A DNA stretch of 64,000 nucleotides from Clostridia bacterium (lineage in GTDB: Bacteria; Bacillota; Clostridia; Christensenellales; Aristaeellaceae), in contig JAGBDL010000162.1 of assembly GCA_017937505.1 (NCBI GenBank), positions 29 through 64,028 of the forward strand, given 5' to 3'. How positions within the stretch are numbered: position 1 is the first letter of the stretch; each line of letters begins with the position of its first letter. The notes beneath the pieces were generated by a model. That model was not told the DNA's origin and searched no databases. It saw only the letters and a program-made list of their open reading frames with translations. This document shows, piece after piece, positions 1-64,000 of this stretch. The position numbers and the translations under genes were made by a program.

Positions 1-429
1 TTTGCGCGCCACGCGGCGGGACTGGAAAAGGCCAATTCCCGCGAGTTTGACGAGTGCGCACCGCACAAGGTCATCGACTTCATGCCCGGCCAGAGCGAGG
101 AGATCGACAAGGGCGGCACGCTGCGCCTGGGCAGCTATCCCTGCGAGATCGCGCCGGGCAGCACCATGGCGCGCTGCTATGGCGCGCAGCAGATCGCCGA
201 GCGCCATCGCCACCGCTATGAGTTCAACAACGAGTACCGCGAGAAGCTTCAGGAGGCGGGCCTGACGCTCAGCGGCCTTTCCCCGAACGGACGGCTCGTG
301 GAGGCGGTGGAGCTGACGGACGAGGCGTTCTTCGTCGGCGTGCAGTATCATCCGGAGTTCAGAAGCCGGCCGAACAAGCCGCATCCGCTCTTCGTCGGCT
401 TTGTCGGCGCTGCGGCGCAGCGCCGCTGA
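1..429 (+). CDS. pyrG: CTP synthase, C-terminal glutamine amidotransferase part (5' end outside window)
   Basis: Frame 1 is open from base 1. Translation ...[10 protein letters not shown]...[11 protein letters not shown]...[18 protein letters not shown] is typical of the CTP synthase GATase domain. Confidence 0.9.
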
Positions 430-448
430 CGGCGGGGCGAGGTGCCGT

Positions 449-1888
449 ATGCACAAGGAATTCACGGGACTTCACGAGGAGTGCGGCGTGATGGGCGTCT
501 ATGCGCCCGGCCGGGCGGACGTCGCACAGTGCGCGTACTTCGGGCTGTATGCCCTGCAGCACCGCGGCCAGGAGAGTTGCGGCATCGCCGTGTCCGATGA
601 CGGCGTGTTCCGCCAGCACCGGGGCGATGGGCTGGTCGGCGAGGTCTTTTCACCGGACGAGCTCGCGCGTCTGGGACAGGGCAACATGGCTGTGGGCCAT
701 GTGCGCTATTCCACGACCGGCGGCAAGAACCCCAACAACATCCAGCCGGTCGTCGTCTGCCACGTCAAGGGCAACATGGCGTTGTGCCACAACGGCAACC
801 TGGTCAACGCCAATGCGCTGCGCCGGGAGCATGAACTCAGCGGCGCGATCTTCCACGGCACGACGGACACGGAGTCCATCGTCTATACCATCGTCTCTGA
901 GCGGCTGCACACCGGCTCCACGGAGGAGGCCGTCGCCTGCGCGATGCCGCGGCTGGCCGGCGCATATTCCTGTGTGCTGATGACCGCGACGAAGCTGATC
1001 GCCTTCCGCGATCCGACGGGCTTCCGGCCGCTGTGCTACGGGCAGACGAAGGACGGCGGGTACGTCGTCGCGTCGGAGTCCTGCGCGCTCGACGCGGTGG
1101 GCGCGCACCTTATCCGGGACATCGACCCCGGCGAGATCGTGATCTTCGGCGAGGACGGCGTGCGCACGGACAGGCGGCACTGCGGCAAGAAGCCGTCGCT
1201 TTGCGTGTTTGAATACATCTACTTTGCGCGCCCGGACTCGGTGATCGAGGGCCGGAGCGTGCACGCGGCGCGGCTGGACGCGGGCCGGTTCCTCGCGCGG
1301 GAAAACCCGGTGGATGCGGACGTGGTTGTCGGCGTGCCGGATTCCGGCATCGACGCGGCGATCGGCTATGCGCAGGAGAGCGGCATCCCGTATGGCGTGG
1401 GCTTCCTCAAGAATAAGTACGTCGGCCGCAGCTTCATCGCGCCGAGCCAGCAGCTGCGCGAAAACGCCGTGCGCATCAAGCTCAACGTGATCGCGGAGAC
1501 GGTGAGGGACAAGCGCGTGATCCTCATCGATGACTCGATCGTCCGCGGCACCACATCCGCGCGCATCGTCCGCCTTCTGCGGGAGGCGGGCGCCAAAGAG
1601 GTGCACATGCGCATCTCGTCCCCGCCGTTCAGGCATCCGTGCTATTTCGGCACGGACGTCGATTCCGAGGAAAATCTGATCGCGTGCCGCCTGCATTCCG
1701 TCGAGGAGATTGCGCAGGCCATCGGCGCGGATTCGCTGGCGTATCTCTCCGTGGAGGCCGCGCACGCGCTGGCGGGCGATGCGGCATGCCGCTACTGCGA
1801 CGGCTGCTTCACCGGGCGCTATCCCATCGGCATTCCCTCCGGGCAGGGCAAGAACAGGTTCGAGCAGCCGATTCACGGCAAGGAATAA
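449..1888 (+). CDS. purF: amidophosphoribosyltransferase
   Basis: MHKEFTGLHEECGVMGV (N-terminal nucleophile Cys), YALQHRGQES, the PRPP-binding loop VILIDDSIVRGTT and C-terminal Cys residues. ATG 449 chosen over the upstream in-frame ATG 401, which overlaps pyrG. Confidence 0.95.
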   Translation: MHKEFTGLHEECGVMGVYAPGRADVAQCAYFGLYALQHRGQESCGIAVSDDGVFRQHRGDGLVGEVFSPDELARLGQGNMAVGHVRYSTTGGKNPNNIQPVVVCHVKGNMALCHNGNLVNANALRREHELSGAIFHGTTDTESIVYTIVSERLHTGSTEEAVACAMPRLAGAYSCVLMTATKLIAFRDPTGFRPLCYGQTKDGGYVVASESCALDAVGAHLIRDIDPGEIVIFGEDGVRTDRRHCGKKPSLCVFEYIYFARPDSVIEGRSVHAARLDAGRFLARENPVDADVVVGVPDSGIDAAIGYAQESGIPYGVGFLKNKYVGRSFIAPSQQLRENAVRIKLNVIAETVRDKRVILIDDSIVRGTTSARIVRLLREAGAKEVHMRISSPPFRHPCYFGTDVDSEENLIACRLHSVEEIAQAIGADSLAYLSVEAAHALAGDAACRYCDGCFTGRYPIGIPSGQGKNRFEQPIHGKE

Positions 1889-2050
1889 TACTAATTCTTA
1901 TTAAAATGACTTAATCCGCGCATCGTCTTTTCCGCCCTGACTTTGCCTCGTTCCGTTCAACGTACCTCCAGTACGCCTCACTTCACTCGGCTTCGTCAGA
2001 GCGAAAAATCTGATGCACTCTGTTAAGCATTTTAATTGCGAATTAGTATA
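1887..2050. repeat. long imperfect palindrome filling the purF-purC spacer
   Basis: Outer arms atactaattcttattaaaatgacttaa (1887-1914) and ttaagcattttaattgcgaattagtat (2023-2050) are imperfect reverse complements. Inner arms gcatcgtcttttccgccctgac / gtcagagcgaaaaatctgatgc are also imperfect reverse complements. Confidence 0.55.
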
Positions 2051-2076
2051 AAGAACAAGCATAGGAGGAAGAAAAC

Positions 2077-2790
2077 ATGAAGATCATGGAGCAACTTTAC
2101 GAGGGCAAGGCCAAGAAGGTGTTTGCAACGGATGATCCGGAGCTTCTCGTCGTTCGCTACAAGGACGATGCGACGGCGTTCAACGGCCTGAAGAAGGGCA
2201 CGATCGCCGGCAAGGGCGTCATCAACAACCAGATGAGCAACCGGCTGATGGAGAAGCTGGCGGCTGCCGGCGTGCCGACGCACTATGTGCAGGAGCTCAG
2301 CGCGAACGAGACGCTGGTCAAGCGCGTGTTGATCGTGCCGCTGGAGGTCATCGTGCGCAACATCGCCGCAGGCTCCTTCTCCAAGCGCTATGGCGTGGAG
2401 GAGGGCGTGGTGTTTGACAGCCCGACGATCGAGTTCTCCTATAAGAACGATGCGCTGGGCGATCCGCTGCTCAATACCTATCACGCGCTGGCGCTCAAGC
2501 TGGCGACGCCGGAGGAGATTGAGACGATCAAGCGCTATTCCTTCGCGGTCAATGACTTCCTCAAGGCGTTCTGGAAGGAGTGCGGCGTGACGCTGGTGGA
2601 CTTCAAGCTTGAGTTCGGCCGCCTGGCAGACGGCACGATCATCCTGGCCGACGAGATCAGCCCGGATACCTGCCGCCTCTGGGACGCGAAGACCGGCGAA
2701 AAGCTGGATAAGGATCGCTTCCGCCGCGACCTGGGCGGCGTCGAGGAGGCCTACGGCGAGATCATGCGCCGCCTGACGGAGCACAACTAA
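2077..2790 (+). CDS. purC: phosphoribosylaminoimidazole-succinocarboxamide (SAICAR) synthase
   Basis: MKIMEQLYEGKAKKVF...YKDDATAFNG...LADEISPDTCRLWD match the PurC family. RBS aggagga lies upstream. Confidence 0.95.
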   Translation: MKIMEQLYEGKAKKVFATDDPELLVVRYKDDATAFNGLKKGTIAGKGVINNQMSNRLMEKLAAAGVPTHYVQELSANETLVKRVLIVPLEVIVRNIAAGSFSKRYGVEEGVVFDSPTIEFSYKNDALGDPLLNTYHALALKLATPEEIETIKRYSFAVNDFLKAFWKECGVTLVDFKLEFGRLADGTIILADEISPDTCRLWDAKTGEKLDKDRFRRDLGGVEEAYGEIMRRLTEHN

Positions 2791-2804
2791 AAAGCTGCGT
2801 GCTG

Positions 2805-3189
2805 TAAGCGCGAAGCGAAGAAGGGTCAAGGGACAATGTCCCTTGCGGGGTTTGGGGCAGCGCCCCAAGCAGGTTTTAGGGCGGCAGCCCTAACGTACCC
2901 ATGCGCGAAGCGCTATAAGCAAGAATCGCAGCGGAGCCGAAGGCGACTATTGCGATTCCGATACCGCAGCTTCAAACAAACGCATATCAAAAGGAGGTTC
3001 CTTGCTCAGGAGCCTCCTTTTATCGTGCTTAGAATATGCTTTGCGGGCCTTCCCCGTTTCAATCGTAGGCTGCTGCGCAGCCTGCTCTGAAACTGCGTTT
3101 TTCTTTGATGATTGGAGAACGATGGGGGCCTTGCCCCCATACCCCTGCCTGGAGACTCGCCCCCAGATCCCTTCTTCGCTTCGCGCTTA
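2805..3189. repeat. MITE-like intergenic element with 21-bp perfect terminal inverted repeats and many internal mini-hairpins
   Basis: taagcgcgaagcgaagaaggg (2805-2825) is the exact reverse complement of cccttcttcgcttcgcgctta (3169-3189). Internal hairpins include gggacaatgtccc, ggggcagcgcccc, agggcggcagccct, gaatcgca..tgcgattc, aaaggagg..cctcctttt, gcaggctgc..gcagcctgc and gggggccttgccccc. Confidence 0.6.
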
Positions 3190-3205
3190 TCCCCGAAGTG
3201 CTGCA

Positions 3206-3928
3206 TTATTCGAAGGTATAGAGCTGCTTATATCCAGCTTCGGGGTTCGGCGTGAGCACGAAGTACTTCTGCGAAAGCAGCGCCTCGGCGTCGCCACCGA
3301 AGTGCTCGCAGTATGCGCGCACATGCGGGGCCAGCTCCTCACGGTCCTCGTCCGTCATTTCCCGCACGAGCACCTGTCTGGGCAGGCCGGAGGGCGCCTC
3401 ATCGCAGCGCAGGATGATCTTGCCGCCATGCATGCCCGTGCCGCAGAAGAAGCGGCAGGGATACGCGCCATCTGCGCCGATGCCCAGCACGGCGATCAGG
3501 CCGCCGGCCAGGTATTCGCCCAGGAACGAGCCTGCCGTGCCGCCGACGATGAGCACGGGATGGCGCTCCATGTAGGCCTTCATGTGGATGCCGGCCCGGT
3601 AGCCGACATTGCCCTTGATCAGAATGCGGCCGCCGCGCATGCCGTAGGCGCAGGCGTCGCCGCAGCTGCCGTGAATGATGACCTCGCCCTGGTTCATCGT
3701 GTCGCCGACGGACTCCTGGCAGTTGCCGAAGACCTCGACCGTCGCGCCGTCCATGTACTGCGCCAGGCCGTTGCCCGGTGTGCCGTGCAGCGTGAAGCGC
3801 CGGTCCTTTTCCGCGCAGGCGATGTAGCGCTGGCCGCAGACGTTGTCAATCGTCACGTCCCTGTCCGCGCAGGCGCGCACTGCCTCGTTCAGCTGCTGAT
3901 AATACTGGCCGTTCGCGTCAATTCTCAT
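3206..3928 (-). CDS. GXGXG-motif protein (glutamate synthase alpha-subunit C-terminal domain-like)
   Basis: Repeated G-x-G beta-helix motifs (TLHGTPGNGLAQYMDG, VEVFGNCQESVGDTMNQG, IIHGSCGDACAYGMRGG, ILIKGNVGYRAG). Overlaps the next gene by 4 nt. Confidence 0.85.
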   Translation of the reverse strand: MRIDANGQYYQQLNEAVRACADRDVTIDNVCGQRYIACAEKDRRFTLHGTPGNGLAQYMDGATVEVFGNCQESVGDTMNQGEVIIHGSCGDACAYGMRGGRILIKGNVGYRAGIHMKAYMERHPVLIVGGTAGSFLGEYLAGGLIAVLGIGADGAYPCRFFCGTGMHGGKIILRCDEAPSGLPRQVLVREMTDEDREELAPHVRAYCEHFGGDAEALLSQKYFVLTPNPEAGYKQLYTFE

Positions 3929-5202
3929 AGGTGGGCACCTCCAAGCTTTCTCGCGCGCTCTGTGGCGGAGAACGCCATCAGCTGCGGGGTTTCGCGGATG
4001 AGTTCAAAGTCGATCGAGGACAGCGGCGTGCGCTCGCGCACCAGCGAGGTGTAGATGCCCGCGCGCTCGACGTCGCCCAGCATGATGAAGCCGACCAGGC
4101 GGTCGTCGCGGACGTAGAGCGCCTTGTACGCGTCCGGCGTGCGGGAGAGCAGCAGCTCGCCGTCATAGCTGCCCGCGCTGATGAGGTGCAGGCCCATGAA
4201 GCCCGTGGCGTTCATCGGCACGCCCTTGTCAAAGGAAGCCTCGCCGCCGGCCATGCGCCGGCCTGCGGTCTCGCCCTGCATCATGGCGTTGGGCCAGATG
4301 GCCAGCACGCGCGGCTTGCCGGTCTCCGGGTCGCTCTGCGCGGTGCAGTCGCCCGCGGCGTAGATGTCCGGAACGCTGGTTTCGCAGCCGCTGCTAATCA
4401 CGATGCCGCGCTCGACCCGGCATCCCGCGTCCGCGGCGAGCGCGGCGTTGGGCCGTACGCCCACGGCCAGCACGAGCACGTCGAACGGGATCTCTCCGCC
4501 GCTCTTCAGGTGGGCCAGGTTGGGCTCAAACCGCGCGACGCTGTCGCCCAGCGTGAAGCGCACGCCGTCCTTCTCAATCCGGCGCTGCACAATGGCCGCC
4601 GGCTCCTCCGGCAGCACGGCGGGCAGAATGCGCGGCGCGAGGTCGACCACGTCCACCGAGGCGGCCAGATGCAGGATGCCCTCCGCGCACTTGAGGCCGA
4701 TCAGGCCCGCGCCGAGGATGAGCACGCGCTTGTCCCTGCCCTCGCCGAGCATGGCCTTGAGGCCCAGCGCGTCGTCAAGCGTCCAGAAGGTCGTCTTGTC
4801 CTCCACCTGCTCAAGCCCATCCATCGGCGGGATGAATGGCACGGAGCCGGTGGTGATGCACAGCCGGTCATAGGGGAGAAGCTCGCCGGACGCCAGCGCG
4901 ACGGTGTGCGCGCTAGCGTCGATGGCGGTGACGGTTTCGCCCCGGAGGGCGTGCACGCCGTGCGTGGCCTCGTAGTCCGCGGGGCGGTAGGCAAGCACGT
5001 TCTCCATCGTCGTCTTGCCCTCCAGCAGATAGGAGATTAGCGGACGCCCGTAAAAGGGATAGGTTTCCTTGGAGACCAGCGTGATTTCGCCGGCCTTGTC
5101 GATGCTGCGGATGCCCTCGATGCAGCTGAGCGCGGCCGCGCCGCCGCCGATGATGACGTATTTCAACACGGGTCGCCTCCTCTTATCGTTCTTCGTAGAC
5201 AA
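3925..5202 (-). CDS. FAD/NAD(P)-dependent pyridine-nucleotide-disulfide oxidoreductase (electron-donor subunit of the split glutamate synthase cluster)
   Basis: YVIIGGGAAALSC and RVLILGAGLIGLKCAE dinucleotide-binding motifs, plus IYAAGDC. Confidence 0.85.
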   Translation of the reverse strand: MSTKNDKRRRPVLKYVIIGGGAAALSCIEGIRSIDKAGEITLVSKETYPFYGRPLISYLLEGKTTMENVLAYRPADYEATHGVHALRGETVTAIDASAHTVALASGELLPYDRLCITTGSVPFIPPMDGLEQVEDKTTFWTLDDALGLKAMLGEGRDKRVLILGAGLIGLKCAEGILHLAASVDVVDLAPRILPAVLPEEPAAIVQRRIEKDGVRFTLGDSVARFEPNLAHLKSGGEIPFDVLVLAVGVRPNAALAADAGCRVERGIVISSGCETSVPDIYAAGDCTAQSDPETGKPRVLAIWPNAMMQGETAGRRMAGGEASFDKGVPMNATGFMGLHLISAGSYDGELLLSRTPDAYKALYVRDDRLVGFIMLGDVERAGIYTSLVRERTPLSSIDFELIRETPQLMAFSATERARKLGGAHL

Positions 5203-5611
5203 TTGCCTTGTTCGGACAGCCCTGTACGCACAGCGGCATGCCGAACTCGTTCTTCTTGCACAGCTCGCACTTCTGGATCACGCCGGCCTCGCTGCGGCTC
5301 AGCGCGCCGTACGGGCAGGCCATGATGCACGAGAAGCAGCCCACGCACTTGCTGCTGTCCACCATGACCGCGCCGTCCGCAATGCTCAGCGCGCCGGAGA
5401 TGCAGCTCTTCACGCACAGCGGGTCGGTGCAGTGGCGGCAGGAGACGGCGAAGGAGATGTTGTTGCGCTCTTCGATGCGGATGCGCGGCGCGATGTGGCG
5501 ATCCTTGAGCGCCTTGATCATGCTCGATTTGCCGGAATTGGCGAACGCGCAGTAGTATTCGCACAGGTGGCAGCCCAGGCACCACTGCTCGTTGACGTAC
5601 ACTTTCTTCAT
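5183..5611 (-). CDS. 4Fe-4S dicluster ferredoxin-type protein
   Basis: Several CxxCxxC...C clusters (CLGCHLCEYYC, CRHCTDPLC, CVGCFSCIMACP, CELC...C). Confidence 0.85.
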   Translation of the reverse strand: MKKVYVNEQWCLGCHLCEYYCAFANSGKSSMIKALKDRHIAPRIRIEERNNISFAVSCRHCTDPLCVKSCISGALSIADGAVMVDSSKCVGCFSCIMACPYGALSRSEAGVIQKCELCKKNEFGMPLCVQGCPNKAIVYEER

Positions 5612-5617
5612 AATGAA

Positions 5618-7123
5618 TCACTCTCCCGCATGCTTGACGCCCAGAATGGCGAGCTCCCTGTCCGTGAGCCCCACGCCGCGCAGCATCAGGCGGTTGCCGC
5701 GAAGCGCTTCGATGGAGTTGATGCCCATGCCGCCCATCATCTCCTTGAGCTCGTGATCCCAGCTGGTGAGCAGGTTGATGAGGCGCTTTTCACCGATGTC
5801 CGGATTCAGGCGCTTGACCAGCTCCGGACGCTGCGTGGCGATGCCCCAGTTGCACTTGCCCATCTGGCAGGTGCGGCACAGGTGGCAGCCGAGCGCCAGC
5901 AGGGCGGCGGTGCCGATGTACACCGCGTCCGCACCCAGGGCGATGGCCTTGACCAGATCACTCGAGGAGCGGATGGAGCCGCCGATGACCAGGGAAACCC
6001 GGTCGCGGATGCCCTCGTCGCGCAGGCGCTGATCGACGCTGGCCAGCGCCAGCTCGATGGGGATGCCCACGTTGTCGCGGATGCGCGTGGGGGCCGCGCC
6101 CGTGCCGCCGCGGAAGCCGTCGATGGCGATGATGTCCGCGCCGGAGCGCGCGATGCCCGAGGCGATGGCCGCGACGTTGTGCACAGCGGCGATCTTGACG
6201 ATGACGGGCTTCTGGTAGCGCGTCGCCTCCTTGATGGAGAAGACGAGCTGGCGCAGGTCCTCGATGGAGTAGATGTCGTGGTGCGGCGCGGGGGAGATGG
6301 CGTCCGTGCCCTCGGGAATCATGCGGGTGCGGGAGATGTCCGGCCCGACCTTGATGCCCGGCAGATGGCCGCCGATGCCGGGCTTGGCACCCTGGCCCAT
6401 CTTGATCTCGATCGCTGCGCCGGCGTTCAGGTAATCCGGATGCACGCCGAAGCGGCCGGAGGCCACCTGCACGATGGTGTTGGCGCCGTACTGGTAGAAG
6501 TCCTGATGCAGGCCGCCCTCGCCGGTGTTGTAGTAGGTGCCCAGCGCCGTGGCAGCGCGGGCGAGGGAGGCGTGCGCGTTGTAGGAGATGGAGCCGTAGC
6601 TCATGGCGGAGAACATGACCGGGATGTTCAGATTGAGCTGCGGCGGCATGTTGTCCACGAGGTGGCCGTTTTCGTCGCGCTGGATGGCCGTCGGCTTGGC
6701 GCCCAGCGTGGTGCGCGTCTCCATCGGCTCGCGCAGCGGGTCGATGGACGGGTTGGTGACCTGTGAGGCGTTGATGAGCAGCTTGTCCCAGTAGATGGGA
6801 TACGGCTCCGGATTGCCCATGGAGGAGAGCAGCACGCCGCCGGTGCCGGCCTGACGGTAGACCTCGGAGATGGCCTTGCCGGTCCAATTGGCGTTCTCCT
6901 TGAAGGTATGATCGGTCTTGACGATCTTCAGCGCACGCGTGGGGCACAGCGACACACAGCGGTGGCAGTTCACGCACTTGCTCTCGTCGCTCATCATCAT
7001 GCCGAAGTCGGTGTCATAGTGATGCACGCCGTTGGCGCACTGGCGCTCGCATGCGCGGCAGGTGATGCAGCGCTGCGGATTGCGGATGACCTCATAGGGC
7101 GGGTACAGAAAGTCGATGGCCAT
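5618..7123 (-). CDS. glutamate synthase FMN-binding (GltS central domain) protein with N-terminal 2x[4Fe-4S] ferredoxin
   Basis: CITCRACERQC and CVNCHRCVSLCP at the N-terminus, then QGAKPGIGGHLPG, ITIDGFRGGTGAAP and GGSIRSSSD, typical of the GltB FMN domain. Confidence 0.9.
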   Translation of the reverse strand: MAIDFLYPPYEVIRNPQRCITCRACERQCANGVHHYDTDFGMMMSDESKCVNCHRCVSLCPTRALKIVKTDHTFKENANWTGKAISEVYRQAGTGGVLLSSMGNPEPYPIYWDKLLINASQVTNPSIDPLREPMETRTTLGAKPTAIQRDENGHLVDNMPPQLNLNIPVMFSAMSYGSISYNAHASLARAATALGTYYNTGEGGLHQDFYQYGANTIVQVASGRFGVHPDYLNAGAAIEIKMGQGAKPGIGGHLPGIKVGPDISRTRMIPEGTDAISPAPHHDIYSIEDLRQLVFSIKEATRYQKPVIVKIAAVHNVAAIASGIARSGADIIAIDGFRGGTGAAPTRIRDNVGIPIELALASVDQRLRDEGIRDRVSLVIGGSIRSSSDLVKAIALGADAVYIGTAALLALGCHLCRTCQMGKCNWGIATQRPELVKRLNPDIGEKRLINLLTSWDHELKEMMGGMGINSIEALRGNRLMLRGVGLTDRELAILGVKHAGE

Positions 7124-8238
7124 TACGCATGACCTCCTTTTTCAGTGTCATTGAGCGTGACGATGACGGGCTGTCCGCCGCCCGGGGACCAGATGCGGTC
7201 AAGCTCCGGCTCGATGACGCGGATGGCGCATTCCTCGGAGGCGATGTAGACCATGTCGTCCTTCTCGCCCACGACCATGGAGCGCAGCTTCAGCCGGTCG
7301 CCCAGCGCCATCAGACCGCCGGTGAAGCCGACGAGGATGGAGAACGGGCCGTTGATGAGCAGCGGGCCGAACGCGCGGCGCAGGTAGCTTGCGCGGGCGC
7401 GCTGCGGCTCGGGCATGTTCTCGATGGTGGACCAGAACGGCGCGGCGATCACGCCGGCAACCTCCTCCAGCGTCAGGCCGCGCTTGCGGGTCAGGTAGTC
7501 GATGATGTAGGCGATGGCCTCCGTGTCCGTCTTGAGCGTGCAGGCGTAGCCGAACATCTCGATGTAGCGGCGGTTCGCGTCGTAGCTGGAGATTTCGCCG
7601 TTGTGCACGACGGTGGTGTCCAGCAGCGAGAACGGATGCGCGCCGCCCCACCAGCCGGGCGTGTTCGTCGGGTAGCGGCCGTGCGCCGTCCAGCAGTAGC
7701 CGGCGTATTCGTCCAGCTTGTAGTAGCGGCCCACGTCCTCCGGGAAGCCCACGGCCTTGAAGACGCCCATGTTCTTGCCGGAGGAGAAGACGTACGCGCC
7801 GTCGATCTGCGCATTGACGTGCAGCGCGGCGCGGGCGACGAACTCGCGCTCATCCAGCTGCGAATCGCGGAGCACATTGACGATGGGTCTGAGGAAGTAA
7901 CGCAGGATGATCGGCTCGTTTGTGATGCAGGCCATGCGGCGCGTCGGAATCTTCTCGCAGCCGACGACCTCAAAGCGCCCGGTCAGGTAGGCCTCGCAGG
8001 CCTTCTGCGCGGCCGCGTCGTCATAAAAGAGATGAAAGGCGTAGTCGTCCTTGTGGCTGGGATAGATGCCGTAGCCGGCGAAGCCGCCGCCCAGGCCGTT
8101 GGAGCGGTCGTGCATGGGCTCGATGGAGCGGATGATCCTCTCGCCGCAGACGGCCTTTCCGCTTCTTGAAAATATGGAAGAGATGGCGCAGCCGGAGGGA
8201 ATGTGCTCCCGGCCTTCCAGATAGGCGTCTTTCGTCAT
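7123..8238 (-). CDS. class II glutamine amidotransferase (GltB N-terminal domain-like)
   Basis: PSGCAISSIFS nucleophile region, HGRYPTNTPGWWGGAHPF, VVHNGEISSY. ATG 8238 is preceded by aggagg; the upstream in-frame ATG 8292 lacks an RBS. Confidence 0.85.
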   Translation of the reverse strand: MTKDAYLEGREHIPSGCAISSIFSRSGKAVCGERIIRSIEPMHDRSNGLGGGFAGYGIYPSHKDDYAFHLFYDDAAAQKACEAYLTGRFEVVGCEKIPTRRMACITNEPIILRYFLRPIVNVLRDSQLDEREFVARAALHVNAQIDGAYVFSSGKNMGVFKAVGFPEDVGRYYKLDEYAGYCWTAHGRYPTNTPGWWGGAHPFSLLDTTVVHNGEISSYDANRRYIEMFGYACTLKTDTEAIAYIIDYLTRKRGLTLEEVAGVIAAPFWSTIENMPEPQRARASYLRRAFGPLLINGPFSILVGFTGGLMALGDRLKLRSMVVGEKDDMVYIASEECAIRVIEPELDRIWSPGGGQPVIVTLNDTEKGGHA

Positions 8239-8290
8239 GTCCTGCCTCCTGTAAAAAGAGGGAAAGTCCCTCCGGATTTTTGATATGCAC

Positions 8291-8319
8291 ATTATAGCGT
8301 CACAAGTGCCCGTTGTAAA
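8291..8319 (-). promoter_or_regulatory. candidate sigma-A promoter of the glutamate synthase operon
   Basis: Minus strand reads TTTACA (8319-8314), a 17-nt spacer, then TATAAT (8296-8291). It sits about 55 nt upstream of ATG 8238. Confidence 0.45.
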
Positions 8320-8421
8320 TGGGTTTTGAGCAAGAAAATGAAGCTAAAAGACAAATTCATTTAATTTTAGTCAGAAACAGTCGTAAAACTAATAAAAATT
8401 GCAAGAAGTGAAAATTAGACT

Positions 8422-8438
8422 TGTAAAAATGCTTGACA
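8422..8438. promoter_or_regulatory. GlnR/TnrA-type box (TGTNA-N7-TNACA) overlapping the glnN -35
   Basis: TGTAA-AAATGCT-TGACA is an exact fit to the 17-bp consensus. Its right half is the -35 hexamer. Confidence 0.35.
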
Positions 8439-8462
8439 AGTGGCTGGCGAATGCCGTATACT
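8433..8462 (+). promoter_or_regulatory. candidate sigma-A promoter of glutamine synthetase gene
   Basis: TTGACA (8433-8438), an 18-nt spacer, then TATACT (8457-8462). It is about 100 nt upstream of ATG 8564. Confidence 0.5.
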
Positions 8463-8563
8463 GGCCCACGTCAAGAACAGCGGCGAGGCCGAAACACGAT
8501 GCGGTGCGGCGGCGCGGCTTACACTTCCGGCGCGCATCGCGCTGACAGATGGGAGAGAAACGC

Positions 8564-10639
<2,076 letters not shown>

Positions 10640-10677
10640 TGCAGCGGACAGCGGAATAACAAAAGATTGCACAAGGG

Positions 10678-10714
10678 CGTGCATGCAGGATCACCCGCAT
10701 GCACGTCCTTTTGT
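10678..10714 (+). terminator. rho-independent terminator after glnN
   Basis: Stem cgtgcatgc (10678-10686) pairs with gcatgcacg (10697-10705), followed by tccttttgt. Confidence 0.6.
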
Positions 10715-10746
10715 ATATTCATGTTCAACATGAGGAGGTAAGGACT

Positions 10747-12438
10747 ATGGACTACACTGTATTGGAAACCGCTTTGAACACGGGCTGGATCCTGCTGGGC
10801 GCAGCGCTGGTGTTCTTTATGCAGGCCGGTTTTGCGATGGTGGAGACGGGCTTCACCCGCGCCAAGAACGCCGGCAACATCATCATGAAAAACCTGATGG
10901 ACTTCAGCCTGGGCACCCCGATCTTCTGGCTGATCGGCTTTGGCATCATGTTTGGCGGCAGCGGCAAGCTCATCGGCGGCCTGGATCTGTTCACGAACGC
11001 GGGCGGCGACTGGGCGACGCTGATCTTCCAGACCGTCTTCTGCGCGACGGCGGCGACCATCGTCTCCGGCGCCATGGCGGAGCGCACCAAGTTCTCGGCC
11101 TACTGCATCTACTCCATGGTGATCTCCGCGTTCATCTATCCGATCTCCGGCCACTGGATCTGGGGCGGCGGCTGGCTGGCGCAGATGGGCTTCCATGACT
11201 TTGCCGGCTCCACCGCCGTGCACATGGTCGGCGGCGTGGCGGCGTTCATCGGCGCGGCGATCCTCGGCCCGCGCATCGGCAAGTACGGCAAGGACGGCAA
11301 GCCGCGCGCGATTCCGGGCCACTCCCTGACGCTGGGCGCGCTGGGCGTGTTCATCCTGTGGTTCTGCTGGTTCGGCTTCAACGGCTGCTCCACCGTCGCC
11401 CTGACCGGCGGCGCGGACGAGACCGCGGCCCGCGTCTTCGTGACCACGAACCTGGCGGCGGCTGTGGCGACGGTTGCGGTGATGTGCATCACCTGGGTGC
11501 GCTACGGCAAGCCCGACGTCTCCATGACCCTGAACGGCTCCCTGGCCGGCCTGGTGGCCATCACCGCCGGCTGCGACATGGTGACCCCGGCGGGCGCCGC
11601 GGCGATCGGCATCATCGCGGGCTTCGTGGTGGTCTTCGGCATCGAGTTCATCGACAAGGTGGTTAAGGTGGATGACCCGGTCGGCGCGGTCGGCGTGCAC
11701 GGCCTGTGCGGCGCGACCGGCACCATCCTCACCGGCATCTTCGCGTACTATAGCGGCAACGAGGTGACGAAGGAAGGCCTCATCTATGGCGGCGGCTTCT
11801 CCATGCTAGGCGTCCAGATCCTGGGCGTGCTTGCTGTCATCGCCTGGGTGGTCGTGACCATGACCATCGTCTTTAAGATGATTGACAAAACCATCGGCCT
11901 GCGCGTCTCCCCGGCGGAGGAGATCATGGGCCTGGACAAGCCGGAGCACGGCCTGGTCAGCGCGTATGCGGACTTCGTCCCGGCGACGGATACCATCGAT
12001 GCGCCGGTGGATGCGCCTGTCGCGCCGGCCCCGGTCACCGCTGCGGTGCCGGTGACCAAGGTGGTTTCCGAGGGCGCCCCGGCGACCATGCACAAGGTGG
12101 TCATCATCACGCGTCAGTCCCGCTTCGAGGCCCTCAAGAACGCCATGACCGCCATCGGCGTGACCGGCATGACGCTCACCAACGTGGCGGGCTGCGGCCA
12201 GCAGAAGGGCGCGGCGGAGTATTACCGCGGCGTGCCGGTTGACGTGATGCTGCTGCCGAAGATCAAGCTGGAGATCGTCGTCTCCGCCATCCCGGTGGAG
12301 AAGGTGGTGGAGACCGCCCGCAAGGCGCTCTACACCGGCCACATCGGCGACGGCAAGATCTTCGTCTACGACGTGGCGGACGTCGTCAAGGTCCGCACCG
12401 GCGAGCGCGGCTTCGACGCCCTGCAGGACGAGGAGTAA
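10747..12438 (+). CDS. amt: ammonium transporter fused to a C-terminal P-II (GlnB/GlnK) domain
   Basis: N-terminal Amt part (FMQAGFAMVETGF, AGSTAVHMVGG, GVHGLCG). An Ala/Pro/Val linker follows. The C-terminal part MHKVVIITRQSRFEALK...GQQKGAAEYYRG...DGKIFVYDV is P-II with its T-loop. It is one uninterrupted ORF. Confidence 0.9.
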   Translation: MDYTVLETALNTGWILLGAALVFFMQAGFAMVETGFTRAKNAGNIIMKNLMDFSLGTPIFWLIGFGIMFGGSGKLIGGLDLFTNAGGDWATLIFQTVFCATAATIVSGAMAERTKFSAYCIYSMVISAFIYPISGHWIWGGGWLAQMGFHDFAGSTAVHMVGGVAAFIGAAILGPRIGKYGKDGKPRAIPGHSLTLGALGVFILWFCWFGFNGCSTVALTGGADETAARVFVTTNLAAAVATVAVMCITWVRYGKPDVSMTLNGSLAGLVAITAGCDMVTPAGAAAIGIIAGFVVVFGIEFIDKVVKVDDPVGAVGVHGLCGATGTILTGIFAYYSGNEVTKEGLIYGGGFSMLGVQILGVLAVIAWVVVTMTIVFKMIDKTIGLRVSPAEEIMGLDKPEHGLVSAYADFVPATDTIDAPVDAPVAPAPVTAAVPVTKVVSEGAPATMHKVVIITRQSRFEALKNAMTAIGVTGMTLTNVAGCGQQKGAAEYYRGVPVDVMLLPKIKLEIVVSAIPVEKVVETARKALYTGHIGDGKIFVYDVADVVKVRTGERGFDALQDEE

Positions 12439-12460
12439 GCGCGCAGACAATCGGATTTCA

Positions 12461-12490
12461 ATCGCCCCGGCAGCCTTTGCCGGGGCGATT
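12461..12490 (+). terminator. hairpin terminator after amt
   Basis: atcgccccggca gcctt tgccggggcgat is a perfect stem followed by a short T run. Confidence 0.55.
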
Positions 12491-12590
12491 TGCTGGCTTG
12501 AGCGGCAATCTGATTCGAATACAGGAAAATCAGCAAGGATTTTGGCGGCAATTACAGAACTATACACCTCAGAAATCTGATGAAGGAGAG

Positions 12591-13061
12591 ATGAACGTGC
12601 TTCAAACCGGCATGAAGGCCCCGGATTTTACCCTTTCTGATCAGAACGGCAACGCTGTTTCCCTGTCCGGTTTTCTCGGGAAAAAGGTGGTTCTGTACTT
12701 CTATCCAAAGGACAATACACCCGGCTGCACGCGCCAGGCGTGTGCCTTTGCGGGCAGCTATGCGGCGTTCAAGGCCCAGGAGGTCGTGGTGCTCGGCGTC
12801 AGCAAGGACTCCGCGGCCTCGCATGCGAAATTTGCGGCCAAGTATGATCTGCCGTTTATCCTGCTGTCCGATCCGGAGCTGCAGGCGATCAAGGCCTACG
12901 ACGTATGGCAGGAAAAGAAGAACTACGGCAAGGTCAGCATGGGCGTCGTGCGCACAACGTATGTGATCGACGAGCAGGGCGTGATTGAAAAGGTGATGCC
13001 CAAGGTGAAGCCGGATACCAATGCGGCGGAGATTCTCGCTTATCTGGCGGGAGAAGCGTGA
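12591..13061 (+). CDS. bcp: thiol peroxidase / peroxiredoxin Bcp
   Basis: APDFTLSDQNG...VLYFYPKDNTPGCTRQAC contains the peroxidatic Cys motif. RBS gaaggagag precedes ATG 12591. Confidence 0.9.
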   Translation: MNVLQTGMKAPDFTLSDQNGNAVSLSGFLGKKVVLYFYPKDNTPGCTRQACAFAGSYAAFKAQEVVVLGVSKDSAASHAKFAAKYDLPFILLSDPELQAIKAYDVWQEKKNYGKVSMGVVRTTYVIDEQGVIEKVMPKVKPDTNAAEILAYLAGEA

Positions 13062-13278
13062 CACGCGTTTCGCCGGCCTCCGGTCAGAAGGATAACGACG
13101 GATGAAGATGGATGCGCGGCTCCGGCGCGGTTGGCCTTTGGCGGCGGCGCTCATCGATTGCATCGGAAAAAGGAAACAGAATACTGTGCAACCCGGCGTC
13201 AAGCCGAGGACCCGCTGTCTGCCATGTGCAGACGGCGGGTCCTTTGCGTATGCGGTTCCTGCATGCCGGCATGAGCGC

Positions 13279-14139
13279 CTATTCGTGGATCGCCTTGCGC
13301 GAATGAGCCTGCGCATATTTCAGCGGAGACAGCCCCTCCTGCTTGTGGAACTGCCGGATGAAGTGATACACGTTGCTGTATCCGCAAAGCTCGGCGGTTT
13401 CAGAGATGCTTGCGCCCTGTCGCAGGAGGATTTTGGCCTTGTCAATGCGCATGTTGATGACATCCTGCGTCGGAGAGGTGTTGTAGAGCGAACGGTAAAT
13501 GGCATAGACGCGGGACTCGCAGATGCCGATGCGGCTGGCGATATTCTTGACGCACCAGTCCCGCTCGGGATACGCGCTCATCTCCAGATGCAGGGACTGA
13601 AAGCGGTGCATGATGCTGACGTCGGCGGAAATGGGGACGGCCTGCGGCAGGCTGCTGGTGATGAGAATGAACAGCTCCTCGATTTTGATGTCCACAAAGC
13701 GGTACCACCAGAAATGGCGGCAGTAAAACTCGTATTCGAGCTCCTCAATGATGGTGGTGATGCGCTCATGGCTGTTGGGCTGATACAGGATATCCGGCGC
13801 AAGACCGTAGATGTGCATGGATTCTTCCACGTTTCCGATGATGCACATCCAGTCCAGGCGGTAAGCGCTTTTGGCATGACAGGCAAAGAGGGTTTGGGGA
13901 GAGAGCACGATTACCCCGCCGGGCTTCACATGCAGATGCCTGTGATTGATGGAAATATCCAGCGCGTCGTAAAAGTGGAGCAGCATGTACTCGGTATTGC
14001 CGCGCGTGCGCATCATGGTGTAGGGCGGGTGCTCCGGCCAGTTGTGGCGGACATTGATCATGAGCATGGCGCAGGCCTCCTCGCGTTGTCGGAAAGGGCG
14101 TCGTGGGGGCAGGGAAAGGTCATGAGAGGATGGATGCAA
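13279..14139 (-). CDS. AraC family transcriptional regulator
   Basis: C-terminal double HTH (VKNIASRIGICESRVYAIYR..., ISETAELCGYSNVYHFIRQFHKQEGLSPLKY) with an N-terminal cupin-like sensor. Confidence 0.9.
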   Translation of the reverse strand: MHPSSHDLSLPPRRPFRQREEACAMLMINVRHNWPEHPPYTMMRTRGNTEYMLLHFYDALDISINHRHLHVKPGGVIVLSPQTLFACHAKSAYRLDWMCIIGNVEESMHIYGLAPDILYQPNSHERITTIIEELEYEFYCRHFWWYRFVDIKIEELFILITSSLPQAVPISADVSIMHRFQSLHLEMSAYPERDWCVKNIASRIGICESRVYAIYRSLYNTSPTQDVINMRIDKAKILLRQGASISETAELCGYSNVYHFIRQFHKQEGLSPLKYAQAHSRKAIHE

Positions 14140-14317
14140 AGAAACTTATATGATATTATAGATTGGAATGGAGGATATGTCAATTTTTTTGGAGAATTTT
14201 GCATTGATATGCGTAGGCAGGTTTGTTATCCTATGGATAAAGAAGAGGAAAAAATGGATAGAACTAACAATATAAGCGGCAGTATTTAATCAGTTTCGAT
14301 AGGAAAATTTCGCCATT

Positions 14318-15124
14318 TTGGCTTTACGCGCAAGAAAACAGGAGAAGGGAGCTGTGCCTGTGGAGAATCCGAAACGTAAAGCGATTTTTCTGGATATTGA
14401 CGGAACGCTGATCGGAAAGGGAGACAGGCCCTCCCAGTATGATATCGATCAGCTGGTGGCGGCGAGGAAGCAGGGACACATGTTCTTCCTGAATACGGGA
14501 CGCTCCTATGGCTTTTTGCCGCAGTCGCTGCGTACAGCGGATTATATCGATGGCGTGATTGCCGGCGGCGGCGCGCACGTCGTTCTCCATGGAAAGACGG
14601 TGTATCATCGGACGATTCCGGAGGATATCCTGTGCGAGGTGTCGGCGCTGTACCTGCGGCTCGGCAAGTGGTGCCAGTTTGAAGGGGAGACGGACAACTA
14701 CCGGGTCATTGACGATGGAAAGCTCAAGCCGATCACCTCGCCGGATGACTTCAGGGGGCGCTATAAGGGCGCGCAGATCACCAAGATCACGATGGAGGGC
14801 GAAGTCGGCGAGGAGGAACGCCGGATACTGCACCCGTTCTTCTACATCTATAAAATGCCGACCTATTCCGAGGGCATTATCCGCGGGGAGAGCAAGACGC
14901 TGGGCATCAAGCGCGTGCTGGATGCGATTCACATTCCCATGGAGAACACCATCGGCATCGGCGACAGCGCCAACGATATTGAAATGATCATGAACGTGGG
15001 CTTTGGCATCGCGATGAACAACGCGGTGACGGAGCTCAAGCAGATTGCCAAAGCCACGACGGATGACTGCTATCACAACGGAGTGGGAAAAGCGATTCGC
15101 AGATATGTGCTGAACATGGACTGA
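14318..15124 (+). CDS. Cof-type HAD-IIB family hydrolase (sugar phosphatase-like)
   Basis: KAIFLDIDGTLIG (DxDGT motif), LNTGRS, GIGDSANDIEM. Start is uncertain (TTG 14318, or GTG 14354/14360 after ggagaagggag). Confidence 0.8.
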   Translation: MALRARKQEKGAVPVENPKRKAIFLDIDGTLIGKGDRPSQYDIDQLVAARKQGHMFFLNTGRSYGFLPQSLRTADYIDGVIAGGGAHVVLHGKTVYHRTIPEDILCEVSALYLRLGKWCQFEGETDNYRVIDDGKLKPITSPDDFRGRYKGAQITKITMEGEVGEEERRILHPFFYIYKMPTYSEGIIRGESKTLGIKRVLDAIHIPMENTIGIGDSANDIEMIMNVGFGIAMNNAVTELKQIAKATTDDCYHNGVGKAIRRYVLNMD

Positions 15125-15141
15125 CAGGAAAGGAGCTGCGT

Positions 15142-16182
15142 ATGGCTGGCATCGAGTTTCGCAATATATGCAAGGCCTTTGGTTTGGTCAAGGTGATTGA
15201 AAACCTGAATCTGACGATCGAGGACGGCAAGTTTACGGTGCTGGTCGGGCCGTCGGGCTGCGGCAAGACGACGCTGCTTCGCATCATCGCCGGCATCGGC
15301 CCGGCGACGTCCGGAGAATGCCTGATGGACGGAAAGGACATCACCGATCTGGAGCCGGCCAGGCGCGGCATTGCCATGGTTTTCCAGAATTATGCGCTGT
15401 ATCCGACGATGAACGTCCGCGAGAACATCGTCTTTGGCCTCAAGAATATCGGCATGCCCAGGGAAAAGCGCGACGCGCTCGTCCGGGAATACAGCGGGAT
15501 CGTCGATCTGCTGGATCAGCTGCACAAGAGCCCATCGCAGCTTTCCGGCGGACAGCGCCAGCGCGTGGCGCTTGCGCGCGCCATGGTCAAGACGCCGAAG
15601 GTCTTCCTGATGGATGAGCCGCTCTCCAATCTGGATGCCAAGCTGCGCGTGCAGATGCGCGGCGAGCTGATTGAATTGCAGAAGCGATTGGGCGCTACGT
15701 TTGTCTATGTCACCCACGATCAGGTCGAGGCCATGTCCATGGCGGACACGATTGTGCTGATGAACAAGGGCAGGATTCAGCAGAAGGGCTCGCCGGAGGA
15801 GATCTACGATGATCCCAACAACGTCTTCACGGCGCAGTTTATCGGCACGCCGCCGATGAATCTGCTGGAGATGGAGAACGGCTGCAGGCTCGGGTATCGG
15901 CCCGAGGCCATCGCTCTGATGCGCGTGAGCCCCGGGGCGGGCTACTGCCCGGCCGGCGAAATCGTCACGCGGGAGATGCTGGGCGCTGAGACGCACTATA
16001 AGGTGCGCATGGCGCAGGGGGATGTGATGGTCAAGAGCCTTGACAAGGGCTTTGCCGCCGGCGAACGCGTGCATGTGTGCGTGCCGCTGGAGAGGATGTT
16101 CTTCTTTGACGCACAGGGAGACAGGCTGCGTCCGGGGCAGCGCGAATACGACGCATGCCGCCGGCTGATGGGAGGCGCGTGA
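15142..16182 (+). CDS. sugar ABC transporter ATP-binding protein (MsmK/UgpC-like)
   Basis: GPSGCGKTT (Walker A), LSGGQRQRVALARA, FLMDEPLSNLD, and a C-terminal TOBE-like region. Confidence 0.9.
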   Translation: MAGIEFRNICKAFGLVKVIENLNLTIEDGKFTVLVGPSGCGKTTLLRIIAGIGPATSGECLMDGKDITDLEPARRGIAMVFQNYALYPTMNVRENIVFGLKNIGMPREKRDALVREYSGIVDLLDQLHKSPSQLSGGQRQRVALARAMVKTPKVFLMDEPLSNLDAKLRVQMRGELIELQKRLGATFVYVTHDQVEAMSMADTIVLMNKGRIQQKGSPEEIYDDPNNVFTAQFIGTPPMNLLEMENGCRLGYRPEAIALMRVSPGAGYCPAGEIVTREMLGAETHYKVRMAQGDVMVKSLDKGFAAGERVHVCVPLERMFFFDAQGDRLRPGQREYDACRRLMGGA

Positions 16183-17282
16183 TGATGGGGGAGAAGAGCG
16201 TCAGGCGTCTGGCGGCCGCGGGTGCTGTGCTGGGGCTTCTGCTCATGCTTGCAGGCGCGCTGCTCATCAAGCTGTCGTCCCTGTCCGCGCTTCCGGATCA
16301 CGCGCTGCTTCGGGGCGTGCTGGCCGGCCGGAAGGTCATTCTCATCCTGGGCGCAGCGCTCACAGGCGCGTCGGTGTACGCGGGCAATATCGCCGTGCAG
16401 GGAAGACGGAGGCTCAGCGGCTTCTTCCCCTATCTGCTGATCCTGCCGGCGATGATCTTCCTGGTGCTCTTTGTCCTGTACCCGATTCTCAATGTCATCT
16501 ACATGAGCTTTTTCAAGGGCAGCGTGCTCAACCCGACGAAGAGCTTTGTGGGGCTGAAAAACTACATGGCGCTTGCCAACAAATCCGCGTTCATCATTTC
16601 GGTCAGGAACACGTTCTTCTATGCGGTGTTCTTCGTGTCGCTGGTGGTGCTGTTCGCCCTGCTGATGGCGGTCTGGCTGTTCGACGACCGAAAGCTCAAC
16701 AAGTTTGCGCAGACGGCGATCTTCACGCCGCATCTGATTGCGACGGTGTCCTGCGCGTTCATCTGGCGATGGATCATGGATTTCAACGACTATGGCCTGC
16801 TCAACACCGTGCTCGGCATCTTTGGCGTGGCGCCGGTCCCGTGGCTGGAAAGCTCAAAGACGGCCATGTGGGCCATCATCATCATGAACGTCTGGAAGAA
16901 TATCGGCTACTATGCGCTGATTCTCATCGCGGCGATGAAGAGCATTCCGGCGGAAATCTACGAGGCGGCGATTCTGGACAACGCGTCCAGGACCAAGCGG
17001 TTTTTCAGGATCACGCTGCCGATGATCTCGCCGCAGCTGTTTGTCACGCTGATTCTGCTGACGATCGGCAGCTTCAACGTTTTCGATTCCGTCAACGCCA
17101 TGACGCAGGGAGGCCCCGGCTCCTCGACGGAGGTCATCGCGCGCTTCATTTATCTGTTCGCATTCGGCAACGCGAATTCCCTGGGACAGGGCTGCGCGGC
17201 GGCGGTATTCCTGATGAGCATTCAGCTCGTGCTGACCGCGGCGTATTTCAGGCTCCTGGCCCGCCGGGTGCACTATCAGTGA
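16182..17282 (+). CDS. carbohydrate ABC transporter permease
   Basis: Multi-TM protein with the EAA-like loop IPAEIYEAAILDNASRTKRFFRITLPM. Its ATG overlaps the upstream stop (TGATG). Confidence 0.85.
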   Translation: MMGEKSVRRLAAAGAVLGLLLMLAGALLIKLSSLSALPDHALLRGVLAGRKVILILGAALTGASVYAGNIAVQGRRRLSGFFPYLLILPAMIFLVLFVLYPILNVIYMSFFKGSVLNPTKSFVGLKNYMALANKSAFIISVRNTFFYAVFFVSLVVLFALLMAVWLFDDRKLNKFAQTAIFTPHLIATVSCAFIWRWIMDFNDYGLLNTVLGIFGVAPVPWLESSKTAMWAIIIMNVWKNIGYYALILIAAMKSIPAEIYEAAILDNASRTKRFFRITLPMISPQLFVTLILLTIGSFNVFDSVNAMTQGGPGSSTEVIARFIYLFAFGNANSLGQGCAAAVFLMSIQLVLTAAYFRLLARRVHYQ

Positions 17283-17298
17283 GGAAGGAGGATGTGCC

Positions 17299-18150
17299 GT
17301 GAACGCCCATACCCGTCGCCGCATCCGGCGTACCATCAGGCGTCTGCCGGGCGATGCGCTCAAGCTGGCCGTGGTGCTGTGCTTCGTCTTTCCGTTCTAC
17401 TGGATGATCTGCACGGCGTTCAAGCCGTATTCCGAGGCGATCAGCGTGCCGGTCACGTTCTGGCCCAGAACGTTCTCCCTGGAGGGCATCGCGAGCATCC
17501 TCAGCGCGAGGAGTGTCGACGTCATGCAATACCTGATGAACTCTGTCGTCATCACCTTCGGCACGATTGCCCTGCAGATGGTCATCATGATTCCGGCGGC
17601 TTACGCGTTTGCCCGGTTTGAGTTCTTTGGCAAAAACATCTGCTTTGCGCTGGTGCTTCTGGCGCTGATGATTCCCGGGCAGATCACCTACATCACGGTC
17701 TACCTGACCATGGCGGACAGGAATCTGCTGGATACCCTTTGGCCGCAGATTCTGCCCTTCGGCGCGAACGCCTTTGGCATCTTCCTGCTTCGTCAGGGCT
17801 TCAAGCAGATCCCGGAGGAGATCATCGAGAGCGCGCAGCTGGATTCCGCCTCCCAGGTGCAGATTGTGATGCAGATCATGGTGCCCATGTGCAGGAGCGT
17901 GCTGCTGACGATCATGCTGTTTTCCTTTGTCAGCAGCTGGAACAACTACTTCTGGCCCCTGGTGATGACCAACAGTGAGAAGGTGCGCCCGCTGACGATG
18001 ATGCTGGTGCGCGTGCTCGACTCGGAGCTGGGCACCCGCTGGAATGAGATCATGGCGGCGAATCTGCTGATCGTGCTTCCGGTGCTCGGCGTGTACGTCT
18101 TTACAAGCGGCAGGATCATCAAGGCCTTCACCTACAACGGAATCAAATGA
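17299..18150 (+). CDS. carbohydrate ABC transporter permease
   Basis: IPEEIIESAQLDSASQVQIVMQIMVPM EAA loop and 6 predicted TM segments. Confidence 0.85.
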   Translation: MNAHTRRRIRRTIRRLPGDALKLAVVLCFVFPFYWMICTAFKPYSEAISVPVTFWPRTFSLEGIASILSARSVDVMQYLMNSVVITFGTIALQMVIMIPAAYAFARFEFFGKNICFALVLLALMIPGQITYITVYLTMADRNLLDTLWPQILPFGANAFGIFLLRQGFKQIPEEIIESAQLDSASQVQIVMQIMVPMCRSVLLTIMLFSFVSSWNNYFWPLVMTNSEKVRPLTMMLVRVLDSELGTRWNEIMAANLLIVLPVLGVYVFTSGRIIKAFTYNGIK

Positions 18151-18224
18151 TGCGCCTGCCGGAGCTGAGGGATACAGGTTAATGGATGCGATCCATTACA
18201 AATAAACCTAAAGGAGGTATTCCC

Positions 18225-19520
18225 GTGAAAAAATGGACTGGTCTGGTTCTCCTGGTGATCGTGTGCTGCTTTACCTGCTGCGCACTGGCGGAGAACGTCA
18301 CCGTTGAGGTCTGGCATCCGCGCGGTGCCGGCGCCAACGGCGACATGATTGCTGCTTCTGTGGCCGAGTTCAATGAAACGGTCGGCGCCGAGAAGGGCAT
18401 TACGGTGGTTGAAACCTTCCAGGGCGGCTATGCGGAGGTTGTGACGGCGACGATGAATGCGGTGGCTGCTGGCAATTCTCCGGAGATTGTCGTCGTGGAG
18501 AACTCGTCCGGCACGCCCGTGCTCTCCGGCGAGGGCATCCTGGCCGACCTGAGGCCGCTCATCGAGCGCGATGCCTGGGATCTTGACAACGTGCAGTCCG
18601 GCCTGCTGACCTACTGCTATGAGGGCGACGAGCTGATCGCCATGCCGTACATCCGCTCGACGCCGGTCATGTACTACAACAAGACCATGACCGACGCGCT
18701 GGGCGTTGAAATCCCGCTCGACAATGCGCTGAGCATTGAGGAGTTTGAGGAGCTGGGCAAGAAGCTCACGCAGAAGAACGCCGACGGAACGACGGAGGTG
18801 TACGGCTTCTCTCTGCAGAGCAACACCTGGTACACGCAGAACTTCTTCTATCAGCTGGGCTCCAACATGTATGACGAGACCGGCGAGCGGTGCCCGGCGC
18901 TGGAGGACGGCGCGATGCTGACCGTCTTCACCGCGTGGGACAAGTGGGTGAAGGACGGCTGGTGCCTGCCGTTCGTTTCCACCAACGACGAGGCCTATCT
19001 GGAGGAGCAGTTCTCCCTGGGCAAGATCGCCTGCATCTTTGATTCCACCGGCAAGATGGGCAACATCTTCGGCGCGGTCGCGGATCTGGGCAATCAGTTT
19101 GAGATCGGCATCACCTTCCTGCCGACGTTCGGCGAGCCGTCCTGCCCGACGGGCGGCGGCAACATGGCGATCGTGAGCAAGAACAATTCCGAGGCGGAGA
19201 TCGACGCGGCCTGGGAGTTCATGAAGTTCCTGCTGACCAGCGAGCAGGACGCGCTCAACCATGTCAGAACGGGCTATGTTCCGGCCACCAAGGCGGCGGC
19301 CGATGCGCAGGCGGTCAAGGATCTGTGGGCGGCAGAGCCGTTCCGTCAGGTGGGCTTCAACCAGCTGACCTACGCGCAGGACGCGCCGCCCAGCGATTAC
19401 GGCGCCGAGTGGCAGGTGGCCTTCAAGGCGGCGATCTCTTCGCTGATTCAGGAGGGCTCGATCACGCCGGAGGAGGCTGTCGAGCAGCTCAAGGCCGAGG
19501 CGGAGAATATCTTCTATTGA
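18225..19520 (+). CDS. ABC transporter extracellular solute-binding protein
   Basis: Signal peptide KKWTGLVLLVIVCCFTCCALA and family-1 SBP-like composition. GTG 18225 lies 7 nt after aaaggagg. Confidence 0.8.
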   Translation: MKKWTGLVLLVIVCCFTCCALAENVTVEVWHPRGAGANGDMIAASVAEFNETVGAEKGITVVETFQGGYAEVVTATMNAVAAGNSPEIVVVENSSGTPVLSGEGILADLRPLIERDAWDLDNVQSGLLTYCYEGDELIAMPYIRSTPVMYYNKTMTDALGVEIPLDNALSIEEFEELGKKLTQKNADGTTEVYGFSLQSNTWYTQNFFYQLGSNMYDETGERCPALEDGAMLTVFTAWDKWVKDGWCLPFVSTNDEAYLEEQFSLGKIACIFDSTGKMGNIFGAVADLGNQFEIGITFLPTFGEPSCPTGGGNMAIVSKNNSEAEIDAAWEFMKFLLTSEQDALNHVRTGYVPATKAAADAQAVKDLWAAEPFRQVGFNQLTYAQDAPPSDYGAEWQVAFKAAISSLIQEGSITPEEAVEQLKAEAENIFY

Positions 19521-19657
19521 TCGCCGGGGACAATCGCAAAAGGCACGCGCGCTGACAGGATGCTCCTGAAGACGCGTGTGGGGAGGCTGCCGTTTTCGGA
19601 CGGCAGCTTGCCTGCGTTTCGCATCCTCTGCCATGCGGGGGAGAAAGGAAAACGATC

Positions 19658-20539
19658 ATGAGAATTGGGATGTCGACGAGCAGCCACGGCCGGCTTTTGC
19701 GCAGGCCGGAGGTGCACTTTACCTGCGAGCAGGCGCTGACCGTGTGCGCGCAGGGCGGATTTGACGTGATCAATCTGGACTTCATCGAGTACAGCAAGCC
19801 CGGTCAGCCCATGCGCGGAGACGACTGGGAGGACTGGTGCAGGCGGCAGCGCGAAACGGCGGACCGGCTCGGTCTGAGCGTGACGTACGCGCATGCGCCG
19901 TTTTATGACTGGCGGCTCGATGAGCCGGATGGCGATCCATGCTATGAGGAGCTGATCCGCCGGTCCATTCGCGGCGCGGGCATCATGGGCGCGCAGCAGA
20001 TCGTCTTCCATCCCGGCAGCCTGAACGACGGTACATGGTATAGCCAGAGGCTGTCGCTGGAGCGCAACGTGCGCTTTTACCGGAGATACGGCGAGCTTTG
20101 CGCGCGCGAGGGCGTCATGCCGTGCATGGAGAACATGATGGAGCCCGCCCGCGGAAGGCGCTTTGCCTCCTCGGTGGAGGAACTGCTCGCGCTGCGCGAT
20201 GCGCTGGGCGAGGGGTATGGCATCTGCTGGGACTTCGGGCATGCGCATATGGCGGGCATCAACCAGTGCGCAGCGCTGCGCGAGATCGGGGACAGGCTGA
20301 CCATGCTGCACCTCAATGACAACTTCGGGCGGCTGGACGATCATCTCGCCCCGTGCTTTGGTACGATTGAATGGACGCCCATCATGAGGACGCTCAAGGA
20401 AATCGGGTTTGACGGCGACCTGGTTTTTGAGAATTTCACGTTCTTTGACGGCCTGCCGGAGCGGCTGCGCGTGCCGGCCATGAGGTTGTGCCATGACGTG
20501 GGCGTGTATCTGCGCGATCTGGCGAATGGAGCGGAATAA
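19658..20539 (+). CDS. sugar phosphate isomerase/epimerase (xylose isomerase-like TIM barrel)
   Basis: ITYAHAPF..., IVFHPG, CMENM and LHLNDN are motifs of the AP endonuclease 2/xylose isomerase-like fold. Confidence 0.8.
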   Translation: MRIGMSTSSHGRLLRRPEVHFTCEQALTVCAQGGFDVINLDFIEYSKPGQPMRGDDWEDWCRRQRETADRLGLSVTYAHAPFYDWRLDEPDGDPCYEELIRRSIRGAGIMGAQQIVFHPGSLNDGTWYSQRLSLERNVRFYRRYGELCAREGVMPCMENMMEPARGRRFASSVEELLALRDALGEGYGICWDFGHAHMAGINQCAALREIGDRLTMLHLNDNFGRLDDHLAPCFGTIEWTPIMRTLKEIGFDGDLVFENFTFFDGLPERLRVPAMRLCHDVGVYLRDLANGAE

Positions 20540-20608
20540 GCTGCGGACAGCGAGCGGCCTGGAAAGAATCTCTGTTTGCCATCGCCCCGGCATACACTGG
20601 CCGGGGTG

Positions 20609-21256
20609 ATGTTTATGATCGAGCAGCTGATTCTGTTCTTCCTTCAGGATGCGCTGTTTATGCTGGGGGTTCTCTCGCGGGGCAGCGCATTTCCCAAGCC
20701 GCTCTCCCGCGAGGAGGAGGCGCAGATGATCGAACGAATGACGCAGGGAGACAGTGAAGCGCGGGAGACGCTCATTGCGCACAACCTGCGGCTTTGCGCG
20801 CATATCGCGCGCAAGTACACCGTGCCGGGCTGCGATCAGGACGATCTGATCTCCATCGGGACGGTGGGGCTGATCAAGGGGGTCAATACGTTCAAGCCCG
20901 GCAGCGGCACGCAGCTGAGCACCTACTGCGCGCGGTGCATCGAAAACGAAATCCTCATGTGTCTGCGTGCGAGCCAGAAGCGCAAGGGGGAAATATCCCT
21001 GCAGGATCCGATCGGAACGGACAGCGAGGGAAACGAGATCACGCTGATTGACGTGCTGGGGACGGATGAGGACGAGGTGCACGGCCAGGTGGAGCGGCGG
21101 GTCAGCCTGCAGACGGTGCGCCGCCTGGTCACGTCCTGCCTGCGGGGCAGGGAACGCACGGTGATTGAGATGCGCTATGGCCTGCTGGACGGCAGGGCGT
21201 ACGCGCAGCAGGAGGTGGCCGCGCGGTTGGGCATTTCCCGGTCGTATGTATCGCGC
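20609..21256 (+). CDS. sigK: pro-sigma-K, 5' segment (216 codons), interrupted by a mobile element
   Basis: Pro-sequence plus AFPKPLSREEE, LIAHNLRLCAHIARKY, DLISIGTVGLIKGVNTF, YCARCIENEILMCLRA, ...ARLGISRSYVSR. After codon R216 the frame reads RR-stop (21257-21265) instead of the conserved IEK(R/K)A... continuation. Confidence 0.9.
21245..21256. repeat. attL core (TATGTATCGCGC)
   Basis: Identical 12-mer occurs at 59347-59358, in the same orientation and the same sigK reading frame (Y V S R). Confidence 0.85.
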
Positions 21257-21276
21257 CGCCGCTAATGTAAACGATT

Positions 21277-21310
21277 GCCCGGAGGGCCACTGAAAGCTCT
21301 CCGGGCTTTT
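21277..21310 (+). terminator. rho-independent terminator supplied by the element just after truncated sigK
   Basis: gcccggag (21277-21284) pairs with ctccgggc (21298-21305), followed by tttt. Confidence 0.6.
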
Positions 21311-21420
21311 CATATGGACTATGAAGCGGTCATTCATCGAACAATTTCATTGATTTTTCTTCATCTGATCCGGAGAAGGATCAATACTCCTCATTTCCAA
21401 TTACCTGAGAGGTGATTTGA

Positions 21421-22242
21421 TTGCAACCAACCATTCTATCTATCGCAAACCAGAAGGGCGGAGTCGGCAAGACAACCACCTGCACCAACCTGGGCTTCGG
21501 ACTTGCGCAGGAGGGCAAGCGTGTGCTGCTGGTGGACGCAGATCCGCAGGCCAGTCTGACCATCAGCCTCGGCTGGCCCCAGCCGGACGCGCTGCCCGTC
21601 ACGCTGTCCACGCTCATGGGCCGCGCGCTCATGGACGAGCCAATCCGCGCGGAGGAAGCGATACTCCACCACGCGGAGGGCGTGGACGTGCTGCCCGCCA
21701 GCATCGAGCTGTCCGGCATGGAGGTGTCCCTCGTGAACGCCATGAGCCGGGAAACCGTGCTGCGGCAGGTGCTGGACGGCGTAAAGCGGCAGTACAGCCA
21801 TATCCTCATCGACTGTATGCCCTCGCTGGGGATGCTTACCGTCAATGCGCTTGCCGCATCGAACAGGGTGCTCATTCCCGTGCAGGCGCAGTACCTGTCT
21901 GCCAAGGGTCTGGAACAGCTCCTGCAGACCGTTTCCAAGGTGCACAGGCAGCTCAACCCGAAGCTCGCCATCGACGGCATCCTGCTGACGATGGTGGACA
22001 GCCGCACCAACTATGCCCGTGAGATCAGCGCCCTGCTGCGCGAGACCTACGGGAGCAAAATCAGGGTGTTCGCCACCGACATCCCGCACTCTGTCCGCGC
22101 GGCGGAGATCAGCGCGGAGGGCAAGAGCATCTTTGCGCACGACCCGAAGGGCAAGGTGGCAGAGGCATACCGTGCGTTGACGAAGGAGGTGATGCGCATT
22201 GAAAAGCAGCGCGAAAAACATCAGGCTGACCTCGGTCGATGA
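21421..22242 (+). CDS. parA: ParA/Soj family partition ATPase
   Basis: ILSIANQKGGVGKTTT deviant Walker A, LLVDADPQAS, ILIDCMPSLG. The start is TTG. Confidence 0.9.
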   Translation: MQPTILSIANQKGGVGKTTTCTNLGFGLAQEGKRVLLVDADPQASLTISLGWPQPDALPVTLSTLMGRALMDEPIRAEEAILHHAEGVDVLPASIELSGMEVSLVNAMSRETVLRQVLDGVKRQYSHILIDCMPSLGMLTVNALAASNRVLIPVQAQYLSAKGLEQLLQTVSKVHRQLNPKLAIDGILLTMVDSRTNYAREISALLRETYGSKIRVFATDIPHSVRAAEISAEGKSIFAHDPKGKVAEAYRALTKEVMRIEKQREKHQADLGR

Positions 22243-23128
22243 CCTGTTCTCCACCGAGGAGAGCCGCGCGGATGAGCAGCGCGAGAAGGTGCAGGAGATT
22301 CCCCTCGCGGAGCTGCATCCCTTTCCCAATCATCCGTTCAAGGTCGTGGACGACGAGCGCATGCTTGACACTGCAGACAGTATCCGCGAGCATGGCGTGC
22401 TCGTCCCGGCGATTGCCCGTCCGCGTGCGGACGGCGGCTATGAGCTGATTGCCGGACACCGGCGCAAGCGCGGCTGCGAGCTGGCAGGGCTTGACACCAT
22501 GCCGGTTATCGTCCGCAATCTTGACGACGATGCCTCGACGATCATTATGGTGGATTCGAATATTCAGCGCGAAAGCCTGCTCCCCAGCGAGCGGGCTTTT
22601 GCATATAAAATGAAGCTGGAAGCCATCAAACGGCAAGGTGCGAGAACAGATCTAACTTCTGGACAAGTTGTCCAGAAGTCACGTCTGTCCGTAGAAATCG
22701 TAGCAGATCAAGCGGGCGAAAACTACAAACAGGTTCAACGCTACATCCGTCTCACCGAACTCGTTCCAGACCTGCTCGACATGGTTGACACGAAGAAAAT
22801 CGCGTTCAACCCCGCTGTTGAGCTGTCCTACCTGAAGCCGGAAGAGCAGACAGCGCTGATGGAGGCGATGGACAGCGAACAGGCCACGCCGTCGCTCTCG
22901 CAGGCGCAGCGCCTCAAACGCTTCAGTCAGGAGGGCACGCTGTCGCCCGACATGATGCGCGCCATTCTCTCCGAGGAGAAGAAGGCCGACATGGACAGGG
23001 TGACGCTTACCGGCGACACCTTGCGCAAGTATTTCCCCAAGTCGTACACGCCCCGTCAGATGGAGCAGACCATCCTCAAGCTGCTGGAAGGCTGGCACCG
23101 CCGCCGCCAGCAGTCGCAGGAACGATAA
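22199..23128 (+). CDS. parB: ParB/Spo0J-like partition protein (ParB N-terminal nuclease-like domain)
   Basis: IPLAELHPFPNHPFKV, GVLVPAIARP, YELIAGHRRKRGCE. Confidence 0.9.
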   Translation: MKSSAKNIRLTSVDDLFSTEESRADEQREKVQEIPLAELHPFPNHPFKVVDDERMLDTADSIREHGVLVPAIARPRADGGYELIAGHRRKRGCELAGLDTMPVIVRNLDDDASTIIMVDSNIQRESLLPSERAFAYKMKLEAIKRQGARTDLTSGQVVQKSRLSVEIVADQAGENYKQVQRYIRLTELVPDLLDMVDTKKIAFNPAVELSYLKPEEQTALMEAMDSEQATPSLSQAQRLKRFSQEGTLSPDMMRAILSEEKKADMDRVTLTGDTLRKYFPKSYTPRQMEQTILKLLEGWHRRRQQSQER

Positions 23129-23183
23129 CCCGCCGCACGCGAAGACCGTGCGGCTGTTTGTTTTTGGAAAGAAGGTTGAGACT

Positions 23184-24107
23184 ATGGCGATTTTTCGCGT
23201 AGCCAAGACGCGGGACTACACCGTAATGAGCAATTACCACCTCCGGGACAAGAACCTCTCCCTCAAGGCCAAGGGGCTGCTGTCCCTCATCCTGTCCTTA
23301 CCGGAGGACTGGAACTACACGACGCGTGGATTGGCTGCCATCTGCAAGGAGGGCGTGGACAGCATCGGCGCTGCTCTGCGCGAGATGGAGAGCGCCGGGT
23401 ATCTCACCCGCCATCGCCTGCGCGACAGGAGCGGGCGCATCTCGGATACGGAGTATGTCGTCTATGAGAGTCCGCGCACAGAAACGGAAGCGGATTCGCC
23501 GGATAAGGTTTCGCAGGGCACGGACGAACCGGATACGGCTTCGCCGTGTACGGAAAATCCGTATATGGTTTTCCCGGATATGGCAACGCCGCAAACGGAT
23601 GCGCCGGATACGGAAAAGCCTGCGCAATTAAGTACTGAGGTATCCAATACGTATGAATCAAATACCCAAAAATCAAATCCTGATCCAATCATAGTCCAAA
23701 AACAAAGGGCTCAGCAAGCCGATACTGGCATGAGCGATATGGATCAGATGGATGCAAGGGAGTACCGGAAAACGTTCGCCGAAGTTAAGGAGCAGATCGA
23801 ATATGACGCACTGGATACGCCGCACGACCATGAACGTCTGGGCGAAATCGTGGAGATCATGACGGAGACGCTGTGCAGCCGCAAGCCGTATATCAAGGTC
23901 GCCGGAGAGAATTACCCCGCCGAGGTGGTCAAGAGCCGGTTCAAAAAGCTGAGCTATCATCACATCGAGTACGTCTTTCTGAGCCTCGATAAGAAGCATA
24001 CCGAGGTGCGCAATATCCGGCAGTACCTGATGACGACGCTCTATCATGCGCCAACGACGATGAGCAATTACTACGACGCGGAGGTGCGAAGCGCAGGGAT
24101 TTTGTAA
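23184..24107 (+). CDS. winged-helix replication-initiator-like protein of conjugative/mobilisable elements
   Basis: MAIFRVAKTRDYTVMSNYHLRDKNLSLKAKGLLSLILSLPEDWNYT is the conserved N-terminus of this element-borne family. The central low-complexity PD-repeat region follows. Confidence 0.7.
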   Translation: MAIFRVAKTRDYTVMSNYHLRDKNLSLKAKGLLSLILSLPEDWNYTTRGLAAICKEGVDSIGAALREMESAGYLTRHRLRDRSGRISDTEYVVYESPRTETEADSPDKVSQGTDEPDTASPCTENPYMVFPDMATPQTDAPDTEKPAQLSTEVSNTYESNTQKSNPDPIIVQKQRAQQADTGMSDMDQMDAREYRKTFAEVKEQIEYDALDTPHDHERLGEIVEIMTETLCSRKPYIKVAGENYPAEVVKSRFKKLSYHHIEYVFLSLDKKHTEVRNIRQYLMTTLYHAPTTMSNYYDAEVRSAGIL

Positions 24108-24122
24108 TGCCATGCGAAGGAT

Positions 24123-24410
24123 GTGCTGATGGGCATTTCACCAACGAGGCAAGGCTGTCGAGCAAGACGGATTATGAACAACCAACAACCGCATATCAGG
24201 AGGCCCAAAGTGTACAAGAATCATGAATGCTATGCTGACCCAACAGCCGGGCAGGCATTAGCCCGCATTGCGCGTGAGGAACAGCTTCATGCCCAAGCGA
24301 AACGGATGAAAGCGATAAAATACAGGCTGGCGTGGACAAATCCAGTATTCCTTTGTCCGGCCGACCATGGGAGGAATTGCATTGGCCATCAGGAAAACCA
24401 GCAGCGTTAA
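24123..24410 (+). CDS. hypothetical small protein
   Basis: ORF only, with backbone-like codon usage. Start uncertain (GTG 24123 or ATG 24174). Confidence 0.35.
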   Translation: MLMGISPTRQGCRARRIMNNQQPHIRRPKVYKNHECYADPTAGQALARIAREEQLHAQAKRMKAIKYRLAWTNPVFLCPADHGRNCIGHQENQQR

Positions 24411-24690
24411 GGGAGAAGAAAACCCGTGGCAGGCGCTGGCCGACGCCATCATCATTCAGGCGGTCAAAGATTATCGAAACCGCGCCCGGATGATCAAGCG
24501 AATCCGCGGGCGCCTCAAGAGAGCAAGGAAAATGACCCCATCCGAATTGACCTTTCAGGCACAGCGCCTGCAGCGATACGAAGAAGAGCAGGTTGCCGCG
24601 CGCAGATTCTTCTGCTCCAGATGGTTTGGTACTTTGTCTGATTTGGACGGATACGATCTGATTGATAGACTGCAAAAGGAGGCGATGTGA
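24367..24690 (+). CDS. hypothetical protein (element-borne)
   Basis: ORF whose stop overlaps the next start (ATGA-type coupling). The motif ALADAIIIQAVKDYRN recurs in element regulatory modules. Confidence 0.5.
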   Translation: MGGIALAIRKTSSVKGEENPWQALADAIIIQAVKDYRNRARMIKRIRGRLKRARKMTPSELTFQAQRLQRYEEEQVAARRFFCSRWFGTLSDLDGYDLIDRLQKEAM

Positions 24691-25124
24691 TGCCGGTTGA
24701 TGCGCTTTTGGGAGAGCTGCGGTTTGCAGAACGCCGCTTGATTGCTGCAGAGGAACGGGTGGCTTTTTGCCGGGCAACAGCAGCAAAAACCTCGGTAGTA
24801 TTGGGTAGTCAATGTGTTTCAAAAGCGCGCGACGTTGCTTCCCATGAGAATGCCGTTATCCGCTTGATGGAAGCCGAGTGGGAGTATACCGAAGCGGAAC
24901 AGCAGTACAGTGACGTGCGCGATCATGTTTGTTCGCTTCTTCAAAGGCTGGATGATCCGATGAATGCCGGTATTCTGAAGCTGCGGCATGTGGAGCACAA
25001 GCGAATGTCAGCCATTGCGAATGAGCTCCATCTCAGTCGTTCCAGCGTTTATCGCCGGTATACGCTTGCATTGGCGGAGCTGAAAAGCGTGCTTCAGATG
25101 CAGGATGGACATGCCGGCAGTTGA
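24687..25124 (+). CDS. sigma-70 region-4-like HTH regulator (element late/transfer-gene regulator type)
   Basis: C-terminal KRMSAIANELHLSRSSVYRRYTLALAELK matches a sigma region 4.2 HTH. Confidence 0.6.
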   Translation: MMPVDALLGELRFAERRLIAAEERVAFCRATAAKTSVVLGSQCVSKARDVASHENAVIRLMEAEWEYTEAEQQYSDVRDHVCSLLQRLDDPMNAGILKLRHVEHKRMSAIANELHLSRSSVYRRYTLALAELKSVLQMQDGHAGS

Positions 25125-25284
25125 GGTATTCCCTGACAACATTGACGGTTTCTTTTTTTCAGAGTACGATGAATGCAGAAAAACGAAATCCGGAAGGAGC
25201 TTGGCGGTGCGGTCAGCATGAGCATCGGCTAGGAACTGTGATAGATTGAAGCGACAATACGCAAAGCGGAAAGGAGCCTTGACC

Positions 25285-25638
25285 ATGATCGAACTGAACT
25301 ACAAGCGCAGCGGGGATTACCTGCTGCCTGACCTGGGTCTGACTGAAACAGAATAGTTGCCGCTGGGCAAGTATGGCCTGCTCAGACAGTACTATCTGGA
25401 GGAGAATCGCCCGGGCCTGTACACGAGGCTGATTCTCAGCGGAAAGCTGATGGAACATCTTCAGGAGATCGAGCAGACGGCACAGAGCCGCCTCGAAAGC
25501 CTGATGAGCCAGCTGTCGAAGCAAGCGGACGTAACGGAGGAGCTGAAAGCCCGGGATCAGATGGCTTGGGTGCAGCGGATGAACGCACTGCAAGCACAGG
25601 CCGAGGAGATGATCCTGTCGGAGCTGATTTACGCCTGA
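25285..25638 (+). pseudogene. tnpV: TnpV-like protein with in-frame TAG at codon 24
   Basis: MIELNYKRSGDYLLPDLGLTETE-TAG(25354-25356)-LPLGKYGLLRQYYLEENRPGLYTRLILSGKLMEHL is continuous homology across the stop. Confidence 0.7.
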
Positions 25639-25660
25639 TGGATGAAAACGGAGGACAACC

Positions 25661-25951
25661 ATGATGAAGACATCGCTGAGAATCGCTTTGGCCCCTGTGA
25701 TGCTGATCATTCGCCTGACGCTTGGGCTGGCGGCTTTTCTGACCTCTATTGCATCGTCGGTTCTAGGATTATCAGTGTCGCTGTTTGCCCTTCTTGCGGT
25801 GATCGAGTTCTTTATCGGCTACTGGCAGAACGGAATTGCGTTTATGGTTCTCGCGTTTCTGGCAAGCCCCATCGGATTGCCGGCAATCGCCAACCTTCTG
25901 CTGAACCTGCTGGATCATCTCATCGGTTTTCTGGAAGGCTTGGTTTGCTGA
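25661..25951 (+). CDS. small integral membrane protein (follows TnpV in related elements)
   Basis: Three hydrophobic helices. RBS acggagga lies upstream. Confidence 0.6.
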   Translation: MMKTSLRIALAPVMLIIRLTLGLAAFLTSIASSVLGLSVSLFALLAVIEFFIGYWQNGIAFMVLAFLASPIGLPAIANLLLNLLDHLIGFLEGLVC

Positions 25952-26018
25952 AAGTGATTTTGCCTGCGGCGGTTTGTGTGCATCACAGATCGCCGCTTTT
26001 CTTTTTGTGGAGGAACGT

Positions 26019-26198
26019 ATGGCGACCACTCGAATTATTCCGATGCACATCAACAAGGGAAAGACCATAGCACAATGCCTGAAGGCGCGGGTGGAATATG
26101 TGAAGAACCCGGACAAAACGGATGGCGGCGAGCTGATTTCATCGTATGCCTGCTCGCCGGAAACAGCAGACCAGGAGTTTCTGATTGCGCAGAATTAG
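26019..26198 (+). pseudogene. relaxase/mobilisation nuclease, N-terminal 59-codon stub
   Basis: MATTRIIPMHINKGKTIAQCLKARVEYVKNPDKTDGGELISSYACSPETADQEFL is the conserved start of MobA/VirD2-type relaxases. The ORF stops exactly where base composition switches to AT-rich. Confidence 0.75.
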
Positions 26199-26679
26199 TA
26201 TTAAGGAAGATGTGGCACAGAAACTGGATTCACTGTTCAAACATGGAAACCTGAGTCTTCGCATTGCATAAAAGGCAGTTTCACATAAAATTCAAATACG
26301 ACACTGGGGACGCATCTTTTTGCTCTACTTTTAATAATATGGAACGAATGCTTGTTTATTGATGTGAACGCTTCGGATACAGTGGCGATAATTATCAGGG
26401 CAAGAGAATCTGGCCTCACAATTTGCTGTCTGCTCAAACAACTCCGTGGTATTTGATAGTAAATGTACTCGATCGCCTTCTACGTGACATAAGCAGGGGA
26501 TGTATATCGAAGAAGCACAGCAGGCATTTCAGAATTACAAGATTATCTACAGTATCTAACATTACATTATAAGATTGATGTTCTCGTTGTTGACGATGAT
26601 CGTCATTTGAATAAAGAGACTGTTCCATTTGAGAAAAGAAGAGCAGCTAATGATATCGCTTAGAATTACAGTAAAGGCA

Positions 26680-26708
26680 TTGACTTTTGATCTCAATCCA
26701 GCTATTAT
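26680..26708 (+). promoter_or_regulatory. candidate sigma-A promoter of the MTase-HIT-TM-ATPgrasp/MazG operon
   Basis: TTGACT (26680-26685), a 17-nt spacer, then TATTAT (26703-26708). RBS gggagg precedes ATG 26757. Confidence 0.5.
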
Positions 26709-26756
26709 TACTGTAAAATAGGATTTGTATATACAAAATGGGAGGCTGATTATTGG

Positions 26757-27650
26757 ATGAGTAATTACTCCCCTCTTCGGTATCCGGGAGGAAAATCGGC
26801 ATTGTATCCTGTTATTTCCAGCGTGATAGAATCCAATAGAATGAAGCACTGCATATATGTCGAACCTTTTGCTGGCGGTGCAGGCATTGCATGGAGTTTG
26901 CTGATTGATGGCGTAGTAGATCGTGTGATTATTAATGATGCAGATAAAGCTGTATATTCATTTTGGCGAGCTATTGTGGAATCTACGCAATGGTTTGTTG
27001 AGAAGATCAGGACAACGCCGATAACGGTCGATGAATGGCGAAAACAAAGGGATATTCTCCGAAAGTCAAAGAAGTACAGCAAAGAATTGGGTTTTGCAAT
27101 GTTCTTTTTAAATAGAACTAACCGATCAGGCATTTTGGATGCTGGTCCCATAGGCGGTTATGATCAGGCAGGAGAGTATAAAATTGATTGCCGCTTTAAC
27201 AGAGATGAATTAATCGGGAAAATTATAAAGATTTCTGAATACCGGAACAACATCAGAATATACAATCAAGATATTTCGACATTCTTGAAACGGTTTTTGC
27301 CTCAAGGAAACGAAAACAATGAGATATTTGTGTACTTTGATCCACCCTATTATGAAAAGGGTCAGCGATTATACATGAATTCTTTTTCGAGTAAAGACCA
27401 TGAGAGATTAAGGGATTCGGTTGCCCTTCTTGATTGCAGGTGGATCATGACATACGACGACAAGTCTGAGATTGAAGAGCTGTACGAGAGTTATCAGAAG
27501 TGTCGCTTTTCAATCAATTATAGTCTGTCGAATAAAAGAAAAGGTGGAGAACTGATGATTTATAAAGACACATCGTGTATTCCATCTTCTGAGGTTATTT
27601 CAAAATTATCTAAATCAGTTACTTTTGGTAATATTTGTTTGGAGGGATAG
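26757..27650 (+). CDS. D12-class (Dam-like, alpha group) N6-adenine DNA methyltransferase
   Basis: PLRYPGGKSAL, EPFAGGAGIA (motif I), NRTNRSGI, FVYFDPPYY (motif IV). Confidence 0.9.
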   Translation: MSNYSPLRYPGGKSALYPVISSVIESNRMKHCIYVEPFAGGAGIAWSLLIDGVVDRVIINDADKAVYSFWRAIVESTQWFVEKIRTTPITVDEWRKQRDILRKSKKYSKELGFAMFFLNRTNRSGILDAGPIGGYDQAGEYKIDCRFNRDELIGKIIKISEYRNNIRIYNQDISTFLKRFLPQGNENNEIFVYFDPPYYEKGQRLYMNSFSSKDHERLRDSVALLDCRWIMTYDDKSEIEELYESYQKCRFSINYSLSNKRKGGELMIYKDTSCIPSSEVISKLSKSVTFGNICLEG

Positions 27651-27653
27651 AAA

Positions 27654-28280
27654 GTGGATAACTGTAGATTTTGTGGCATAGCTAACGGAAGTATGGATAC
27701 GCAAAAACCTGAAAACGTGAAGATTGCAGAGAGCGAAAAGTTTTTTGCCATTTCCTCGGTTGGTGCGTTGGTGGAAGGTTGGACACTCATTGTGCCCAAA
27801 CACCACTGCTGCTCTATGAAGAACTTATATACCGAAGAAGAGTTTTCTACATTTTCGAATCAACTTGTAAGCATATTGACTGCTTGCTATGGCCCCGTCA
27901 TTGCTTTTGAGCATGGTCCCAACCGTGAAGGCTCTGATACTTCTTGCGGAACTGACCACGCACATATTCATATCGTGCCATATCGTTCTTTGATGGCAAA
28001 ACTTGATGATATGGAAATGGAATGGCAGACATGTAGTGCGTCCCAAGTGTGTGAACTTGTTGGTAGAAATGAGTACCTGTTTTATTGTGAACCGGGTACA
28101 AAATGGGACAATCCGACCGGTCGGGTACATGTTTTGAAAGAGCCCATATCTCAGTTTTTTAGGAAGGTTATTGCTGAAGATTTGGGCGCGCCTGACAAAT
28201 TCAACTATAAAACTAACCCCGATACAACGCTTACGCTGAAAACCATTGAAAGGGTAAGATACTATTGTGCTAAGCATTGA
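27654..28280 (+). CDS. HIT-family nucleotide hydrolase/transferase
   Basis: N-terminal CRFCGI, and the histidine triad GTDHAHIHIVPY. GTG start lies 3 nt after the MTase stop. Confidence 0.85.
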   Translation: MDNCRFCGIANGSMDTQKPENVKIAESEKFFAISSVGALVEGWTLIVPKHHCCSMKNLYTEEEFSTFSNQLVSILTACYGPVIAFEHGPNREGSDTSCGTDHAHIHIVPYRSLMAKLDDMEMEWQTCSASQVCELVGRNEYLFYCEPGTKWDNPTGRVHVLKEPISQFFRKVIAEDLGAPDKFNYKTNPDTTLTLKTIERVRYYCAKH

Positions 28281-28291
28281 GAGGTTTAGAA

Positions 28292-28885
28292 ATGACAGAG
28301 AACAAAACCAATACAAAAGAAGAAGCAGCGGAAGTGACTAAAAGCGCCTCTGTACCGGATGCTATTGAAACAAAGGTAAATACTGATGGCCGAAAGCCCT
28401 ATGAGTGGCAATCAAAATACCCTAAAGAGGCACGAAACGAAATGCTGTGGGAAGCTATATATATTGGTGCAGTTTTGGTCGTGTCCTTTTTGGGATTATT
28501 TCTTAATTGGAGCGGAGTATTCAGTTGCTTTCTGAAAGTAGATCCAACAAGAGTGATTGCCTTCGAAGGAATTTTGCTATATTTCCTTTCTGGCTTGATG
28601 GGAGGCACTATCTTTGGGATAAAATACTTTTATAGAGTCGTAGCACGAGGGTATTGGACACAGGATAGGAAATACTGGAGAGTTTTTTCTCCATGGATTT
28701 CTGCATGTGTGGCTTTGGTTGTTGGGTGCATGATTGTTTCTGGTTACATTAACGCGACTCAGACTCCATCTACTGCGACTGGGGTTTGCGTAGGCTTCAT
28801 TTCTGGTTATTTTGCAGATGAAGCAGTTGGCAAAATGTCTGAAGTAGCAACAGCTCTGTTTGGCTCCAGTAGTAAAGTAAAATGA
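28292..28885 (+). CDS. 4-TM membrane protein, unknown function
   Basis: Hydrophobic helices AIYIGAVLVVSFLGLFLNW, GILLYFLSGLMGGTIFGI, ISACVALVVGCMIVSGY, GVCVGFISGYF. ATG follows gagagg. Confidence 0.7.
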   Translation: MTENKTNTKEEAAEVTKSASVPDAIETKVNTDGRKPYEWQSKYPKEARNEMLWEAIYIGAVLVVSFLGLFLNWSGVFSCFLKVDPTRVIAFEGILLYFLSGLMGGTIFGIKYFYRVVARGYWTQDRKYWRVFSPWISACVALVVGCMIVSGYINATQTPSTATGVCVGFISGYFADEAVGKMSEVATALFGSSSKVK

Positions 28886-28892
28886 GGTGCTT

Positions 28893-31436
28893 ATGATGGC
28901 ACATGTATCTGCACTAAAGCCTATTAGTCCTATGATCTGGGTTACACAGTCAGGTTTTGAGATTATTAATTCTGAGCAGGTTACAATTAGTCGTGTGGGA
29001 GAAAAAGCTTTTGGATTAGCTTCCTTGCCTCCCCAATGGACTCTTCCTTATTTTGTAATCTCGGACAAACTATTTGATGACTATGTCGAAAACCGTGATA
29101 TTGAGAGTGTAGCATCAAAATGGGCTAAAGGAGTAAATGCTGCAGCAGCAAGCTGCACAATATCATCCGACGATCAGATTATTGTGAGATCTAATGCTCA
29201 TTCTGAAGGATTGGCAGAGCGTGGTAAATTTATTTCTGTAGAGGGAACATTTCAAGAGTGGCCTAAATTGGTCAAACAGTGTTTTGATGACTCGTTAGAG
29301 CAGGATGATTCGGGAAATGTCCACATGCCGGTGATTATTCAAAAAAGAGTGACAGCATTGTCTCGTGGACATATTTCAAATGAACGACGTGTAGCCGAGG
29401 AAAATCGTGATTGGAAGGGCGAGATTGAGGGGGCAATTCCAAGGGTATTCTCTGTTTCATTGCGCAGCTGGCGCAAAAAAGTGAAAGTCGATGGTTATAT
29501 TGATTCACCGCTAATGTGCCCTGGAGATAAGGTAATTAGGGATGTATTGTCCATTCCGTGCACATGGGCCACGAATCAACGAATCCGTGTGCATTTCGAG
29601 TGGATATATGACGGTTATTACATTTATCTAGTTCAGGCTGACGAAGAGACAGTGGCTGATGGCATCAATCCAATGAAAGGTGTACATAACACATTGGCTG
29701 CAAAAGAATCTGCTGATACAGGATTTCCTTATTGCGTGCATCCGTTGAAAGCAGAAGATGCAGAGCGATATAAGAAATATGCAAAGATTCAGAATCCGCT
29801 ACTATATCATCGTATAGAACAGCGCACTGCTCCACTTTATATTTTGGACGATGTGGAAACCCTTGAGGCATTGACAAAGAATACAATAACAGCTGGATTA
29901 GAAAAGGATTTACGCATTCTTACATCTCACTCCCTCATTATTCGAACCGATATTGCTACCGACAATAAAGAGGAACGACAACTACTACCGCGAACCAATG
30001 GTATTAAAGATGTAGAAGCAGCTAAGAAGTGGTTATGTGAGAGTTATGCTGAGTTATTGAAACAACCAGGCCAAAAGCCGATTTTTATAATGCATAACTA
30101 CATACCCGCTTTCTCCTCGGCTTTTGCCTATGCGAGTCCAGGCGATAAATTGGTTCGAATAGAAGCATTGTGGGGATTACCTGAAGGCCTGTATTATTAT
30201 AGTCACGATAAACATGTGGTGGATACAAAGCATGCAGATGCCGGAAAAATGGCTCAAAAAGAGTTTGAGGTACAATCGCATCGAAACTACAAGAAATACT
30301 TTGTTTTTCCGATGGAAGACGAGAAATGGGAAGTACAAAGTCTGGCAAATCCCTATGATTGGAGATCTGCTATTCCGAAGGAAGATTGGATAAAAGAAAT
30401 TGCGTATGTTACACGTCGGATTTCTGAAGAAGAAGGAAAAAGTGTCAGTGTAATGTGGTTTGTCGGTGTAGATGATACAACCTACGGATGCAATGTATTT
30501 CCGTGGTATCATGAACCGTTTGAGTATAACGAAGAGCAGACTACGCCACGCAATAAGCTTTCATTCGAAAGGACTCTTGCTATCCACACATTAAAGGACC
30601 TTGAACAATTGGAGAAGCTGGCAACGAAGCCCAATGCAAGTATTAGGAACATTCAGATTCAGCCGACGGATGCCAATATTTTGAGAGATCGGTCTATCAT
30701 TGACAGAATCGGAAATGCTGCGAAAGATCTAGGCGCAAACATTTTACTGGAGGGCGGAATCCTCTCACATGCGTATTACCAGTTGGTTCGTACAGGCGCA
30801 AAGGTTGAAGTTAGACATGCTTTTGAGAAAAAGCAAAGTTTGGAGTTTAACAAGCTAGTAAGAGATAAGATTCCTGAAAAAATACAGTGTAACGGTGAGG
30901 AAGCTGTAACCGCCCAACTAGATAAAAGTATATTGAATCGGCTACTGAAACGTAAATTGGTTGAGGAGGCGTTAGAAGTCCTCGATTCAAAAGAGGAAGA
31001 TAATCTTGTTGTGGAACTTGCAGATATTCTAGAAGTTCTTGACGGAATTCTTGGGCAGCATCAGATTGATATTCAAACAGTCTTACAGCAAAAGCAAAAG
31101 AAGCGTGAAAAAGTGGGTGGATTCGAAAAGGGTGTCTATCTGAAAACGACCTCCAGCCGTGCTATCTCAAGTAAAGGAAAAATTGTTATTGATAGCAACC
31201 CTGTAGACACAAAGCAAAAGGTGTCAAAGTCAACGGATCTGCGCAAGTATTCGACTGCTAATGAATCTTTAACACGAATCAAAGTTCCCGTCACTTTGGA
31301 TAAATGGGAAATTCGTCCAAGTGTCAGAGCAAAGAATATTGATATCGTTCTTAGAGGTGAACGTAAACAAGGAATTTGGCAAATTGAAATCTCTGTTTTC
31401 GAAAAAGCAGAGCAAATGTCGTTCTTCGACATGTAA
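28893..31436 (+). CDS. large fusion protein: PEP/pyruvate-binding (PPDK_N-like) ATP-grasp region + MazG-like all-alpha NTP pyrophosphohydrolase + unknown C-terminal domain
   Basis: ATP-grasp-like motifs VGEKAFGLASL...PYFVIS, IIVRSNAHSEGLAERGKF, MPVIIQKRV, EALWGLPEGLYYY. MazG-like block FNKLVRDKIPEKI...LVEEALEVL...VELADILEVLDGI (ExxE...ExxD). The start lies 8 nt after the TM gene stop. Confidence 0.65.
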   Translation: MMAHVSALKPISPMIWVTQSGFEIINSEQVTISRVGEKAFGLASLPPQWTLPYFVISDKLFDDYVENRDIESVASKWAKGVNAAAASCTISSDDQIIVRSNAHSEGLAERGKFISVEGTFQEWPKLVKQCFDDSLEQDDSGNVHMPVIIQKRVTALSRGHISNERRVAEENRDWKGEIEGAIPRVFSVSLRSWRKKVKVDGYIDSPLMCPGDKVIRDVLSIPCTWATNQRIRVHFEWIYDGYYIYLVQADEETVADGINPMKGVHNTLAAKESADTGFPYCVHPLKAEDAERYKKYAKIQNPLLYHRIEQRTAPLYILDDVETLEALTKNTITAGLEKDLRILTSHSLIIRTDIATDNKEERQLLPRTNGIKDVEAAKKWLCESYAELLKQPGQKPIFIMHNYIPAFSSAFAYASPGDKLVRIEALWGLPEGLYYYSHDKHVVDTKHADAGKMAQKEFEVQSHRNYKKYFVFPMEDEKWEVQSLANPYDWRSAIPKEDWIKEIAYVTRRISEEEGKSVSVMWFVGVDDTTYGCNVFPWYHEPFEYNEEQTTPRNKLSFERTLAIHTLKDLEQLEKLATKPNASIRNIQIQPTDANILRDRSIIDRIGNAAKDLGANILLEGGILSHAYYQLVRTGAKVEVRHAFEKKQSLEFNKLVRDKIPEKIQCNGEEAVTAQLDKSILNRLLKRKLVEEALEVLDSKEEDNLVVELADILEVLDGILGQHQIDIQTVLQQKQKKREKVGGFEKGVYLKTTSSRAISSKGKIVIDSNPVDTKQKVSKSTDLRKYSTANESLTRIKVPVTLDKWEIRPSVRAKNIDIVLRGERKQGIWQIEISVFEKAEQMSFFDM

Positions 31437-32312
31437 ACTATTGGCTCCTATCAACAAGTGTAAACTTGGTTCGATAGGGGCACTGTAGAATGACTTTTTT
31501 ATACTGGATATATGTCCAATCGCTCTAACAGCAGTAAGCGTCAAACCTACAGGCGGGGAGCAAAATTGGCGCAGAGAGTATCGTTCTCCGCGCCAAACTT
31601 GTTTTCACTGATTCAACTGAACATTCCAGGGTAGCAGCTGCGGTACCGTCAAGTATTATGCGCAAATTCATTTACAAGCCTGGCAGGACTCCGTCTGCAC
31701 AGGGTAGGGGAATCTGCCCTTGATTACCCAATAGCAGAAGGCAGAGTGCGCGTCAAGGGCGGCGAAGCCGCTTGCAAAGCCCTTGACGCGAGTTCTGTTT
31801 TCTGCTATCAACCGGCCATAGCTGAGCTCGATGTGGCGATTTCATCTGGTCCCGAACACGACATAGTTTTTCAAGTTTGCTTGTTTTTCTGGATCCCAGT
31901 TTTTCAAGTACTATGGATAAGTATCGCACGATTAGAGGGAGGCATCAGGGCGCGGAATTATTGAGCGGTTACGATGATCTGCCGAGACTGCTTCTTTTTT
32001 GTATGAATCATCCCGATATTCTATAAAATGCCCTATGCCCGTCAAAGCTCAGGAAGCACGATAGGCGTAGGGCGTCTTTTCATTTTTTGGCACAAGCCCG
32101 GCAGACGAATGGCGCAGGCACTCGTCACAACCGCAGAGCCTGCTCTGCCTTACAGGGGATTGGGGGGCGAGCCTCCAACAAGCAAAGTGCAAATAGTAAA
32201 ACGTTTGCCCTGCTTGCCAATATTATGCCAAATTTGAGATAATAGTCGTTATGTCAAATTGTAAACGCTAATATAAAAGTGAGCCACTTTGTAGCGAAAC
32301 GCTCATGAAAAA

Positions 32313-34604
32313 TTGAGCCACCGGAAACAGCCCACTATAATAGTCTCAGACTATATAGGGGGGCGAACAAAGGTGGTTATTACAGTGGAGATTTACAAAC
32401 AGATTCGCAAGATGCGGCTGGACGGCATGAGTCAGAGGCAGATCGCAGCAACGCTCCACATCTCCTGCAATACTGTCAAGAAATACTGGGACGGTAACAG
32501 CGTCCCCTGGGAGAGGAAGGACTACTCCAGGGACGCCTCCGTACTTACTGAGGATGTGGTAGCATTTGTCAGACAGTGTCTGGATGAGGATAGCCAGTGT
32601 AGATCCAAGAAGCAGCATCACACCGCCAAACGTATCTACGACCGGCTGGTAGCCGAATGCGGCTTCACCGGCGGCGAGACAACCGTCCGGCGACTGTTGA
32701 AAGAACTTCGCGAGAAGAGCCAGGCGACATTTGTTCCGCTTATCTTTCCGGCAGGAGATGCCCTGCAGATTGACTGGGGTGAGGTATCCGTCTACTTGAG
32801 TGGCGTCAAAACTACCGTCAACCTCTTCTGCGCGCGACTGTGCTACAGAGGTGCTCCCATGGCTCTGGCATACCGCAGACAGAATGAGGAGAGCTTCCTG
32901 GATGCGCTGGTTCAGGTATTTCAATATTTCGGCGGAGTCCCCAAACGGGTCATCTTTGACAACGGCAAGGTCGCCGTCAAGGACGGCTTCGGCGCCCACG
33001 CCCGGAAGCAGGCGGGTTATGCTGCTCTGGCCGCTCACTACGGTTTTGAAGCGGTATTCTGCAATCCGACTTCCGGCAACGAAAAGGGTTTGGTAGAAGG
33101 TCTGGTGGGCTATATTCGCCGCAATGTCTGCGTTCCGGTTCCCAAAGTGGAAACCATGGAAGATCTGAACCGGATGCTCCTGGAAAAGTGCCTGAACTAC
33201 CTGTCCCACCAAGTTCGCGGCAAAGAATCCTCTGTGGGTGAGATGCTCAAAAAGGAGCGAGAAAAGCTGTACCCTCTGCCCGGCTATCCCTTTGACCCAT
33301 GTAAGCGCGCCACCGGCCGGGTGGACAGGTTCTGTACTGTCCGCTTTGATACGAATAACTACTCTGTTCCTGCTGTGTACTGCGGAAGAGAGGTATCTCT
33401 TAAAGCCGGTCCCGAAACGGTCACCATCTATTTTGAGGGGCAGTGTATTGCCCAGCACCGGCGGTGTCTGGATAGAAAACAGAACATCTACAAGCTGGAA
33501 CATTACCTTCCCTTGCTGGAGAAGAAAGGCAGAGCTATCTTCTACGCCAGACCGGTACAGGAAACCCTGCCTGACTACTTCCTGAATTGGCTGCAGAAGC
33601 AGGATTTGTCCCCAAAAGAACTGGTTGAGATTCTGATCCGTTGTCGGGAGGAAGACTGCGATGTCATTATGACCGAGGCACCCCAACACGCCGCTCCTGT
33701 CCAAATTGAGGATACTGTTGTCGTGCAAGCAGTAGACCTGCATACCTTCTGCGCACATGAACATCCTGAATGCAGCGAACTGACAGAGTGGTTGATTCTC
33801 GAATGGCTGAGACCGGTCATGAAGAAGGAACCCGCTGTCATTCACCAGCACATCTGCTTTATGAACGGATTTGCCCGGTATCTGAACAATGTGGGAAAAC
33901 CGGCATTCATGATGCACAACAGGTTCGCCTGCGGCCGGACACTATTCGTTCCTTATATCTTCTCGGACGATGATTTGACTCGCCTCTTTCATGTCATTGA
34001 CACAAACGGAAAGCATGGAAACCCGTTTCAGCGGATTCAGTTCAGCGTGTATTACAGGCTGATCTACACATGTGGATTGCGCCCAAACGAAGGACGCACG
34101 CTCAGAAAAAAGCATGTGGATCTCCATGCCGGCGAGATTGTCATTGAATGCTCCAAAGAACGCAGAAGCAGAATCGTCGTGATGTCGGATGACATGAGGG
34201 CGCTGGCAGCCAGATACAGCAGCCTGCTGAACGCATGCTTTCCGGATACGGAATTCTTTTTCCCCTCAAAGCATGGCCGGGAGTATCCGGCGACTTTCTT
34301 CCAGACAAACCTTGTCCGCTTCTTTGCCGAGGCCAATCCTGCCATTCCTGCAGACTTCCTGCCTCGTGTGCGCGTCTATGATCTTCGTCACCGCTTTGCC
34401 ACAGCAGCCATTCACCGCTGGCTTGAGCAGGGAAAGCCGGTTGATACCATGCTGCCTTATCTCCAGATGTACATGGGGCACGCAAGGCTTTCTTCTACCG
34501 CGTACTATATCCATCTTTTGCCGGAGCATCTGGTCAAAGCAAGCGGCATGAACTGGGAAGAAATTGGTGACATCCTTCCGGGGGTAGAGCTATGGCAAGA
34601 CTGA
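32313..34604 (+). CDS. chimeric ORF: IS21 IstA transposase (about aa 1-487) fused in frame to the C-terminal catalytic part of a tyrosine recombinase
   Basis: IstA part: VEIYKQIRKMRLDGMSQRQIA (HTH), IDWGEV, FDNGK...NEKGLVE (DDE). After ...VQAVDLHTF come recombinase motifs: GLRPNEGRTL, VYDLRHRFAT, MGHARLSSTAYYIHL. Confidence 0.7.
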   Translation: MSHRKQPTIIVSDYIGGRTKVVITVEIYKQIRKMRLDGMSQRQIAATLHISCNTVKKYWDGNSVPWERKDYSRDASVLTEDVVAFVRQCLDEDSQCRSKKQHHTAKRIYDRLVAECGFTGGETTVRRLLKELREKSQATFVPLIFPAGDALQIDWGEVSVYLSGVKTTVNLFCARLCYRGAPMALAYRRQNEESFLDALVQVFQYFGGVPKRVIFDNGKVAVKDGFGAHARKQAGYAALAAHYGFEAVFCNPTSGNEKGLVEGLVGYIRRNVCVPVPKVETMEDLNRMLLEKCLNYLSHQVRGKESSVGEMLKKEREKLYPLPGYPFDPCKRATGRVDRFCTVRFDTNNYSVPAVYCGREVSLKAGPETVTIYFEGQCIAQHRRCLDRKQNIYKLEHYLPLLEKKGRAIFYARPVQETLPDYFLNWLQKQDLSPKELVEILIRCREEDCDVIMTEAPQHAAPVQIEDTVVVQAVDLHTFCAHEHPECSELTEWLILEWLRPVMKKEPAVIHQHICFMNGFARYLNNVGKPAFMMHNRFACGRTLFVPYIFSDDDLTRLFHVIDTNGKHGNPFQRIQFSVYYRLIYTCGLRPNEGRTLRKKHVDLHAGEIVIECSKERRSRIVVMSDDMRALAARYSSLLNACFPDTEFFFPSKHGREYPATFFQTNLVRFFAEANPAIPADFLPRVRVYDLRHRFATAAIHRWLEQGKPVDTMLPYLQMYMGHARLSSTAYYIHLLPEHLVKASGMNWEEIGDILPGVELWQD

Positions 34605-35662
34605 AGAAGCCGGTGGACGAACGCCTGTTCATGCTGATTAAGAACTGGCTTGGCGTATATCTTCCGACAGAGCGCAAGGCCAGTCCATGCACCATTGCAA
34701 ATTACAGACAGGCGCTGAACCAGTTCCTCACCTATCTGGCAGATAGGAACGGAACAAAACTGGCTGCTGTCACATTTGATATGATGAATGCGGATTCGCT
34801 CAATGATTATCTGAATCATCTGCAAACAGAGCAAAACTGCACTCGTGCCACAAGAAACAACCGGCTTGCCGCCTTGCGGGCATTCATTTCCTACGCTTCG
34901 GCCTGCAGTCCGGAATACGTTGCAACAGCGTTGGATGTAGCCAGAATCAAGACACAGAAGGATGATCCGTTTTCCAAGGTGGAATACCTGACTGAAAACG
35001 CAGCCAGGGCCATCCTTGCAGCACCCGATGTGTCCACTGCCAAAGGCCGCAGAGACCAGACCATGCTCACCGTCCTGTATGACACCGGCGCCCGGATTAG
35101 CGAGCTGCTGGAGCTGCATCTTTCTGATCTGCGGCTCAGCACAACAACTCCGACTGCAACACTTCTCGGCAAAGGCGGTGTCGTCCGCACGGTTCCTCTG
35201 GCAAAAGAAACCGTGTCCATGCTGTACAGGTACCTGGCGGAGTTTCACCCGGATGAGCTGTTGACATCCTGCGCGCTGCTGTTCTTTACCAGCCACAGGA
35301 ACGGCCGGCAGAAGATGTGCGCGCAAACCGTGCGGGCATGGATGGACAAATACAGAGAGTCTGCCCGGTTGAAATGCCCGGAAGTGCCGGAACATATTCA
35401 TCCTCATATGTGGCGGCATACCCGGGCGATGCATCTGTACCAGCATGGCATGCCGCTGGAACTTGTAGCACAGTGGCTTGGTCACAGGAATCCAACCACA
35501 ACGCTCGTTTATGCTTATGCGGATACAGAGCACAAGCGCAAGGCCATTGAAAAGGCCATGGAACACAGCCAGGTGACAACGGGATTATCCGCCGGTTCCA
35601 GGCAGCCGGCATACCAGATTACCGATGAGGAGCTGCTGAAGCGTCTGTATGGGCTTGATTAA
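34592..35662 (+). CDS. tyrosine recombinase/integrase (XerD-like)
   Basis: N-terminal SAM-like domain (ANYRQALNQFLTYL), GARISELLEL, HPHMWRHTRAMHL, LGHRNPTTTLVYAY. Overlaps the upstream ORF by 13 nt. Confidence 0.85.
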   Translation: MARLKKPVDERLFMLIKNWLGVYLPTERKASPCTIANYRQALNQFLTYLADRNGTKLAAVTFDMMNADSLNDYLNHLQTEQNCTRATRNNRLAALRAFISYASACSPEYVATALDVARIKTQKDDPFSKVEYLTENAARAILAAPDVSTAKGRRDQTMLTVLYDTGARISELLELHLSDLRLSTTTPTATLLGKGGVVRTVPLAKETVSMLYRYLAEFHPDELLTSCALLFFTSHRNGRQKMCAQTVRAWMDKYRESARLKCPEVPEHIHPHMWRHTRAMHLYQHGMPLELVAQWLGHRNPTTTLVYAYADTEHKRKAIEKAMEHSQVTTGLSAGSRQPAYQITDEELLKRLYGLD

Positions 35663-35904
35663 CCGGCAAATTATTATCTCAAATTCCGCCCTGCTCGCGC
35701 CTGTTGCGGCAGGGCAATCCTCTTTCCGGTACAAAATATTATGTCAAATTGTTTTGGCACAAAGCCTTGTAGCAGCTAAGTTTCTGGATGATTTTTGAGA
35801 TAATAAATTATTTGCGATAACCAATGTTATCTCAAATCAAAACGCCACAATGCGTTTGACCAACATGGCTGTTTATCTCAATATCGGAGAGCTTTGTGTC
35901 CGAT

Positions 35905-36561
35905 TTACCGGTGCAATTGCTCAAGAAATGTGATGGCTTCATTCACGGTAGAAAAGGTTTTGCATTGCTTACACAGCCATTGGTTTCTTTCATCTGTGTC
36001 TTCCAGTCCGGGCAGACCATCCGAAAGAAGGTTACACAGTATCTTTTCTGCATGTTCCACTGCGATAGGATAACGCTCCGCTATGCGTGCAGTTGCTTCA
36101 TAATCTCCTTTGACATAGGAGGCTTCTCTTGCAACAACCTCTGCAAGTATTCTCTCCTTGTCTGCAACCTCCAGCACCGGCGGCGAAAACATTTTGTAGT
36201 GGAGCATCAGCCAATACTCGATACAACCTGTGGTCATGAGCAGGCGAACTCTGATATTCGGATTCCTTCTGAGCCTTCGAAGCCTCTTGATCATCGCCAG
36301 CCGCTGCTCCCATTTCCCGATGTCCTTTGTCTCCACATCAAAGAAAAACCATATCTCATCTGTGACCTCTGCGTAATCCCGGAACTTTGGATCTTTCTGA
36401 AAGCGCCTGTCCGCTTCTTCAAACAATCCGGTTGCAGATGGACGCTTTATGACGGCAACATTTGCAAACCTCTGCTTCAAAAAGTCGGTATATGCCTGCT
36501 CGCTCTCTCCTTCACAGAAGACAAAGATCAGCGGCTTGGCGTGTTTGATCCGGCGGGGCAT
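35905..36561 (-). CDS. RloB-like protein (AbiLii-like)
   Basis: PLIFVFCEGESEQAYTDFL and EIWFFFDVE match the RloB/Toprim-like pattern. Its start overlaps the stop of the upstream ATPase gene. Confidence 0.75.
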   Translation of the reverse strand: MPRRIKHAKPLIFVFCEGESEQAYTDFLKQRFANVAVIKRPSATGLFEEADRRFQKDPKFRDYAEVTDEIWFFFDVETKDIGKWEQRLAMIKRLRRLRRNPNIRVRLLMTTGCIEYWLMLHYKMFSPPVLEVADKERILAEVVAREASYVKGDYEATARIAERYPIAVEHAEKILCNLLSDGLPGLEDTDERNQWLCKQCKTFSTVNEAITFLEQLHR

Positions 36562-37859
36562 TATTCCACCTCCTCAATTTCAATGTTGGGGGTGGCACCG
36601 TATTTACCAAGCAGATAGCCTTTCCGAATATTCTCAGTTGTCCGAGTTGAAAAGTCGCTGATGCTGTACAATTCAGACGCGCCGTCTTCCTGATCCTTAT
36701 CTACAAAATACAGCTGGTCTTTTCGGAGCAGTTCCATGTTCAGCAGCTCCGTGTTATGCGTGGTGAAAATCATCTGCGCACCGAATGGATTTGTTCTTTT
36801 GCTTTGGAACTTCGATACAATGAAGCTTACCAGCAGAGGATGAAGTTCCCGCTCAATCTCATCCACCAGCAAAACGCCGCCATTGGCCAATACAGACTCA
36901 ATCGCCGGTGCTATTGACATGAGTTTTCTGGTGCCGTCAGATTCGTCTTCCAGCTCAAGCGAATAGAGCTGTCTGCTTCCATCCTGATTCCGGCCTTTAT
37001 GCTTGGAAGTCGCCTTGACCTCGCCCATCTTGAGATGAACCTCGGAGTTATTGGATGTTTCGGAAAGCGCCTGCCTAAACTGCATCAATGCAGCCCTGAC
37101 CCCTTCGGGGATTTCATCCGGAAAGGCGGTGCTATCCTGAATTTCCTGGCTGTTGATTTCAAACTGCATTTCCTCAATACCCAGATCAGCAGCCTTGGCA
37201 TAATCGGAAATGGCTTTCAGCATGTTGGTATCGCTGGAGTAGTCAAGAAGCTGACGCGGGATATCGGAATAGTCCCTGGAGAAGAACACCTTTTCTCTGA
37301 ACCATCTCATCGCGCGGGAACAATCTGCATCATTCATGGTGCAGGCAACGGAGAAGAATAGCTGGTTTTCAGCAACAGCTCCCTTGATGAGCTCCCGTCT
37401 CGCTTTATCCTTGCTGAACTCAAAATCCTGTCCTGACCTTGAGAACACCAATGCTTTCTGTCCCTTGGGCGCATGGTACAGTGACTCTGCAAATACTTTT
37501 TCCCTGGTTGCAGAAAAAGAGTACCAGTATCTGACGTCGTCCAGTGTATAGTAGAATTCAAATTCAGTAGGCTCTGACGCCGAATAGTCATTGAGGGCAA
37601 AGGGAACGACAGGAATAGCAGCCTTTTCGTGCTGCGTCCGCTGCGCGTTTCTGATGAATTGAACTGCGAGCCAGAACGCCCGTATCACATTGCTCTTGCC
37701 GCCGCCGTTCTTGCCAAAAATCGCAGCCCCCGGCAGAAGAGTGATGCTATGAAATGGAATGAGAATGCTCTTTAAGGCTCCCAGACCTGTTGCTTCCATG
37801 GAGAGAACGGCATCATCTCGAAACGATCTGTAATTCCTGAAGCGAAATTCGATGAGCAT
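36561..37859 (-). CDS. AAA_21-type ABC-like ATPase (AbiLi/RloA-like)
   Basis: MLIEFRFRNYRSF, GKNGGGKSNVIRAF (Walker A), LLVDEIERELHP (Walker B), IFTTHN. ATG 37859 is preceded by ggaggtg. Confidence 0.8.
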   Translation of the reverse strand: MLIEFRFRNYRSFRDDAVLSMEATGLGALKSILIPFHSITLLPGAAIFGKNGGGKSNVIRAFWLAVQFIRNAQRTQHEKAAIPVVPFALNDYSASEPTEFEFYYTLDDVRYWYSFSATREKVFAESLYHAPKGQKALVFSRSGQDFEFSKDKARRELIKGAVAENQLFFSVACTMNDADCSRAMRWFREKVFFSRDYSDIPRQLLDYSSDTNMLKAISDYAKAADLGIEEMQFEINSQEIQDSTAFPDEIPEGVRAALMQFRQALSETSNNSEVHLKMGEVKATSKHKGRNQDGSRQLYSLELEDESDGTRKLMSIAPAIESVLANGGVLLVDEIERELHPLLVSFIVSKFQSKRTNPFGAQMIFTTHNTELLNMELLRKDQLYFVDKDQEDGASELYSISDFSTRTTENIRKGYLLGKYGATPNIEIEEVE

Positions 37860-38109
37860 AGAAACACCTCCGCTACCAGTATAATCACTGGTCGAGAAAA
37901 ATACAATTGGAAAAATCAAAAAAATTGATAATTCTTCTTCGATTTTATCCGAATCCATGCGGGCCTGAGTCTTTATTTGATTTCAATGTAGTTTTCCCGA
38001 AACACTCATATAGCGAATTGGTGAATTCTGTGTTGCGGAGAAGCATCCTTGCATTTCTCGTGGGCTTGGGTCACAATAGAAGCAGACAATTCGAGCAGGA
38101 GGGATTCTT

Positions 38110-38409
38110 ATGACGATCAAGAAGGTGCTGAATGTGTTCAGCGGATACTTGAAGCGGGATACTGCCGTTGAGGTGGTGGAAACGACCAGAGGCCATGTTG
38201 TGATGATCTGGGACAGTCGGATGAAGGATTGGAGCGATGTCTATCACTGCCCCACCGCCGAAGAGTTGATGAACACGCTGCTCTTCTGCAAGGAGGTTTT
38301 CGACGAGTATTGTTTTACCCATGGCGAACGTGATCTAATGGACGATGAACGGGTGCAGATAACGCAAATGCGGCAGGAGATGCAGCGCCTGTGCGAGACG
38401 GGCGAATGA
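38110..38409 (+). CDS. hypothetical protein
   Basis: 99-aa ORF with RBS gcaggaggg upstream. No recognisable motif. Confidence 0.45.
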   Translation: MTIKKVLNVFSGYLKRDTAVEVVETTRGHVVMIWDSRMKDWSDVYHCPTAEELMNTLLFCKEVFDEYCFTHGERDLMDDERVQITQMRQEMQRLCETGE

Positions 38410-38654
38410 AACCTGTTAGGTACAAAACCTTTCTCGCCGACCATGAGCGCGATATTTCTGTCGCAGATGGCGAGGCAGATATTTGATACGCAGAGTGTGC
38501 CCAAGTAATTAATGATCAGTAAGGCGAAGAACGAATGTTTGCTTCTTGGGTGATAATCAAATAGCGAGAATTATCTGGAATCAATCAGAGAATGATCACA
38601 AAATTGAAATTAGAAAAGGAAGAGCAGTAAATAAAAGGAAGGAAACATCAATTA

Positions 38655-38684
38655 TGGACAGAATTGTATTACTGGATGTATAAT
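38655..38684 (+). promoter_or_regulatory. candidate sigma-A promoter of the PHP-ATPase gene
   Basis: TGGACA (38655-38660), an 18-nt spacer, then TATAAT (38679-38684). Confidence 0.4.
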
Positions 38685-38741
38685 TAGGAAAAAGCGAGTT
38701 GCTCTTGTGTAATGTGTAACGATATAAAGGATGTGAAAGAC

Positions 38742-40865
38742 ATGAAAATCGATCTGCATTGCCATACAAAGAAGATTAAAAAGGGAGATCCGACTACGAG
38801 AAATGTGACTGCAGAATTGTTCAAAGAGAAGATTACCCGAGCAGATATCCGAATTGCGGCGATAACCAATCATAATCATTTTGATGTTGAACAATATAAG
38901 CAGTTAAGAGATTGCGTTGAAGAATGCTGCGACGTTTGGCCTGGAGTAGAACTTGATATAGTTGGCCAGTCACAAAAAAGAGGGCATTTGATTGTTGTAG
39001 CCAACCCTGATAATCTAGAACAGTTCAACTCTTCTGTCCGCGAACTAATTAATAATCAAGATGAGAATACTGTAGTATTCAGCCTTGATGAAGTTTACAA
39101 GAATCTTGATAAATGCGATGTAATATATATATTTCATTACAATAAAACGCCGAGCGTTGATGAGGAAGATATTGAAGAACTGCGTTCAAAGGTGTCGAAG
39201 AAGGCCAGGATATTTGGTGAACCGTCTAATCTGCGTTCATTGGGCGTATATGCCAATCTTGGTGGAAATGTAATTATGGGGAGTGATGTGAGAGATTGGA
39301 GTGATTATGAAAACAAAAATTTCTCTGAATTGAGACTTCCAGTATCATCGTTTGCCCAGTTCTGTAAACTGGCGGAGAAAGATGAAACAGTCGTCAATAC
39401 ACTTCTTGGCAGTAAAACGTATAATGAATACACCGCGAATCCGTATCCTGGGGTGAGCATTAAGATTCCACTATATAGGGATGTCAATATTATTTTTGGC
39501 CAAAAGGGAACTGGAAAGAGTGAAATACTGAAGTCTTTGATTAGTGTATTAAGGAATCAAGGAGTAAAATGTGAAACATACATCGGCGGCAATCGTGAAA
39601 CTCAGTTTGGAGAATTTCTTAAAACGAGCGATATGACTAGACTAAGCAGCAAAGTTGGCGTTGACGAATGCAGCAATGAGTTCAATTATATAATGAAGTT
39701 TCGCGAACACATGCCTACTCTGTTTAGCGACTATTTGGAATGGTATGAAACCAAGGATAATAGTAAAAACAAGCAGAGAATGAAGATCACGGAGGCACGA
39801 ATAACCCCGCAAAGAGACCCATCCATATACGATGAATATAAGGAGGAAAGTAAAACTAGCCAAGCAATTTGTGGAGCATTGTCAAAAATAAGGATTGAAG
39901 AATACTTTAGTGAAGAGGAGAGCGAGCAATTCAGAAAACTAGCGATGAAGCTCGTTAGCGCAACAAGAGAAGCTCAATTTGCTGAATTAGTTTTAAATGA
40001 ATCTGTCATGTTAGCGAATAAGAGCATTGAGACGATTAAGAATATAGCTGACAAGCATACCAACACTAAATCAAAACCATCTACAACAGGCTTCACGGAG
40101 TATACATGTGCTAGAATTCAACTGAAAAAATGTGTGGATAGAATCCTGAAAAGCATTGAAGCTGATGGGCAACATGAAAGAATGCTGATTGGAACAATAG
40201 AGAATAAGGGAAAGATATATATTCAGAGCACATATAAGATGCTTGATGCAAAGTCAAGAAGAGAAGAATTCAATATCGGAATTAATAAACTGAAGAGAGT
40301 CAAAGAGCTTCTGAAGGATTTGTCAAAGCAATGGTTTGCCAATGATATTTCTAGCGTGTTATCTGAGCTGAAAGAGATTTGCGACAAGGAGGGAATAGTA
40401 TCGACATCTAGTTTTCTAGGTCTGTCTAAACAGACCATACTAGAAAACGGTGAAGAGTATAATCCCTCTAGTGGCGAAAAATCAATTCTGTTGCTTCAAA
40501 AGGTTTTGAATACGGCAGCAGATGCTTATTTGTTAGACGAGCCTGAGTTGGGAATGGGGAATTCTTATATCGATTCGACAATTCGTCCGCAGTTAGTTGC
40601 ATTGGCAAAGCAGAGAAAGATTGTTGTTGTTGCTACCCACAATGCAAATCTTGCGGTAAGGACATTACCATATTGTTCTATTTTGAGAACGCATGATAGT
40701 GGAGTATATAGTACATATGTAGGAAATCCATTTAATGACCATCTGGTCAATATTCTTAATAAGGACGACATCAAAAGCTGGGCATTTGAGAGTATGCACA
40801 CATTAGAGGGTGGTCATGAGGCGTTCTACGAAAGGAAGGAAATATATGAGTCTGGTTCAGTATGA
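38742..40865 (+). CDS. PHP-domain phosphoesterase fused to an ABC/SMC-type ATPase
   Basis: PHP part: MKIDLHCHT, AITNHNHF, PGVELD. ATPase part: IIFGQKGTGKSEIL (Walker A), SSGEKSILLL (signature-like), AYLLDEPELGMG (Walker B), VVATHNANL. Confidence 0.75.
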   Translation: MKIDLHCHTKKIKKGDPTTRNVTAELFKEKITRADIRIAAITNHNHFDVEQYKQLRDCVEECCDVWPGVELDIVGQSQKRGHLIVVANPDNLEQFNSSVRELINNQDENTVVFSLDEVYKNLDKCDVIYIFHYNKTPSVDEEDIEELRSKVSKKARIFGEPSNLRSLGVYANLGGNVIMGSDVRDWSDYENKNFSELRLPVSSFAQFCKLAEKDETVVNTLLGSKTYNEYTANPYPGVSIKIPLYRDVNIIFGQKGTGKSEILKSLISVLRNQGVKCETYIGGNRETQFGEFLKTSDMTRLSSKVGVDECSNEFNYIMKFREHMPTLFSDYLEWYETKDNSKNKQRMKITEARITPQRDPSIYDEYKEESKTSQAICGALSKIRIEEYFSEEESEQFRKLAMKLVSATREAQFAELVLNESVMLANKSIETIKNIADKHTNTKSKPSTTGFTEYTCARIQLKKCVDRILKSIEADGQHERMLIGTIENKGKIYIQSTYKMLDAKSRREEFNIGINKLKRVKELLKDLSKQWFANDISSVLSELKEICDKEGIVSTSSFLGLSKQTILENGEEYNPSSGEKSILLLQKVLNTAADAYLLDEPELGMGNSYIDSTIRPQLVALAKQRKIVVVATHNANLAVRTLPYCSILRTHDSGVYSTYVGNPFNDHLVNILNKDDIKSWAFESMHTLEGGHEAFYERKEIYESGSV

Positions 40866-41163
40866 TGTGGTTTTGGAAGAAAGAGATGAAAAAGACATTC
40901 TTGTTTTCCAAATTGATCGTGATGAGTATCCAGATGGATTTGTTGTAAACCTAAATGAACCGACTGGGCAACAGGATTTTATGAATGTGTTTGCAATAAT
41001 TCTCAGACAGTTGGAAAAGGAAGAAATCGAGTTTAAGCTGAGAGTAGCAGATGGTTTTGATCGAACGCTCTATAAGGATGTATGTAAAGAGTATATTGAT
41101 AGTTTAAATGCAGAAATCAGGGATATGCGTGTAAAGATTAGTAATGAATTGGCTGTAAACTGA
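40846..41163 (+). CDS. small acidic hypothetical protein, translationally overlapping the PHP-ATPase gene
   Basis: ATG 40846 follows aaaggaagga and overlaps the upstream ORF by 20 nt. Same AT-rich composition as that ORF. Confidence 0.55.
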   Translation: MSLVQYDVVLEERDEKDILVFQIDRDEYPDGFVVNLNEPTGQQDFMNVFAIILRQLEKEEIEFKLRVADGFDRTLYKDVCKEYIDSLNAEIRDMRVKISNELAVN

Positions 41164-41196
41164 TTGCTGATTCCGAATCAGATAGTCGGCCTTCCC

Positions 41197-42519
41197 TTAT
41201 ATCTTTTCTCTCTTCTCCGCGTTCAGATACGGCACCACAACCTTCGCATGGAACACATCCCCTTCGACGCCGAACTCCGCTCTCCCCTCCGCGCGCTGGG
41301 CGATGGCCTCGATGCTGTGCAGCCCGATACCGTGCAGTCCCGGCTCGTCCTTCTTCTTGGAGGAGACAAAGCGGCCCTTGCTGGCGGTGATGGAGGATGG
41401 ATCGCAGGGATTCTCGCAGTAGATGTAAAACATGTTCCACGAGCGGGAGAAGGTCAGGTGGATGGTCGGATTGCGCGGACGGTCTGGAATGCGCTGAACA
41501 CCCTCGATGGCATTGTCGAGCAGGTTGCCGACGATGGAACAGAAGTCGGCTGTCGGGAGGGGCAGCTCCGCCAGCGGATACGGGGAATACTGAAACGCGA
41601 TCCCCTTCTCCCGCATGAGCCGGCGCTTGGCGGCCAGCAGCGCGTCCACGCCCGGATTGCCGGTGACGATCATTTCCTCGGCGTCGGTATCCTTCAGCAC
41701 CGTTTCCAGGTAGGCCTTGGCGGTGGATTCGCCGCTGCCGGTGACCAGCTCCTGCAGGGTTTGGAGGTGGTGCTTGTAATCGTGCTGGCGCTGTGTCAAA
41801 TCCTCGTACATCTGCGAAAGCTCCTGCTGATGCTGCCGGGTCAGGCTGAGCATGGCGATCTCGGTCTGATAGCGGTTCTTCCTGTCGGCATCCATGGAGA
41901 CCATGCGGAACAGGAGGACGGTCATCATCGTAAAGACAATCAGGCCGATGTAGGCCCAGAAGAACGGGACGATGGTTTCGTCGCTTACGTTCAAAAAGAG
42001 CGAATACAGGGATTCTTCCACGAGGAAGGCCGCCGACAGGGTGATCATGAACGCCGCATAGGAGGATGTTCCGGGCACGGAGCATCCTTTTTTGATTTGG
42101 ATCAGCAGCTTCAGCACGGCAAACAGGGCGATATTGGTCACGATGATACAGACAAACCGCTCTGCATGCACCGATGGAAACGGCACATGCGTGATCTGCG
42201 GCGGCAGCTCAAAGACGGGATAGGTCACCACCGAAATCAGGTTGAAGAGCAGCGCCATGACGATCAGCCAGTATACGATGGAGATTTTGCGCTCGGAGGA
42301 CAGCGTGAGCGCGTAGATAGCTGGAAAAACGAAGATGAGCTGATCGACAAACGGCTTGTGATGGAAAAGCAGGAAGGTGAGCAGGCCCGCGCACGAGAGC
42401 ACCAGCGCAGCGTCTGCGAGGGGATGCTTTTTTTCATAAGCAAAGCATTGCGTCACAAACATGAGGATGAGCAGGCCCTGCACGCAGTTGATGGCGATTT
42501 CAAACGCCGTCCAGACCAT
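41197..42519 (-). CDS. AgrC/ComD-like (HPK10) membrane sensor histidine kinase, GHKL ATPase
   Basis: N-terminal region has 6 or more TM helices. Then QHDYKHHLQTL (His box), GNLLDNAIEG (N box), GLHGIGLHSI (G box). ATG 42519 is preceded by gggaggggg. Confidence 0.85.
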   Translation of the reverse strand: MVWTAFEIAINCVQGLLILMFVTQCFAYEKKHPLADAALVLSCAGLLTFLLFHHKPFVDQLIFVFPAIYALTLSSERKISIVYWLIVMALLFNLISVVTYPVFELPPQITHVPFPSVHAERFVCIIVTNIALFAVLKLLIQIKKGCSVPGTSSYAAFMITLSAAFLVEESLYSLFLNVSDETIVPFFWAYIGLIVFTMMTVLLFRMVSMDADRKNRYQTEIAMLSLTRQHQQELSQMYEDLTQRQHDYKHHLQTLQELVTGSGESTAKAYLETVLKDTDAEEMIVTGNPGVDALLAAKRRLMREKGIAFQYSPYPLAELPLPTADFCSIVGNLLDNAIEGVQRIPDRPRNPTIHLTFSRSWNMFYIYCENPCDPSSITASKGRFVSSKKKDEPGLHGIGLHSIEAIAQRAEGRAEFGVEGDVFHAKVVVPYLNAEKREKI

Positions 42520-43276
42520 TTCTGAGTCCCCCTCCCTGATGATAGCGGTCAAACGCCTGGTTGATGTCGGTGACATACGTTCTGGAAATCGGTACGGATT
42601 CACCGTTTGACAGCAGGCACTCCGTCCGCGTGAGCGTCCGAACATGGGCGATGTTCACGATGTAGCTGCGGTGGCAGAGAACGAACAGGCTCTTGGGCAG
42701 GCTGCTCTCGATATCCGCCAGCCTGGCGTTGATGCGAATCGGCTCGTCGCTGAGCGTCGTAGAGAAATTCAGGCTGCGGCCTCTCGCCTCGATGTAGCGG
42801 ATTTCGATGTAGCGAAGCACATACCGCTTTCCGCCGGAAAAGAGGGTCAGGGCGTGATCGTTTCGGAGAATGAGCCGGTTGTACACATAGCTGCAGCAGT
42901 AGTTGATGTCCTCCTGCGAAACGAGCTTCTTGAGGTATCGCAGGGCATTGACGGTGTATCCCACAAAGACGTACTCGTTGTAGTTCGTGCAGAACACAAT
43001 CGTCATGTCCAGGCAGGCTTCGCGGATTCTGCGCGCCAGGTCAATGCCGCTCATCTCACCGGGAATCTGAATATCGACAAAGAGCAGATCAATTTCCGCC
43101 TCGTGCTCGATGGCCTCCAATACGTCCTCGGAGGATGAAAAGACGGAGAGCTCGACATCCGTATGCCCGCTGGCGCTCTGCCAGCGCTCAATCGCTTCCG
43201 CAATCGCCGTCTGATAGACCGTCTCATCTTCGCAAACCACGATTCTCAAGGCGCTTTCCTCCTTCTTCTGATTCAA
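42500..43276 (-). CDS. LytTR-family response regulator
   Basis: REC domain (IVVCEDE, LLFVDIQIPG) plus a LytTR DNA-binding domain (LCHRSYIVNIAHV). Confidence 0.9.
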   Translation of the reverse strand: MNQKKEESALRIVVCEDETVYQTAIAEAIERWQSASGHTDVELSVFSSSEDVLEAIEHEAEIDLLFVDIQIPGEMSGIDLARRIREACLDMTIVFCTNYNEYVFVGYTVNALRYLKKLVSQEDINYCCSYVYNRLILRNDHALTLFSGGKRYVLRYIEIRYIEARGRSLNFSTTLSDEPIRINARLADIESSLPKSLFVLCHRSYIVNIAHVRTLTRTECLLSNGESVPISRTYVTDINQAFDRYHQGGGLRNGLDGV

Positions 43277-43427
43277 GCTGACATGCTGCAGGCGGCATCA
43301 AAGGCCGCTGCTTTGCAGCAGAATGCATGCAACAACATACTAGCAGGGGCCTATCCCCTTGTCAATGATGACGTTCGGAGGCCCTGTTTTTTATCCCCTT
43401 TTTGATCAAAAAAGTGCTGGAACGAGG

Positions 43428-43466
43428 AAAAAGCTGCATTTCATGACAAAAAAGTTGCGTCTCATG
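43428..43466 (+). promoter_or_regulatory. pair of imperfect direct repeats with 21-bp phasing (candidate LytTR binding sites)
   Basis: aaaaagctgcatttcatg (43428-43445) and aaaaagttgcgtctcatg (43449-43466) match at 15/18 positions. A TAGAAT -10 lies at 43498-43503 with a poor -35. Confidence 0.4.
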
Positions 43467-43644
43467 CTTTTGGCCGCTTTTGGGTGCCGATTGACGCTAG
43501 AATAGGGGCGCGTAAACGTCCAGCCAGAAAACGAATGAAGGGAGGCGGCGAGGATTCTGGGCGAGGCAACAGGTGGTTTCCAATACTGGCTGACGTGCGC
43601 TCACAACTGTTTACAGAGAAAGAATGAAACAGGGAGGCATTTTC

Positions 43645-44955
43645 ATGAAAACAAGAATCACGATGCTACTTGCGCTGATGCTTATGCTGATCTGCTCCGC
43701 AGCATCCGCGCAGGAATATGTTTCGATTGCCGAGCTTTACGAGCAGACTCAGGCGATGGGCGGCGTCTGGCAGGAGACGTTTGACACGCCCAATGGCAAA
43801 ATGACGGTGGATGCACCGATCATTGTGCCGGATGTGGAGACGATGCCGGTGGTGACGGTGGAGAAGGCGAAGATCAGCGAAGAGCTGTTCAATCAGATTG
43901 CAAGCGGAAAAAAGTATGGGACGAAAAGAGCATTGAGTTACGAGACTGAACTGAATGGAGAACGCCTCGGATTCAATCTGGGAATCGAGAACAACGACGC
44001 CTTTGGCGAGGAGTCAGACAGCACAGGCTATGACGCATTTCAATTGACGTTTGTCTTTCATGGCATGTTCATGAACAGCCGGGACAACGGGAAGTGGAAG
44101 GGGACGATGCCCAGAGTGGGCTACTACGCATGGGAGCTCGACCCGGATTCCGCCTGTGTGCGAAACAGCGACATCACGCTCAACGAGGCCATGCGGCTTT
44201 GGCATGAGGATATTGCGCTGTGCTATCCGGACGAGCTGTTCGAGATTCGCCCGACGAAGATTGCGCTGCGCGGCTGTACGCTGAATCCTGAGTTGAAGTC
44301 GAAGGACAAACGGGATGGCTTGATTGTGGTCGAAGCGGCAGAGCAGCTGATTGGCGGCATCCCGCTGATGGGCGCGATTTCGTTAGGCGACTGCAATATC
44401 GCCGTCAGAACGCCGAAGGATGTGAGTGAAAGAAAAGAGAATGATAGGAAAGACAAGGAGATGAATCCGTACCGAAGGGGCTGTTACAGTGTGCTTGGGA
44501 TGGGTAAAGGCTTCTATGGCACCTTCAAGGACGAAAACAACTATCGGACGAGCAGCCAGTTGGCGCGCGTGCGCACAACAGAGTATGAGGATGTGCCGCT
44601 AGTGCCGCTCGACAGTGTGCTTGAAAGTGTACGGGAAAAGATTGAATCGGGCAATATCATCGGCCTGGATTCCATCAGGCTGGGCTATCTGCTTTATTCC
44701 AACCCGGATATGACGGACTACGCATGGGCGATTCCGCGTTGGGTTGTCGATGCGAGATATGTGACGAATGAAAACAGAGATGAGTATATGCTCAAGGATG
44801 TGCTTGATCCCGAGGAAGGATTGGCGAAGTGGGAAAACAATTATCAAGCCAGTATACCCGTCGATGTGCAGACGGGCGAGCTGATCATTTTTACGTATGG
44901 CGATGCGGAAACGTTCAGCGTGCCGGAAATGATGACGTGGGACAAGGTACAGTAA
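43645..44955 (+). CDS. secreted protein, paralogue 1 of 3 (unknown function)
   Basis: Signal peptide MKTRITMLLALMLMLICSAASA/QE. Shares the N-terminal block and the C-terminal motif ARVRT.EY.D.PL..LDSVLES.R..IE.GNI...S.RLGY.LYSNPDMTD.AWAIPRWVV with paralogue 2. Confidence 0.8.
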   Translation: MKTRITMLLALMLMLICSAASAQEYVSIAELYEQTQAMGGVWQETFDTPNGKMTVDAPIIVPDVETMPVVTVEKAKISEELFNQIASGKKYGTKRALSYETELNGERLGFNLGIENNDAFGEESDSTGYDAFQLTFVFHGMFMNSRDNGKWKGTMPRVGYYAWELDPDSACVRNSDITLNEAMRLWHEDIALCYPDELFEIRPTKIALRGCTLNPELKSKDKRDGLIVVEAAEQLIGGIPLMGAISLGDCNIAVRTPKDVSERKENDRKDKEMNPYRRGCYSVLGMGKGFYGTFKDENNYRTSSQLARVRTTEYEDVPLVPLDSVLESVREKIESGNIIGLDSIRLGYLLYSNPDMTDYAWAIPRWVVDARYVTNENRDEYMLKDVLDPEEGLAKWENNYQASIPVDVQTGELIIFTYGDAETFSVPEMMTWDKVQ

Positions 44956-44967
44956 GGAGGCATACGC

Positions 44968-46293
44968 ATGAAAACGAGAATCACGATTCTGCTTGCGCTG
45001 CTGCTCGCACTCGTCTGCGCCGCAGCATCCGCGCAGGAATATGTTTCGATTGCCGAGGTTTTCAAGCAGGCTCAGGCGATGGGCGGTGTCTGGCAGGAGA
45101 CGTTTGACACGCCCAATGGCAAAATGACGGTGGATGCACCGATCATTGTGCCGGATGTGGAGACGATGCCAGTGATGACGATGGAGGGAAGTAAGATCAG
45201 CGAGGACCTTTATCACCACATCATCAATGGCAAGAAGATTGGCGATAAAGCCGATGATATTCGTTACGAGGCTGAATTGGGTGGGAAAAGCAGCGAGTTT
45301 TTCCTTGGCCGCGAAAACGATTATGTCAACCAGAAAAAGACCAATATCGTTGGCTACGATGCGGTGGATATGCTGTGGATTCAGCACGGCATGTTCCGTT
45401 ACGGTTTATGGAATAGCGATGTTACCGAGTCAGAGCCAACGACCTATCATTTTCCGTGGGAGATCGACCCTGACCAGCCAAGCCTTCGCAACAGCAGTCT
45501 GACGCTCAACGAGGCGATGCGTCTTTGGAAGGAAGAACTCGACACATGCTTCCCGGAGGATGATTTCATCCTTCAGCCGAAAACGATAGCAGTCTACGGC
45601 TCAACGCTGACGGATAAGACGGGAAAGGGCAAGGCATATGAGAATACCGGTCACTATGAAATCTATGCGGAGCAGCTGATAGACGGTGTGCCGCTCTTGG
45701 GCGGCATCATGTACGACTTGGGTTTGTCGCCGTACAAATCGTTTTCGGAGACTAACCCGAAAACTGACATTTCCCGCACGGTTGAGAAGCTAAACAAAAA
45801 GTATGGCACGGGCGTGGCTTCAGTCCTCTCCTATTCTGGCATCAGGGCGTATTTTATGGATGAGGAAAGCTACGTCACATTCACCGATACGTTGGCTCGT
45901 GTACGCACCGTTGAATATGACGACATTCCGCTCGCCTCGCTTGACAGCGTATTGGAGAGTATCCGAAAGGAGATTGAGGCAGGCAACATCCGCCAGGTTC
46001 ATTCCGTGCGGCTGGGCTATGTGCTCTATTCCAATCCAGACATGACCGATCATGCGTGGGCTATTCCGCGCTGGGTGGTCAGCGCTCTGTATGTCACCCA
46101 GAAAAACCAGAAGGACTACGAGAGAGAGCAGCAACTCAATGCGAAGCATGGCTACGAGTATCCGCTGTGGGGAGAACTTTATTCAGCAGAGCTGCTTGTC
46201 GATGCGCAAAGCAGTGAAATGAACCTTTTCTATCTTGGGGATGACGAGGTTTACTCTGTCCCAAAGATCACCACCTGGGATAAAGTGAAATAA
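44968..46293 (+). CDS. secreted protein, paralogue 2 of 3
   Basis: Signal peptide MKTRITILLALLLALVCAAASA/QE. A 110-nt block (45071-45180) differs from 43748-43857 at a single base. Confidence 0.8.
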   Translation: MKTRITILLALLLALVCAAASAQEYVSIAEVFKQAQAMGGVWQETFDTPNGKMTVDAPIIVPDVETMPVMTMEGSKISEDLYHHIINGKKIGDKADDIRYEAELGGKSSEFFLGRENDYVNQKKTNIVGYDAVDMLWIQHGMFRYGLWNSDVTESEPTTYHFPWEIDPDQPSLRNSSLTLNEAMRLWKEELDTCFPEDDFILQPKTIAVYGSTLTDKTGKGKAYENTGHYEIYAEQLIDGVPLLGGIMYDLGLSPYKSFSETNPKTDISRTVEKLNKKYGTGVASVLSYSGIRAYFMDEESYVTFTDTLARVRTVEYDDIPLASLDSVLESIRKEIEAGNIRQVHSVRLGYVLYSNPDMTDHAWAIPRWVVSALYVTQKNQKDYEREQQLNAKHGYEYPLWGELYSAELLVDAQSSEMNLFYLGDDEVYSVPKITTWDKVK

Positions 46294-46305
46294 GGAGGCA
46301 TACGC

Positions 46306-47370
46306 ATGAAAACGAGAATCACGATTCTGCTTGCGCTGCTGCTCGCACTCGTCTGCGCCGCAGCATCCGCACAGGAATACTACACGCTGCCGGAGATTCG
46401 GGAGCAGGCAGCGCAGGGATGGCATGAGACGTACACGGACAAGTATGGCCGGATGCGGCAGGTGGATATCGACATCGAGGTGTTCGGAGAAGAAACCGCG
46501 CCGGTCATCAAGGCTTGTTGGGGAGAACCACTGCGGTACGATTTTCTAGGGATTGACCCTAGTTTCGCGGGCATCGAAGCGGCAGAGAAGGGAAAGGGAC
46601 GAACGATTCATCCTTATGAATATATTCGTGGCATGAGGGTGAATCTTGACCAAAAGTATGCTGAAGATTATGGAAATGACCTGACAGTTGGAGAAATGTA
46701 TGCGTTCATCCAAGAGCTTATGCGGGAACAGGGAATTGAACGGGAATATACATGGGAACAACCATATACTTTTAGCATAACATACAGTGCAAACAAGAAA
46801 ACGGGTGATGTGCTTGTTCCCGCATATTATTATGTGGATCTTTGGCAAGAAGAGTTCGGATTACCGATTTTGACGCATGTAGCAGATTCATTTAAACGGG
46901 ATATCAGTGGCCCGGTTGTAAAACCAAGTCTAGGTTTTAGTATGAGAGATTACAATGAGTATTCTGGATGGGTTATCGGTTTTGATGTGAAAGAAATCCT
47001 CGCGGAGGACATCCCGCTTTGTTCGGTGAACAAGGCGATCGAAGGCACGCGGAAGATGATTGAGGATGGCTATATTCAGCAAGTACTTTCCTTGCGGTTT
47101 GGATATGTCATCTACAGCAATCCCGATGAAGAATGGGGTAAGCAGAGATCTGCATACAACATGGATACATGGTATCTGATACCGTCATGGGTGATAGAGT
47201 GTTACATTCTGAGAGACCCAAAGGTGGATGAGCTGGGTGAAGCACCCTATATATGGGAATTAACCATCAACGCGCAGACAGGCGAGATGATGGATTACTT
47301 TGATACAAGCCTGTATGATCGTGGCGATCCACGATATAAGGGCTTCATCTCATGGGACGATGTACGCTAA
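46306..47370 (+). CDS. secreted protein, paralogue 3 of 3 (shorter, diverged)
   Basis: RBS plus signal-peptide DNA (46291-46370) is identical to 44953-45032. C-terminal motif is LRFGYVIYSNPDE...IPSWVIE...SWDDV. Confidence 0.75.
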   Translation: MKTRITILLALLLALVCAAASAQEYYTLPEIREQAAQGWHETYTDKYGRMRQVDIDIEVFGEETAPVIKACWGEPLRYDFLGIDPSFAGIEAAEKGKGRTIHPYEYIRGMRVNLDQKYAEDYGNDLTVGEMYAFIQELMREQGIEREYTWEQPYTFSITYSANKKTGDVLVPAYYYVDLWQEEFGLPILTHVADSFKRDISGPVVKPSLGFSMRDYNEYSGWVIGFDVKEILAEDIPLCSVNKAIEGTRKMIEDGYIQQVLSLRFGYVIYSNPDEEWGKQRSAYNMDTWYLIPSWVIECYILRDPKVDELGEAPYIWELTINAQTGEMMDYFDTSLYDRGDPRYKGFISWDDVR

Positions 47371-47383
47371 ACCGAACTGAAAG

Positions 47384-48187
47384 GTGAACACCATGTTGGA
47401 AGAACTCAAAAAAGCCTTCCGCGCCCGGCAATTCTGGGTGTCGTTTGGCACATTCTTTGTCGTCATACTCGGCTATTCGCTGGCAAGCTGGCTTGGCAGC
47501 ATTAGCGCTGGCGAGTATATCGAATACCGTGAAAGCGCGCTTCACATGGCGCTGGGCGGCGTGTATTTCGGCGGGTTTATGCTGATGTTCCCGTTCTGCG
47601 TCGCATTCTGCTACGCCACCGGGCAGGTGGATGAAATGCGCTCCGGCATGATGCAGTGGCGGGCCTTCCGCAGCTCCATTGGGGCGTATGTGAAGCTGAA
47701 GATCGGCGCAGGCATGATCGTGGCGGCGTGCGCGACGTGTACGGCGTTTGTGCTTCATGCCATCCTGTGGTACAACATCGCGTTGCCGATCGAGCCGGAG
47801 GTTTACCCGAACCATGCGATCTATTTTAGTAGGCAGTTCATTTACCACGACGTCTATGCCCTGTGGCACGGTCTGCCGCTGTATGTGGGCACGACCATCG
47901 GCATGGCGTTTACGGCGGCAATCTGGTCGGTGATCGCGCTGGCGATCTCCATCTGGATTCCCGATAAGCTGCTGGTCGTGGCGATTCCCGCGGCGATCTT
48001 CTACATCTGGAATGCGGATATTTCCTTCTATGTCTTTGGTGTGCCGCTGCCGTCCCCGGCCAGCCTGTTCAATGACGGACTGTCGGTTCAGAAGATGGCG
48101 ATCACATTGCTCATGTATGCGGTCGCCTTTGCGGTCAGCGCGGGCGGATTCTACATGGGATGCAGAAGGAGGTGCCAGCATGTCTGA
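47384..48187 (+). CDS. polytopic membrane protein (ABC-2-type permease-like)
   Basis: About 6 hydrophobic helices, in an operon with the ABC ATPase. Family not recognised from sequence alone. Confidence 0.55.
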   Translation: MNTMLEELKKAFRARQFWVSFGTFFVVILGYSLASWLGSISAGEYIEYRESALHMALGGVYFGGFMLMFPFCVAFCYATGQVDEMRSGMMQWRAFRSSIGAYVKLKIGAGMIVAACATCTAFVLHAILWYNIALPIEPEVYPNHAIYFSRQFIYHDVYALWHGLPLYVGTTIGMAFTAAIWSVIALAISIWIPDKLLVVAIPAAIFYIWNADISFYVFGVPLPSPASLFNDGLSVQKMAITLLMYAVAFAVSAGGFYMGCRRRCQHV

Positions 48188-49037
48188 GAATCAAAGGCCG
48201 ATGCACTGGATGTGCGCCGCGCTCTATGGGCATTTCGGCCTCTGGGCGCATTCGCTGCGCACCGTCCTGATGCTCCTCTTCGCGCTCATGATGAACTACA
48301 TGCTCGTAAGAAGCGAGGGTGCGCGCGTGATGAACGCCGGGTATCAGGTACACATGGGCGAAATGCTCTTTTCCTATCTGCATCAGGGCTTCAATATGAT
48401 CATGGCGAGCCTGGCGTTCTTCGTGATGATGTCGGAAATCCCCAAGCAGGTGCCGTATCAGAAGTATTCGACGCTGCGCATGACCAGACGCCGGTGGCTG
48501 GCGTCGCTGATGCTTTTCTGCATGATGATCGTCCTGCTGTATCTCGCACTCATGATCGTTTCCTCTGTTCTCTTTTCGCTGCCGCATGTGACGCCGGGTG
48601 GCGGATGGAGCGATCTGGAGCGGCTTGCGGCTGATCCGAACTTTATCTATGAGCCCCCGTACATTCCTGCGTATGTTACCTCAAGCCTGTCGCCGCTTGC
48701 GGCGGGTGTGATCGCGGGCGCGGTGCTGTTCCTGTTCTGGACGGCGATGGCGTTCATCATTCTGCTGTCTTCGCTCTATCGCGCGCCGAATGTGGGCATC
48801 GTCATCTGCGTGGCGTTCATCACCGGCAGCATCGTGATTCTCGTGGAGAGCATCCCCGGCCTGATCCTGCCGGATCAGTTTTCCACGATGGGCAGAATCG
48901 CAGCGCGATTTGAGGAGCACAAGCTGACGGCGGTGATGCTGTCCATGGGCGGCTGGCTGCTGCTGAACGGGCTGCTCGCGGCGCTGATGGACAGGCGCGT
49001 GCAGCGGATGGACATCGAGTTTTCCGGGAAGGAGTAA
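48180..49037 (+). CDS. polytopic membrane protein (second permease-like component)
   Basis: ATG 48180 follows gaaggagg and overlaps the upstream stop (ATGTCTGA). Multiple TM helices. Confidence 0.55.
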   Translation: MSENQRPMHWMCAALYGHFGLWAHSLRTVLMLLFALMMNYMLVRSEGARVMNAGYQVHMGEMLFSYLHQGFNMIMASLAFFVMMSEIPKQVPYQKYSTLRMTRRRWLASLMLFCMMIVLLYLALMIVSSVLFSLPHVTPGGGWSDLERLAADPNFIYEPPYIPAYVTSSLSPLAAGVIAGAVLFLFWTAMAFIILLSSLYRAPNVGIVICVAFITGSIVILVESIPGLILPDQFSTMGRIAARFEEHKLTAVMLSMGGWLLLNGLLAALMDRRVQRMDIEFSGKE

Positions 49038-49043
49038 CGGCGA

Positions 49044-49739
49044 ATGATTACGGTGGAAAATGTGAGCAAGCAATACGGCAGCAACAGCGTGCTGCGGGGG
49101 ATCTCCGTGCAGCTGCACGAGGGAGCAATCTACGGCCTTGTCGGTGCGAACGGCTGCGGCAAGACGACGCTGATGCGCTGCATCTGCGGCTTCTCCCAGC
49201 CGACGTCCGGGTACGTCGTCGTCAACGGCTGCCTGATCGGCGGCAAGTCCGCGCTCAGACGGAATCCAGAGCTGGCCAAGGCTAACCCGGACATCATCAG
49301 CCGGGTATCCGACTTTGCGCCGAGCACCGGCGTGATCATCGAGACGCCGGGCTTCCTGCCACATGAAACGGGCCTGCAGAACCTCATGCTCCTTGCGGCG
49401 ATGTCCGGCAGAGCGGACAGGCTCCGGGCCCGGCGCGCCATGATCGAGCTGGGGCTCGACCCGGACGAGAAGAAGCCCGTCTGGAAGTATTCGCTCGGCC
49501 AGCGTCAGCGGCTGGGCTTCGCGCAGGCGTTCATGGAAGACCCGGACGTGCTGATTCTGGACGAGCCGTTCAACGCGATGGACAAGGCCTCCATGGAGGA
49601 GGTGCATGACCTGCTCCAGCGCTTCAAGGCGCAGAACAAGACCGTCCTGCTGGCCAGCCACAGCGCGGAGGACATCGCGAGGGCCTGCGATGTGATCTAT
49701 GAGATGGAGGACGGCGAGCTGCATCTTGTGAAGCGGTGA
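49044..49739 (+). CDS. ABC transporter ATP-binding protein
   Basis: GANGCGKTTLM (Walker A), SLGQRQRLGFAQAF, LILDEPFNAMD (Walker B). Confidence 0.9.
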   Translation: MITVENVSKQYGSNSVLRGISVQLHEGAIYGLVGANGCGKTTLMRCICGFSQPTSGYVVVNGCLIGGKSALRRNPELAKANPDIISRVSDFAPSTGVIIETPGFLPHETGLQNLMLLAAMSGRADRLRARRAMIELGLDPDEKKPVWKYSLGQRQRLGFAQAFMEDPDVLILDEPFNAMDKASMEEVHDLLQRFKAQNKTVLLASHSAEDIARACDVIYEMEDGELHLVKR

Positions 49740-50296
49740 GCGCACATGTCCTGAAACGATGGCACGGTGAGGCGGTACGAATGATGGAGGGCCATCCGGC
49801 TTTGATCAGCTCCTGCGAGGAGCATACGGCGCTCCTGGTCAAGCGATACGGCGCTCAGCTAGTTGGTCTTTGTTCCCGGCTGCTGCGGGATCACGATCTG
49901 GCACAGGATGCAGTACAGGAAACCCTTTTGAAAGCCTACCTGAAGCGCGGGAGCTTTCGGGGAGAAAACGAAAAGAGCGAAAAGGCCTGGCTGATGCAGA
50001 TCGCGGTGAACGTCTGCCGCGATCAGATGCGGACGAGCTGGTTTCGCCTTGCCGACAGCGAAAGTGCTTTGGATGCGCTGAACCGGGCGTCTGTGGAGAC
50101 GTCGGAGGAGGCTGTGCTGCTCCGTATCATGATCGGTTCTCTACCGAAGAAGTACAGCGAGGTGATTTGGATGTACTACTATCAGGACATGACGGTATGC
50201 GAAATCGCCGCTGTGATCGAAAGATCAACAGCCGTTGTGTACCGAAGGCTGAGAGAGGCCAGGCAAATGCTCAGATCATCCATGCAGCCGGATTAG
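49736..50296 (+). CDS. ECF-type RNA polymerase sigma factor
   Basis: Region 2 DLAQDAVQETLLKAY...WLMQIAVNVCRD. Region 4 YYQDMTVCEIAAVIERSTAVVYRRLREAR. GTGA overlap with the ABC gene stop. Confidence 0.85.
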   Translation: MSAHVLKRWHGEAVRMMEGHPALISSCEEHTALLVKRYGAQLVGLCSRLLRDHDLAQDAVQETLLKAYLKRGSFRGENEKSEKAWLMQIAVNVCRDQMRTSWFRLADSESALDALNRASVETSEEAVLLRIMIGSLPKKYSEVIWMYYYQDMTVCEIAAVIERSTAVVYRRLREARQMLRSSMQPD

Positions 50297-50396
50297 GCCG
50301 GCCGTGAAAACGCGCACATCTTTATGCAATCCGAAAAACAGCGGCGAAGAGCCAGACACTTCGATGCAGAGCCATGCCGCTGGTGAAAGAGCAGAG

Positions 50397-50582
50397 ATGA
50401 ACAAACAAATGAACGAAATACGATGGATTCACTGTCCGATTTGCGGCAGAAAAACACGAACGAGGGTATATCAGGACACTGTGCTGGTGAAATTCCCGCT
50501 GTTTTGTTCCACATGCAAGAAAGAAACCCGAATCAATGTGGTACAGATGAAAATGGTTGTAAGCGACGAGCCAGACGCCTAG
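50397..50582 (+). CDS. cysteine-rich KTR-type zinc-ribbon protein
   Basis: IHCPICGRKTRTRV...FPLFCSTCKKET. A small protein of this kind typically accompanies element-borne sigma factors. Confidence 0.7.
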   Translation: MNKQMNEIRWIHCPICGRKTRTRVYQDTVLVKFPLFCSTCKKETRINVVQMKMVVSDEPDA

Positions 50583-50652
50583 AACACAGAGCCTGCTTCC
50601 CCGGTACGCGAGGTTGCAGGCTCTGTCTGTGTATTGGACGATATGCGCCGTC

Positions 50653-50998
50653 TCAAGGCTCGGCGTTCTTCGTGCGGAGCGTTTTGAGGATGGTCTCGAC
50701 AACCGGAATCAGTGCGGCGGCTTCCTGCTCGGTGCAGCTCTCCATTTGAACGCGCAGCGCTCGTTTGGTGGAGCTTTCATGGCTCAACTCAGGTGTGAAA
50801 ACGTCCCGCGCGTCGATCTTGAGCAGACGGATCAGGGGGTAAAGCGTCCCCATCTTCGGATTTCCCCCTGTAGTTTTCGATGTTCATGATCGTCCGGGGA
50901 TCGGTGTTGATCTGACTGGCGACCTGCTCCTGCGTAAGCCTCAGATCATTTCGGGCCACCTTCACGGCATCGCCCAAGGGTCTGGCATAATCTTGCAT
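50653..50998 (-). pseudogene. XRE-family HTH regulator, frameshifted
   Basis: The N-terminal half (MQDYARPLGDAVKVARNDLRLTQEQVASQINTDPRTIMNIENYRG) and the C-terminal half (MGTLYPLIRLLKIDARDVF...) lie in different frames. They join near the C/G homopolymers at about 50850-50870. Confidence 0.65.
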
Positions 50999-51294
50999 TG
51001 TATTTCACCTCGGGTGAATTCTACAATACCCTGTGTTTCGTTTGAATTCATTGCAGTTCCGCTGATTGAGTGTATATATGTATTGTAATGAATGGCGAAG
51101 AATTGTGATACGAGCCTCTCTGAACGAAATCCATAATGCGCATGTGAATTTCAATGCGGTGTAAGGGAAAAGCATATCCTGGAGGGTGAACTGCAGTTCA
51201 CCTTCCTTTTCTTTATCTTCATTTTCCTTCATTGCCGTTCACCTCCCTCTGTTTGATTCGCAGCTTACCAACGAATCAAACGGAGGAAGAACGC

Positions 51295-51717
51295 ATGAAA
51301 ACGATCAATCTTCGGGAGCTGTATCCCGACGCCTATACGTCAGATTATTTTGTTGAGGTGCCGGATGAGGTTGCGGAGGTTTTCATCACCTTTGAGCGCA
51401 TGGAGAACGCCTATAAGCAGCGCACCTATTACCACAGGGCATATTACACGCTCGACTGCTCCGATGGCATTGAGCAGAGCATCGTGTTCCGTTCGCTTAC
51501 GCCGGAGGAAATCTATGAGCGGAAGCTGACGCGGGAGCAGCTTCATGCGGCGATTTCGTCACTCCCGGACAAGCAGGCCAAGCGCATTTACGCGCACTAC
51601 ATCCTTGGCATCAGCAGAGCCGAGATTGCGAAGGCAGAAGGGGTCAGCAAGGTTGCTGTCACATACTCCATACAGCGGGGGATGCGAATGCTTTCCCGCA
51701 GAATAACGGGATTCTGA
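51295..51717 (+). CDS. sigma-70 region-4 domain regulator of conjugative/mobilisable elements
   Basis: LPDKQAKRIYAHYILGISRAEIAKAEGVSKVAVTYSIQRGMRML. A 10-bp perfect hairpin (51251-51260 / 51272-51281) sits just 5' of the RBS. Confidence 0.7.
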   Translation: MKTINLRELYPDAYTSDYFVEVPDEVAEVFITFERMENAYKQRTYYHRAYYTLDCSDGIEQSIVFRSLTPEEIYERKLTREQLHAAISSLPDKQAKRIYAHYILGISRAEIAKAEGVSKVAVTYSIQRGMRMLSRRITGF

Positions 51718-51953
51718 ACAATTTGATGAGAGCCTTTGGCAGCGTCTACAGCTTCGGCTGACGTGTCAGACTCCTTCCCAGCATGGAAAGAGACGATGAG
51801 TTGCCGCAAGGCAATCAGAGCCCAAAAAGGCAGATACGCATCCGATTCTCTGATCGGCTCGTATCTGCCGGTTTCTTATATTCCTTTCTGGTTGATCTGA
51901 AACTCTTCAGTCCTTGAGCCACCCTCATACTGCGCCTGCACGCAAAATCGCAT

Positions 51954-52364
51954 TCAGATGAGGACGCCCTCGCAGTGGTCGATCTCGTGCTGTATGATCT
52001 GCGCCGTGAAGCCGGAAAAGGTTCTGATGCGGCTTTGGAACTTCTCGTTCTGCCACTGCACCTTGATGGTTCGGAATCGCTTCGTCTTCCGAACGCCGGC
52101 GAGAGACAGGCACCCCTCCTCCACCTCGTAGGGCCCGGACTGCTTGACAATGACGGGATTGAACATGACCATATATGCGCCGTCGCTCTCAAAGGCGATA
52201 ATCCGCTTGCCGACGCCGATCATATTGGCCGCCATCCCCACGCAGCCCTCCCTGTGGGCCGCCAGCGTATCCAGCAGATCCTGCGCAACGCCGAGATCGT
52301 CTGCCGTGGCGGGCTCGGATTTGCGCGCAAGGAAGAATGGATCTCTGCATATCTCACGAATCAT
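51954..52364 (-). CDS. def: peptide deformylase (short, element-borne copy)
   Basis: GMAANMIGVGKRII, EGCLSL and QHEIDHCEG are the three PDF motifs. Confidence 0.9.
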   Translation of the reverse strand: MIREICRDPFFLARKSEPATADDLGVAQDLLDTLAAHREGCVGMAANMIGVGKRIIAFESDGAYMVMFNPVIVKQSGPYEVEEGCLSLAGVRKTKRFRTIKVQWQNEKFQSRIRTFSGFTAQIIQHEIDHCEGVLI

Positions 52365-52948
52365 GTTGTTCCTTCCTCTCTGTTGCTTTGCTCATAGTAT
52401 TTGTCGATGCCCCCAAAGCCCGGAATCATCCGGTTCTTCCTTGTCTTTTCGAGAAAGCTATTCATGCGCTTTTCAAACTCTTCTGGGCGCTTTCTTGCGG
52501 CATCGATATAGGCAACCCGTATCCTGCGGTAGGCATCGGGAAAGGCGTTGTAGTTTTTCCACGCAATGGGGTCTGCCTTGAGTCTGCTCAGGATGTCCTC
52601 GGGAAACACATAGGGCGCGGTGATCAGCGGGAGCACGCTTCCCCGGACGGTTGGATGAAGCAGACCACGGTCATTGAGCCAGATCAATCGCTCGATGTTC
52701 GGGCGTGAGTAGGCGCTCGACGGGCTTCTCGGCGTAAATCGCTGCGCCCTGTGGAGCGGATCGATGTGCTTGATGGTGCTGTCAATCCAGCCAAAGCACA
52801 GGGCTTCCTCCACGGCATCGTTGTAGGAAAGGCTTTCCTCTCCGGTGGCCTTCATCGGGAAGACGAACCAGATTTCCTTTTCGGTTTCAAAGTGGCTCGA
52901 AAGCCACTCGCGCCAGGCATTTCGGTCTGCTGTATAGAATGTCTCCAT
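52361..52948 (-). CDS. YdeI/OmpD-associated family protein
   Basis: DRNAWREWLSSHFETEKEIWFVF...EEALCFGWIDS is characteristic of YdeI-like proteins. ATG 52948 lies 8 nt after gggaggg. Confidence 0.75.
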   Translation of the reverse strand: METFYTADRNAWREWLSSHFETEKEIWFVFPMKATGEESLSYNDAVEEALCFGWIDSTIKHIDPLHRAQRFTPRSPSSAYSRPNIERLIWLNDRGLLHPTVRGSVLPLITAPYVFPEDILSRLKADPIAWKNYNAFPDAYRRIRVAYIDAARKRPEEFEKRMNSFLEKTRKNRMIPGFGGIDKYYEQSNREEGTT

Positions 52949-53255
52949 CGAGCGCGATCCCTCCCACAAAGCATCGTGGCTCCAAAACGGCAGTTCTTCT
53001 TGCCTTGATTATACTTCCTTAGTCAGAGTGTGTAAAGACGATAACTGGTGGGTCATTCCTGCGGTACGCACTTGTAAAGAGGGCGGCGACACAGGCGGGC
53101 CGCTGATCAGATGATAACAGGCTGCGTCTTATTCCTAAACGGAAGGTCAACGACGTTATTCGCTGTAAAAAATGCGGTATATTTCAGAAACTCGTTGTAT
53201 TTTTTGTGTTTGCGTACTATACTATACTTGCATGATGACTGACGGAGGTGCTTGT

Positions 53256-54569
53256 ATGTACCGAATTGCGATTGAAAAGCTATTGAAATGGAAGCAAAGC
53301 AAACGCCGCAAACCGCTGATTATCGAGGGCGCACGTCAGGTTGGCAAGACCTGGCTGATGAAAGAATTCGGCAGGCAGGCGTATGCGGATACCGTGTATA
53401 TCAATTTCGACTCCAACTCCAGAATGGCCGAGCTATTTGCATCCGACCTGGATACGGAACGCCTGATCATGGGGCTCGAACTCTATGCGGGACGTAAAAT
53501 CGATCCTGACAATTCCTTGCTGATCTTTGATGAAGTGCAGGAAGTTCCACGAGCGTTGACATCGCTGAAATACTTCTACGAGAATGCGCCGCAGTATCAT
53601 ATCGTGTGCGCCGGTTCTCTGCTCGGTATCGCCTTGCATCAGGGGACGTCTTTCCCCGTTGGCAAGGTGGATTTCCTGAAGCTCTATCCGCTTTCATTCA
53701 GGGAATTTTTGATGGCAACCGGCAAGGAGCGTTTTGAGAAGCTGCTTGAAAAGCGGGACTTTGGCATGATGACAAGCTTCAAACAAACATACACGGATGC
53801 GCTGAAGCATTATTATTTTGTTGGCGGTATGCCCGAAGCGGTGCAAAGCTTTGTTGAAAACAAAGACTTTAATGATGTTCGGGAGATTCAAAAGAGAATC
53901 CTGGCCGCTTATGAGCAGGATTTCTCCAAACACGCTCCGAACGAGATTGTCCCACGGATTCGTATGCTGTGGAACAGCATCCCTTCCCAGCTGGCGAAGG
54001 AAAACAAGAAATTCATATACGGCCTTGTCCGTGAAGGCGCTCGTGCGAAAGAATATGAAACTGCAATCATGTGGCTGAGTGATTGCGGCCTCGTTCATAA
54101 GGTCAGCCGTGTCAATGCGGCAGGCATTCCGCTGAAGGCCTATGAGGATCTCAAAGCGTTCAAGCTGTTCTTGGTCGACGTTGGATTGCTGGGGTGCATG
54201 ACAGGGCTCCGCCAGCGCACATTGCTTGACGGCAATGCGCTATTTGTCGAGTTCAAGGGAGCCCTTACGGAACAGTATGTTTGCCAGCAGCTTAAGACCA
54301 TCGAGGATTTAGGGATTTACTATTACACAAACGACAGGGGCTCCTGCGAGGTTGATTTTGTTGTCGATACTGGCGAAAGAATCATTCCCGTTGAAGTGAA
54401 AGCGGAAGTCAACCTGAGAGCTAAGAGTCTCAAAACCTATCAGGAAAAGTTTTCGCCTGAGGTATCTGTCCGTACATCCATGGCAGATTACAGAAAAGAA
54501 GACTGGCTTGTCAACCTGCCGCTGTATGCGATTGAAACGATTGCAAAAGTCGTAGATGATCTGGGTTAG
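53256..54569 (+). CDS. AAA-type ATPase with C-terminal DUF4143-like domain
   Basis: LIIEGARQVGKTWL (P-loop), LLIFDEVQ (Walker B), and a conserved C-terminal EVDFVV...PVEVK restriction-endonuclease-like fold motif. Confidence 0.8.
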   Translation: MYRIAIEKLLKWKQSKRRKPLIIEGARQVGKTWLMKEFGRQAYADTVYINFDSNSRMAELFASDLDTERLIMGLELYAGRKIDPDNSLLIFDEVQEVPRALTSLKYFYENAPQYHIVCAGSLLGIALHQGTSFPVGKVDFLKLYPLSFREFLMATGKERFEKLLEKRDFGMMTSFKQTYTDALKHYYFVGGMPEAVQSFVENKDFNDVREIQKRILAAYEQDFSKHAPNEIVPRIRMLWNSIPSQLAKENKKFIYGLVREGARAKEYETAIMWLSDCGLVHKVSRVNAAGIPLKAYEDLKAFKLFLVDVGLLGCMTGLRQRTLLDGNALFVEFKGALTEQYVCQQLKTIEDLGIYYYTNDRGSCEVDFVVDTGERIIPVEVKAEVNLRAKSLKTYQEKFSPEVSVRTSMADYRKEDWLVNLPLYAIETIAKVVDDLG

Positions 54570-54580
54570 GAGGTACCGTT

Positions 54581-55309
54581 ATGAAAAAGCTTTATGAAAA
54601 GAGTGAAATCTGGTTCGCTGTGGCATGGATCATCGTCTATGTCGTCGTTATGGGCAATCTGCGGGGCAATTTTGGAGATGAAAGCCTGTATTCCATGCTG
54701 GCGGCACTCGTCATGGCCAGCGTGCTCACCGTGTTCATCGTCAGGAACAGGCTGACAGACAGGTTCGGACTTGTTCTGTGGACGGACAGCAGGAAGTACC
54801 TGTACTTTATTCCGTTTGTTTTGCTGTGCACCGTGAATCTGTGGTTCGGCGTTTCCCTGCATGACAGCATGGGTCGGCAGATCGTTGCGGTGATGACCAT
54901 GGCGCTGGTAGCCTATGTGGAGGAGATTATTTTCCGGGGGCTGCTGTACAGAGCCATCGAGAAGGACAGCGTGAAACAGGCGATTGTGATTTCCGCAATT
55001 ACCTTTGGCGCGGGGCATATTGTCAATCTGCTGACCGGGCAGGGCAGTCTGGATACCCTCTTACAGATGGGCTACGCCATCGCCATCGGATTTGCTTTTG
55101 TCATGTGCTTCTATAAAAGCGGCAGTCTGGTTCCCTGTATAGCCACCCATGCCATCGTCAATGTAACCTCCAAATTCTCCAATCACAACATCCCGGAGCA
55201 GGCTGAAATGCTCTGGAGCTACGGAAGCTTTTTGTTTATTGTCCTTGTGGCAGGCGGGTATGCGCTCTACCTGCGCAGCGTACCCAAGTCTGAACGTATT
55301 GGTAGGTGA
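54581..55309 (+). CDS. CPBP (CAAX/Abi) family intramembrane glutamic endopeptidase
   Basis: EEIIFRGLL, FGAGH and IATHAIVN motifs within a polytopic protein. Confidence 0.85.
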   Translation: MKKLYEKSEIWFAVAWIIVYVVVMGNLRGNFGDESLYSMLAALVMASVLTVFIVRNRLTDRFGLVLWTDSRKYLYFIPFVLLCTVNLWFGVSLHDSMGRQIVAVMTMALVAYVEEIIFRGLLYRAIEKDSVKQAIVISAITFGAGHIVNLLTGQGSLDTLLQMGYAIAIGFAFVMCFYKSGSLVPCIATHAIVNVTSKFSNHNIPEQAEMLWSYGSFLFIVLVAGGYALYLRSVPKSERIGR

Positions 55310-55329
55310 AGAATCGGGTGGTGAACAAA

Positions 55330-55797
55330 ATGGAAATCAGAATGGCGAATGAATCGGATATCGAGGGCTGGATGAGCCTTGTGCGCAAGGTGAAGGATCA
55401 TTTTCCCGGGCTGGAAACGCCAGCTGCGTTGGATGAGCATCGGGATACGGTTCTGGATTTTATGCGCAAAGAATCCGCCATCTGTGCCAGGATCGAGGGC
55501 AGGATCGCCGGGGCCTTGCTGTTTTCCAAAGCGCCTGCGATGCTCTGCTTTCTGGCTGTCGATGCCGAATATCGCAGACAGCATATTGCCAGAGAGATGG
55601 TGAACCATATGCTCAGCCTTTTGGACGCCAATCAGGATGTGGTTGTCACGACATACCGGGAAGGCGACCCGGAAGGGGTTGCTGCAAGAGCGTTTTACAA
55701 GCATCTGGGGTTTGAAGAGGGAAGGCTGACGGAGGAATTTGGAAGTCCTGTTCAGGAGTTTATTCTATATCGATCAACACGCAGCGCGAGTAGATAA
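55330..55797 (+). CDS. GNAT family N-acetyltransferase
   Basis: LAVDAEYRRQHIAREMV (acetyl-CoA-binding Q/RxxGxG/A-like segment), FYKHLGF. An alternative GTG start at 55306 overlaps the CPBP stop. Confidence 0.8.
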   Translation: MEIRMANESDIEGWMSLVRKVKDHFPGLETPAALDEHRDTVLDFMRKESAICARIEGRIAGALLFSKAPAMLCFLAVDAEYRRQHIAREMVNHMLSLLDANQDVVVTTYREGDPEGVAARAFYKHLGFEEGRLTEEFGSPVQEFILYRSTRSASR

Positions 55798-55900
55798 AGA
55801 ACCTTTTCAATTGAGACGAGTATAAGAACTTATTTTGCATGCTTTCAGACAAAGAAAAATGCCCATCGGTTCATATCCTGTGAATCAATGGGCATTGTTT

Positions 55901-56296
55901 TTATTCATCGTATTTTTCCTGCAAGTATGCATATACAGCGCAGAGGAAATCTTCTGCACCTTTTACCAGCTTTTGAGTGTCCTCAATGGAGCAAATGAAG
56001 AAATCCTCATAATCGCTGCGGTTGCGAATCAGGGAAGCGTTGGAGATCAGCTTGCCATATTCGCGGGGCAGGATTTCAGGTTTCAGATAGTTCATGGTGA
56101 ACCGCGCAATGACAGCAGAATGCTTCTTGTAATCCTCGCCATCGAGAGCAATCACAGCGCGCATGGCATGGAAAATGCAGTAATAGGCGCGATTATTCGC
56201 TGAGGCGTAATCCTCCGCGTGCATGTCGCGCTTGGCGGTTTCAAGTGTTTCTGCTGCTTTTGTAAGACGATACCTGGAAAGATCGATCAGGGTCAC
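55901..56296 (-). CDS. HEPN domain toxin (HEPN/MNT pair)
   Basis: ANNRAYYCIFHAMRAV and the IRNRSDYED motif. GTG 56296 lies immediately after the MNT stop. Confidence 0.75.
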   Translation of the reverse strand: MTLIDLSRYRLTKAAETLETAKRDMHAEDYASANNRAYYCIFHAMRAVIALDGEDYKKHSAVIARFTMNYLKPEILPREYGKLISNASLIRNRSDYEDFFICSIEDTQKLVKGAEDFLCAVYAYLQEKYDE

Positions 56297-56297
56297 A

Positions 56298-56639
56298 TCA
56301 GGCAACGATCCGCACCCCCTCGCGCTGTACATTCTTGAAGAAGGGCAGCAAGTCAGCATTCGCATGATAGTAAGCCCGGTTTTCTACGATGGGCGAAACA
56401 ACGATGCCGAAATCCATCAGCACTTCTGCTGCGGCTTCTCCGATCTGCCAATGTTTTTCTTGGATCGTTTGCCGGGAAGAATCCACGAGGAACATCACAT
56501 CAATGTCAGAGCCATCATCTGCATCATTGCGGGCATATGATCCAAAAAGAATCACGTCAAACTGTTCCTGCGGGAAGATGTTTGCCAGGTTTTCACGAAG
56601 CTGTGCAATGATCGTGCGCACTTCAAGCTGCGAACACAT
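56298..56639 (-). CDS. MNT-type nucleotidyltransferase antitoxin
   Basis: ILFGSYARNDADDGSDIDVMFLV is the minimal nucleotidyltransferase GS...D.D motif. Confidence 0.85.
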   Translation of the reverse strand: MCSQLEVRTIIAQLRENLANIFPQEQFDVILFGSYARNDADDGSDIDVMFLVDSSRQTIQEKHWQIGEAAAEVLMDFGIVVSPIVENRAYYHANADLLPFFKNVQREGVRIVA

Positions 56640-56706
56640 GCGAAATCCCTCCTTCCTTCAAAAGTATTATAGCACAGAGGGCTTAATTCATTCAAGGGGC
56701 GACGGA

Positions 56707-56970
56707 TCATGCAGAATGCTCATGACGGTATAACGAGAAGGGTGGTTGATTGTCTTGCAGAGACGGTCTGCCACCTTTTTCTAATACAGCAAATACTTCA
56801 TTGCGAAACCCTCTGGTTTGCAGCTCACGCCAGTTTTGCTCAATGGGATTCATTTCCGGAGTGTATGGAGGTATATGCAGAATAGATATTCCTTCTGGAA
56901 CTTCCAACGTTCCGGATTTATGCCATGCTGCACCGTCACAGATGAATCGACTGTCACGCTGTCCATACAA
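56707..56970 (-). pseudogene. IS630-family transposase remnant (C-terminal DDE fragment)
   Basis: ICDGAAWHKS...ILHIPPYTPEMNPIEQNWRELQ is the third acidic-residue region of IS630/Tc1 transposases. No N-terminal part is present. Confidence 0.7.
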
Positions 56971-57033
56971 AGAGGAATGCGTGAGCTTGACCGCTCGATA
57001 AAAAAGTTTAAGAAATTTCGGTCAAGACATTAA
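56953..57033 (+). pseudogene. 3' remnant of a second sigma-region-4 regulator gene
   Basis: VTLSIQRGMRELDRSIKKF parallels VAVTYSIQRGMRMLSRRITGF at the end of the 51295-51717 gene. It is truncated upstream by the IS630 remnant. Confidence 0.35.
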
Positions 57034-57476
57034 CTTTTGGTCCCAAAACCTAACGGTTAGTGAAGGGACTCATTTCCCCGACGCACCTTGATAACCGCAT
57101 ACAGACGCAACGGGTACAGCTTCCCGTGCGGCGGAGCGACGAATGGAGTGGCGCGAGGATGGCGCAGGCTGGAGCGATTCACGCATTCCATTGACCCTGC
57201 TTAGGCAGGCAGGGCGCGACGAGGCTACACGGGCACAATGAGACTTCCTCACGGCCCCTCAAAGACTGGAGGGGAACCCTGCGGTGCGCGCTTGTCCAGG
57301 GGGACGGCGGCACAGGCGGAGCTATGATGCGGATGAGCCGTCCGCAGCCCGAAGCGTCTTTTTCTGTCAACCATGTACTCTGGCACGACGCGGGGTTTCG
57401 GCGTTGTTCTCCGTCTGACGGAGGACAAGCAAGAAAACCGCGTCCCGACATAGAATCCGGCAAGGAGGTGGGGTGT

Positions 57477-57623
57477 GTGAAGCGTAGTCAAGCCCTTGTG
57501 GTTCGCTGCGAATACCCAAGCACCGAGAAGAGTCTTGCCTGTCTGCTTGAGGAATCCTTCCGGCTTTATCTGGCCCGTATCCTTGCAAGTCCGGACGGGC
57601 ATGCGGTATCCTGTGGGCGATGA
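57477..57623 (+). CDS. small protein immediately upstream of the recombinase (TnpW-like; candidate directionality factor)
   Basis: GTG 57477 lies 7 nt after aaggaggtgggg. 48 codons, ending 27 nt before the recombinase ATG. Confidence 0.45.
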   Translation: MKRSQALVVRCEYPSTEKSLACLLEESFRLYLARILASPDGHAVSCGR

Positions 57624-57650
57624 ATGGCCGCTTGTTTCAAGGAGGATATA

Positions 57651-59228
57651 ATGACTCTGGAAATAAGCAACCCCATGGATTATCACGTCGCCCTGTATAT
57701 TCGATTATCGAAGGAGGATGAAAACGAAGGCCCCTCGCAGAGCGTCACCAATCAGAAATCGCTGCTGAACGAATTTGTCAAGCAGCACCGTCTTAGGGTC
57801 TACGACACCTACATCGACGACGGCTGGAGCGGCACCAGCTTTGACAGGCCGGACTTTCAGCGTATGATCGCCGACATTGGGGCCCGGAAGGTCAACATGG
57901 TCATCACCAAGGACCTGTCCCGTCTGGGCCGCGACTACATCATGACCGGTCACTACATGGAGCGGTACTTCCCCGAAAAGCGGGTCCGCTACATCTCCCT
58001 GCTGGACGGCATCGACACCGGCGTGGAATCCTCCGCCAACGACATCACGCCGTTCCGGGCCATCATGAACGACATGTACGCCAAGGACATCTCCAAGAAG
58101 ATCAAGTCCGTCAAGCACGACAAGCAGCGGAAGGGACAGTTCATCGGCGGAAAGCCCATGTACGGCTACAAGATGCACCCGACGGAGAAGAACAAAATCG
58201 TCATCGACGAGGAGGTCGCCCCCGTCGTGCGGCGAATCTTCGCCATGGCGCTGGAGGGCGTCAGCTGCCGTCAAATCGCCGTGCGGCTCAATGAGGAGCA
58301 TATCCCCGCACCGTCCGTGTACAGCGGCCTGAACGTCGGCAGGAAGGGCCCCTATACCGGGCAGTGGTCCAGTGAGCGCATTTCGGAAATGCTGCAAAAC
58401 GAGACCTACATCGGCCACATGGTGCAGGGGCGCACGGTCAAGATCAGCTACAAGTCGAAGAAGTGTCTCAAGCAGGCGCGGGAAAACTGGGTTGTGGTGG
58501 AAAACACGCATGAGCCGCTGATCGATCTGGGCACCTTCCAGAAGGTGAGGCTGCTCATCAGCAGCCGCAAGCATACCCGCAGCCGGACGTATGACTTCCT
58601 GCTCAAGGGCTTGATCTTCTGCCACGAGTGCGGCTATCCCATGGCGGTCGTCAACCGGCCCACGGCGGACGGCTCCCAAAGGCTGTTCTTCGTCTGCCGG
58701 ACGTACCAGCGGTTCACGAAGGCGGGCGTCTGCACCTGCCATTCTATTAAAGAGGAAACAGTTACGCAAGCGGTGATCGGGAAGGTGCGCGAGGTTTGCG
58801 AGGCGTTCATGAATCCATTAAGCCTGCAGCCTATCGCCGCCGCCGCGGTGGAGCAGGCTCGACGGGCGGAGAGCCACGAGGCCGAGCTTCAGGCGCTGCG
58901 CAGCCGGATGGACGGCATGACCGCGAATCTGGATAAGGTCTACATGGACCGGCTGAGCGGCCTGCTGGCGGAAGCGGACTTTGAGCGCATCTACAAGCGC
59001 ATCCGCATGGAGCGCGAGGCGCTGGAGGAAAAGCTGCGTGCGCTGGAGGCGCAGAAGGAAAGCCCGGTCAGCACGGAGGAGCGGGCGCGGGAGCTGGTTG
59101 AGCACTTTCTCGCGTCCGTCTGCACCAGCCGGGAGCTGCTGGTCAGCCTCATTGAGCGCGTGGAGCTGACGGAGGACAAACAGATCATCATCCGGTTCCG
59201 CTTCCGGGAACTGGAAGCGATTTCCTGA
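57651..59228 (+). CDS. large serine recombinase (SpoIVCA/TnpX-like)
   Basis: VALYIRLSKEDENEGPSQSVTNQKSLL (catalytic Ser region), ITKDLSRLGRDY, the recombinase domain GKPMYGYK, the zinc ribbon FCHECGYPM...FVCRTY, and a C-terminal coiled coil. RBS aaggagga. Confidence 0.9.
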   Translation: MTLEISNPMDYHVALYIRLSKEDENEGPSQSVTNQKSLLNEFVKQHRLRVYDTYIDDGWSGTSFDRPDFQRMIADIGARKVNMVITKDLSRLGRDYIMTGHYMERYFPEKRVRYISLLDGIDTGVESSANDITPFRAIMNDMYAKDISKKIKSVKHDKQRKGQFIGGKPMYGYKMHPTEKNKIVIDEEVAPVVRRIFAMALEGVSCRQIAVRLNEEHIPAPSVYSGLNVGRKGPYTGQWSSERISEMLQNETYIGHMVQGRTVKISYKSKKCLKQARENWVVVENTHEPLIDLGTFQKVRLLISSRKHTRSRTYDFLLKGLIFCHECGYPMAVVNRPTADGSQRLFFVCRTYQRFTKAGVCTCHSIKEETVTQAVIGKVREVCEAFMNPLSLQPIAAAAVEQARRAESHEAELQALRSRMDGMTANLDKVYMDRLSGLLAEADFERIYKRIRMEREALEEKLRALEAQKESPVSTEERARELVEHFLASVCTSRELLVSLIERVELTEDKQIIIRFRFRELEAIS

Positions 59229-59239
59229 TGATAGGAAGC

Positions 59240-59320
59240 TGCGCAAAAAACCGTACAGCGGGCACTGAATGGCTTGATTTTACAAAGCTGTTCGGAAGTG
59301 GAAGCGGGCACCGCTCGCGG
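59240..59320 (+). repeat. about 80-nt repeat, copy A (inside the right end of the element)
   Basis: tgcgcaaa..cttgattttacaaagCTGTTCGGAAGTGGaAGCGGGCAC.. aligns with 60717-60796. The cores 59288-59311 and 60764-60787 differ at 1 base. Confidence 0.6.
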
Positions 59321-59346
59321 GTGATCGTTTACAATAGGCGCGGCGC

Positions 59347-59358
59347 TATGTATCGCGC
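59347..59358. repeat. attR core (TATGTATCGCGC)
   Basis: Identical to 21245-21256. Confidence 0.85.
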
Positions 59359-59415
59359 ATCGAGAAAAAGGCGATGCTGCGGCTCAAGGAGGCCTTTGAG
59401 AAGGGCACGGTCTGA
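59359..59415 (+). CDS. sigK: sigma-K, 3' segment (18 codons + stop)
   Basis: In frame with the core YVSR, it reads IEKKAMLRLKEAFEKGTV-stop. This is the conserved continuation (SYVSRIEK+A) of the sigma region-4.2 recognition helix. Confidence 0.85.
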   Translation: MEKKAMLRLKEAFEKGTV

Positions 59416-59475
59416 GCTTCTGCACGGAATTTCCGCATGTTTCGCACGGATTGCGCGGCAAACGGACGAAAATGC

Positions 59476-59504
59476 TTGATCTTTTGAGAAAGACGTGCTA
59501 CAAT
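59476..59504 (+). promoter_or_regulatory. candidate sigma-A promoter of efp
   Basis: TTGATC (59476-59481), a 17-nt spacer, then TACAAT (59499-59504). Confidence 0.45.
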
Positions 59505-59602
59505 CTAAAGCACGAGTGTAATTTGCCGGATCACCGCTTTAAGCATTCAGATGGTGCCTGGCATGCATGAATAACCAAGATTTGTTTATGGAGGGATTCC
59601 AC

Positions 59603-60160
59603 ATGATTACTGCAGGCGATTTCCGTAAGGGCGTGACCATCGAATGGGAAGGCGGCGTCTGGACCATCGTTGATTTCCAGCACGTGAAGCCGGGCAAGGG
59701 CGCCGCGTTTATGCGCACCAAGCTCAAGAACGTCATGACCGGCGCCGTCGTCGAGCGTTCCTTCAACCCGACCGACAAGCAGCCGCGCGCGACCATCGAG
59801 ACCAAGGAGATGCAGTACGTCTACACCGACGGCGAATTCTACTACTTCATGGATCCGGAGAGCTTTGAGCAGATCCCGCTGACCCAGGATCAGGTCGAGG
59901 ACGCGATCCAGTTCATGAAGGAAGAGACCATGGCGACCATCCGCTTCTTCAAGGGCAAGGCGTTCTCTGTGGAGGCCCCGAACTTTGTCGTGCTCGAGGT
60001 CACCGACACCGAGCCGGGCTTCAAGGGCGACACCACCAGCAACACCACCAAGCCGGCGACCCTGGAGACCGGCTACAAGATCGCTGTTCCGCTGTTCATC
60101 AACATCGGCGACAAGATCCGCGTGGATACCCGCGACGGCTCCTACATGGCCCGCGCGTAA
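59603..60160 (+). CDS. efp: translation elongation factor P
   Basis: [44 protein letters not shown] matches EF-P, including the modified-Lys loop PGKG. Confidence 0.95.
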
Positions 60161-60190
60161 TCGGGAATCCATCAGAAAGGCGGCCTGACC

Positions 60191-60619
60191 ATGAGCAAGA
60201 TGGGCGAGAAAGTGGCATACCTGAAGGGCCTGGCGGAGGGCCTCGGCGTGACGGCCGAGACCGATAAGGGCAAACTGATGCTGGCCATGATCGACACGCT
60301 GGAGGCTTTCGCCGAGCAGAGCGAGGAGACCGAGGAGGCGCTTCACGAACTTCAGGAGGTCGTCGACGAGCTCGACAGCGACGTCGGCGATCTGGAGGAG
60401 GCGCTGCTCAGCGAGGCTGAGGACGACGAAGAAGACGACGAGGAAGAGGACGAGGACGACGATGAGGAGGAAGGCCTCATCGAGTACGAGTGCCCGCACT
60501 GCGGTACGGTGATCTTCTTTGACGAGGAAGCCTTTGACATGGAGCAGGAGCATCTGTGCCCGAACTGCAACCGCAAGGTTTTTGAAGAGGACGAAAATGA
60601 CGAGGACGACGACGAGTAA
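60191..60619 (+). CDS. acidic zinc-ribbon protein of unknown function
   Basis: CPHCGTVIFF...CPNCNRKVF flanked by poly-D/E tracts. Conserved neighbour of efp in Clostridia (from memory, not verified). Confidence 0.6.
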   Translation: MSKMGEKVAYLKGLAEGLGVTAETDKGKLMLAMIDTLEAFAEQSEETEEALHELQEVVDELDSDVGDLEEALLSEAEDDEEDDEEEDEDDDEEEGLIEYECPHCGTVIFFDEEAFDMEQEHLCPNCNRKVFEEDENDEDDDE

Positions 60620-60716
60620 TCGCCGGCGTGAAGCACAAGTCATGAGGGGGACTGATGTGGACGACGCGCAATCACGCGCATCTTCCGCACAGCCCTCTTT
60701 TTTAACAACAGGAAAT

Positions 60717-60796
60717 TGCGCAAACATCGTGCAACGAGCACCGAATAGCTTGACATTGCAAAACTGTTCGGAAGTGGGAGCGGGCACGACCCGCTT
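60717..60796 (+). repeat. about 80-nt repeat, copy B (upstream of VanW gene)
   Basis: See copy A. It ends 30 nt before ATG 60827. Confidence 0.6.
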
Positions 60797-60826
60797 TTAT
60801 AAACAGCAATCAAGGATGACGCAGCC

Positions 60827-62281
60827 ATGAAGAAGATTCTTTCTTTTCTGATGCTTGCGCTGGCGCTGACGATTGTCCTGCCGGCGCTGGCGGAGAATGT
60901 CCTGTACACCGGAATGGTCACCAGGGCGATGACTATACGAGAGAAGAAATCCACGTCGGCCAAAAAGCTGGGCAGCGTGGAGGAGGGCGAATTCATCAGC
61001 ATCATCGATTACGGCGAGAAGTGGACCAAAATCGAGAAGGACGGCAAGGCGGGCTATGTGCTCACCAAGAACGTGGTCGACCTGGCGCTGGCCGAGGGCT
61101 ACAACGACGCGGCGGATGCGCAGTACCTGGGCGTGGCGACGAAGGAGCTGACCATCCGCGAGAAGCAGAGCAAGTCTGCGCTGAAGCTGCAGACGCTTTC
61201 CGAGGGCGAGACGGTTTACATTCTGGAGCTGGGCAAGGAATGGCACAAGGTGGTCAAAAACGGTGTGAAGGGCTATGTGCTCGCCGATCCGATCACCGGC
61301 CTGGAGGGCGCGCACGAGGGCATTGAGGTGCCCGAGCAGTTCGTCACCGCGCCGGCGTTTGAGGCCGTGTACTCCGCGATGGCGGACGTGAACCTCTCCA
61401 TCCGCCGCGACAAGGACGAGAATTCCCGCCTGATGGGCACGGTGTACAAGAACGAGTACGTCGATGTGATGAGCACGGACGGCCAGTGGGCGCATGTGCG
61501 CAAGGACGACGCCGAGGGCTATGTCCGCGCGGATCACCTGCGCTACTACAAGCGCTATGATCCCTACGGCCCGCTGCTCCCGGGCGCGGTCTGGTATCCG
61601 TACGCAGCGCATGTGCTGCAGGATACGGTCATCCTCAATGACGAGACGGGCGAGGAGCTGCGCACCGTGACCAAGGGGTCGATCATGGCGGTGAGCGCGC
61701 TTAATGAAACCATGGCTGTGACGCTGCCGTACGACCGGATCACGGGACGCATCCAGGCGACGGGCAACCTGGAGTTTGAGCCGGTGGCGCTCTGGCCGGA
61801 GGCGGAGGACGGCGACCTGATCGCGGTGTTCTCGACCTACTATGATCCGGCGCAGTCGACGCAGGCGCAGATTGGCCGCCTGCACAACATCATGCAGGGC
61901 GTGCAGCGCCTGAACGACGTGATCGTGCCGGCCGGGGAAAAGTTCTTCTTTAACGATTACTGCGCGCCGTACACGGCATCCAACGGCTATATGGAGGGCC
62001 CGATCATCAACTACGTCTCCAGCGACAAGCTGGGCTACGGCGGCGGCATCTGCCAGGTGTCCACCACGCTGTACAACGCCATTTTGCAGATTCCCATCGA
62101 GGTCATCAAGCAGCAGGTGCACTCCTCCTACGGCATTGAGTACGCGCCGCTCGACTTTGACGCGGCGGTCGGCAACGGCAACATCGACCTGCGCCTGCGC
62201 AACACGCTGCCCTATGACGTGCGCTTTGTGCTGCAGGCGGTGGACGGCGTGCTGACCGTGCTCGTGTATAGGGCAAGCTGA
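60827..62281 (+). CDS. VanW-family protein with three SH3b-like repeats
   Basis: Signal peptide. Three repeats of the type ...W.K(V/I)...G..GYV. VanW core GYGGGICQVSTTLYNA. Confidence 0.85.
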   Translation: MKKILSFLMLALALTIVLPALAENVLYTGMVTRAMTIREKKSTSAKKLGSVEEGEFISIIDYGEKWTKIEKDGKAGYVLTKNVVDLALAEGYNDAADAQYLGVATKELTIREKQSKSALKLQTLSEGETVYILELGKEWHKVVKNGVKGYVLADPITGLEGAHEGIEVPEQFVTAPAFEAVYSAMADVNLSIRRDKDENSRLMGTVYKNEYVDVMSTDGQWAHVRKDDAEGYVRADHLRYYKRYDPYGPLLPGAVWYPYAAHVLQDTVILNDETGEELRTVTKGSIMAVSALNETMAVTLPYDRITGRIQATGNLEFEPVALWPEAEDGDLIAVFSTYYDPAQSTQAQIGRLHNIMQGVQRLNDVIVPAGEKFFFNDYCAPYTASNGYMEGPIINYVSSDKLGYGGGICQVSTTLYNAILQIPIEVIKQQVHSSYGIEYAPLDFDAAVGNGNIDLRLRNTLPYDVRFVLQAVDGVLTVLVYRAS

Positions 62282-63294
62282 TGCACGGGATGAAGCGGGC
62301 GGCTGCCGCGCTGCTGGCGGTGATTTTGGCGCTGGTCATGGCCACGGCGGCAGGATGGGCTGAGGAGGAGCAGGAAGAGGCGCTCTTCTACGGCACCATC
62401 GGCAAGAAAATGACCGTGTACCGCTGGGGCAACGAGAAATCGGCCGTGCTGGGCACGATCGAGGCGGGCCGCGTGGTGGACGTCTACGCGAAAGGCCGCA
62501 CCTGGACGCGCATCGACTTTGACGGCCGGCAGGGCTATGTGCAAACCAAGTTCGTCGAGATGGTGCAGCGCAAGGACCCGTTTGCCGGGCCGATGCCGGG
62601 CACGAGCCGGCACGTCGCGGTCGGCTATGTGCTCAAGGATATCTCCTTCAAGCCGGAAGGGTACCGGTATCCCATCGAGGTGAGCGCGGGCTCCTGGCTC
62701 TCCATCGAGAGAATCAGGGACGGCCGGGCGTATTTCCCGTACAGGCGCGAGCCGGACAACGTGAGCGTCAGAACCGAGAACCTGAGGATCTACGATTTTG
62801 TGCCGTGGGACGAGGCGCAGCCGGGCGATCTGCTCTATGCCTTCACGACGTTCTACACGACGAGCATGAACAAGGAGGGCAACGCCGGCAGGCTGTACAA
62901 CATCGCCCTGGCGTCGCAGCGCCTGACAGGCATCCGCGTGGAGCCGGGCGAGACGTTTTCCTTTAACGCCGTATGCGGCCCGTACACCAAGGAAAACGGC
63001 TATCGCTCCGCGCCGATTCTCTCGGGCGAAAGCGAGATGGGCTACGGCGGCGGCGTGTGCCAGGTATGCTCCACGTTTTACAACATCGTGCTGCGTGTGC
63101 CGATGGTCATCGAGGAGATGAACTGGCACTCGCAGGGCGGCGTGAGCTACCTGCCCTCGGGCTTCGACGCGACCGTGGGCACCAACAGCGATCTGATCGT
63201 GCGCAACGTGCTGCCGTATACGGTGCGCATCGAGTTTGAGAGCCTGGACGGCGTGATGACGGCGTTCCTGTTCCGCGATTATGAGGACGAATGA
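62281..63294 (+). CDS. VanW-family protein with one SH3b-like repeat
   Basis: Signal peptide, WTRIDFDGRQGYVQ, GYGGGVCQVCSTFYN. ATG overlaps the upstream TGA. Confidence 0.85.
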   Translation: MHGMKRAAAALLAVILALVMATAAGWAEEEQEEALFYGTIGKKMTVYRWGNEKSAVLGTIEAGRVVDVYAKGRTWTRIDFDGRQGYVQTKFVEMVQRKDPFAGPMPGTSRHVAVGYVLKDISFKPEGYRYPIEVSAGSWLSIERIRDGRAYFPYRREPDNVSVRTENLRIYDFVPWDEAQPGDLLYAFTTFYTTSMNKEGNAGRLYNIALASQRLTGIRVEPGETFSFNAVCGPYTKENGYRSAPILSGESEMGYGGGVCQVCSTFYNIVLRVPMVIEEMNWHSQGGVSYLPSGFDATVGTNSDLIVRNVLPYTVRIEFESLDGVMTAFLFRDYEDE

Positions 63295-63306
63295 GGAAGA
63301 AAAACG

Positions 63307-64000
63307 GATGAAGATTCTGATTTCCAACGACGACGGCATCCTTGCGCCGGGCATCGCCGCGCTGGTGAAGGCGTTTGCCGACAAGGGACATGAGGTGTTC
63401 GTCTGCGCGCCGGACAGCCAGCGCTCCGCAGCCAGCCACAGCCTGACCATCGGCAGGCGCATCACCGCAAAGGAGACGGCGCTTCATGGCGCGGCCAGGG
63501 CGTACGCCATCAGCGGCACGCCCGCGGACTGCGTGAAGCTGGGCCTGACGGTGCTGTGTCCCGAGGCGGAGGCGGTCGTCTCCGGCGTCAACCACGGCCT
63601 CAACGTCGGAACCGACGTGCTGTATTCCGGCACGGTGGCCGCGGCGATGGAGGGCGCGATCTGCGGCAGGCCCGCGCTGGCCGTCTCCCAGATGGTGGCG
63701 CGCAAGGACTACACGAGGGCGGCGGCGCTGGCCGTGCAGGTGTTTGAGACGATGCTGGCGCATCCGCTGGAGCCGCTGAGCGTGCTCAGCCTCAATTATC
63801 CCGAGTGCGACGAGATCCGGGGCCTCGTGACGGCGAAGCTGGAGCAGCTGCACTACACGGAGTCCTATGTGCCCGAGGCGCCGGGGAGCATGACCTACGT
63901 GCTCAGCGGCGAGGTGGACGCACAAAGACGGCAGAGCGACGACTACACCAAGCTGACCGAGGGCTATGCGACCGTGACGGTCATCCGGGCGGATATGACG
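63307..64000 (+). CDS. surE: 5'/3'-nucleotidase SurE (3' end outside window)
   Basis: MKILISNDDGILAPGI...SQRSAASHS...SGVNHGLNVGTDVLYSGTVAAAMEG. The frame is open to the window end. Confidence 0.9.

Follow-up and report, generated by a model that had tools for sequence, protein, structure and literature searches.

The gene at 28893-31436 is read here as encoding the large catalytic subunit of a conserved and mobile cassette of a Dam-type methylase, an HIT protein, a four-transmembrane (4-TM) protein and the enzyme itself, which is defence-like in character and in which nucleotides would be processed by dikinase-type chemistry through a swivelling histidine. We give this reading a probability of about 0.5. 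The window, that is, the whole stretch of DNA analysed, is 64,000 nucleotides long, and in it the enzyme gene closes an operon of four closely spaced genes:

26680..26708, + strand: promoter-like site TTGACT-17-TATTAT, from a consensus scan only, ca 50 nt 5' of the methylase ATG
26757..27650, + strand: Dam-family (D12 class) N6-adenine DNA methyltransferase, first cassette gene (Pfam, PADLOC)
27654..28280, + strand: HIT-superfamily protein, 208 aa (Pfam, PDB, conservation)
28277..28885, + strand: small membrane protein with four hydrophobic segments (translation, conservation)
28893-31436, + strand: the enzyme, 847 aa, or 846 aa if the start is ATG 28896

The enzyme reading frame spans 28887/28893-31436 on the + strand, which bears out the 847-residue frame given in an earlier note made from the sequence alone, and a ribosome-binding site, GAGGTG, lies directly 5' of the ATG codons at 28893 and 28896. 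An identical database protein has 846 residues, in agreement with a start at 28896. Along the protein, the domains come in the following order:

28980..29669, + strand: PPDK_N-type ATP-grasp module 1, residues 30-259 (hhalign, ATP/Mg motifs intact)
29778..30527, + strand: PPDK_N-type ATP-grasp module 2, residues 296-545 (hhalign, Pfam on the relative P0260)
30558..30827, + strand: putative swivelling phospho-histidine domain, small alpha/beta, with GGILSHA and His626, residues 556-645 (motif, linkers)
30843..31142, + strand: MazG/PRA-PH-type all-alpha NTP pyrophosphohydrolase unit, residues 651-750 (Pfam, identity, Foldseek)
31218..31412, + strand: orphan, family-specific beta-domain of five strands, residues ca 776-840 (AF2 secondary structure)

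This architecture and the invariant catalytic residues in it are observed, unlike the chemical steps discussed further below. Invariance in the family was scored over 166 relatives (163 for K38), and a model of the whole enzyme (AF2, pLDDT 79.9) was compared by Foldseek. The family comprises 667 clusters (50% identity level) at E < 1e-30, carries no database name other than 'NTP pyrophosphohydrolase', and has members in Burkholderia cenocepacia, Nitrosomonas ureae, Acinetobacter and abundant human-gut Clostridia; a tblastn search of phage genomes gave no homologue. For the intact window protein, Pfam, NCBIfam and PADLOC return only weak PRA-PH/MazG matches, with PPDK_N and PEP-utilizers not found, and neither the single sequence nor a 42-sequence profile found a match among the sequences of the PDB.

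The N-terminal part of the enzyme consists of two complete tandem PPDK_N-type ATP-grasp modules, and not, as the earlier note had it, of one ATP-grasp in two lobes separated by an insertion of about 250 residues. Aligned by hhalign to genuine PPDK_N domains, module 1 reaches a probability of 98.2% (E 2.9e-14, 228 columns, positions 14-320 of 325) and module 2 (296-528/545) one of 95.1% (E 3.4e-8, 221 columns). It is important to point out that the duplication is visible only when each half is compared with the genuine PPDK_N profile using the 166-sequence family profile. When the N-terminal and the second half were compared directly by hhalign, on the basis of the 42-sequence alignment, no repeat emerged, and alignments to the single E. 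coli sequences PpsA, PtsI and FryA place the motifs in a way that looks correct, with probabilities that are meaningless. The motifs of module 1 (GEK38, VR99S, IIQ150K, HFE236W and LVQ248AD250) are all invariant or nearly so in the 166 sequences, R99, E105, E236 and Q248 being present in 166/166 and K38 in 163/163. Module 2 retains K298, R351 and the WGLPEG loop; at the place of the DIEW glutamate, a Mg ligand, it has an invariant Met521, and the conserved motif is lost there. Its probable role is that of a non-canonical module for binding a nucleotide or an acceptor.

Rifampin phosphotransferase 5hv2 is the first Foldseek match of the model (E 1.9e-9), followed by HpeI 9goj (1.4e-8), the RPH ATP-binding domain 5hv6 (3e-7) and PPDK 2x0s/1kbl (ca 2e-3), while the ligase-type ATP-grasps Ddl and PurK come at ca 2e-3 and weaker. 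Two relatives, P0239 and P0260, reach Pfam PPDK_N (PF01326) in part, which the window protein does not, and the region of P0260 equivalent to module 2 scores 27.8 bits (cut-off 27). The ATP-grasp/PPDK_N fold that had been proposed for the N-terminal region, and that profile or structure comparison could have overturned, is thus upheld for the first ca 545 residues by Foldseek, by hhalign and by Pfam in two relatives.

The earlier note saw no His-swivel motif in the protein. This is probably wrong, as the segment G621-G622-I-L-S625-H626-A627 fits the published dikinase swivel motif, GG-x-x-x-H (PMC12167813), with the same spacing and residue types and a serine before the histidine, and G621, L624 and H626, as well as R598, are invariant in 166/166 relatives. 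The position of the regulatory threonine is occupied by the hydrophobic Leu624, and a T/S eight residues upstream of His626 is absent. An identical heptad, GGILSHA, occurs inside a verified Pfam PEP-utilizers (PF00391) domain of an HpeH-like Bacillus thuringiensis protein. Low-pLDDT linkers at 551-558 and 647-676 border the 90-residue domain, and every characterised PPDK_N enzyme operates via a swivel-type histidine (PMC12167813).

Profile and fold comparisons were also made for this region. PEP-utilizers went undetected there by Pfam (also in the relatives), by PDB sequence search and by Foldseek, and a separate model of residues 556-847, compared with PDB and BFVD, gave MazG-like matches only and none for the His domain. 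The best hhalign match of the enzyme to swivel profiles is the His626 region, weakly, with P from 1e-3 to 4e-2: 0.03 for a profile of 116 PpsA/EI swivel domains, 1e-3 to 3e-3 for RPH-type swivels, and 0.014 for the merged profile. Membership of PF00391 was not called, the hhalign signal being consistent but never significant. Residues 556-645 are therefore described as a putative swivelling phospho-histidine domain on the strength of the motif and not of the fold.

These results bear on the model of the earlier note, in which a swivel-less ATP-grasp ligase joined to MazG makes or destroys a modified nucleotide via an acyl-phosphate, with no phospho-histidine. The weak fold-level case for the swivel, and the fact that neither Pfam nor Foldseek recognises a PEP-utilizers domain, speak for such an enzyme. 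However, the two ATP-grasp modules are specifically members of the PPDK_N subfamily, the structural similarity to ligase-type ATP-grasps is far weaker, and the invariant GGxLSH between flexible linkers would be left unexplained, which makes this model quite improbable. The enzyme should instead be read as a dikinase-type phosphotransferase (ATP to AMP via His~PP), because the candidate phospho-histidine swivel domain, with GGILSHA and the invariant His626, is present.

The central block had been called MazG/PRA-PH-like, and profile and structure comparison confirm this at about residues 651-750. The isolated segment of residues 640-760 matches Pfam PRA-PH with 22.6 bits (cut-off 21.3), the same family matches 42/42 relatives, and the identity to stand-alone NTP pyrophosphohydrolases of ca 100 aa is about 40% along the entire unit. 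Foldseek pairs the unit with 1vmg, 1y6x and 5ie9 at a probability of 0.96–0.97, but with E of ca 0.3, and in BFVD a 93-aa protein of phage RaK2 resembles it (TM 0.86). Its signature is KLVRDKIP ... EExxE ... ExxD ... KReKxGGF, so that the four-helix unit has the metal-binding acidic residues, EExxE...ExxD, of PRA-PH (PF01503) and MazG (PF03819); all 166 relatives share K654, R657, D658, E691, E692, E695, E708 and D711. The NTP pyrophosphohydrolase is predicted from its sequence to be catalytically intact.

A disordered linker (746-774) precedes the C-terminal beta-domain, the least conserved part of the enzyme, with partial conservation in the wider family. The domain has no match in Pfam, PDB or BFVD. 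A profile search with it returned 14 short fragments. None of them has a Pfam domain, most are 69–94% identical to the tail of the window protein itself, and no other full-length architecture appeared among the matches. The last ca 70–100 residues, which had been noted as an orphan, keep this status after the Pfam, Foldseek/PDB, BFVD and profile searches.

As to the partner genes, the site at 26680..26708 is likely the operon promoter, as predicted from its agreement with the consensus, and a ribosome-binding site for the methylase, GGGAGG, is found at 26740-26745. The methylase matches Pfam MethyltransfD12 (8.8e-22) and, in PADLOC, PD-Lambda-5_B (5.3e-115) and MTase_II (3.8e-88). The neighbouring HIT gene of which the earlier note spoke is real: its product matches Pfam CwfJ_C_1 (8.2e-6, 26.1 bits, cut-off 21) and HIT (8.6e-4), and in the PDB the Hint-type proteins 3ksv (5.9e-6) and 1y23 (2e-4). 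It has an N-terminal CxxC, a histidine triad, HAHIHIV, of the H-x-H-x-H-x-x form of the HIT superfamily, and a conserved C-terminal extension of ca 90 aa. Over 65 orthologues, H104 and H106 are conserved to 100% and H102 to 95%.

The membrane protein probably starts at ATG 28292, and the stop of its gene lies within the ribosome-binding site of the enzyme gene. Its four hydrophobic segments are read as transmembrane helices, judged by eye from the translation. No family match above threshold was obtained in Pfam, NCBIfam or PADLOC, and 26 positions are conserved to at least 90% in 63 orthologues, including an invariant loop, WxxDRxxWRxxxP (W127, D130, R131, W134, R135 and P139). Its gene always lies between the HIT and enzyme genes.

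The search for homologues and their gene neighbours proposed in the earlier note shows HIT, TM protein and enzyme to be colinear in 70/73 loci, from more than 15 phyla. Such an arrangement could suit abortive infection of the CBASS/Pycsar type, in which the enzyme would make a nucleotide-derived messenger or a toxic nucleotide on sensing infection, the 4-TM protein would disrupt the membrane, and the HIT protein would degrade the messenger and so prevent autoimmunity. In its favour are the strict colinearity and close spacing of the three genes, and a 4-TM partner that occurs universally and whose invariant charged loop, on the cytoplasmic side, resembles a ligand or partner site; HIT enzymes, moreover, hydrolyse unusual nucleotides. 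We nevertheless find this explanation unlikely, as dikinases are not known as messenger makers, a cyclase/CD-NTase-like domain is absent, known effector families give no match to the TM protein, and the methylase is left without a role.

A Dam-type methylase is found within a few kb of the enzyme in 62/73 loci, in five different arrangements, and in one locus (L004) it is fused to HIT. Eight of the 73 loci have none nearby, among them a Caulobacter plasmid on which an annotated class I SAM methyltransferase replaces it, and self-marking is for this reason not essential. Neither a nuclease nor any other classical effector domain turned up in the cassette, and searches of HIT, 4-TM and enzyme against Pfam, NCBIfam, PADLOC, PDB and BFVD revealed no restriction nuclease beside the methylase. 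The cognate nuclease that adjoins the methylase in classical restriction-modification is thus missing, though a methylase is present.

Another option considered was R-M-like targeting of DNA, where His~P or His~PP would be delivered to DNA instead of a free nucleotide, for instance to phosphorylate or otherwise modify DNA that enters unmethylated, the beta-domain would read methylation, the methylase would protect self, and HIT, following an aprataxin-like logic, would reverse accidental adducts. It would explain why the methylase is linked to the enzyme so often (62/73) and yet is free in position and orientation and drawn from several MTase subfamilies, like swapped R-M specificity modules; the different annotated methyltransferase of Caulobacter, the MTase-HIT fusion, and the resemblance of the cassette MTase to that of PD-lambda-5, a compact RM+Abi system in the words of its authors, also fit. 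However, DNA-binding, nuclease and methyl-reader domains are undetected by Pfam, PADLOC and Foldseek against PDB and BFVD, the eight loci do without a nearby Dam-type methylase, MazG and ATP-grasp folds bind mononucleotides, and the supposed reader is the least conserved part of the enzyme. We consider DNA targeting to have a small chance of being correct.

The cassette is inserted in a mobile element, is low in GC and has moved horizontally. Its GC content is ca 41% against 52–65% in the flanks, the surrounding element bears ParA, ParB and integrases, and AbiLi/AbiLii lie 4.5 kb away. Elsewhere, the cassette directly follows Druantia DruD/DruE, adjoins type I HsdR/HsdS, is found as Tn7-like cargo, or lies near integrase, TA or Fic genes; some loci are surrounded by housekeeping genes. 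This setting, a mobile Dam-MTase/HIT/4TM/enzyme cassette in defence islands, had escaped the earlier note. In PADLOC-DB v2.0.0 (2023), the enzyme, HIT and TM proteins have no family match at E <= 1, and the methylase alone matches. Membership of PD-lambda-5 was accordingly rejected, only the methylase matching, and the MazG-containing DefensePredictor systems have a different architecture (MazG + MazG-C + NMAD/UDG). A literature search, combining ATP-grasp, dikinase, RPH or HIT with MazG or anti-phage defence, gave no description of the architecture or of the system.

While synteny, mobility and the defence-island context are observed directly, the defence role is inferred through guilt by association. 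The cassette, whose neighbours are often genes of known anti-phage systems, appears to behave as a module for defence against phages or plasmids, and makes a strong candidate for a novel form of bacterial immunity. We have also considered a non-immune role, in which a small-molecule dikinase would serve resistance or catabolism like RPH or HpeHI, with the membrane protein as transporter or anchor and the methylase as passenger. The closest structural relatives phosphorylate antibiotics or phenolics (PMC12167813), and some loci do lie amid housekeeping genes. Nucleotides are indicated, however, by the MazG unit, which is fused and invariant, and by the obligate HIT partner. The methylase is linked in 85% of loci and once fused to HIT, and the cassette recurs by AbiL, by Druantia, by type I R-M and as cargo of a Tn7-like element, with a patchy distribution across phyla. 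A non-immune dikinase of this kind is hence rather improbable.

For the preferred reading, dikinase-type nucleotide processing, a mechanism can be modelled on PPDK, PEP synthase, rifampin phosphotransferase and HpeHI, all of its chemical steps being inferred by analogy. Module 1 would bind Mg-ATP and transfer the beta,gamma-pyrophosphoryl group to His626, with release of AMP, upon which the His domain would swing to a second site made by module 2 and/or the MazG domain. Because module 2 and the MazG domain are both nucleotide-binding folds, a nucleotide is the most likely acceptor. The MazG site would convert NTP to NMP and PPi, and thereby supply or remove the partner nucleotide, and in sum a nucleotide species would be converted or depleted during infection at the expense of ATP. 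The HIT partner would hydrolyse or transfer a nucleoside-phosphoramidate or dinucleotide by-product, the 4-TM protein would be a membrane tether for the complex or an effector, and the methylase, where present, would mark self DNA. That one enzyme both uses ATP and cleaves NTP pyrophosphate, acting on nucleotides together with an HIT protein, is a reasonable proposal. On the other hand, a small molecule may be the acceptor substrate, as it is for RPH and HpeHI.

One can speculate further, and more tentatively, that HIT-4TM-enzyme, usually with the methylase, constitutes an unrecognised class of immune system, in which a swivelling histidine would carry out phospho- or pyrophospho-transfer onto a nucleotide or invading DNA, and MazG and HIT would process P-N or pyrophosphate-linked intermediates at the membrane. 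To our knowledge, the dikinase family has so far been confined to central metabolism, antibiotic inactivation and phenol catabolism. If true, this would be the first PPDK/RPH-type dikinase chemistry in anti-phage defence, would extend the family into nucleotide-based conflict systems, and would add another case to the growing theme of immunity via manipulation of the nucleotide pool. A family of at least several hundred clusters from most bacterial phyla would then be mislabelled as 'NTP pyrophosphohydrolase', and would stand at the centre of a new mobile module of the defence type whose enzymology has no precedent. Even if the role is not in immunity, the tandem PPDK_N, His and MazG relay would be a new enzyme architecture.

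Among known defence systems, BREX, DISARM and PD-lambda-5, which are linked to a methylase and have no classical restriction nuclease, likewise combine an N6-adenine methylase with non-nuclease enzymes in a mobile cassette in defence islands, but PglZ, BrxC, DrmA, PD-Lambda-5_A etc. are absent here, and some loci of the present cassette lack the methylase. With RPH and the small-molecule dikinases HpeHI/PpsAB/CreHI, its top Foldseek matches, the enzyme shares the PPDK_N-type ATP-grasp and the spacing of the GG-x-[hydrophobic]-S-H-A motif, and the conversion of ATP to AMP via a pyrophospho- or phospho-histidine on a mobile domain would be expected for it too. It differs from RPH and HpeHI in having a tandem ATP-grasp, no RIF- or phenol-binding helical domain, and a shorter putative His domain followed by the MazG unit and the orphan beta-domain; where they have resistance or catabolic genes as neighbours, it has HIT, 4TM and a DNA methylase. 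PEP synthase and PPDK have the same order of ATP-grasp, His domain and acceptor-site domain, and module 1 retains their VGGK, VRSS, VQxM and DIEW...Q motifs. In the enzyme, however, the MazG four-helix unit takes the position of the PEP-utilizers_C TIM barrel, the regulatory threonine is replaced by Leu624, and the gene is patchy, mobile and low in GC, not core metabolic. Finally, the stand-alone MazG/PRA-PH proteins (1vmg, 1y6x and 5ie9), which bear the annotation 'nucleoside triphosphate pyrophosphohydrolase', share with the enzyme unit the KLVRDKIP start, EExxE...ExxD and the KRxKxGGF end. In contrast to them, the unit is a domain inside a protein of 847 aa and comes directly after the putative His domain. 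It may for this reason act in a phosphotransfer relay, as its acceptor or nucleotide site, and not as a free house-cleaning enzyme.

Judged by its sequence, the enzyme encoded by the last gene of the following cassette has an architecture that is new to the dikinase family.

26680-26708: promoter-like site
26757-27650, + strand: Dam-type methylase (Pfam MethyltransfD12, 8.8e-22; PADLOC PD-Lambda-5_B, 5e-115)
27654-28280, + strand: HIT protein
28277/28292-28885, + strand: four-TM protein
28893-31436, + strand: the enzyme

The genes are closely spaced and each has its own ribosome-binding site. For the TM gene, the mechanical ORF start (TTG 28277) overlaps the HIT stop; the true start looks like ATG 28292, after GAGAGG, which gives a 197-aa protein. 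The enzyme ORF starts at 28887 (GTG) or 28893 (ATG) and ends at 31436. Two ATGs, 28893 and 28896, are located directly 3' of the ribosome-binding site GAGGTG, and a database protein identical to the enzyme has 846 aa, in agreement with ATG 28896; residue numbers follow the 847-aa version throughout. The ORF closes a low-GC block, with ca 40-43% GC at 26-32 kb compared to 52-65% in the remaining window.

For the first 545 residues, Pfam gives no PPDK_N match on the window protein itself. An AlphaFold2 model of the enzyme, built from a 42-sequence alignment (mean pLDDT 79.9), was compared with the PDB using Foldseek. The best ranks were found to be dikinases, namely rifampin phosphotransferase 5hv2 (E 1.9e-9) and HpeI 9goj (1.4e-8), followed by the isolated RPH ATP-binding domain 5hv6 (3e-7) and PPDK (ca 2e-3). 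Partial Pfam PPDK_N matches occur in two distant relatives, on different halves: residues 27-130 of P0239 correspond to PPDK_N positions 3-116, and residues 395-488 of P0260 to positions 197-293 (27.8 bits, cut-off 27).

We have also compared the 166-sequence profile of the enzyme family with a PPDK_N alignment (hhalign). The reference consisted of plasmid dikinases (Listeria RPH-like, Bacillus and Rhodococcus HpeHI-like pairs, proteins from Rubrobacter, Halogeometricum and Streptomyces), E. coli PpsA, and a PPDK_N protein encoded upstream of the enzyme in a Desulfovibrio locus (L013); the Pfam check of the reference dikinases covered the Listeria RPH-like and B. thuringiensis HpeH-like proteins. 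Module 1 (residues 30-259) aligns to PPDK_N positions 14-320 of 325 with a probability of 98.2% (E 2.9e-14), and module 2 (residues 296-528) to positions 20-303 with a probability of 95.1% (E 3.4e-8). Since each of the two stretches aligns to PPDK_N, it is the whole ATP-grasp that is tandemly duplicated, and the two halves show an identical order of secondary-structure elements in the model. The Foldseek ranking and the profile comparison confirm thus the ATP-grasp/PPDK_N fold that the earlier note had proposed, but not its description of two lobes around a 250-aa insertion.

Module 1 retains the nucleotide/Mg motifs GEK38, VR99S, IIQ150K, HFE236W and LVQ248AD, with R99, E105, E236 and Q248 invariant (166/166). 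Module 2 retains K298, R351 and the WGLPEG loop, while an invariant Met521 occupies the position expected for the DIEW glutamate. We infer that module 2 is a non-canonical nucleotide- or acceptor-binding module.

We now consider the phospho-carrier. All characterised PPDK_N enzymes use a swivel histidine, found in the motif T/S-x-x-G-G-x-x-x-H; RPH and the phenol kinases have a hydrophobic residue instead of the regulatory Thr, with Ser or Cys in front of the His (PMC12167813). In the AlphaFold2 model, a small beta-alpha-beta domain (residues 556-645) stands between two low-confidence segments (551-558 and 647-676); its motif is L-E-G621-G622-I-L624-S625-H626-A-Y-Y-Q-L. R598, G621, L624 and H626 are invariant across 166 diverse relatives. 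The spacing and the residue types agree with the published RPH/phenol-kinase motif, although the upstream T/S is absent. A B. thuringiensis HpeH-like protein has the very same heptad, GGILSHA, within a Pfam PEP-utilizers domain (1.8e-23).

Comparison of the full 847-column profile with that of swivel domains paired residues 559-637 with swivel positions 26-86 as the best local match, which is colinear but has a P of only 0.037, and the isolated domain matches swivel profiles weakly (P 1e-3 to 1.4e-2). A swivel domain was detected neither by Pfam nor by Foldseek with a separate model of residues 556-847. A ligase without a swivel, the reading closest to these two negative searches, is quite improbable; ligase-type ATP-grasps are clearly weaker Foldseek matches to the enzyme model than the dikinases. 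In part because the characterised PPDK_N enzymes all use such a histidine, we favor, with a probability of roughly 0.7, a trimmed swivel domain at 556-645 with His626 as the phospho-carrier, the domain being a candidate rather than a demonstrated member of the swivel family. The invariant His626, in a heptad with the published spacing, indicates that the earlier statement that no such histidine is present is probably wrong.

The MazG module (residues ca 651-750), scanned alone, scores 22.6 bits with Pfam PRA-PH (cut-off 21.3); the PRA-PH match is present in 42/42 aligned relatives and a MazG match in 29/42, in line with the original description of the central block as MazG-like. Over its whole length, the module is ca 40% identical to stand-alone 'nucleoside triphosphate pyrophosphohydrolases' of ca 100 aa (Bacillus, Halorussus, other plasmids). 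Its Foldseek matches are 1vmg, 1y6x and 5ie9 (probability 0.96-0.97) and, in BFVD, a 93-aa protein of phage RaK2 (TM 0.86). Because K654, R657, D658, E691, E692, E695, E708 and D711 are invariant (166/166), the site is predicted to be almost certainly active. Behind a disordered linker (746-774), about residues 776-840 are modelled as a beta-domain of five strands, the region of lowest conservation in the wider family. It has no match in Pfam, PDB or BFVD and is thus the orphan that it had been taken for. A profile search with it gave only 14 short fragments (65-152 aa), none with a Pfam domain; for 11, the identity to the tail of the window protein itself is 69-94%. That it acts as a sensor or in partner binding is only a guess.

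A word-indexed search returned 366 relatives of the enzyme at E <= 1e-3, all between 840 and 910 aa long and 38-90% identical to it. When 1.84 billion cluster representatives were searched exhaustively with a profile, 667 matched at E < 1e-30. Where a source names them, they are called 'NTP pyrophosphohydrolase (MazG superfamily)'. A scan with one genome per species yielded 70 loci, the nearest being Agathobaculum among the Bacillota (81% identity). The family extends to Pseudomonadota (including Burkholderia cenocepacia, Nitrosomonas ureae, Acinetobacter and Achromobacter), Campylobacterota, Desulfobacterota, Nitrospirota, Planctomycetota, Bacteroidota, Acidobacteriota, Verrucomicrobiota, Elusimicrobia and Patescibacteria; no homologue was found in phage genomes by tblastn. 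A longer subfamily (P0166-P0216, 950-1024 aa) has ca 100-150 extra residues and matches the profile in two stretches; in the 166-sequence alignment, its members retain both His626 and the acidic residues of MazG, and they have no Pfam match of any kind.

Of the 73 loci with sufficient upstream sequence, 70 have HIT, TM and enzyme genes in colinear order (tblastn; some loci are mutual duplicates). A Dam-type methylase is found within a few kb of the enzyme in 62 of the 73; it is upstream on the same (34) or opposite strand (3), downstream on the opposite (14) or same strand (5), or between TM gene and enzyme (6), which makes five arrangements in all. The histidine triad of the HIT partner, which resembles Hint-type PDB proteins, is conserved (65 orthologues compared), and the TM partner has an invariant loop, WxxDRxxWRxxxP.

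Several loci depart from this layout. L062, L063, L065, L066, L068, L019 and L021, several of them from Bacteroidota and Planctomycetota, have HIT-TM-enzyme only, with no Dam-type methylase within the available sequence; in the Bacteroidota cassettes among them, the N-terminal CxxC is apparently missing from the HIT protein. In L004 (5816-7336), the methylase and HIT form one 506-aa ORF that retains HAHIH; unless it is a sequencing artefact, which is possible, this fusion would be Rosetta-stone evidence for the two acting together. In a divergent cassette on the Caulobacter rhizosphaerae plasmid NZ_CP048816.1 (L082, 4741-10364; 27% identity), the Dam-type enzyme is replaced by a 618-aa protein that carries the annotation 'class I SAM-dependent methyltransferase', which Pfam does not confirm; a 713-aa GNAT-annotated protein with a weak PADLOC PDC-M11A match follows. 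The Desulfovibrio MAG locus L013 (3906-9613) is a variant with neither HIT nor Dam-type methylase. Two proteins are encoded upstream of the enzyme, one of 763 aa that has a PPDK_N domain of its own (Pfam 4.7e-15) and one of 223 aa without a Pfam match; type I HsdR and HsdS come after the enzyme, on the other strand.

Around the cassette in the window are ParA, ParB, a DUF6017 protein, a transposase and two tyrosine recombinases. The presence of the ParA (AAA_31), ParB and HTH_36/DUF6017 genes (21421-24107) upstream of the low-GC block points to an integrative or plasmid-like element that comprises the entire region, in a Bacillota host of high GC. At 32313-35662 (+ strand), a 763-aa ORF joins an N-terminal half with domains of IS21/Mu-type transposases (rve, Mu-transpos_C_2) to a C-terminal half with Phage_integrase, and the second tyrosine recombinase follows with a few-base overlap; a mobile element of chimeric or nested make-up may stand here between the cassette and AbiL. 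The AbiLi/AbiLii pair, a complete AbiL-type abortive-infection set, is 4.5 kb downstream of the cassette (35905-37958, - strand), with AbiLi an AAA_21 ATPase of 465 aa (PADLOC 1.4e-89) and AbiLii RloB-like with 218 aa (PADLOC 1.7e-15; Pfam RloB 1.8e-14).

In other genomes, the cassette is directly behind Druantia DruD/DruE (E = 0), adjoins type I HsdR/HsdS, is cargo of a Tn7-like TnsB/TniB/TniQ element, or has an integrase, TacA, Fic or PemK as a neighbor. At some loci it is simply inserted amid housekeeping genes; a small-molecule dikinase working outside immunity, to which such loci would be no surprise, is nevertheless improbable beside these defence neighbors. PADLOC v2 has no models for the enzyme, HIT or TM protein, and full-text searches aimed at the enzyme architecture found no description of it. 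DefensePredictor's predicted MazG systems are different from this cassette. The enzyme is the core of a defence-island-associated cassette that seems to be undescribed in the literature and that, from its neighbors, is a putative mobile module of the defence type. The initial observation was largely right in its ATP-grasp and MazG calls, if not in the split ATP-grasp and the absent swivel histidine, and the genomic setting makes its interpretation considerably more interesting.

Finally, by analogy with PPDK, PEPS, RPH and HpeHI (PMC12167813), module 1 would pyrophosphorylate His626 from ATP, with release of AMP, and the tethered His domain would take the phosphoryl group to a second site. Since module 2 and MazG are both nucleotide-binding folds, the acceptor would most likely be a nucleotide, and the MazG site may supply or remove NMP/NTP. 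DNA as the phosphoryl acceptor, in a scheme resembling restriction-modification, would give the frequent methylase a part, but is unlikely, with HIT-TM-enzyme standing alone in some loci. Nucleoside phosphoramidates and dinucleoside polyphosphates are substrates of HIT enzymes, so that the HIT partner could plausibly process an intermediate or by-product. The four-TM protein would be a membrane tether of the complex or an effector; that the enzyme synthesizes a messenger for which the TM protein is the effector would suit their constant pairing, and we regard it as unlikely too. The methylase, where present, would serve for self-marking. In PPDK and PEPS, the acceptor-site domain is located at the position that in the present enzyme is taken by the MazG unit.
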